NCBI GenBank assembly: GCA_024277355.1
Contig: JAJRVL010000004.1
Location: forward strand, 494,575-526,574
DNA from: an archaeon
GTDB lineage: Archaea; Iainarchaeota; Iainarchaeia; Iainarchaeales; 1-14-0-10-31-34
Direction: 5' to 3'
Length of the DNA stretch: 32,000 nucleotides
Under the pieces are notes generated by a model, which worked only from the letters and a program-made list of their open reading frames with translations, did not search any database and was not told where the DNA came from. The stretch's first letter is position 1; each line of letters starts with the position of its first letter. Below are positions 1 to 32,000 of the stretch, piece after piece. The translations under genes and the position numbers were made by a program.

Positions 1-2279
<2,279 letters not shown>

Positions 2280-2305
2280 TTAAAGGTTAATGAAAAACAA
2301 AAGAA

Positions 2306-2863
2306 TTACTTTAATTCATTTTCAAGTGATTTAACAAAAGAATCAAATAAAATAGTTTTTTCTTTAGCAAGATTTTTTGCTTTATCAGAAAAAAAAGCTT
2401 CTTTTAAAAGAAAAGACTTTGTTTTTTGTTCTTCAAGAAATTTGTTTAAAGGAATTTTTCTTAAATTAAATAAAACTGAATCTTTAATTATTCCAACTGA
2501 ACTCACTTCATCTAACATATTTAAGTCATGCACTAAAACTGCTTCAGTTGTTTTAGGTTTTCCTTTAATATCTGATTCTTCAATGCAATGCAGTACTGCA
2601 TCAATTTTTTCTTTAGGAAAAAGAGAAGAAACAAGAAATTTCTTTGCAAAATTAAGAGAAGTTTTAGTTAAATCCTGATTAAATTTCAAATGCATTGAAA
2701 AACCTGATAAATGAAGTAAAATTCCTGCAAAAACAATTTCTTCATCAAAAGAAGTTTCTTTTATTTCTTCAAGTAAATCAAAACATCTGTTAATATGCCC
2801 TGGTACAAAAAAGTTTTTTGATTCCTTTTCAATTAATCTTTTTAATTCAGTTTTATTAAACAT
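2306..2863 (-). CDS. HD-superfamily (YedJ-like) phosphohydrolase homologue with a substituted metal dyad
   Basis: 185 aa. GHINRCFDLLEEI...FAGILLHLSGF matches the H...LLHD(I)G pattern of HD domains, but HD is replaced by HL. VLHCIEESD...TTEAVLVHDLNMLDEVSSVGIIK matches the I..H....E..iv.DADRLD.lGaiGi segment of YedJ-like HD proteins. The start overlaps the stop of the upstream gene (TAATG at 2863). Confidence 0.5.
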   Translation of the reverse strand: MFNKTELKRLIEKESKNFFVPGHINRCFDLLEEIKETSFDEEIVFAGILLHLSGFSMHLKFNQDLTKTSLNFAKKFLVSSLFPKEKIDAVLHCIEESDIKGKPKTTEAVLVHDLNMLDEVSSVGIIKDSVLFNLRKIPLNKFLEEQKTKSFLLKEAFFSDKAKNLAKEKTILFDSFVKSLENELK

Positions 2864-3663
2864 TAAACCACTATTTCTGATTCCCCTGAAGGAAGCATTG
2901 AAATTAATTCATCTAAATCAATGATTGTATTTAATTTTTCTTCAAATAATTTTTTTAGTTTTTTTCCGATTACTCCTTTAGAGTCTTTCCCTTGTCTTAT
3001 TTTAAATAAAATTTCTGAATGTTTTTTTACTGACTCAAAAGGACCTGAAATCACAATAAAATTTTCTTTTTCTTTTTTTATGCCGATTGCAAAATTTAAA
3101 GGAGTTTTTTTAAACCAGTTTCTTTCACCATAAATCATAAAAGAACCGGTTTTCATTGATTCTCCTGAAACTGCTTTTTTACTTACTTGTTCAGGCAGAA
3201 CAGAATAAACATCAACAGAAGAAATTCCTGTTTTCCATGCTTTAGAAAAACAAGCAACAAATTCAGCTGTTTCTTTCATTGAAGTTTCAGGAGAAGAATT
3301 ATTTATTGCTTTTAACAAACAATGAGGGCTTCCATGAATTTCTGCATGAAAATATAAATCTGTTTTATCCATGTATTTTTTGATTACTTCTTCATTACTT
3401 TTAGTGTCTTTTCCTGCAATAGCTAATAAATTATCACTGGTATAAAACCAATGGAATTTTTCAAACCATTGTTTTTTTCTTTTTTTAATTAAAACTTCTT
3501 TTTTTTCTGTTGTTTGGTTTTCTTTCATTTTACTTAATCTTTTTTCTGTTTCTTTCACTGCTTTTTTTAATCCTTCAAGTTTTTTTTTGTTTTTCTTTGA
3601 TTTTTGGAAATAAATTGAAGCATTTTCATTTAAATTTTTATGTAAGTCAATTTCAATTTTCAT
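2863..3663 (-). CDS. NFACT-R (DUF814) domain protein: C-terminal half of an Rqc2/NEMF/FbpA-type protein, lacking NFACT-N
   Basis: 266 aa. The N-terminal coiled-coil segment NENASIYFQKSKKNKKKLEGLKK resembles the NA..YF.kyKK segment that precedes DUF814. The diagnostic block is WFEKFHWFYTSDNLLAIAGKDTKSNEEVIKKYMDKTDLYFHAEIHGSPHCLLK. There is no NFACT-N domain in this ORF or upstream. Confidence 0.75.
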   Translation of the reverse strand: MKIEIDLHKNLNENASIYFQKSKKNKKKLEGLKKAVKETEKRLSKMKENQTTEKKEVLIKKRKKQWFEKFHWFYTSDNLLAIAGKDTKSNEEVIKKYMDKTDLYFHAEIHGSPHCLLKAINNSSPETSMKETAEFVACFSKAWKTGISSVDVYSVLPEQVSKKAVSGESMKTGSFMIYGERNWFKKTPLNFAIGIKKEKENFIVISGPFESVKKHSEILFKIRQGKDSKGVIGKKLKKLFEEKLNTIIDLDELISMLPSGESEIVV

Positions 3664-4203
3664 TTAATCAATTCCTTTTTCTTTTTTCAGAATATTAATA
3701 ATTGAAGTAGTCCTTGAACCAGATTTATAGAAAGGAGCAGTAGCATAAATAATCTGCCTGTCTTTAATTAACTTGTAAATTCCCTTGATTTTTTCATAAT
3801 AATTTTTTTGTGTTGAATTATGAAATGATTCAATATCACGATAAAAATGCCTTAACAATAAATTCCAGTTTCCTGAACCCATTACCGCAGAAACCATGTA
3901 AATATTGTCATCTTTTTCAACTGCATCAAGATACTGCTTAAAAATTACTTTTTCTGCAAAATCAATGTGAAGCATTTCAATTACTTCTAATTTAAAACCA
4001 AATTTATGAAAATCAATTTTAGGACCAAACCCCTGCAAGACTCCATCCTTTAACAAAAAGTCCACAGAAGACTTAATTGTAGCTTTGTGAAAACCAGAAT
4101 AACGCTTAATTTGCCGGTTATTAGGCACAACAGAACCTTTTTTAAGCAAGGCCTGAATGGTTTTTAATCTAACAACATCATCAGCTTTAATATGAATAGC
4201 CAT
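3664..4203 (-). CDS. Lrp/AsnC-like winged-HTH regulator with a C-terminal extension
   Basis: 179 aa. HTH-like segment IKRYSGFHKATIKSSVDFLLKDGVLQGFGPKIDFHKFGF, followed by a RAM-like beta-alpha-beta segment KLEVIEMLHIDF...IYMVSAVMGSGNWNLLLRHFYRDIESF. It abuts the NFACT-R gene with no gap (stop at 3664, next start at 3663). Confidence 0.5.
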   Translation of the reverse strand: MAIHIKADDVVRLKTIQALLKKGSVVPNNRQIKRYSGFHKATIKSSVDFLLKDGVLQGFGPKIDFHKFGFKLEVIEMLHIDFAEKVIFKQYLDAVEKDDNIYMVSAVMGSGNWNLLLRHFYRDIESFHNSTQKNYYEKIKGIYKLIKDRQIIYATAPFYKSGSRTTSIINILKKEKGID

Positions 4204-4365
4204 AAAATAATCACTATACTATTTAAACAACAAAAAAGTATTTAAGTGTATTATATTGTACAGTATCATTTGTATAATCTATATATACTCTTACATCGTG
4301 TTAATAATGTTAAAAAGACAAAAATCCATCGGAGGGATTCAATTCTAGAGAGAAAAAATATAACG

Positions 4366-4431
4366 AAAAAAAAAGAGGTAGGGGAATAGGCTCACCAGGC
4401 CAATCTGGTTTCTTAAAAGATTCCCCCCTCT
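4366..4431 (-). terminator. GC-rich nested hairpin followed by a T9 run, 43 nt downstream of the topA stop
   Basis: On the plus strand, AGAGGTAGGGGAAT (4374-4387) pairs with ATTCCCCCCTCT (4420-4431), giving 12 bp with a 2-nt bulge. An inner hairpin is ACCAG (4394-4398) / CTGGT (4405-4409). On the minus strand the hairpin is followed directly by T9 (plus-strand A run 4366-4374). This is the most GC-rich non-coding patch in the window. Confidence 0.45.
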
Positions 4432-4473
4432 CTAAAAAATCTATTTTTGTTTTTGATTTAAAAATTAGCTGAA

Positions 4474-6591
4474 TTATTTTGTTTTAGGTTTAGCTTTTGT
4501 TTTGGTTTTAGTTGTTGTTTTAGTTTTTTCTTTTTTAAGTTTTTCTTGTTCTTTTAATTCATTTTTTTTCTGCATTGATTTCTTCCATTCATCTTTTGAC
4601 GGACAATCAGGATCAATACACATATTAAATCTGAATCTTTTGCCTTGAACTGAAATCATCGGCATACTGCATATTTTACATAAGTCATCTGTTGGATTAA
4701 CTTTTCCTTTTTGAGGCAAAGGATAAGAATTAGTACAGTTAGGATAAGCAGTACATCCTAAAAAATATTTTTTATTTCTGCTTAAAATAATTCTTAATTC
4801 ACCTTTTTCACATTTAGGGCATTTGCCTACAATTCTATCTTCACTTAATCCTGCTTTAATTTCATTTCCAATTAATAATTTGTGTTCAAATAAATCTTTC
4901 AGAATAACCAGCAATAAATCTCTTGAATGTTCTACTACTTCTTCTTTTGATTTCTTTTTAGCAGAAATTAAATTCATTTCTTCTTCTACTTCTGAAGTCA
5001 TTTCAGGATCAATTACTTTTTTTGAATATTTTTCTAATACATCAGTTACAGCAAAAGCAACATTAGTTGGTTCAATTGCTTTTGCTCCAACAATATATTT
5101 TCTTGCATAAAGTTTCTGAATAATATTATGTCTTGTAGATTTAGTTCCTAAATTTAAGTCTTCCATTAATTTCAGTAAAGCTCCCTGCGAATATCTTGAA
5201 GGAGGCTGAGTTTCTTTTTCAATTAAATCCATTTTTTTTACGTCAGCTTTGTTTCCTTCTTCAAGTTTTGGCAGTAAAACTTCTTTAATTGAAGAATAAT
5301 GATAAAATTCTTTCCAGCCTAATTTTAAAATTCTCTGTCCATTTGAAACAAATAAGTCTTTTTCTAAATCAAATTCAATACTTAAGTTTTCTGTTTCAGC
5401 ATTCTCGCTTAAAGTAGCATAAAATCTTCTTACAATTAATTCATAAATTTTAAAACTTCTGTCTCCTAATTTTCCTTTGTCTCCTGCTGTAACAGGGTGA
5501 ATCGGCGGGTGATCTTTTGTTTCTTTTCCAAAAGAAGGAATTAATTTGTCAGGAAGTTTTTTAGCTAAAGCAGAAAATTCTTTTACTTTAGCTGTTTCTT
5601 CAACTAATTTTTTTAAATCTAAAGTTGCAGGATATTTTGTGTTGTCTGTTCTTGGATAAGAAATATATCCCTGCTGATATAAGGTTTCAGATATACTCAT
5701 TGCCTGCCCTGCACTAAAACCAATTGAAGTTGCAGCCCTGAGAAATGAAGTAGTGTTAAAAGGAATAGGCTTTGAAATACTTCTGTGTTTTTTTTGTACT
5801 CTTAAAACAACTGCTTTTTTTGCTTTTTTATTTAAAATTTTTTCTGCTGTTTTTTTATCTTTAAATTTTCCTTGTTTTGGAGCTGCTTCAAACTGAATTT
5901 TATCTTTTTCTAATATTGCTTTTATTTCCCAGAATTTTTCTGACTTAAAGGCTTTTCTTTCTTTTTCTCGTTTTACAATTAAATATAACACAGGACTTTG
6001 AACTCTTCCTACACTTAAAAAACTTTTTCCCATTTTATTTGATACAATTGAAATAAATCTTGTTAAAACCGCCCCCCAAATTAAATCTATTTCTCTTCTT
6101 GCATTAGCTGAATCAGCAAAAGCATAATCTATTTCACTTAAATCAGAAAAAGAAGAATTAATGTCTTTTGGAGTCATAGCAGAAAATAATGCTCTTTTAA
6201 TTTTAATTTTTGGATTGCCTTTTTTAATGTAATCCAATGCTTCTACTCCAATGCTTTCTCCTTCTCTGTCAGCATCAGTTGCAATGATTACTTCAGAGAA
6301 ATCTTTTGCTTTTTTTTCAAGCAAATCAGTTATTGCTTTTTCTGAAGAAACATATTCAACTTCAACTTTAGCCAGTTTTCTTAAATCAGTGCCCATCCAG
6401 TAATTATATTTTTTTGGGAAATCAATGTCTTCAATATGACCTCTTAAAGGAATAACAAAAGTTTTTTCTCCATTAAAATCAAATTCAAATAATTGAGCTT
6501 TATTTTCAATTAAAGACTTTGCTTTTCCTTTACCTAAAATTTCTGAAATTCTTTTTCCTGCAATGGATTTTTCTGACACAATAAGTTTCAA
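4474..6591 (-). CDS. topA: DNA topoisomerase, type IA (TopA/Topo III-like), with C-terminal zinc ribbons and a K/T-rich tail
   Basis: 705 aa. Toprim motif IIATDADREGE and active-site tyrosine block GYISYPRTDN. Cys4 ribbons CPKCEKGEL...CTAYPNC and CKICSMPM...CIDPDCP. Tail KTKTTTKTKTKAKPKTK. Apparent TTG start at 6591 (MKLIVSEKSIA). Confidence 0.92.
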   Translation of the reverse strand: MKLIVSEKSIAGKRISEILGKGKAKSLIENKAQLFEFDFNGEKTFVIPLRGHIEDIDFPKKYNYWMGTDLRKLAKVEVEYVSSEKAITDLLEKKAKDFSEVIIATDADREGESIGVEALDYIKKGNPKIKIKRALFSAMTPKDINSSFSDLSEIDYAFADSANARREIDLIWGAVLTRFISIVSNKMGKSFLSVGRVQSPVLYLIVKREKERKAFKSEKFWEIKAILEKDKIQFEAAPKQGKFKDKKTAEKILNKKAKKAVVLRVQKKHRSISKPIPFNTTSFLRAATSIGFSAGQAMSISETLYQQGYISYPRTDNTKYPATLDLKKLVEETAKVKEFSALAKKLPDKLIPSFGKETKDHPPIHPVTAGDKGKLGDRSFKIYELIVRRFYATLSENAETENLSIEFDLEKDLFVSNGQRILKLGWKEFYHYSSIKEVLLPKLEEGNKADVKKMDLIEKETQPPSRYSQGALLKLMEDLNLGTKSTRHNIIQKLYARKYIVGAKAIEPTNVAFAVTDVLEKYSKKVIDPEMTSEVEEEMNLISAKKKSKEEVVEHSRDLLLVILKDLFEHKLLIGNEIKAGLSEDRIVGKCPKCEKGELRIILSRNKKYFLGCTAYPNCTNSYPLPQKGKVNPTDDLCKICSMPMISVQGKRFRFNMCIDPDCPSKDEWKKSMQKKNELKEQEKLKKEKTKTTTKTKTKAKPKTK

Positions 6592-6636
6592 TTAAACCAC
6601 TCTGTTAATTGTTAAACAAAAAAGAATTTAAAGAGA

Positions 6637-7116
6637 TTAAAGTTTTTTCTGGAGAGATTGAGTCGGAAGAGCACTTGTTTTTTTTAATTCGCTTAAAACT
6701 AATTGAGTTTTAATATCTGAAATTCCATCAATTAAACCTAAATCATTAATAAATCTTTCAGCTTCCTCTAAACTTGGAACAATTATTTTTGCAATTAAAT
6801 TATATTCACCTAAAACCTGATGCAATTCAATAATATAATCAAATGAAATTAATTTTTTCACTAAATCTTTGTGTTTTCCCATGTCAGTTCTCATTTGAAC
6901 AAAAATTGGGTTTTCATAACCTAAAACTTTATAATTTAAATTTGCTTCAATAGAAGAAATAACTCCTTTTTTGATTAAAGATTCAACTCTTTTTTTTATT
7001 GCAACATCAGTTAATTTTGCTTCTTTTGCAATTGAACTAAACGAAGATCTTCCATCATCCAGCAATTTCTGAATTATCTTTAAATCAATTCTATCAAGGC
7101 TGACTGCATTAGACAT
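6637..7116 (-). CDS. lrp: Lrp/AsnC family transcriptional regulator
   Basis: 159 aa. LDRIDLKIIQKLLDDGRSSFSSIAKEAKLTDVAIKKRVESLIKKGVI is the HTH_AsnC pattern. The C-terminal RAM domain reads VQMRTD...IIELHQVLGEYNLIAKIIVPSLEEAERFI. Confidence 0.85.
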   Translation of the reverse strand: MSNAVSLDRIDLKIIQKLLDDGRSSFSSIAKEAKLTDVAIKKRVESLIKKGVISSIEANLNYKVLGYENPIFVQMRTDMGKHKDLVKKLISFDYIIELHQVLGEYNLIAKIIVPSLEEAERFINDLGLIDGISDIKTQLVLSELKKTSALPTQSLQKKL

Positions 7117-7139
7117 AATTAATAAAACTAAACAAAAAA

Positions 7140-7147
7140 GTATAAAA
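7140..7147 (-). promoter_or_regulatory. TATA-like box for a leaderless lrp transcript
   Basis: The minus strand reads TTTTATAC, centred about 27 nt upstream of the lrp ATG (7116). This spacing is typical of archaeal TATA-to-TSS distance and implies a leaderless mRNA. Confidence 0.35.
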
Positions 7148-7217
7148 GGTTAAGTTATCTAACAAGAATTCTTTTGAATGGGTCGTTCTTTAAAACATTT
7201 TTTAGTAAAATTTAGTT

Positions 7218-8771
7218 ATGGATTCAGTAATCAAACCTTTAGTGCAAAAAATTGCGTTTGAATGCGAAGAAGCAGGAGCAACCAAATGGAATTTAATTAA
7301 AATAATAAAAGAATTAAATTCAATGGAAACTCAAAGCGAAACAAAACTAAAAGAAAAAGCAATTGAACTGTTAAAAGAATTAAACCCTAAAGCAGCTGAA
7401 ACTTATTCTTCTTTTGAAAAAATGATTGTATTTACTTCTAAACAAAAAACTGAACCCTTTGACAGAGGAAACATAACTAAATCATTATTAAAAGAAACAA
7501 AAATTAAAAGAGGGTTAGCTGAAAAAATTTCATCTGAAGTAGAAGAAAAAATAAAAGACTTAAAAATAGGAGAAATTACAACTTCACTGATAAGAGAAAT
7601 GGTTTGTGTTGAACTTCTTGAATTAGGAATGGAAGACATCCATAATGAATATACAAGAGTAGGCATGCCTATATTTGAAGTTAAAAAAACAAAAAACTAT
7701 GAAAAAGAAGTTTTAACTGAATTCAATTTAATTTCAAAGATTCCAAAAAAAGCAAAAGAACTGCATTTTAAGTCAACAATTTATATTCCTTTTATTGAAG
7801 ATTTTTCTTCAAAAGCTTTTTCATGGAATATTGCATTAAAAGAAAAAAATGATTCAGCAGAAAATATTATTCTTGAAATCTTAAAAGAAGTACAGGAAAA
7901 AAGCAGTTTTTTTTCTTCTTCAGTGTGCATTAATTACATTAATTTTTGTTTAAGCAGACCATTAGAAAAAAAAAGCAAACAAAAAATAAAAGAATTAATT
8001 GACTTTTTCTTTAAGGCAAGTTCATTAATCAAAAAAAGATTTTGTGTTACAATTTCATTGTTTTCTCCCGAAGAATCAAACTACAAGGCAAACAAAAAAA
8101 ACATCTGGTTTTTTTCAAACGAATTCATAAAGAAATTCAATGAACAAAAAAAAGAATTAAATTTTGATTTAATTATATGTCTTGAAAACAAATTCCAGTT
8201 AAAATTAGTTGACAAAAACGTTTTTGAAAATGAAATTCATTTCTTAAATCTTAAAAATAATAATTTAAAGGCACAAGAAAAAGGATTATACATAAAAAGT
8301 ACTGGGATTTTTTCTTTAAGCGAAATAAACATTGAAAAATTATTTATTGAATCAAGAAGCAATGTAAAAAAATTAATGGAATTAATTGAAGAAACAGTTT
8401 TTTCAGTAAATGAATTAAATGAAATCAAAGAAAAAGAACTAAAAGAAAAAGATATTTCAAAATTAAAAAAATGTATTTTATTATACGGAGTAGATTCAGG
8501 TGCATTAATTTTCACTGACAACAAAGCAGAAGCAAAAAGCATTGCAAGAAGAGTAAGAGAAAAAGTAAGAAAAAATTCATGGAATTCAGTTGTATTAAGA
8601 AGCTTTAATTCCATTAAAGCAAAAAAAAGATTTGACGAAGAAAATTCAAAATATAATATTAAAACAGAAGAAAAAGAATTAAGAACAACAAGTTTTGCAA
8701 TAGCAAAAACAAAAAAAGAATTAGAAGAATTAATTGAAAAAAATTACGAATACATTGAACTTAAACCTTAA
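7218..8771 (+). CDS. ATP-cone domain protein with an uncharacterised, possibly degenerate NrdD-like C-terminal region
   Basis: 517 aa. A clear ATP-cone lies at about residues 70-150: IVFTSKQKTEPFDRGNITKSLLKETKIKRGLAEKISSEVEEKIKDLKIGEITTSLIREMVCVELLELGMEDIHNEY. A partial ATP-cone-like segment precedes it (LKELNPKAAETYSSFEKM). I see no P-loop, no glycyl-radical motif and no Zn ribbon. Confidence 0.55.
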   Translation: MDSVIKPLVQKIAFECEEAGATKWNLIKIIKELNSMETQSETKLKEKAIELLKELNPKAAETYSSFEKMIVFTSKQKTEPFDRGNITKSLLKETKIKRGLAEKISSEVEEKIKDLKIGEITTSLIREMVCVELLELGMEDIHNEYTRVGMPIFEVKKTKNYEKEVLTEFNLISKIPKKAKELHFKSTIYIPFIEDFSSKAFSWNIALKEKNDSAENIILEILKEVQEKSSFFSSSVCINYINFCLSRPLEKKSKQKIKELIDFFFKASSLIKKRFCVTISLFSPEESNYKANKKNIWFFSNEFIKKFNEQKKELNFDLIICLENKFQLKLVDKNVFENEIHFLNLKNNNLKAQEKGLYIKSTGIFSLSEINIEKLFIESRSNVKKLMELIEETVFSVNELNEIKEKELKEKDISKLKKCILLYGVDSGALIFTDNKAEAKSIARRVREKVRKNSWNSVVLRSFNSIKAKKRFDEENSKYNIKTEEKELRTTSFAIAKTKKELEELIEKNYEYIELKP

Positions 8772-9502
8772 TCTTTATCAAACAAAGCTAAACCAAATTT
8801 TTTCATATATAACCTTGTTTTAACTATTTCAATAAAAGGCACAACAAAAAATAAAACAATAAACAAAGAAACATAATTTCCAATTAAAAAAACAAAATCA
8901 AAAATAAATTCAATTAAAGGAATAATTAACAAAAACAATACTCCCATGAAAATCACTTTAACAACAGTCAAAGGATTTTTAATTAAAAACTCAAAACTAT
9001 TTTCAATACTATGCACTATTTTATTTTCATCAACTACAATGCTTTGAGGAACAAACAAAAGAACAACAGAAACAATAAATAAAATTAAATTAATTAAAAG
9101 CAAAGGAGCATTAAAAAAAACCATTAAAGAATAAAATAAATAAAAAACAACAAAATACAAAACAAAAAATAAAGATAAAGTAAAACCAAACTTATGTAAT
9201 TTTTCAGTTAAGTAATAATTCATTCTTACTTTGTTTAATTTAGTTCTAATATTAAAAATAAGAAAAGAAACAAACAAAGAATAAAAAACCAAAAAAACCA
9301 TTATTGCAATTAATTCAATTAATAAAACAACTGAATCAACTAAAAATAATTCATATTCAATAAAAATGCTTCCTGAACCTAAAAAAATATTTTCAAATAA
9401 AGCAAAAAAAGAAAAAATTAAAAGTACTCCAAACAATAAATTCATTCTGAAATTTTCCAGATAATCCCTTAAAGCAAGCTGTAAAACCACTAAAAACCCC
9501 AT
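8768..9502 (-). CDS. Polytopic membrane protein, function unknown
   Basis: 244 aa with at least six long hydrophobic segments and a long uninterrupted ORF. No recognisable motif. Confidence 0.5.
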   Translation of the reverse strand: MGFLVVLQLALRDYLENFRMNLLFGVLLIFSFFALFENIFLGSGSIFIEYELFLVDSVVLLIELIAIMVFLVFYSLFVSFLIFNIRTKLNKVRMNYYLTEKLHKFGFTLSLFFVLYFVVFYLFYSLMVFFNAPLLLINLILFIVSVVLLFVPQSIVVDENKIVHSIENSFEFLIKNPLTVVKVIFMGVLFLLIIPLIEFIFDFVFLIGNYVSLFIVLFFVVPFIEIVKTRLYMKKFGLALFDKD

Positions 9503-9583
9503 TAAATCCTGATAAAAACAGTTTAAATGTTTATTCCTAAAAAAAGGGAAAAAATAAATAAGGGAAAGACTAAATAATATTAA

Positions 9584-11212
9584 ATGAATAAAAAAATTTT
9601 AGTTTTCTTTACATTACTTTTGTTTTTCAATTTAGTAAATGCAGTATTAATTATTCCTCCAAGTCTTTCAATAACATGGAGTCAGCCTTCAAGTTCTACA
9701 ACAATAATAGGAAAATATGGACCAAACCTTTTAGTAATCCCAAAAATTTATTGTAATGACGGGCCATGCAACGACATGCAAGGAATACTAGAATATTGCC
9801 TTGGAGATTCATGCACTAATTATCAAACAATGTGTTATGGAAGCGCATCAACCTGCAGCACTGAACCAGTATATGTTACAATATCTTCAAACACATATAA
9901 ACAAAATCCATGCACTCCAAAAGATAGTTTAAGCGGATATTATTATTGCTGGTGGGATCTAAGCGCAAATTATCCTTCTTATTATGGACAAACAATCGAA
10001 TTAAGAGTTAAAGCAACTGCTTCAAATGTAACAAATGATGCATATCTTACAGGAAGAGAATATTATGTTGATTCACCAACCACAGTTACATTAAACCAGC
10101 CTTCAAGTAATGTCTCAAAAGAAAAAGGAGAAACATTAACAATTAACTGGACTACAAAAAACGACCCAGAAGGAGACAACCAACGTTCAAGAATCTATTA
10201 CAACCCTTCAGCATACTGCACTCCAATAGTAAACCCAATAACATACGGGACAGTAGAAATTTATGACTCTGCAGGTTTTCAGTCTGAAGGAACATATTCT
10301 TATGACTGGACTATCCCTAATGACATAACTGCAGGAGAATACTGCGTTTTTGTTCAAGCAAACTACGTAGCAGACGCAGTTTCAACCGTACAAAGAATAA
10401 CAATAACTGATCCTCCGTCTATTTCAATTAGTTCCCCTCAAAACAATAATGTTTTTGTTATTGGTTCAGAAATAAATTTTACTGCAAATGTTTTTGATGC
10501 AGGTTTAAATTATACTGTTGAATGGGATTCAAATAAAGATTTAGACTGGAAATCCACAAACGAAAATTTTAGTTATTCAGGTTTAAGCATCGGCGACCAC
10601 AAGATTACTTTAACAGGATTTTTTGATAAAAGCGGAAACATTACCACTAAAACAGACTCAGTTCAAATAAGCGTTGTACCTATTTCAACTGATGTTCTTG
10701 GAATAAGATATTTTGAAATATATGAACCAGCAGACAAAATACTTCAAACTACTTCAATCAGAATACTTGCTAAAACCAAAATAGATAATTTTACTGCAAC
10801 AGACAAAAATGTGGATTTAAATGTTACTTTAATTAATGCAGAAACAGGACAAAGAGCAGTTGACAGAATAACAGGAATTCCTTATGAACCATTTAATGAA
10901 AAAGCATTAGTTCCTGCATACAGTTACGTACAAATTAGCAATTATATTGGTTTAATAAAATTAAATGAAGGAAACTATAAATTAGTCGTAGATATAAGCG
11001 AATACCAGCCGGAACAAAACACTGCAAACAATCATTTAACTGAAATAGTTACAGTAACAAAAGCCGTTGAAGAAATTAAGTTAAGCGAAATAGAAGTAAT
11101 AATTCTTCCAGTAATAATCCTCTTAATTTTATTGATTATAAATAAAGAAAAAATAACTGAATTAATCAAAAAAAAAGATTTAACTGCAAAAAAGAAAAAT
11201 AATAATAAATAA
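9584..11212 (+). CDS. Secreted, C-terminally membrane-anchored surface protein with a Cys-rich N-terminal region and Ig/CARDB-like repeats
   Basis: 542 aa. Signal peptide MNKKILVFFTLLLFFNLVNA. Cys-rich block CNDGPCNDMQGILEYCLGDSCTNYQTMCYGSASTCS. CARDB-like ending EYQPEQNTANNHLTEIVTVT. C-terminal TM VIILPVIILLILLII plus a basic tail KKKDLTAKKKNNNK. Many N-x-S/T sequons (NVT, NVS, NWT, NFT, NYT, NFS, NIT). Confidence 0.6.
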   Translation: MNKKILVFFTLLLFFNLVNAVLIIPPSLSITWSQPSSSTTIIGKYGPNLLVIPKIYCNDGPCNDMQGILEYCLGDSCTNYQTMCYGSASTCSTEPVYVTISSNTYKQNPCTPKDSLSGYYYCWWDLSANYPSYYGQTIELRVKATASNVTNDAYLTGREYYVDSPTTVTLNQPSSNVSKEKGETLTINWTTKNDPEGDNQRSRIYYNPSAYCTPIVNPITYGTVEIYDSAGFQSEGTYSYDWTIPNDITAGEYCVFVQANYVADAVSTVQRITITDPPSISISSPQNNNVFVIGSEINFTANVFDAGLNYTVEWDSNKDLDWKSTNENFSYSGLSIGDHKITLTGFFDKSGNITTKTDSVQISVVPISTDVLGIRYFEIYEPADKILQTTSIRILAKTKIDNFTATDKNVDLNVTLINAETGQRAVDRITGIPYEPFNEKALVPAYSYVQISNYIGLIKLNEGNYKLVVDISEYQPEQNTANNHLTEIVTVTKAVEEIKLSEIEVIILPVIILLILLIINKEKITELIKKKDLTAKKKNNNK

Positions 11213-11327
11213 AAAAAAGCAGTTAAAAAAAATGAATTAATTCAAACTACTGTTAAAAAAAAAGAAAAAATGAATTAATTAAAATACTAATAATAAAATA
11301 AAAAATTAATTTGAATAATTAATTAGT

Positions 11328-11900
11328 TTATTCAGATTTTTCTTCTGTTGGTTTTTCTTTTGTTTCTTCTTTAACTTCTTTTTTTGATTTTACTGCAATA
11401 GCTTGTTTTCTGTTTTCTTCTAAAGCAGATTCAGAAACTCTCTGCATTACTTTATATGAAATCCATCCAGTTAAACCTGAAAAAATAAAAACCAAAAAAG
11501 CGTCATTTCGCAATACACTCCAAAAATCAAATAAATCTCCTGGATTAATTATTCTGCCTTGAGAAGCAGCAAGAGAAGCAAGATTAGAAAAATACCAGTA
11601 TAACTGGACATAAAAAGCCATAAAAGATAAAACAACAAAAAGCAAAGGAAAAAAAACTGAATAACCAAAATCAGACTTAAAATAATCATTAATCCAGTCA
11701 ATTAAAAAATAAATAAAGAAAAAACCAACAAAAGGCATTAAGAAAAAAGTGTAATCCAGCATACTTGGATTTAAAGTAAAACCCCATTCATGCAAAGCCA
11801 TTTCAGGACTTAAAGCTTTAGTTATTGCAGGCAAAAAATACAATAAAATATAAGAAACTGCAAATAATACAATTAATTTTATTGTGTCTCTTAAATTCAT
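11328..11900 (-). CDS. Membrane protein with a K/E-rich cytoplasmic tail, function unknown
   Basis: 190 aa with four to five hydrophobic segments and the tail KSKKEVKEETKEKPTEEKSE. No recognisable motif. Confidence 0.45.
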   Translation of the reverse strand: MNLRDTIKLIVLFAVSYILLYFLPAITKALSPEMALHEWGFTLNPSMLDYTFFLMPFVGFFFIYFLIDWINDYFKSDFGYSVFFPLLFVVLSFMAFYVQLYWYFSNLASLAASQGRIINPGDLFDFWSVLRNDAFLVFIFSGLTGWISYKVMQRVSESALEENRKQAIAVKSKKEVKEETKEKPTEEKSE

Positions 11901-11979
11901 TTAACTCACTTTATTAGATTATTAAAAAATCTTTGTTCACAATTAATTTAAAACAATTGCTTTTCAGAAAGTTTTGTAT

Positions 11980-12945
11980 ATGACTGAAAATGGATTACCT
12001 TGGGTAGAAAAATACAGGCCAAAAAAATTAAGTGAAGTTGCAGGACAAGAAGAAATAACCAAAAGACTTAAGTCTTATGTTCAAAACAAGTCTTTGCCTA
12101 ACTTAATGTTTTCCGGCCCTGCAGGAATTGGAAAAACAAGTTCTTCTGTTGCTTTAGCAAAAGAATTATACTTAGAAGGATTTGAAAGAAATTTCTTGGA
12201 ATTAAATGCATCAGACGAAAGAGGAATTGATGTAGTTAGAAAAACCATCAAAGACTTTGCAAGAACAATGGCTTTTGATGCAGACTTTAAAATAATTTTC
12301 TTAGATGAAGCAGATGCATTAACTGCTGACGCACAACAGGCTTTAAGGAGAACAATGGAAAGATTTACTAAAACATGCAGATTTGTTTTATCCTGTAATT
12401 ATTCTTCAAGAATAATCGAACCATTACAATCAAGATGTGTTATTTTCAGGTTCAGACCTCTTGACCCAAAAGACATTGAAAACAAATTAAAAGAAATAGC
12501 AAAAAACGAAAGTTTAGATTTAAACAATGACGCATTAAAAGCAATAAATTATGTTTCCCAAGGAGACCTAAGAAAAGCAATAAACATACTGCAGGCAAGT
12601 TCTTCAATTGAAAAAAATATTAAAGAAGCAACAATATATTCAGTTAGTTCAAAAGCCAAGCCTGAAGAAATAAAGCAGTTAATTAATCTTTCATTAGACA
12701 AAAAATTTCTTGAAGCAAGAGAAAAACTAGATGTATTATTATATGAATTTGGAATGAGCGGAGAAGACGTCATACTACAATTATACAGAGAATTAATTGC
12801 CATGCCAGACACAGAAATAACAGGAAAAACAAAAATTGACTTAATAGAAAAAATTGGCGAAACTAATTTCAGAATTGTAGAAGGCGCAAACGAAAGAATT
12901 CAATTAGAAGCATTAATTGCACAATTCATGAAATACAAAAAATAA
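11980..12945 (+). CDS. rfcS: Replication factor C small subunit
   Basis: LPWVEKYRPKKL (RFC box II), Walker A GPAGIGKTS, Walker B IIFLDEADALT, SRC motif LQSRC. The ORF track starts at TTG 11974; the ATG at 11980 (MTENGLPW) is preferred. Confidence 0.92.
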   Translation: MTENGLPWVEKYRPKKLSEVAGQEEITKRLKSYVQNKSLPNLMFSGPAGIGKTSSSVALAKELYLEGFERNFLELNASDERGIDVVRKTIKDFARTMAFDADFKIIFLDEADALTADAQQALRRTMERFTKTCRFVLSCNYSSRIIEPLQSRCVIFRFRPLDPKDIENKLKEIAKNESLDLNNDALKAINYVSQGDLRKAINILQASSSIEKNIKEATIYSVSSKAKPEEIKQLINLSLDKKFLEAREKLDVLLYEFGMSGEDVILQLYRELIAMPDTEITGKTKIDLIEKIGETNFRIVEGANERIQLEALIAQFMKYKK

Positions 12946-13036
12946 GTTTAGACAGTACGGCTTTACGCCGTACGTTTTGGCAACTTGCCTTTTCTTAAAA
13001 GGCAGTTTATGAAATACAAAAAATAAAGTTTAAACA
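12928..13036. repeat. Imperfect 27/28-bp direct repeat of the rfcS 3' end flanking a 54-bp insert
   Basis: ATGAAATACAAAAAATAAGTTTAGACA (12928-12954, includes the rfcS stop) recurs as ATGAAATACAAAAAATAAAGTTTAAACA (13009-13036). The two copies differ by one indel and one mismatch. Confidence 0.8.
12955..13004 (+). terminator. Two perfect hairpins immediately downstream of rfcS, inside the repeat-flanked insert
   Basis: GTACGGC-TTTAC-GCCGTAC (12955-12973) is followed by GTTTT. TGCCTTTT-CTT-AAAAGGCA (12986-13004) is followed by GTTTA. Both are GC-enriched relative to their surroundings. Confidence 0.4.
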
Positions 13037-13103
13037 ACAAGACATAATTGTTTTTTATGCTTTCAAAAAAATTAAATAATGTTATTACTATATACTTAAT
13101 GAA

Positions 13104-13568
13104 ATGAATTTTATTTCAGCTTTATTAAGTCTGTTTATTCCTGGTTCAGGGCAAGTTTTACACAGAGAACACGAACAAGGACTAATTATTTTTGGTTTAT
13201 GGATTTTATGGCTTTTTTTATCAAAATATTTTTTTGAATTAGACTTAATTTTTGTTTTTATTGGATGGAGTTTTTTTTCAGTTTACAGTTCATTTGATGC
13301 ATTAATTTTTAATTCAAAAAAAATAAAAAGAGAAGACTCTCAGCTAAAAGAATTTGATGAAATGAGAAACCAAAAAGAAAAAGAAGAAGAATATGAATTA
13401 AAAGCAACAAAAATTCTTTTAGAAAAAGAATTAAATTCAAAATATGACAGCTTTCAGATTCTTGAAATAAAAAAAGACAAAGGCGAAATAAAAGTTAAAG
13501 CAGTAATTCAGGGAAAATTTGTTGAATTAAATGTTTCAAAAAACGGCGAAATAATAAGCATGAAATAA
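13104..13568 (+). CDS. Small membrane protein with an N-terminal two-TM hairpin and a PepSY-like C-terminal domain
   Basis: 154 aa. LSLFIPGSGQVLH...GLIIFGLWILWLF, a second TM, then the soluble segment KATKILLEKELNSKYDSFQILEIKKDKGEIKVKAVIQGKFVELNVSKNGEIISMK. The domain call rests on pattern only. Confidence 0.4.
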   Translation: MNFISALLSLFIPGSGQVLHREHEQGLIIFGLWILWLFLSKYFFELDLIFVFIGWSFFSVYSSFDALIFNSKKIKREDSQLKEFDEMRNQKEKEEEYELKATKILLEKELNSKYDSFQILEIKKDKGEIKVKAVIQGKFVELNVSKNGEIISMK

Positions 13569-14792
13569 CTAAAAATAATCTGAAATCTTTTTTTGTTTTA
13601 AGTCATTTAAAACTTTTGATTCATTTAAGTAAAGTTTTAATTCAACTGTTAACTTTGAAGATAAAAATTTTAAAGCTAAATCCAAATCAAAAAACCTCAA
13701 AGGTTTTTGTTTTAATGCATTCCGCATTGTTTCACGAATCACCCATACGCCTAATGGTTGATCATATGATTTTCCAATTTCTCTGAAAACAATTACTTTA
13801 GCTTGTCGTTTTTTTTCAGATAGAAATTCACAGACTGCTAATCTTGCAGCATAATAAGCACCAGAAACATCTGAAGCATAATTTTTTCTTCCCTTAAACA
13901 ATTCAGAGTCAGCCATAATTTTTGTTTCTCCCTGCATCCAAACAGATTCAGGTTTCCAGGCTTCAAGCTGTTCAAAACTCCAGTAACCAGGAATAAACAG
14001 AATAAAAAAATGGTTATCTAAAAAACTTGATTCAAATAACTGAATTACATCAGTTTCCCTGAAATACTTTATTTTTTCAATTAAGTTTTTTGAAATAGTG
14101 TCATCAACTGCAGTAATACTCCAACGAGTAGGAACTAATTTTCTTTTTTTCTTTAATCCAAGTAAACCAGCAGACAAAATTTTCTGCAAAGAATTAACTG
14201 AAATATCAGAAGAATACAATTCATTTAATCCTTGAGTTGAAATTAAATCAGTATCAGAAGTAATATAATCAACTTTTTTTGGAATTTTAGGGTTTTCATT
14301 TAAAGAAAATTTTTTTAATTCTCCTTTTGGCCCTGAAGGCAAAGCTAATGCATCAAAAGAAATTTTTTGAAAAGAAATTTTATTTAATTCAACTGAAACA
14401 TCTAATGATTTAGAAGACATCACGCTTTCCTGAATCAAAGAAAGTTCTCTTGAAGGACTTAAAGCAGAAAAAACATTAATTTTTCTTCTTGACTGAATCA
14501 AAGACTCTCGCATTGAAATTATTTTTTCTGAATCAAAACCAAACCATTTTTCAGGTTCATCAAAAACTTCAATTCCTTTAATAAAAGAAGAAGAAGATAC
14601 AGGCGCTATTTCAACTTTAGGATAAGAATTCCATGAAACAAATAATCCAGGCGGAGAAATTCCATTAAATGATTTTTCTTTTATGCTTAAAAGAGTTTTT
14701 GTTTTTCGGTTATAACTTTTAAGGATTTTACAAGGCATTCCGCATAATAATCTGCCTTTGCATTTAATGCATTCAATTCCGTTTACTTTCAT
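13569..14792 (-). CDS. nreA: Archaeal Nre-family DNA repair protein (NreA-like) with a C-terminal PIP box
   Basis: 407 aa. N-terminal Cys cluster CIKCKGRLLCGMPCKIL typical of the Nre N-domain. The extreme C-terminus QKKISDYF fits the PCNA-interacting consensus Q-x-x-[ILM]-x-x-[FY]-[FY]. It ends with TAG directly abutting the convergent upstream gene. Confidence 0.7.
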   Translation of the reverse strand: MKVNGIECIKCKGRLLCGMPCKILKSYNRKTKTLLSIKEKSFNGISPPGLFVSWNSYPKVEIAPVSSSSFIKGIEVFDEPEKWFGFDSEKIISMRESLIQSRRKINVFSALSPSRELSLIQESVMSSKSLDVSVELNKISFQKISFDALALPSGPKGELKKFSLNENPKIPKKVDYITSDTDLISTQGLNELYSSDISVNSLQKILSAGLLGLKKKRKLVPTRWSITAVDDTISKNLIEKIKYFRETDVIQLFESSFLDNHFFILFIPGYWSFEQLEAWKPESVWMQGETKIMADSELFKGRKNYASDVSGAYYAARLAVCEFLSEKKRQAKVIVFREIGKSYDQPLGVWVIRETMRNALKQKPLRFFDLDLALKFLSSKLTVELKLYLNESKVLNDLKQKKISDYF

Positions 14793-14890
14793 AATAAAAA
14801 AAAAGGAATTTTATGCTTTTAAAGCATTAATAGAGTAAAATTCCGGTGATAAAACAACAATTAAAATAAGATTTTTTCATTAAAGTCTTT

Positions 14891-15529
14891 ATGGCAAAAA
14901 AAGCAGTAATTGTATGCAATGGAAGTGTTAACACAAAATTTCTTTATTCTTTTATTTCAGAAAACGATTTTTTAATTGCAGCTGACGGCGGAGCAAACAA
15001 ATTAATGAAAACAAAATTTATTCCTGATTTAATTATAGGAGACATGGATTCAATTACAAAAAATGCATTAAAAAAATACAGAAAAACAAAAATGATTAAG
15101 TTTCCAAAAGAAAAAGATAAAATTGACTTAGAATTAGCAATAGATTATTGTGTTGAAAAAAAATTTAAGGAAATAATTATTTTAGGAGCAATAGGAACAA
15201 GAGCAGATATGACTTTAACAAACATTTTTTTATTGACTCAAATCCCAAAAAATATTAATGCAAAAATAATTCATGAAAATCAGGAAATTTATTTAATTCA
15301 TAAAAAAAAGTTTTCAGTTAAAGGAATTCCAGGAGAAAAAATTTCTTTATTTGGAATTAAAGGAAAAATAAAGGGTTTAACATTAAAAGGATTCAAATAT
15401 GAATTAAAAAATTACAATTTAAGGTTTGGTTTAGGAATTGGATTAAGTAATGAGTTTAAAAACAAAAAAGCGTTAATTACGTCAAAAGACGGATTAATGC
15501 TTTGCGTGCATTTCCGAAAATGGTTTTGA
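14891..15529 (+). CDS. Thiamine pyrophosphokinase
   Basis: 212 aa. LIAADGGANKL and IIGDMDSI are the TPK catalytic-domain motifs. A C-terminal beta-rich thiamine-binding-like region follows. Adjacent to thiBPQ. Confidence 0.85.
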   Translation: MAKKAVIVCNGSVNTKFLYSFISENDFLIAADGGANKLMKTKFIPDLIIGDMDSITKNALKKYRKTKMIKFPKEKDKIDLELAIDYCVEKKFKEIIILGAIGTRADMTLTNIFLLTQIPKNINAKIIHENQEIYLIHKKKFSVKGIPGEKISLFGIKGKIKGLTLKGFKYELKNYNLRFGLGIGLSNEFKNKKALITSKDGLMLCVHFRKWF

Positions 15530-15568
15530 ATTTAAATCTTTTAGCCCTGATTTCTTTGAGGGGATTAA

Positions 15569-16585
15569 ATGAAAAAAGTTTTTTTTAGTTTATTAATTTT
15601 AATTTTATTTTTTGGATGCATTCAGGAAACTGAAGAACAAAAAGAAAAAACTCTTGTAATTTATACTTATGATTCAATGGTTTCAGAATACGGGTTAGGC
15701 GTAAAAGTAATTCCAAAATTTGAAGAAAAATGCAATTGTAAAGTAAAATTAATTTCAAAAGGTGATGCAGGCCAAGTTTTAACTGCATTAGTTTTAGAAA
15801 AAGATAATCCAAAAGCAGACGTAGTAATTGGAATAGATAATAGTTTGTTTCCAAAAGCAATAGAAAACAATGTATTAGAAAAATTTATTCCAAATAATAT
15901 GGATTTAATTCCAAAAGACATCAGGTTTTACAAGCAAGGATATCTTACTCCTTATGATTATGGGTTTATTGCTTTTGTTTATGACACAAAAAAAATTGAT
16001 GTTAAATTAAACAGTTTTAATTCATTGTTAAATAAAAGTTTAAAGAAAAAAATTGTAATAGAAAATCCAAGAACTTCTTCTCCGGGATTAGCTTTATTAT
16101 TATGGAGTATTAGTGTTTACGGAGATCCTGGTTACAAAAAATTCTGGGAAGAATTAAAACCAAATATTTTAATTGTAACTAATGGGTGGGATGAAGCAGC
16201 AGGATTATTTAGTGCAGGAGAAGCTCCAATTTACTTAAGTTATGCAACTTCTCCTGCTTATTATGCTGAATTTGAAGGAATAAATCATTTTATTGCAGGA
16301 GAATTCAAAGAAGGACATTATATTCAAATTGAAGGAACAGGAATAGTTAAAGGCACAAAAAACAGGGTTTTAGCAGAGGAATTCATTGAATTTTCTTTAA
16401 CAAAAGAATTCCAAAAAGAAATTCCTTTTACTCAGTTTATGTTTCCTGTAAATAAAGAAGTGGAACTGCCTTCAGCATTTGATTATGCAGTTCATCCAGA
16501 AAAAAAAATTGAGTTAGATCCAGAGTTAATTGAACAAAAACAAGAGGAATGGATTTCTGAATGGGAAAAAATAATTACATCTTAA
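15569..16585 (+). CDS. thiB: Thiamine ABC transporter substrate-binding lipoprotein (TbpA/ThiB)
   Basis: LVIYTYDSMVSEYGLGVKVIPKFEEKCNCKVKLISKGDAGQVL...KADVVIGIDNSLFPKA closely parallels the TbpA N-terminal block (VYTYDSF...FE..CNC.lk...DG..ll.rl..eg...KADVVlGlDN). Lipobox-like signal LILFFGC. GAGGGG Shine-Dalgarno sequence 6 nt upstream. Confidence 0.88.
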   Translation: MKKVFFSLLILILFFGCIQETEEQKEKTLVIYTYDSMVSEYGLGVKVIPKFEEKCNCKVKLISKGDAGQVLTALVLEKDNPKADVVIGIDNSLFPKAIENNVLEKFIPNNMDLIPKDIRFYKQGYLTPYDYGFIAFVYDTKKIDVKLNSFNSLLNKSLKKKIVIENPRTSSPGLALLLWSISVYGDPGYKKFWEELKPNILIVTNGWDEAAGLFSAGEAPIYLSYATSPAYYAEFEGINHFIAGEFKEGHYIQIEGTGIVKGTKNRVLAEEFIEFSLTKEFQKEIPFTQFMFPVNKEVELPSAFDYAVHPEKKIELDPELIEQKQEEWISEWEKIITS

Positions 16586-18156
16586 CTGCAAAAACATTTT
16601 TTTTATTGTTTTTTTTTGTTTTCTTTTTTTATCCTTTAATTTTAGTTTTAATTAAAGCATTTACAAAAACAAGTGTTTCTTTTATTGATGTTTTAGTTTC
16701 AAACAAAAAATTAATCTGGAATTCTTTTTTTCAGGCATCAGTTTCAACTGTATTCAGTTTGTTGATTGGAATTCCTGCAGCATTTATTTTAGCTAAAAGA
16801 AATTTTTTCGGGAAAAAATTTGTTAAAGCCGTTTCATTGATTCCTTTTGTTTTTCCTTCAATTTTAGTTGTGATTTCTTTTGTAATAATTTTTGGAAATA
16901 ACGGCTGGATAAATTATTTTTTAAAAAACTTTTTTGGTTTTGAAAGCCATGTGCAGTTTTTGTATGGTTTTAGCGGAATAATTCTTGCTCATGTATTTTA
17001 TAATTTTCCAATTGTAATGAGATTTGTTTCTGATTCATGGGAAAATTTAGATGTAAAAATGAAAGAAACAGCTAAAACTTTAGGTGCAGGAAAAAAACAG
17101 GTTTTCTTTAATATTACTTTAAAGCAATTAATGCCTTCAATTCTTGCTTCAGCTTTATTAGTGTTTATTTTTTGTTTTATGAGTTTTGCAATAGTTATTT
17201 CTTTAGGAGGAATACAGTTTTCAACTTTAGAAGTTGAAATTTACAGGCAGATTACAAGAAACCTTAATTTTGGAACAGCTTCAATTCTTGCATTATTTCA
17301 ATTTATTTTTTTGTCTTTAATTGGATTAATTTATTTTCATTATTCAAAAAAATATTCAATAAAAGAAAAAGGAATAAAAGAAAAACCAAAAAATATTTCA
17401 TTAAATTCAGTTAAAGGAATTATTGAAGCATTATTTGTTGTAGTTTTAGTTTTTTCAGTTTTACTTCCAATTATTGCTTTAGTTTTTTTTGCTTTTTTTA
17501 ATCAGGAAACAGGAACTTTTACTTTAAAGGCATTTGAAAAAATATTTTATTCAGGAAAAAGTTTAAGTGGAACAACACCTTTACTTTCAGTTTTTTATAG
17601 TTTAATTATTGCATTAATTGCTTCAATTACTGCAACTTTAACTGGATTAATTGGTTCATTAAAAAAAATTTCCATAATTAATTTTTTTGTTGCTTCATCT
17701 GTTTCAGTTTCAGTTATAACTCTTGGATTAGGATATTTTATTGGATTTGGTTCAGGAAACTTATTTTTTATTGCTTTAGGGCATTCAATTTTAGCTTTTC
17801 CTTTTACTTTCAGAATACTAAAAAACGCATTAAATAAAATAGATAAAGAAAGCATTGATTCAGCTAAAACTTTAGGTGCAAATGAAATTGAAGTATTAAA
17901 AAAAATTCAGTTTCCAAGAATAAAAAATGCATTATTTGTTGCTTTAGGTTTTTCTTTTGCAGTTTCTTTAGGAGAATTAGCTTTTGTTTTAGTTTTATAT
18001 GATGGAATCTACCCTACCATGCCTGTTTATATTTACAGGCTTTTAACTACTTTTGATTTGTTTGCTGCTTCAGCAATGGGTTTAATTTTAATTGCAGTAA
18101 GTTTTATTGTGTTTTATTCAATTGAATTTTTTTCTAAAGATACAAGGGTGTTTTAA
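16561..18156 (+). CDS. thiP: Thiamine ABC transporter permease (duplicated BPD-type permease, ThiP)
   Basis: 531 aa with two tandem permease halves. Each carries an EAA-like loop (ETAKTLGAGKKQVFFNITL and DSAKTLGANEIEVLKKIQF). It overlaps thiB by 25 nt and thiQ by 1 nt. Confidence 0.85.
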   Translation: MGKNNYILTAKTFFLLFFFVFFFYPLILVLIKAFTKTSVSFIDVLVSNKKLIWNSFFQASVSTVFSLLIGIPAAFILAKRNFFGKKFVKAVSLIPFVFPSILVVISFVIIFGNNGWINYFLKNFFGFESHVQFLYGFSGIILAHVFYNFPIVMRFVSDSWENLDVKMKETAKTLGAGKKQVFFNITLKQLMPSILASALLVFIFCFMSFAIVISLGGIQFSTLEVEIYRQITRNLNFGTASILALFQFIFLSLIGLIYFHYSKKYSIKEKGIKEKPKNISLNSVKGIIEALFVVVLVFSVLLPIIALVFFAFFNQETGTFTLKAFEKIFYSGKSLSGTTPLLSVFYSLIIALIASITATLTGLIGSLKKISIINFFVASSVSVSVITLGLGYFIGFGSGNLFFIALGHSILAFPFTFRILKNALNKIDKESIDSAKTLGANEIEVLKKIQFPRIKNALFVALGFSFAVSLGELAFVLVLYDGIYPTMPVYIYRLLTTFDLFAASAMGLILIAVSFIVFYSIEFFSKDTRVF

Positions 18157-18980
18157 TGGAAATAAAAATGGAAAAATTATGGATTAAATTTGATGAATGG
18201 AAACTTGATTTTTCTCTTGAAATAAAGTCAGGAAAATTTGTTTCAGTTGTCGGTCCAAGCGGTTGTGGTAAAACAACTTTATTGAGAATTATTTCTGGTT
18301 TACAGGAATCAAAAGGAAAGATTTTTTTTGGAGACAAAGAAGTAACTAAAGTTCCAACAGAAAAAAGAAATATTGGTTTTGTTTTTCAAGGAGACTCATT
18401 ATTTCCTCACTTAAATGTATTTGATAATATTGCTTTTGGATTAAAAATGAAAAAAGAAAAACAAATTAAAGAAAAAGTTTTGAATGCTTTAAGTTTAGTT
18501 CATTTAAATGGATTTGAAAAAAGAAACACAGTTAATTTAAGCGGAGGAGAAAAAAGAAGAGTTGAAATTGCAAGAGCTATTGCTTTTGAACCTGGTTTAT
18601 TGTTATTAGATGAACCATTAAATGGTTTGGATGCAAACTTAAAAGAAAAAATGAAATTGTTTTTGAAAGAGTTAAGTGAAAAAACTGGTTTGACTATGAT
18701 TATGGTTACTCATGATATAGATGAAGCATTTTTTTTAAGTGATGAAATTATTGTAATGGATTCCGGGAGAATTGAACAAACAGGAAAGCCGACTGAAATT
18801 TTTTTGAATCCTGCAAATGATTTTGTAAGAAATTTTGTTTCAGATTATGTTTTAATTGAAGGAAAACAAAAAATTGTTAAAGGCAAAAAAATGATTGAAG
18901 GAAAATTTTTATTGCCTGTAAAAGGAAAAGGAAAAGCTTTTATTAATTTCAAAAAAACTAACTACAAGTTTTTTGAATGA
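18156..18980 (+). CDS. thiQ: ABC transporter ATP-binding protein (ThiQ-like)
   Basis: Walker A GPSGCGKTT, Q-loop FQGDSLFPHL, signature LSGGEKRRVEIARA, Walker B LLLLDEPL, H-loop VTHD. Translationally coupled to thiP (TAATG). Confidence 0.82.
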   Translation: MEIKMEKLWIKFDEWKLDFSLEIKSGKFVSVVGPSGCGKTTLLRIISGLQESKGKIFFGDKEVTKVPTEKRNIGFVFQGDSLFPHLNVFDNIAFGLKMKKEKQIKEKVLNALSLVHLNGFEKRNTVNLSGGEKRRVEIARAIAFEPGLLLLDEPLNGLDANLKEKMKLFLKELSEKTGLTMIMVTHDIDEAFFLSDEIIVMDSGRIEQTGKPTEIFLNPANDFVRNFVSDYVLIEGKQKIVKGKKMIEGKFLLPVKGKGKAFINFKKTNYKFFE

Positions 18981-19023
18981 AACATTATGTTTACTCTATT
19001 TTAAAAAAAAACTAGATCTGATT

Positions 19024-19512
19024 TTATTCTATTTTAGCAACCCAGTCTTGTAGTGCTAAACTTTTTCCAACTGTGGCTATGCAACAAAATTCTCGGCAAG
19101 AAGACTCACAACTTTTTGAACTACACATAATGTAAAAATCTGTTTTTGTTTCTTCATTAAACTTTAAGGAAAATTCATTTTCTGAATCAAGATATTCAAC
19201 TGAATTAAGTTTAGGGGAAAAATCTAATTTAACACATTCTTCATTGACGTTCAAAATTTTTGAAAATTGTTTTGAGTTAAATGAGTATTCTTTTGGAATA
19301 ACCACATTTTTTGTACTAAAAACAGTTCCATCAGGAGATTGCCCAGCATTTTTTATTGAATCTTCAATTGAAGTTACATCACTATATACCACAGGCCCAG
19401 AACACGACCCCATTATTTCACAGACAAAAACATAACCTCCAATAAATAAAATAACTAAAACAATTATTGCACCGATTATAAAACTTGAAAATGCACTTCC
19501 TTTGCAGTTCAT
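19024..19512 (-). CDS. N-terminally anchored Cys-rich extracytoplasmic protein, function unknown
   Basis: 162 aa. MNCKGSAFSSFIIGAIIVLVILFIGGYVFV anchor followed by a soluble region with multiple Cys, including CSSKSCESSCREFCC. Confidence 0.45.
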   Translation of the reverse strand: MNCKGSAFSSFIIGAIIVLVILFIGGYVFVCEIMGSCSGPVVYSDVTSIEDSIKNAGQSPDGTVFSTKNVVIPKEYSFNSKQFSKILNVNEECVKLDFSPKLNSVEYLDSENEFSLKFNEETKTDFYIMCSSKSCESSCREFCCIATVGKSLALQDWVAKIE

Positions 19513-19605
19513 TTACTAATACACTTGTTTTGAAGTATATATATTTTTCCTTTTAAAAAATAAGAAAACTAAACAAATGCATCAGCGTCTCTTTATATCC
19601 TTAAA

Positions 19606-19616
19606 CATTTAAAAAA
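19606..19616 (+). promoter_or_regulatory. TATA-like box upstream of thrS
   Basis: CATTTAAAAAA is centred about 27 nt upstream of the thrS ATG (19638), consistent with a leaderless or near-leaderless transcript. Confidence 0.3.
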
Positions 19617-19637
19617 GCTTCAATAGACTAATTATTC

Positions 19638-21545
19638 ATGGCTGACATAGAAATTACTTTGCCTGATAATTCAGTGAAAAAATTCAAGAAAGGAATTAAA
19701 GGAATAGACATCGCTAAAAAAATTGGAAGCAAACTAGCAAAAGATTCTTTAGCAGTAAGGGTAAACGATGAATTAAAGCCTTTAGGTTTTAAGATAGAAG
19801 AAAACAGCAAAGTAAGAATAATTACAAGGAATTCAACTGAAGGATTAGAAGTTTTAAGGCATTCAGCTTCCCATATTTTAGCTGAAGCAGTCAAAGAATT
19901 ATGGCCTAACACTAAATTAGGAATTGGTCCTTCAATAGAAGACGGATTTTATTATGATTTTTTTAAAAAAGAACCTTTTTCAAACGAAGACTTAAAAAAA
20001 ATAGAAGAAAAAATGAAAGAAATTGTAAAGAAAAATCACGAATTCAAGAAAAAAGAAATGGACAAAGATAAAGCAAGAAGTTTTCTTGAACAAAAAGGCG
20101 AAAAATTCAAAATTGATTTATTGAAAGATTTGGAAGGAGAAATTTCTTTTTTTGAATCAGGAAAATTTATTGATTTATGCAAAGGACCTCATATAAAAAA
20201 AACAGGAGAAGTCAAATACTTTAAACTGTTAAGTACAGGCGGAGCTTACTGGAAAGGAGACGAAAAAAATGAAACTTTGCATAGAATTTACGGTACAGCT
20301 TTTTTTTCTCAGAAAGATTTAGATGAATTTTTAAAGCAAAAAGAAGAAGCAGGAAAAAGAGATCATAGAAAAATAGGAAAAGAATTAGATTTATTTTCAA
20401 TTAATGAAATTGTAGGAAGCGGATTTATTTTATGGCATCCAAAAGGAACTGCATTAAGAAATGCAATAATGAAATTTGAAGAACAAGAACACTTTAACAG
20501 AAACTATGATTTTGTTACAACTCCTCATATTTTTAAAGCTGATACCTGGAAAACTTCAGGACATTATAATTACTATAAAGAAAACATGTATTTTTTAGAC
20601 ATAGATAAAATAGAATATGGAATAAAACCAATGAATTGTCCTGCTCATATAATGATTTACAAAAGAACACAGCATTCTTACAGAGAATTGCCAATAAAAT
20701 TTTTTGAGTTTGGAACAGTTTATAGATATGAAAAATCCGGAGTATTAGGAGGATTATTCAGAGTAAGAGGTTTTACTCAGGATGACGCTCATATTTTTTG
20801 TACTCTAGATCAATTAAAAGAAGAAATCAAAAAAGTAATTGAATTTTGTTTGTATATCTACAAAGTTTTTGGTTTTGAAGATGTAGCAATTAAATTATCA
20901 ACTAAACCAGAAAAAGCAATTGGAACAGAAGAACAATGGACTAAAGCAATTGATTCATTAAAAAAAGCTTTAGAAGAATCAAAACTTAAATTTGAATTAG
21001 ATAAAGGCGAAGGAGTATTTTATGGTCCAAAAATTGACTTTAAAGTAAAAGATTCAATTAAAAGAGAATGGCAGTTAAGCACAATTCAAGTGGACTTTAA
21101 TTTGCCTGAAAGATTTAATGCAGAATATGTTGGAAATGATTCAAAAAAACACAAAGTTGTAATGATTCACAGAGCAATTTTAGGTTCATTAGAAAGATTT
21201 ATTGGAATTTTAATTGAACATTATGAAGGAAAATTTCCTTTATGGTTAAGTCCAGTGCAATTCAAAGTTTTTGCTGTAGGAGAAAAATTTGAAGATTACG
21301 CAAAACAAGTAAATGACAAACTAAAAGAACAAGGTTTTAGGACTGAATTAGATTTAAGAGCTGAAACTGTTTCATATAAAATAAGAGAAGGACAATTAGA
21401 AAAAATTCCTTATATTATAGTTGTAGGACAAAAAGAAAAAGAAAACAACACTGTAACAGTCAGAGATCAAACAGGAAAACAAAAAACAATTTCTTTAAAC
21501 GAATTAATTGAAGAAAAAACAAAAGAAATAACAGAAAAAAAATAA
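19638..21545 (+). CDS. thrS: Threonyl-tRNA synthetase, bacterial-type architecture (TGS + HxxxH editing domain + class II core + anticodon-binding domain)
   Basis: 635 aa. TGS-like N-terminus. RHSASHILAEA (HxxxH). RDHRKIGKELDLF. PMNCPAHIMIY. Motif 2 FRVRGFTQDDAHIF. Motif 3 HRAILGSLERFIGILIEH. Confidence 0.95.
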   Translation: MADIEITLPDNSVKKFKKGIKGIDIAKKIGSKLAKDSLAVRVNDELKPLGFKIEENSKVRIITRNSTEGLEVLRHSASHILAEAVKELWPNTKLGIGPSIEDGFYYDFFKKEPFSNEDLKKIEEKMKEIVKKNHEFKKKEMDKDKARSFLEQKGEKFKIDLLKDLEGEISFFESGKFIDLCKGPHIKKTGEVKYFKLLSTGGAYWKGDEKNETLHRIYGTAFFSQKDLDEFLKQKEEAGKRDHRKIGKELDLFSINEIVGSGFILWHPKGTALRNAIMKFEEQEHFNRNYDFVTTPHIFKADTWKTSGHYNYYKENMYFLDIDKIEYGIKPMNCPAHIMIYKRTQHSYRELPIKFFEFGTVYRYEKSGVLGGLFRVRGFTQDDAHIFCTLDQLKEEIKKVIEFCLYIYKVFGFEDVAIKLSTKPEKAIGTEEQWTKAIDSLKKALEESKLKFELDKGEGVFYGPKIDFKVKDSIKREWQLSTIQVDFNLPERFNAEYVGNDSKKHKVVMIHRAILGSLERFIGILIEHYEGKFPLWLSPVQFKVFAVGEKFEDYAKQVNDKLKEQGFRTELDLRAETVSYKIREGQLEKIPYIIVVGQKEKENNTVTVRDQTGKQKTISLNELIEEKTKEITEKK

Positions 21546-21609
21546 GAAACACCTATTAAAAAAAAGAAATTAATTTAAATAAGAATTAAAATAAAAAAAC
21601 TAATTAATT

Positions 21610-21636
21610 GATGCAAAAGCATCTTTACTTTTTTTC
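21610..21636 (+). terminator. Short hairpin plus T-rich tract downstream of thrS
   Basis: GATGC-AAAA-GCATC (21610-21623) followed by TTTACTTTTTTTC. Oligo-T tracts are the archaeal termination signal. Confidence 0.35.
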
Positions 21637-21645
21637 TTCTTAGTT

Positions 21646-21657
21646 AAATTTAAATAA
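21646..21657 (+). promoter_or_regulatory. TATA-like box upstream of the pilus ATPase gene
   Basis: AAATTTAAATAA is centred about 35 nt upstream of the ATG at 21686, which would give a short 5' UTR. Confidence 0.3.
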
Positions 21658-21685
21658 TCTAAAGCGGTTTTGTTATAGGATAAAC

Positions 21686-23401
21686 ATGGCTAAATATTTT
21701 AATGACTTAATCAAAAAAGCAAAAAGGATTAAAACAGAAAAAGACGAATTAAAACCTAAAACAAAAAAACCTGCAATAGATGAAGATAAAGTAAGAAAAA
21801 CTTTAGTCATGGAAAAAAGAAAAAAAAGAATGAAATTAGAAGAAGAACTTAAAAAAACTTTACCTGAAAAAAAAGAAATAAAAAAAGAAGAAGACTCTGA
21901 AGAAACAAAGGAAACAGAAAAAGAAAAAATTACATCTTCAGTTGATTTAGAATTAGAATCAATGGATAAAAAAGAAATTGATTCTTATGGAGACGTGAAA
22001 GTTTACAAAGTTCCTGGAAAAGTTTTGCCTTATTATGTTATTCCGGTAACTAAACCAACTTTAGGGGAAAGAACAATAATTAACACAATAAAAGAAGCAG
22101 CCACAAGATTAATTGCAATTGCACCATATAAAATTCGGGATCCTGAACAAAGAAGAACAGTTTACAGACAAAAAATAATTGAAATACTTCAGGCTTCAAG
22201 TGAACTAAATATTCCTGAAAGAAGATTTAATTTTTATGCTGAATCAGTTGTAAGAGAAATGGTTGGATATGGATTATTAGATCCGTTAATTAGAGACGAC
22301 CAATTAGAAGAAATTATGGTTATTGGACCAAAAAAACCTGTTTATATTTTTCACAGAAAACATGAAATGATGATGACAAACATTGAATTTTTTTCTGATT
22401 CAGAAATAACAGATTTAATTAACAGAATTGCAAGAGAAATCGGAAGAAGAGTAGACATGTCTTCTCCTTTATTAGATGCAAGATTAGCTGATGGTTCAAG
22501 AGTTAATGCGACAATTCCCCCTGCATCAATTTCAGGTTCAAGTTTAACAATCAGAAAATTCAGAGAAGACCCCTACTCAATAATTGATTTAATTAAATAC
22601 GGGACATTTAATACAACAAGTGCAGCTTTTGCCTGGCTTTGTGTTGATGGTTTAGGAGTTAAACCAGCAAATATTTTGATTACAGGCGGAACAGGTTCAG
22701 GAAAAACAACTACACTAAACGTTTTAGCTTCATTTATTCCTGAAAGAGAAAGAATTGTTACAATTGAAGACACAGCAGAATTAAATTTACCTTTAAAACA
22801 TATAATTAGTTTAGAATCAAGGCCTCCTGGATTAGAAGGAACAGGAGAATTAACATTAGATATTTTAACTAAAAATTCTTTAAGAATGCGTCCAGACAGA
22901 GTAATCGTAGGAGAAGTAAGACATGACGAAGCTTTCACTTTATTTACAGCTATGAACACAGGACATGACGGTTGTTTAGGAACAATTCACGCTAACTCTC
23001 CTCAAGAAACACTTGTAAGAGTTACAAGTCCTCCAATGAACGTTCCTGAAGTAATGCTTTCAGGATTAGATTTAGTTATAGTTGAACACAGAATTCATGA
23101 CAAAAAAAAAGGAACAATAAGAAGAATAACTGAAATAGCTGAAGTAACAGGAGTATTAGAAAACAAAACTTCTACTCAGACTTTATTTGAAAGAGACGCA
23201 GTAAAAGACAAATTAATCAGAACTAATGTTGAAAGTATATTCTTAAAAAATTTAATGAAATTTACAGGATACACTGCAAAACAAATTGAAGATGAATTAA
23301 ATGCAAGAGAAAAGTTTTTTGAAAAATTAATTGAAAAAGGCACAAGAGATATGGGCGAAGTTGTCACTGCAATGCACGACTTCCTAAATACAAGAAAGTG
23401 A
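21686..23401 (+). CDS. Type IV pilus assembly ATPase (VirB11/FlaI/TadA superfamily, T2SSE domain) with a K/E-rich N-terminal extension
   Basis: 571 aa. Walker A ITGGTGSGKTTTLN, Asp box/Walker B RIVTIEDTAEL and RVIVGEVR, His box TGHDGCLGTIHANS. The first roughly 100 residues are lysine/glutamate-rich low complexity. Confidence 0.9.
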   Translation: MAKYFNDLIKKAKRIKTEKDELKPKTKKPAIDEDKVRKTLVMEKRKKRMKLEEELKKTLPEKKEIKKEEDSEETKETEKEKITSSVDLELESMDKKEIDSYGDVKVYKVPGKVLPYYVIPVTKPTLGERTIINTIKEAATRLIAIAPYKIRDPEQRRTVYRQKIIEILQASSELNIPERRFNFYAESVVREMVGYGLLDPLIRDDQLEEIMVIGPKKPVYIFHRKHEMMMTNIEFFSDSEITDLINRIAREIGRRVDMSSPLLDARLADGSRVNATIPPASISGSSLTIRKFREDPYSIIDLIKYGTFNTTSAAFAWLCVDGLGVKPANILITGGTGSGKTTTLNVLASFIPERERIVTIEDTAELNLPLKHIISLESRPPGLEGTGELTLDILTKNSLRMRPDRVIVGEVRHDEAFTLFTAMNTGHDGCLGTIHANSPQETLVRVTSPPMNVPEVMLSGLDLVIVEHRIHDKKKGTIRRITEIAEVTGVLENKTSTQTLFERDAVKDKLIRTNVESIFLKNLMKFTGYTAKQIEDELNAREKFFEKLIEKGTRDMGEVVTAMHDFLNTRK

Positions 23402-23405
23402 AACC

Positions 23406-24563
23406 ATGAGTAAAAAAATAGATAAATTAAGAAAAATAATTGAAGAAAAAAAAGAGAAAAAAGACCAGAAAAAAGCTTCTGCAGATATGGATGAAGTTGA
23501 AAGAATTGTTGAAAAAATGAAAAGAAGATATTCCGAAGAAGGAATGGAAATGGAGGAAGTTGGCGGAAGATTAAAAGAATTAAGAGGAATTATTGCAGAA
23601 GGAAAACAAACAGAATTAGAAGTTCAAACAGTAGAAGACTTAAAAGTTTTTAGTTCTCCTTTAGTCCGGCAATTAGGAAAATTTTATTTAACATTAAAAG
23701 CAGTAACAAAACCACTTGAAAAAATTATAAGTAAACTGCCTCAAGTAAAGCAATTGAGTTTTTATTTGTATAGTGCAAACATGAAAATTTCAGCTAAACA
23801 ATTTTTAGCAATAATTACTTCAGTTGCATTAATTGTATTTGTTTTTTCTACAATTCTTTTAAGTTTATTGATTTTTACTTTTTTTCAGCAGGCTCCGCTA
23901 ATAACTAAAAGTCTTTTAGTTTTAATTGTAAGTTTAATGCTGACTTTTATTACAATAATAATTGGTTTTTTGATTCCAAGAAGAAAAGCAATGTCAAGAG
24001 GAGATGCAGTTTCAAGAGAATTACCTTTTGCTTTAAGACATATGGCAACAGAACTAAAATCAGGTTTAGGTTTATACAGAACAATTCAGACAATTGCAAT
24101 GGCAGATTATGGAGAATTAAGCGAAGAATTCTCCAGAACAATAAATGAAATTGAAGAAGGAACAGACACTAAATTAGCTTTAAGGCATATGGCTTTAAGA
24201 ACTCAGTCAAAAGCATTACGAAATTCTTTGATTCACGTAATCCGTGCTTTAAGAACAGGGGGAAATTTATCTGTTATTATGAATGACATTGCAGATGATG
24301 TATCTTTTTCTTTGAAAATGAAAATAAAAGATTTCTCCCAAAAAATGAATTTTTTTGGAACCATTTTTATTTATTTAGCAATTGTTATTCCTGTTTTTAT
24401 TTCAATTTTAGGAGGAATAAAAATTACTCCAATTCAATCAGGAAGTGTTTTTCAATCACTTCCATTAGATACTCCAGTAATGATTGTTTTCTTTGTGGTT
24501 TTTATGCCAATGCTTTTAACTTATCTGGTGTTCTTTATTTCATTAAGCCAGCCAAAGGTGTAA
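23406..24563 (+). CDS. Pilus platform membrane protein with a single T2SSF domain (TadB/EpdJ-like)
   Basis: 385 aa. T2SSF block LPFALRHMATELKSGLGLYRTIQTIA...EFSRTINEIEEGTDTKLALRHMA...LIHVIRALRTGGNLSVIMNDIADD flanked by TM segments. K/E-rich N-terminal extension. Confidence 0.8.
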   Translation: MSKKIDKLRKIIEEKKEKKDQKKASADMDEVERIVEKMKRRYSEEGMEMEEVGGRLKELRGIIAEGKQTELEVQTVEDLKVFSSPLVRQLGKFYLTLKAVTKPLEKIISKLPQVKQLSFYLYSANMKISAKQFLAIITSVALIVFVFSTILLSLLIFTFFQQAPLITKSLLVLIVSLMLTFITIIIGFLIPRRKAMSRGDAVSRELPFALRHMATELKSGLGLYRTIQTIAMADYGELSEEFSRTINEIEEGTDTKLALRHMALRTQSKALRNSLIHVIRALRTGGNLSVIMNDIADDVSFSLKMKIKDFSQKMNFFGTIFIYLAIVIPVFISILGGIKITPIQSGSVFQSLPLDTPVMIVFFVVFMPMLLTYLVFFISLSQPKV

Positions 24564-24566
24564 TTC

Positions 24567-25586
24567 ATGGCAAGAGTAAGATTATATCAAAAAATAGGGT
24601 TTTTAAAGAACTCTTCATTCTTAAAAAAATACGAAAAATACTTGGATCAAATTAACCTTAAAGTTGATCCCTTGCTTTGGGTTACATTGTCTTTTTTGGT
24701 TGCAGTAATTGTTGCAATTTTAACTTTTTTATTACTTAAATTTTTATCTCCTGTAACTGATCCAGCTCAGGTTGCATTAGGAATACAAGAACCGCCTTTA
24801 ACTCAATCAATGGGAATAATGGTTTTTGTATTATTTTTTGTTTCAATTGACTTGATTATGGGTTATCCTTATATTAAAGGAGTTCAAAGAATTGGAAGCA
24901 TTGAACAGGAATTACCTGAAGCATTAAAGCAGATGGCAGACATATTAAAAGCAGGCGGAACATATGAATATGCTTTAAGAGAAATAAGTCATGCAGACTT
25001 CGGTCCATTAACAATAGAATTAGAAGCTGTGTTAAGAAAATTAGAAGAAGGAGAAAATTTTGAAGATTCATTATCAACTTTATCTTATAATATTGATTCA
25101 AGATTAGTTAAAAGAAGTGTAACAATAATAATTGATTCAGTTAAAGCAGGAGCAGGATTAGCAGATGTATTAGAACAGATTGCAGAAGACATAAGAGACA
25201 CAAACAGACTTAACCATGAAAGAAGAAGCCAGACTTTAATGCAGGTATTGTTTATGGTTACAGCAGGAGCAATTGTTACTCCGTTTATTTTTGGTTTAAT
25301 TTCAACTATAATTGGTTTTTTAATTTCTGCTTCAGCTAATTTAGGTGGTCTGCCAGATGAAATAAGAATTGACGCTACAAATTCAAAAACAATTTTACTT
25401 TTATTATTACAGATTTATATTTTTGTTGAAGTGACTGCTTCAAGCGTAATGATTTCTTTGATGAGAGAAGGCAAAAAAAACAAAAGTATTATATATCTTC
25501 CAATCCTCTTATTTATTGGATTTATAGTTTACTTTATTTCAGGAGCAATTTCAAAGTCTTTAATCGCAGGCATTGGAGGATTATAA
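24567..25586 (+). CDS. Pilus platform membrane protein with a single T2SSF domain (TadC/EpdK-like)
   Basis: 339 aa. LPEALKQMADILKAGGTYEYALREIS...LEAVLRKLEEGENFEDSLSTL...IIIDSVKAGAGLADVLEQIAEDIRD flanked by TM segments. Confidence 0.8.
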   Translation: MARVRLYQKIGFLKNSSFLKKYEKYLDQINLKVDPLLWVTLSFLVAVIVAILTFLLLKFLSPVTDPAQVALGIQEPPLTQSMGIMVFVLFFVSIDLIMGYPYIKGVQRIGSIEQELPEALKQMADILKAGGTYEYALREISHADFGPLTIELEAVLRKLEEGENFEDSLSTLSYNIDSRLVKRSVTIIIDSVKAGAGLADVLEQIAEDIRDTNRLNHERRSQTLMQVLFMVTAGAIVTPFIFGLISTIIGFLISASANLGGLPDEIRIDATNSKTILLLLLQIYIFVEVTASSVMISLMREGKKNKSIIYLPILLFIGFIVYFISGAISKSLIAGIGGL

Positions 25587-25587
25587 A

Positions 25588-25731
25588 ATGGAAGAAAAAG
25601 CACAAACTTCAATTGAAACATTATTAATTATTGCTTCAGCAGTAGTTATTGCAGTAATTGTAGGAGCATTTTTGAAATCATTAGTCACAGGAACAGGCGG
25701 AATAGCCCATAAAACAGAACAATTAAGTTAA
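25588..25731 (+). CDS. Mini-pilin 1 (class III signal peptide, 47-aa precursor); not in the ORF track
   Basis: Hand translation: MEEKAQTSIETLLIIASAVVIAVIVGAFLKSLVTGTGGIAHKTEQLS. KA|Q processing motif, Glu at +5, about 20-residue hydrophobic helix. Starts 1 nt after the stop of the preceding platform gene. Confidence 0.7.
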   Translation: MEEKAQTSIETLLIIASAVVIAVIVGAFLKSLVTGTGGIAHKTEQLS

Positions 25732-25744
25732 TGAAAAGAAAATG

Positions 25745-25752
25745 TTTATAAA
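25745..25752 (+). promoter_or_regulatory. Candidate internal TATA box ahead of mini-pilin 2, with a strong Shine-Dalgarno sequence
   Basis: TTTATAAA lies in the only sizeable gap (79 nt) of the pilus locus. AGGAGGG (25797-25803) sits 7 nt upstream of the ATG at 25811. Confidence 0.3.
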
Positions 25753-25810
25753 CAAAAGTTGAGTTATTAAATAAAACATAAATTTTTATTAAAAAAAGGA
25801 GGGAAATTAA

Positions 25811-25984
25811 ATGGATAACAAAGCACAAGGAGCATTAGAATATTTGTTATTAATCGGAGGAGCAGTATTAATTGCAGCAATTGTAATTGTAATATTGACT
25901 TCACTTGCAGGACCAGGAAAAACAACTAATGCCTTAGGAAGATATAACAACGAATACAACACATTATACCACACATCTGTATAA
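25811..25984 (+). CDS. Mini-pilin 2 (class III signal peptide, 57-aa precursor); not in the ORF track
   Basis: Hand translation: MDNKAQGALEYLLLIGGAVLIAAIVIVILTSLAGPGKTTNALGRYNNEYNTLYHTSV. KA|Q motif, E at +5. Preceded by a GGAGGG Shine-Dalgarno sequence. Confidence 0.75.
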   Translation: MDNKAQGALEYLLLIGGAVLIAAIVIVILTSLAGPGKTTNALGRYNNEYNTLYHTSV

Positions 25985-26003
25985 ATTAACTAAAATGATT
26001 TCT

Positions 26004-26183
26004 ATGGAAAATAGAGCACAAGCATCAGTAGAATATTTGTTGTTAATTGGAGGAGCAGTATTAATTGCAGCAATTGTAATCATAATACTTGTTTCCTCTG
26101 CAGGGCCAGCAGGACAAACCAGTAACGCATTAGGAAAATATAACAACGAATACAATGAATTATACCACACAGAAACAACATAA
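26004..26183 (+). CDS. Mini-pilin 3 (paralogue of mini-pilin 2, 59-aa precursor)
   Basis: MENRAQASVEYLLLIGGAVLIAAIVIIILVSSAGPAGQTSNALGKYNNEYNELYHTETT. The ORF track starts at 25995 (MISMENRAQ); the ATG at 26004 is preferred by analogy with the MDNKAQ/MEEKAQ paralogues. It shares a 32-nt identical stretch with mini-pilin 2. Confidence 0.75.
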   Translation: MENRAQASVEYLLLIGGAVLIAAIVIIILVSSAGPAGQTSNALGKYNNEYNELYHTETT

Positions 26184-26193
26184 AGGAATTTTT

Positions 26194-26352
26194 ATGGATA
26201 ATAAAGCACAAGCAGCATTGGAATACCTTTTGCTTATAGCTGGTGCAGTTGTAGTAGCTGCAGTAGTTATAATTGCATTAGGTGGTATTACTAATTCAAC
26301 TCAAAATAAAACACATAATACTTTAACTCACTGGCTGACACATATTAGTTAA
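26194..26352 (+). CDS. Mini-pilin 4 (52-aa precursor)
   Basis: MDNKAQAALEYLLLIAGAVVVAAVVIIALGGITNSTQNKTHNTLTHWLTHIS. The ORF-track start at 26155 overlaps mini-pilin 3, so the internal ATG at 26194 is preferred. Two N-x-S/T sequons (NST, NKT). Confidence 0.75.
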   Translation: MDNKAQAALEYLLLIAGAVVVAAVVIIALGGITNSTQNKTHNTLTHWLTHIS

Positions 26353-26363
26353 AAGTGATTTTT

Positions 26364-26534
26364 ATGGAAGAAAAAGCACAGGTTTCAATTGAATATTTAT
26401 TAAGTGTGCTTTTTAGCATTGTGTTAGTTATGGCTGCTGCAATCCTGCTTGACACTTTAAGGGCTTTAGCTCAAACCTCTAAAGCAACAGTCTTAAGAGT
26501 AAGAGAACAAACAATAGAAACACTGATAGAATAA
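26364..26534 (+). CDS. Mini-pilin 5 (56-aa precursor); not in the ORF track
   Basis: Hand translation: MEEKAQVSIEYLLSVLFSIVLVMAAAILLDTLRALAQTSKATVLRVREQTIETLIE. KA|Q motif, E at +5. Confidence 0.7.
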   Translation: MEEKAQVSIEYLLSVLFSIVLVMAAAILLDTLRALAQTSKATVLRVREQTIETLIE

Positions 26535-26545
26535 AAGGGGAAAAA

Positions 26546-27679
26546 ATGATTCCCTTTTCTTTTTTTTATTTCTTTTTTTCAATAACATTACTTGCTGTTG
26601 GAAGTTACACTGATTTCAAAGAAAGAATTATTTCAAATAAATTAACTTATTCTGCTGTTGCAATAGGAATATTAATTCATTTAATTGAATCCTATTATTC
26701 TGCTGATTATTCTGTTTTAGGAATAACTGTTATTGTAACAATTGCAACTTTTATTGCATCATATGGTTTATGGAAAATTGGAGTATGGGCAGGAGGAGAC
26801 GTAAAATTATTTACAGCATTAGCTGCATTAAATCCAGTTAATTTAGGAATAATAAGAGATGCAATTGGATTAAAATATTCATTGCTTGCATCAATTTCTC
26901 TTCCAGTTTTTCCTTTAACTTTATTTATTTTCAGTATTTTTTCAATGCTTCCTTACGGCGTTTTTTTAAGTTTAGGAACACTAAAAAAAAGAAAAGATTT
27001 AAGAGACAAATTAATTTTTGAATTAAAAGAAAAATTAATTTATACTGCAGAAACAATTGCATTAATTACAGGAATAAGTTTTATTTTAGGAAAATTCACT
27101 GAAGGAATACTTCTTTTTATTTTAGTTATTGCAGTAATAATTATTTCAACTAAATTAGAACATAAACTAAAATTAATTTTAACTTTAATTTTATTTGGTT
27201 TTGCACTTTATTCAGACTTTAAATTTGTTTTTCAGAATTATTTAATTGGATTTATTTCACTTTATTTTATTTATGTTTTCTTAAAAATGTTTTCTTTTGG
27301 AAGAGAATACTCATTAAAGAAAAAAATTAAAGTAAAAGAATTAGAAGAAGGAATGATTCCTGCTTTTTCTTTATATGAAATTGAAGGCAAAATAATAGAA
27401 AAAAAGCCTTTAAGTATAGGAAATATTATTAAGCATGTTAGAACTAATAATTTACAAGCATTACTGGGAGAACTTCAACCAAAAGGAAAAGAAATAGTTT
27501 CAGCAAAAAAAGCGGCAGGAATAACCGACGAAAAAGTATTAGAATTAAAAAAATTAGCAGAAGAAAAAAAAATTAATGAAGAAATAGAAATAAAATTAAC
27601 AGCACCAATGATTCCAGCAGTATTCATTGGATATGTGTTAGTTAATATTACAGGGGATTTGATTTGGAATTTAATGTAA
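26546..27679 (+). CDS. Archaeal prepilin/preflagellin peptidase (A24 family, EppA/PibD/FlaK-like), long form
   Basis: 377 aa. First catalytic Asp context GSYTDFKERIISN; second in WAGGDVKLFTAL (GxGDxK). Extra TM segments and a soluble K/E-rich insert precede the final TM (LTAPMIPAVFIGYVL). AGGGG Shine-Dalgarno sequence upstream. Confidence 0.85.
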   Translation: MIPFSFFYFFFSITLLAVGSYTDFKERIISNKLTYSAVAIGILIHLIESYYSADYSVLGITVIVTIATFIASYGLWKIGVWAGGDVKLFTALAALNPVNLGIIRDAIGLKYSLLASISLPVFPLTLFIFSIFSMLPYGVFLSLGTLKKRKDLRDKLIFELKEKLIYTAETIALITGISFILGKFTEGILLFILVIAVIIISTKLEHKLKLILTLILFGFALYSDFKFVFQNYLIGFISLYFIYVFLKMFSFGREYSLKKKIKVKELEEGMIPAFSLYEIEGKIIEKKPLSIGNIIKHVRTNNLQALLGELQPKGKEIVSAKKAAGITDEKVLELKKLAEEKKINEEIEIKLTAPMIPAVFIGYVLVNITGDLIWNLM

Positions 27680-28173
27680 AAAAAGGACAAACTTCAATTG
27701 AATTTATGCTACTAATTGTTGTTACATTGCTTTATATTCAGACAGTAATTAATCCTAATGTAAATGAAGCATTAACAAGTGTTAGTGATACAGCAAGAGT
27801 AGGAGAAGCAAGACTTGCAACAGAAAAATTAGCTAATGCAGTAAATTATGTTGCAGCATCAAATTCTGAAAGCAAAACAACTGTTAACTTGTTTATTCCG
27901 GATCGAACAATAATAATGTGTGATGAAATAAATAATAGATTAAGATATGAAACAGTAATTGACTCAAACATTGCAAAATGCGGAATATTAGACGGCAATC
28001 CTGCAAACTGCGACAAAAACTTTGAATTAAATCCTACCATAAATTTAACTTGTTCAGTTCCTCCGTTTAACTCAAGTAAAATAATTGATGCAAATTATGT
28101 GTCTAATCCTGTAACATTATACATTGAAAGAGATTCAACTGGAAATGTAACAATAACAGGAAACATAAGTTAA
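27664..28173 (+). CDS. Larger pilin-like protein with a class III signal peptide
   Basis: 169 aa. MEFNVKKGQTSIEFMLLIVVTLLYIQTV with KG|Q and E at +5. Globular C-terminal region with four Cys and four N-x-S/T sequons (NLT, NSS, NVT, NIS). TTG start overlapping the peptidase stop. Confidence 0.7.
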   Translation: MEFNVKKGQTSIEFMLLIVVTLLYIQTVINPNVNEALTSVSDTARVGEARLATEKLANAVNYVAASNSESKTTVNLFIPDRTIIMCDEINNRLRYETVIDSNIAKCGILDGNPANCDKNFELNPTINLTCSVPPFNSSKIIDANYVSNPVTLYIERDSTGNVTITGNIS

Positions 28174-28185
28174 AGGTAAAAAAAA

Positions 28186-28545
28186 ATGAATAAAGGGCAG
28201 TCAAGTTTTGAAGTAATAATGGTTACATTAATTGTAATAGTTACTGCAACATTTATTTTAGGAACTTTTTTTGATTTAGGAGACCAGACTTTTGCTTTAG
28301 CTTCAATAAAAGCAAATGTAATGGAAGAATTAGATAAAAATGAAAGCTTTTATGTATTAAAAAAAATTTATTATGAACAGGCAAATACAAACACAATAGA
28401 GTTTGATATAATAGTAGTAGATGATACAATTCAGCAAAATCCTGCTTATTATTTTGATTTAAATTCTTCAGCTCAACGAATAATAAATTATACAAAATTC
28501 AAAAATTTAACAATAAAAATGTCAGGAAACCAAGTTTATCCGTGA
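28186..28545 (+). CDS. Pilin-like protein with a class III signal peptide
   Basis: 119 aa. MNKGQSSFEVIMVTLIVIVTATFILGTFF with KG|Q and E at +5. Four sequons (NES, NSS, NYT, NLT). Confidence 0.65.
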   Translation: MNKGQSSFEVIMVTLIVIVTATFILGTFFDLGDQTFALASIKANVMEELDKNESFYVLKKIYYEQANTNTIEFDIIVVDDTIQQNPAYYFDLNSSAQRIINYTKFKNLTIKMSGNQVYP

Positions 28546-28549
28546 AATT

Positions 28550-29110
28550 ATGTTAAAAGAATTTCTTAAACAAAACATTAAAGGATTTAACTACAAAAAT
28601 TTCATTGCAATGAAAATCCAGTTAAGTTTAATTTTAATGACTTTAACAGGATTTACTTTTTTTTTAACTGGGTTTTATTTTACTGCTTCACTAGAAATAA
28701 TTTTTTCTTTGGTTTTTTTTCATTCATTAACTGAAGCAAAAAAAGAATTCACACAAGACTTTAAATTATTTGTCTTGCTTTTTGGTTCATTTTATTTAAT
28801 AATCCAATTAATCTGGTTAAACCAGGTAATTATTCCAGCAGAAAACAGAATTGACTTTGGTTTTGTTTTAATTTTTATTTTAGTGATAATAACAGTGATT
28901 TATACTGTTTTAATTAAAAAAAACACAATTAAAGGAAAAGTTATTTCATCTAATGGAAAAGTAACTGTAATTGAAACAGAATTTGATTTAAGAAGTTTTA
29001 CTAAAGGTGGAAAACACATAATTGAAACCCCCCAAAAATTCAACGAAGGAACAGAAATCAAAATAAAAATACAAAAAAGCATTATAGGAAAACACATTGA
29101 AATAATTTAA
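28550..29110 (+). CDS. Membrane protein with a C-terminal beta-rich soluble domain, function unknown
   Basis: 186 aa with four hydrophobic segments, then KGKVISSNGKVTVIETEFDLRSFTKGGKHIIETPQKFNEGTEIKIKIQ. Starts 4 nt after the preceding pilin-like gene, so probably co-transcribed. Confidence 0.45.
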   Translation: MLKEFLKQNIKGFNYKNFIAMKIQLSLILMTLTGFTFFLTGFYFTASLEIIFSLVFFHSLTEAKKEFTQDFKLFVLLFGSFYLIIQLIWLNQVIIPAENRIDFGFVLIFILVIITVIYTVLIKKNTIKGKVISSNGKVTVIETEFDLRSFTKGGKHIIETPQKFNEGTEIKIKIQKSIIGKHIEII

Positions 29111-29158
29111 TTCGCTTATTAACGAACAAAAAAAATTATTTAATTAACTTAACGCAGT

Positions 29159-29794
29159 TTGAAAATGGAATTAATTTTCATTGTGTTAATTGGATGTATT
29201 GCAGGAATTTTCACTGGATTAATTCCCGGAATACACATAAATACTATTGCAGTTTTACTGCTTTATTTAACGCCATCCAATAAAGAATTAATTTATTTTA
29301 TTATTCCAATGGCAGTTGTACACACTTTCGTTGATTTTATTCCTTCAATTTTATTTGGAGCAGTAGAAGAAGAAAACTTTTTGTCTGTTTTGCCTGGGCA
29401 TAAAATGTTAATGCAAGGCAAAGGATTAACTGCAATAAAAATAACAGTTTTAGGAGGAGCAATAGGGGGAATAACTTCTATTTTGTTTTCTTTTGTTTTT
29501 ATTAAATTAATTGAAAAAATTAAAGGGATTATTCCAAAATTAATTTCTCCTTTATTGATTTTTGTTTTGCTTTTAATGGTTTCAGAAGAAAAAAACAAAA
29601 AATATTCAGTTTTAGTTATTTTTCTTTCAGGAATTCTTGGATTAATTGTATTAAATGACTTTTTTTATGTTAAAGATTCATTGTTTGTTTTAGTTACGGG
29701 ATTTTTTGCTTTTCCTTTGCTGATAAATTCAGTTATAAAAAAAACAAGTATTCCAAAACAAAAAAAAGAAAAACATAAAATTAACTTAAATTAA
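29159..29794 (+). CDS. TctA/DUF112-family membrane permease, N-terminal half (ends at an in-frame TAA)
   Basis: 211 aa. GCIAGIFTGLIPGIHINTIAVLL and GAVEEENFLSVLPGHKMLMQGKGLTA fit the TctA-family pattern (G..G.lPG...; svlPgh.m..G.g). Confidence 0.6.
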   Translation: MKMELIFIVLIGCIAGIFTGLIPGIHINTIAVLLLYLTPSNKELIYFIIPMAVVHTFVDFIPSILFGAVEEENFLSVLPGHKMLMQGKGLTAIKITVLGGAIGGITSILFSFVFIKLIEKIKGIIPKLISPLLIFVLLLMVSEEKNKKYSVLVIFLSGILGLIVLNDFFYVKDSLFVLVTGFFAFPLLINSVIKKTSIPKQKKEKHKINLN

Positions 29795-30331
29795 ATTAAA
29801 GGTTCACTGTTAAGTGTTTTTGGAGGAAGTGTTGTTTCATTAATTCCTGCAATAGGACCAAGCATTTCAGCTTTTGTTTTAACAAAATTCACTAAATTAA
29901 ATGAAAAAGGATTTTTAGCTTTGCTTGGAGGCATTAATACAGCAAACATTATTTTTAGTTTTTTTGTTTTAATTTCAATTGGAAAAACAAGAAGCGGTTC
30001 AGCTGCAATAATAAAAGAACTAGGAAACATAACAATAAATGAATTAATTTTAATTTGTTCTGTAATTTTTTTTGCAGTAATTTTTGCTTCAGTTACAACA
30101 CTTTTTTTAGCTGAAATATTAATTAAAAAAATCCAGAAAATTAACTACAAAAAAACAAATTTAATTATACTGTTTTTTCTTGTTTTACTTGTTTTTTATT
30201 TCAGCGGAATAAACGGTTTAATTATTTCTTTTGTTTCAGCTTTAATAGGGTTGATTGCAGTGAAAAAAGGAATTAAAAAAAGTTCTTGTATGGCTTTCCT
30301 GATTTTTCCTGTTTTAGGTTATTATTTTTGA
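29795..30331 (+). CDS. TctA/DUF112-family membrane permease, C-terminal half; same frame as 29159..29794, no canonical start before TTG 29921
   Basis: Codons right after the TAA read IKGSLLSVFGGSVVSLIPAIGPSISAFVLTKFTKLNEKGFLALLGGINTAN. This repeats the G..G.(I/L)PG motif of the first half, so coding clearly extends upstream of the ORF-track start (29921). Confidence 0.5.
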   Translation: MKGSLLSVFGGSVVSLIPAIGPSISAFVLTKFTKLNEKGFLALLGGINTANIIFSFFVLISIGKTRSGSAAIIKELGNITINELILICSVIFFAVIFASVTTLFLAEILIKKIQKINYKKTNLIILFFLVLLVFYFSGINGLIISFVSALIGLIAVKKGIKKSSCMAFLIFPVLGYYF

Positions 30332-31998
30332 ATTATTTTAAATGTAACTGTATTAAGTTCATCATGTGCTTCAGAAAATATTTCAGAACACCTGTTATTT
30401 GACAAGCTTTCACTTAACTCTGGATTAAAATTTCCAAAACCATCTCTAATTTTATCATTATGAAAATAAATAATATAATCAATTTCATTTTTTTCCAGAA
30501 AAACACAGGGATCTCCTGAAAAATCAGCTTTCCAAGCATAATCATATGAAGTAGCTTTATCAAGCTTTAACAACAAAGCAGCACCATTAATAAACCAAAC
30601 TTTAGTATCAGAAGTATTTTCAATGCTTTTCCCTGCATACTCATAATTTTTTGAAGTTGATTGCACGTAAAAATGAGTTAAAACAGAAACTGAAGTAAAA
30701 AGAATTATTGCAACAAAAAGAGTTGCAATAAAAATTGAAATTTTTTTATTCTTTAATGAAACAATTTTTTTTAATTGGATTCCTGCAAAAATAGATAACA
30801 AAGCATAAACTGGAAGAAAATACCTTGGAAAACCACTTAATGTAGGGTATGCTTTACTGACAAAAGTTGCAAATAAAAACAAACTCAAAGAAATAAAAAA
30901 TAAAACTGAAAAATCTTTTTCAGAGCCTTTTTTCCAGAGCAAACCAAGCAAAAAAAGAAAAGGAACAAAAAACAAATAAAAATTATGCAAAAAATAATTA
31001 AAAAATATTTCTCCTATTCTAAAAGCATTTGAAAAAAAGTTAAACACAAAACCATTTTCTGATATTACTCCATAATCTCCAACACTGTCATATTCTAAAG
31101 GGGTGTTAATATGAGAAACAAAAAAAACCAACGAAATCAAAATAAAAATAATTGAAGAAAAAAACACTTCTTTATACTTTTTTTTATAAATAAAAAATAA
31201 CATAAAACCAACAAAAAATATTACTCCTGTTAATTTTGTTAAAAACATTAAGCCAGACAAAAAACCAGTAATTAAAATAAATAATTTGTTGTTTTCTTTA
31301 AGATATTTCAAAATAAAAAAAACTGAACCCAAAAAAAACATTGAAAGAAAACCTTCAACACCAAAATATGTGCTAAAAACCAAGACAATAGGTGATAAAC
31401 CATAAATCACTATAGAAAAAAATTCTCCATATCCTGCTTGTTTGCTGATAAAAAAAATCAAAAACAAAGACAAAACTAAAGAAAAAAACGAAATAAACCA
31501 GAAAAAATTACTATTCAAAAAAAACTTAGTTATTCCTGCAAAAGATTCAAACAACAAAGGAAACTGATTGCTTCTGACTTCATAAACATTTTTTGGTTCA
31601 ACAAAAAAAGTTTTTTCGCCATCATCAGCAAAATCATTAATAATAGGCAAATGATAAGCAGAATCATCATAATTTACTATTTGATTAACAGGAATAAAAA
31701 AAGCAGTTAAAACTAAAGATAAAATTAAAATATAAATTCCAAATAATTCAGGTAAATTTTCTTTTTTAAGCTTTATACTATTTAATTTTATTTTATTTAT
31801 TTTATTTAACCATTCAAAATTTGGTTTCTTTATTAAAAAAAACAAAATTAACAAAATTAAAGCATAAGCATAAATTATTTCTTTTGTTATGCCAAAAAAA
31901 GAAACCATGAAATAATAAAAAAAAGAAGTAACAGACAAAGACAAAAAAACAGACAAAACCCATTTCTCCAAACCAAAAAAATGCTTTTCAACCAACAA
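30322..31998 (-). CDS. GT-C-fold polytopic membrane glycosyltransferase (PMT_2/ArnT-like), possibly 5'-truncated by the window edge
   Basis: 558 aa with at least 12 hydrophobic segments. First extracytoplasmic loop has an acidic motif VNYDDSAYHLPIINDFADDGE. About 100-aa soluble C-terminal domain. No WWDYG motif, so not AglB. The ORF-track start is a TTG 2 nt from the window end, so the true start may lie outside. Confidence 0.5.
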   Translation of the reverse strand: MLVEKHFFGLEKWVLSVFLSLSVTSFFYYFMVSFFGITKEIIYAYALILLILFFLIKKPNFEWLNKINKIKLNSIKLKKENLPELFGIYILILSLVLTAFFIPVNQIVNYDDSAYHLPIINDFADDGEKTFFVEPKNVYEVRSNQFPLLFESFAGITKFFLNSNFFWFISFFSLVLSLFLIFFISKQAGYGEFFSIVIYGLSPIVLVFSTYFGVEGFLSMFFLGSVFFILKYLKENNKLFILITGFLSGLMFLTKLTGVIFFVGFMLFFIYKKKYKEVFFSSIIFILISLVFFVSHINTPLEYDSVGDYGVISENGFVFNFFSNAFRIGEIFFNYFLHNFYLFFVPFLFLLGLLWKKGSEKDFSVLFFISLSLFLFATFVSKAYPTLSGFPRYFLPVYALLSIFAGIQLKKIVSLKNKKISIFIATLFVAIILFTSVSVLTHFYVQSTSKNYEYAGKSIENTSDTKVWFINGAALLLKLDKATSYDYAWKADFSGDPCVFLEKNEIDYIIYFHNDKIRDGFGNFNPELSESLSNNRCSEIFSEAHDELNTVTFKIIQK

Positions 31999-32000
31999 AT

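Follow-up and report, generated by a model that had tools for sequence, protein, structure and literature searches.

The eleven co-directional genes at positions 21686–28545 of the window (the whole 32,000-nucleotide stretch of archaeal DNA analysed here) very probably make up a complete, self-contained operon for a thin, Epd-like type IV pilus (archaeal TFF “System 1”, related to Tad) in a DPANN archaeon with a small genome, a member of the Iainarchaeum group. All lie on the + strand in the ORF list; their products are a T2SSE ATPase, two single-domain T2SSF proteins, five tiny pilins, a long A24 peptidase, and two larger pilins. Gene content, motifs, family membership, synteny, and phylogenetic neighbourhood are direct results; operon structure, filament formation, subunit roles, and adhesion are inferred. 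The gene order ATPase-F1-F2-pA-pB-pC-peptidase-pD-pE, with zero to three copies of pB, is kept in all 60 of the related loci that reach the peptidase. These loci, the nearest relatives included, come mostly from Iainarchaeum/Diapherotrites MAGs. Both results agree with an earlier note on this DNA, which would have given up its reading had the small ORFs not been conserved, and which had supposed a DPANN-like genome. The locus represents no novel machine but is a well-conserved member of a known pilus type; archaeal genome surveys already list such loci, those of DPANN included, as System 1/Epd-like (bioRxiv 10.64898/2026.04.22.720090; PMC4858521; PMC6668835; PMC6393860).

Locus boundaries and assembly machinery

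Spacing between the genes ranges from -16 to +12 nt, with the sole exception of 79 nt before position 25811. The earlier note had described twelve co-directional, tightly spaced genes. The direction and spacing stand, but the count is eleven, which is also the sum of that note's own list, and 21686–28545 has no room for a further ORF of 20 aa or more. The motifs it quoted (GGTGSGKTT, GHDGCLGTIHANS, SYTDF, and GGDVKL) are all present. The probable true starts of three listed ORFs are slightly internal, at 25588, 26194, and 26364.

As read from sequence, the stretch 3′ of the ThrRS gene on the + strand (21610–21685) is likely an operon boundary. It holds a hairpin, GATGCAAAAGCATC (21610–21623), with a T-rich run, and an A/T-rich TATA-like box, TTAAATTTAAATAA (about 21645–21658), roughly 30 nt upstream of the ATPase ATG. 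The 79-nt gap (25732–25810, + strand), the only long intergenic one, contains TTTATAAA (25745–25752) and a strong GGAGGG ribosome-binding site (25798–25803), and may act as an internal promoter from which the pB pilins are transcribed. At the other end, a gene for a 186-aa membrane protein with four hydrophobic segments and only a weak DUF2101 match (28550–29110, + strand) starts 4 nt 3′ of pE, and may be co-transcribed with the pilus genes. Of the related loci, just a few have it after pE (L001/L004, L015, L054, L067, and L071), and it is not a core component.

The first gene (21686–23401, + strand) encodes a 571-aa TadA/CpaF/EpdL-type assembly ATPase (Pfam T2SSE, 3e-47), in which a variable Lys/Glu-rich extension of about 95 residues forms the N-terminus and the Walker A motif is GGTGSGKTT. 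Among GTDB species representatives, at least 575 have a gene for a related ATPase. In its core, the protein is 64% identical to the Thermococcus clade-1 ATPase, 53–54% to those of Methanocaldococcus clade 1, 45–46% to CpaF, and 39% to FlaI, while solved relatives in the PDB rank as CpaF (267 bits), A. fulgidus GspE2 (228), and FlaI (210). In bootstrapped NJ trees, the ATPase joined the Thermococcus/Methanocaldococcus clade-1 ATPases and/or CpaF first in 185 of 200 replicates, and FlaI/GspE2 first in 9. The Iainarchaeal group and the clade-1 ATPases formed no single clean clade in these bootstraps and the deep branches were unresolved; the ATPase is therefore placed by its nearest neighbours and by the ranking of identities.

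The chance that the locus is a degenerate archaellum, or derived from one, is negligible. JGI auto-annotation labels many homologues “FlaI” or “FlaK”, and the FlaI model is the ATPase's top NCBIfam match by score. However, that score is 294 bits against an equivalog cutoff of 550, and two split platform genes take the place of one FlaJ. No archaellin-sized subunit and no FlaF/G/H/C/D/E-type gene was found among the window ORFs scanned, which cover 21 kb on the upstream side and 3.5 kb on the downstream side. Together with the identities and bootstraps, these results effectively refute an archaellum, and they bear out the earlier view that the locus is no archaellum. Identification of the ATPase as FlaI is likewise rejected, its nearest named relatives being of clade 1 (Epd-type).

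The Caulobacter Tad ATPase CpaF has been described as bifunctional, powering both extension and retraction. A pilus whose retraction serves twitching or draws the cell onto a host, with one ATPase driving both movements, would match the single ATPase here, the position of CpaF as its closest solved relative, and a lineage within the DPANN, many of which are host-attached (PMC11291902). The sequence, however, holds no feature that tells retractile from static pili, and the Epd pili of Methanococcus are known as adhesive only. Retraction, which would refine the main explanation more than contradict it, is very unlikely.

The platform genes again point to an Epd-like pilus. F1 (23406–24563, + strand; 385 aa) has a cytoplasmic, K/E-rich N-terminus, and is the reciprocal best match of the first T2SSF gene in the clade-1 locus of Thermococcus at 119–121 bits, against 76 bits for its own paralogue F2. 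F2 (24567–25586, + strand; 339 aa) pairs in the same way with the second Thermococcus T2SSF gene (118–122 bits), and aligns with the FlaJ and UpsF models in their C-terminal halves. Each has one T2SSF domain in Pfam (8e-20 and 3e-18), as the earlier note had proposed. Judged by these matches, F1 and F2 are orthologues, position for position, of the two Thermococcus platform genes.

Pilins and prepilin peptidase

All seven pilins carry the motif [KR][GA]/Q-x-x-x-E (the slash marks the cleavage site) followed by a hydrophobic helix. A strict motif test ([KR][GA]Q...E, then 16 mostly hydrophobic residues) applied to the whole window in all six frames gave exactly seven matches, all in this locus and on the + strand, and none in 200 mononucleotide shuffles. 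Pfam's Class_IIIsignal was found in six of the seven, above the gathering score in pB1–pB3 and below it in pA, pC, and pD. The seven Gln +1/Glu +5 pilin genes of the earlier note, and the class III signals expected of them, are thereby recovered.

Five of the pilins are tiny, with 41–55 aa after cleavage. The first, pA (25588–25731, + strand; 47 aa, MEEKA/QTSIET..., about 42 aa mature), matches Class_IIIsignal at 1.4e-4 and the strict motif, and has GGAGGA immediately 5′ of its ATG. In related loci the pilin genes always begin with pA, which holds this place in 58 of them and has a median mature length there of 43 aa. It is followed on the + strand by pB1 (25811–25984; 57 aa, MDNKA/QGALEYLLLIGG..., 52 aa mature; Class_IIIsignal 2e-8), its close paralogue pB2 (25995–26183; 62 aa, or 59 from the second ATG, ...ENRA/QASVEYLLLIGG...; 4e-8), and pB3 (26194–26352; 52 aa, MDNKA/QAALEYLLLIAG...; 5e-7), whose C-terminal tail has two N-x-S/T sequons. 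Across related loci, pB is a variable, multi-copy class of zero to three copies and 46–158 aa. pB1 is a candidate major pilin, the choice among the pilins being a guess.

The fifth tiny pilin, pC (26364–26534, + strand; 56 aa, MEEKA/QVSIEYLLSV..., 51 aa mature; weak Class_IIIsignal, 0.03), contains neither Cys nor Gly and, from its sequence, looks all-helical. It is the most conserved pilin of the locus: its mature length is 50–53 aa in 50 loci, its mean pairwise identity (0.45) equals that of platform F2, and it is 100% identical to its orthologue in L001, where the ATPases of the same pair are 83% identical. Tyr occupies position +6 in all related-locus members of both classes (pB 77/77, pC 50/50).

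The two larger pilins lie downstream of the peptidase. pD (27664–28173, + strand; 169 aa, TTG start, ...KKG/QTSIEF...) follows the peptidase in 53 related loci, and has four conserved Cys and four sequons. Its AF2 model (pLDDT 77.6), with a helix at residues 9–64 and then a beta domain, shows the predicted shape of a pilin “lollipop” fold; the globular domain had no match among solved pilins. The last pilin, pE (28186–28545, + strand; 119 aa, MNKG/QSSFEV...), was identified by the motif test and had no match in Pfam, Class_IIIsignal included. Two pE orthologues carry C-terminal fusions, to DUF285 repeats in one (589 bits, L040) and to an ILEI domain in the other (53 bits, L067), and pE is a candidate adhesin-carrying tip subunit.

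Between pC and pD lies the prepilin peptidase (26546–27679, + strand; 377 aa), a long archaeal A24 form (Pfam Peptidase_A24 6e-13, Arc_PepC 8e-11). With pilin genes on either side and with its SYTDF and GGDVKL motifs, it is the aspartyl peptidase that the earlier note had seen embedded among its substrates. It has about 9–10 membrane helices, a soluble alpha/beta domain (residues 258–350), and a final helix; the catalytic residues, D23 (SYTDF) and D85 (GGDVKL), are invariant among 47 homologues. The EppA model covers the protein over its full length (residues 9–367), the FlaK model only over 10–166. Its score on the EppA equivalog model is 46 bits against a cutoff of 450, about equal to that on the FlaK model, and architecture alone suggests its putative orthology with EppA. 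FlaK 3S0X is the only credible fold match of its AF2 model (pLDDT 90.9), and was also matched in a profile search (4.6e-15). The long form has a FlaK-like protease core, extra helices, and an Arc_PepC domain.

Proposed filament assembly and function

In the proposed machine, the seven prepilins would enter the membrane via their hydrophobic N-terminal helix. The A24 aspartyl peptidase (D23/D85) would then cut after [KR][GA], removing a basic leader of 4–8 residues and leaving Gln at +1 and Glu at +5. A hexameric TadA/CpaF-like ATPase would power a heteromeric platform of the two single-domain T2SSF proteins, which would extract the processed pilins from the membrane and stack them into a thin helical fibre with a core of Flp-sized, helix-only subunits. 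Conservation patterns suggest that the exposed major subunit or subunits are the variable, multi-copy pB pilins, that pA serves with the near-invariant pC in the core or in initiation, and that pD and pE, with globular domains, are minor pilins. pE is probably at the fibre tip, the place at which adhesin modules are displayed in some relatives.

The function is most likely adhesion to surfaces or other cells, and host or surface attachment may be its use here, as the earlier note had thought. A fibre that is short or dynamic and serves mainly in the uptake of DNA or nutrients (a pseudopilus like those of competence or T2SS systems, or a structure akin to a bindosome) is unlikely, though it would suit a reduced genome reliant on scavenging. 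The pilins are very short, the identity of pC relative to the ATPase is what a non-exposed pseudopilin would show, and DPANN genomes rely on salvage. In addition, a link with DNA uptake has been drawn for type IV pili of ultra-small cells (PMC9938205), and archaeal TFF machines functionalised to scavenge substrates have been proposed in a 2026 preprint (10.64898/2026.04.22.720090). However, no ComEC/ComEA/DprA-type gene and no class III substrate-binding protein is found in or beside the locus, and the signal of the adjoining thiamine-type ABC binding protein resembles that of a lipoprotein and is not of class III. The adhesin-type domains on pE in two relatives point instead to binding, and Epd and Tad, the relatives that have been characterised, are adhesive (PMC6668835).

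Relation to known systems

Epd-like/System 1 loci are marked by two platform genes, short pilins, an EppA-type 9-TM peptidase, and Q+1/E+5 DUF361 pilins (PMC4858521, PMC6668835, PMC3875500, bioRxiv 10.64898/2026.04.22.720090). The present locus resembles them in its ATPase, which is nearest to the clade-1 ATPases of Thermococcus and Methanocaldococcus and is followed, as in both, by two single-T2SSF platform genes in identical order. It also shares the long multi-TM A24 peptidase with an Arc_PepC domain, pilins with short leaders, Gln +1, and Glu +5 (DUF361/Class_IIIsignal), and Flp-sized pilins lacking a globular domain alongside larger minor pilins. In contrast to M. maripaludis, where the components are in at least four places (PMC3875500), all are here in one probable operon of 6.9 kb, and the ATPase-F-F triad, which stands alone in the Methanocaldococcus and Thermococcus loci examined, is joined to pilin and peptidase genes. 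The smallest pilins are shorter (41–52 aa mature versus 54–63 aa in M. maripaludis Epd), residue -1 is mostly Ala in pA and pC rather than the Gly of all M. maripaludis pilins, and pB and pC have the Tyr +6 that those pilins lack (PMC3875500). The transglutaminase-type peptidase and other Epd accessory genes are absent here.

Epd and Tad loci usually include a second ATPase of the TadZ/FlaH/MinD type, and none was found in the window. Likeness to bacterial Tad/Flp (T4cP) systems extends to CpaF as best solved ATPase match, the retained tadA-tadB-tadC gene order, helix-only, Flp-sized pilins with Glu5-Tyr6 (pB and pC), a dedicated peptidase gene among those of its substrates, and two larger pseudopilin-like genes in a TadE/TadF-like role. 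Unlike these systems, the locus has no secretin, TadD, RcpB/C, TadZ, or TadG; its pilins start with Gln +1 and have no Flp_Fap or TadE Pfam match, and its peptidase is the long archaeal form where TadV is short. Core identity to CpaF is 52% for the Thermococcus ATPase and 45% for the one here, and the Iainarchaeal lineage therefore has no special link to bacteria.

Other DPANN type IV pilus loci, those of Nanohaloarchaeota and “cluster 2” DPANN (PMC11291902) and a DPANN “dark matter” pilus island (PMC6393860), have likewise a CpaF/TadC-type machine, a reduced archaeal genome, and poorly recognisable pilins, and a role in cell-cell interaction has been proposed for them. Compared by description, they differ in their FlaF/PilA-type filament proteins and their neighbours, where the present locus has an EppA-like peptidase and the ordered pA–pE. 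The type that it matches goes by the names of the M. maripaludis Epd (EppA-dependent) pilus, “clade 1” of Makarova 2016, and “System 1” of Sivabalasarma & Albers 2026.

Gene content and pilin signals of the operon

Eleven closely packed genes, all on the + strand, occupy positions 21686–28545 of the window. An earlier note made from the sequence had described a Tad/Epd-like pilus locus here; domain content and a motif scan agree that the locus is real, and the ORF list corrects its count of twelve genes, which came from a miscounting of its own list. The first gene (21686–23401) encodes a 571-aa ATPase matched by Pfam T2SSE (PF00437, 3e-47). It is followed by two platform proteins, F1 (23406–24563) and F2 (24567–25586), each of which has a single T2SSF domain (PF00482). 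Five very small pilin genes come next, namely pA (25588–25731), pB1 (25811–25984), pB2 (25995–26183), pB3 (26194–26352) and pC (26364–26534), and then a 377-aa prepilin peptidase (26546–27679), with matches to Peptidase_A24 (PF01478, 6e-13) and Arc_PepC. Two larger pilin genes, pD (27664–28173) and pE (28186–28545), end the operon. Intergenic spacing ranges from -16 to +12 nt, with the sole exception of 79 nt upstream of 25811, and G+C across the window is 22–33%.

All seven pilins carry the pattern [KR][GA]/Q-x-x-x-E, in which Q is position +1, followed by a hydrophobic helix. A six-frame scan of the 32-kb window for this motif returns exactly seven sites, which are the seven pilins, and none in 200 shuffles. 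The Class_IIIsignal model (PF04021) matches six of the seven, three of them above the gathering score, while pE, at 119 aa, has no Pfam match. The seven Q+1/E+5 pilins named in the earlier note are thus borne out, as is its reading of a filament machine, through the Pfam matches to T2SSE, Peptidase_A24 and two T2SSF proteins. Five of the pilins have mature lengths of 41–55 aa; short, major-type pilins without a globular domain are present, and a candidate major subunit is found among these five. [quoted passage not shown]

Relationship to archaella, Epd and Tad systems

An archaellum can be rejected. In NCBIfam, the ATPase matches the FlaI equivalog model first and the TadA family second, but the FlaI score, 294.5 bits, lies below the model's cutoff of 550, and core identity to Sulfolobus acidocaldarius FlaI is 39%. 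The platform is split over two genes rather than being one two-domain FlaJ, and neither an archaellin-sized subunit nor a Fla accessory gene (FlaF/G/H, C/D/E, X) occurs among the window ORFs scanned. The earlier statement that this is not an archaellum therefore holds.

Homologues of the ATPase at 60% identity or more number in the thousands, mostly labelled Diapherotrites, Iainarchaeum, Micrarchaeota or Nanoarchaeota. When one genome per GTDB species is scanned, a relative is encoded in at least 575 species representatives; among the best 80 of these, which share 59–83% identity, almost all are MAGs of Iainarchaeal or unclassified archaeal origin, and the distant reference ATPases were taken from a representative library of 1.84 billion proteins. 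This library was searched for relatives, a neighbor-joining (NJ) tree was built from the ATPase core, and neighbours were named via cluster look-ups. The closest named ATPase is a Thermococcus "CpaF family protein" with 64% core identity, followed by those of Methanocaldococcus lauensis (53–54%), Marine Group II (49%) and CpaF (45–46%), with GspE2, like FlaI, at 39%. Among solved structures, Caulobacter CpaF (267 bits) ranks above A. fulgidus GspE2 (228 bits) and S. acidocaldarius FlaI (210 bits). The Iainarchaeal ATPases are monophyletic in 200/200 NJ bootstraps, and their first labelled neighbour is Thermococcus, Methanocaldococcus and/or CpaF in 185/200, compared to FlaI/GspE2 in 9/200. The deep branching of the NJ tree lacks resolution, so the placement speaks for a neighbourhood rather than for a firmly supported clade.

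The platform genes point in the same direction. In Methanocaldococcus and in Thermococcus, too, a pair of T2SSF genes follows the ATPase gene in identical order. The first of the Thermococcus pair is the reciprocal best match of F1 and the second that of F2, which makes the two pairs one-to-one orthologues. PDB sequence searches with F1 and with F2 gave no useful match. Thermococci and methanococci are exactly the members of Makarova "clade 1", the Epd system (PMC4858521), and two single-domain platform genes together with short pilins define the group of Epd-like and Tad systems (Denise et al., PMC6668835). A short leader, Gln at +1 and Glu at +5 are the features of EppA substrates (Nair et al., PMC3875500), and a 2026 MacSyFinder survey lists "System 1", its name for the Epd-like systems, in DPANN too (bioRxiv 10.64898/2026.04.22.720090). 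Nearest-neighbour NJ evidence supports a probable place for the ATPase with the Methanococcales/Thermococcales (and bacterial Tad) clade, rather than with the archaellum or clades 2/4.

The peptidase can be compared with the two known A24 forms, the 5-TM FlaK/PibD and the 9-TM EppA, of which the latter is tied to clade 1 (Makarova et al., PMC4858521). Some nine to ten hydrophobic helices are seen in the window protein, and its AF2 model (pLDDT 90.9) shows, besides ten membrane helices, a soluble alpha/beta domain (residues 258–350) and a final helix. Its sole credible fold match is FlaK (3S0X), over the N-terminal protease core, and a profile search also gives 3S0X. The catalytic pair D23 and D85 is invariant in 47 homologues. 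The NCBIfam EppA model aligns along the whole protein, while the FlaK model aligns to the first 166 residues only. The predicted long architecture of the EppA type is thus supported; orthology to EppA is unproven, because both scores are low (46 bits for each model, with an EppA cutoff of 450) despite the end-to-end EppA alignment.

The locus differs in several ways from both of its better-known relatives. In Methanococcus maripaludis the Epd genes lie at four or more sites (PMC3875500), as opposed to one operon here. The pilins of that species also lack the Flp-type Tyr at +6 (PMC3875500), which is present here in pB and pC: pB1–pB3 and pC all carry Glu5-Tyr6 after Gln at +1, without a Flp_Fap Pfam match. 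Epd-like systems have been linked to a second ATPase (FlaH/KaiC-like or MinD/FleN/TadZ-like); none is found among the window ORFs scanned, and another part of the genome could supply such a partner. Of the bacterial Tad components, the secretin (RcpA/CpaC), TadD and TadZ are missing from the window, where the TadE model is likewise unmatched. The lack of secretin, TadD and TadZ is to be expected in an archaeon without an outer membrane. A DPANN donor of bacterial Tad was considered and rejected: CpaF is 52% identical to the Thermococcus ATPase and 45% to that of the window, so the Iainarchaeal lineage has no special closeness to bacteria.

The wider set of ATPase homologues shows some further peculiarities. 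Many orthologues contain inteins (Pfam Intein_splicing, LAGLIDADG_3; P0004–P0007, P0062, P0095, P0118 and many long library matches), inserted, as judged from breaks in the matches, after residues ~430–432 (between GHDG and C) or ~364 of the window ATPase, which itself has none. Some other relatives (P0008–P0010, P0139 and P0143, one of them labelled Hydrothermarchaeales) reach 950–1150 aa, and the query aligns to them in at least two stretches with about double the score, which is suggestive of two T2SSE ATPases fused in tandem. The archaeal ATPase gene is also found on two Chloroflexota-assigned contigs (L010 and L029, the latter with the whole locus and an archaeal ThrRS neighbour) and in an Izemoplasmatales-assigned protein (P0098). 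These assignments are most likely binning contamination.

Conservation and pilin classes

The order ATPase-F1-F2-pA-pB (0–3 copies)-pC-peptidase-pD-pE is kept in all 60 related loci that reach the peptidase, which shows that the small ORFs are conserved, and three contigs from other sources have the identical gene order. Each locus has 3–7 pilin genes, most often five, and the window, with its three pB paralogues, is at the top of this range. The threonyl-tRNA synthetase (ThrRS) gene upstream and the TctA transporter gene downstream are often conserved as well, which suggests vertical inheritance rather than a mobile island.

The pilins fall into five classes. pA, always the first pilin gene, encodes a mature product of 43 aa (median). 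pB varies in copy number and length (46–158 aa) and is often Cys-rich, with a near-invariant N-terminus, QGA[LI]EYLLLIGG. pC, at 50–53 aa and without Cys, equals the platform proteins in conservation (mean pairwise identity 0.45); the pC of the window has a 100% identical counterpart in a genome with an ATPase at 83% identity. At -1, pA and pC have Ala in most cases, and the residue at +6 is Tyr in 77/77 pB and 50/50 pC orthologues and Phe in 48/53 pD. pD is ~156 aa across relatives, and its model combines a long helix with a beta domain in a pilin fold; a Foldseek search of this model against the PDB gave no significant match (best E = 0.07; archaeal pilins and archaellins near E = 1). pE, at ~112 aa, is the least conserved pilin. 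In two species it bears a large extracellular module as a C-terminal extension: seven DUF285 repeats (589 bits), with weak Kazal and PKD matches, in L040 (15848–17764), and in L067 (12170–13123) a single ILEI domain, which scores 53 bits. Elsewhere, a pB-type pilin is fused to a 300-aa Cys-rich domain (L078, 10822–11850).

These class patterns suggest a division of labour. The sole long intergenic gap, before pB1, contains a TATA-like box, and pB1 has the best ribosome-binding site; together with the variability of the class, this would fit pB as the exposed major subunit. pA and pC may be core or priming subunits, and pE may be a tip subunit able to present adhesins. The fixed order of the classes and the adhesin-fused pE variants offer testable ideas on subunit roles.

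Proposed role and neighbouring genes

DPANN archaea are tiny and mostly uncultured, and many are attached to other cells. The locus, cleanly organised and strongly conserved, illustrates a pilus machinery open to the large DPANN lineage Iainarchaeia/Diapherotrites. Pili have been proposed, without demonstration, as mediators of DPANN-host contact (PMC11291902, PMC9938205). Adhesion is the best-supported candidate role for this one, since the characterised Epd and Tad pili are adhesive (PMC6668835) and pE orthologues carry binding-type domains. The pilus may alternatively serve retraction, DNA uptake or nutrient scavenging; the neighbourhood gives no pointer to DNA uptake or secretion, which again favours adhesion.

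The locus is a cleanly organised addition to the known System 1/Epd-like pili that will not surprise specialists; our view of archaeal type IV filaments stays as it is, with one branch filled in. In a bolder reading, which we regard as improbable, the locus would stand between methanogen Epd and bacterial Tad as an "all-in-one" subtype of its own, marked by a single operon, five pilin classes in fixed order, Flp-type Glu5-Tyr6 in the filament pilins, the shortest pilins yet (~41 aa mature) and a modular tip pilin, pE, fitted with lineage-specific adhesin domains. The pilus would then be the main device for recognising and holding the partner cell, perhaps extending and retracting with one ATPase. 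As an Epd-like pilus with all of its parts in one small operon, the system would be a handy minimal one for heterologous reconstitution or cryo-EM of an archaeal Tad-like fibre.

Between an ABC transporter gene and the ThrRS gene lies a gene for a 162-aa Cys-rich protein (19024–19512, - strand), with a class III-like N-terminus, MNCKG/SAFSSFIIGAIIVLVIL..., and without Gln at +1, Glu at +5 or a Pfam match; the syntenic locus L001 lacks a gene call at this position. It may be an extra pilin-like or surface protein. The gene at 9584–11212 (+ strand), which has no link to the pilus operon, encodes a 542-aa candidate for a surface or S-layer-type protein: it starts with a signal-like segment, has Ig domains of the Big_7/PKD type and ends in a membrane anchor. 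Farther upstream, a gene cut off by the window start (1–2279, - strand) encodes a CDC48/VCP-like AAA ATPase, the family being assigned by eye from its N-terminal sequence.

Downstream of the operon, the TctA-family gene (29159–30331, + strand) has one in-frame TAA at 29792–29794 in a frame otherwise open throughout its 387 aa, and its product shares 69% identity with the 389-aa L001 orthologue, which is intact. The TAA could be a nonsense mutation (making a pseudogene), a sequencing error or a site of read-through. Convergent to this gene is one for a PMT_2-family (ArnT/PMT-like) membrane glycosyltransferase (30322–31998, - strand), which has the same position in L001, where a GT2 gene comes next. 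Since pB3, pD and pE bear N-x-S/T sequons, a link between this PMT_2 enzyme and pilin glycosylation is possible.
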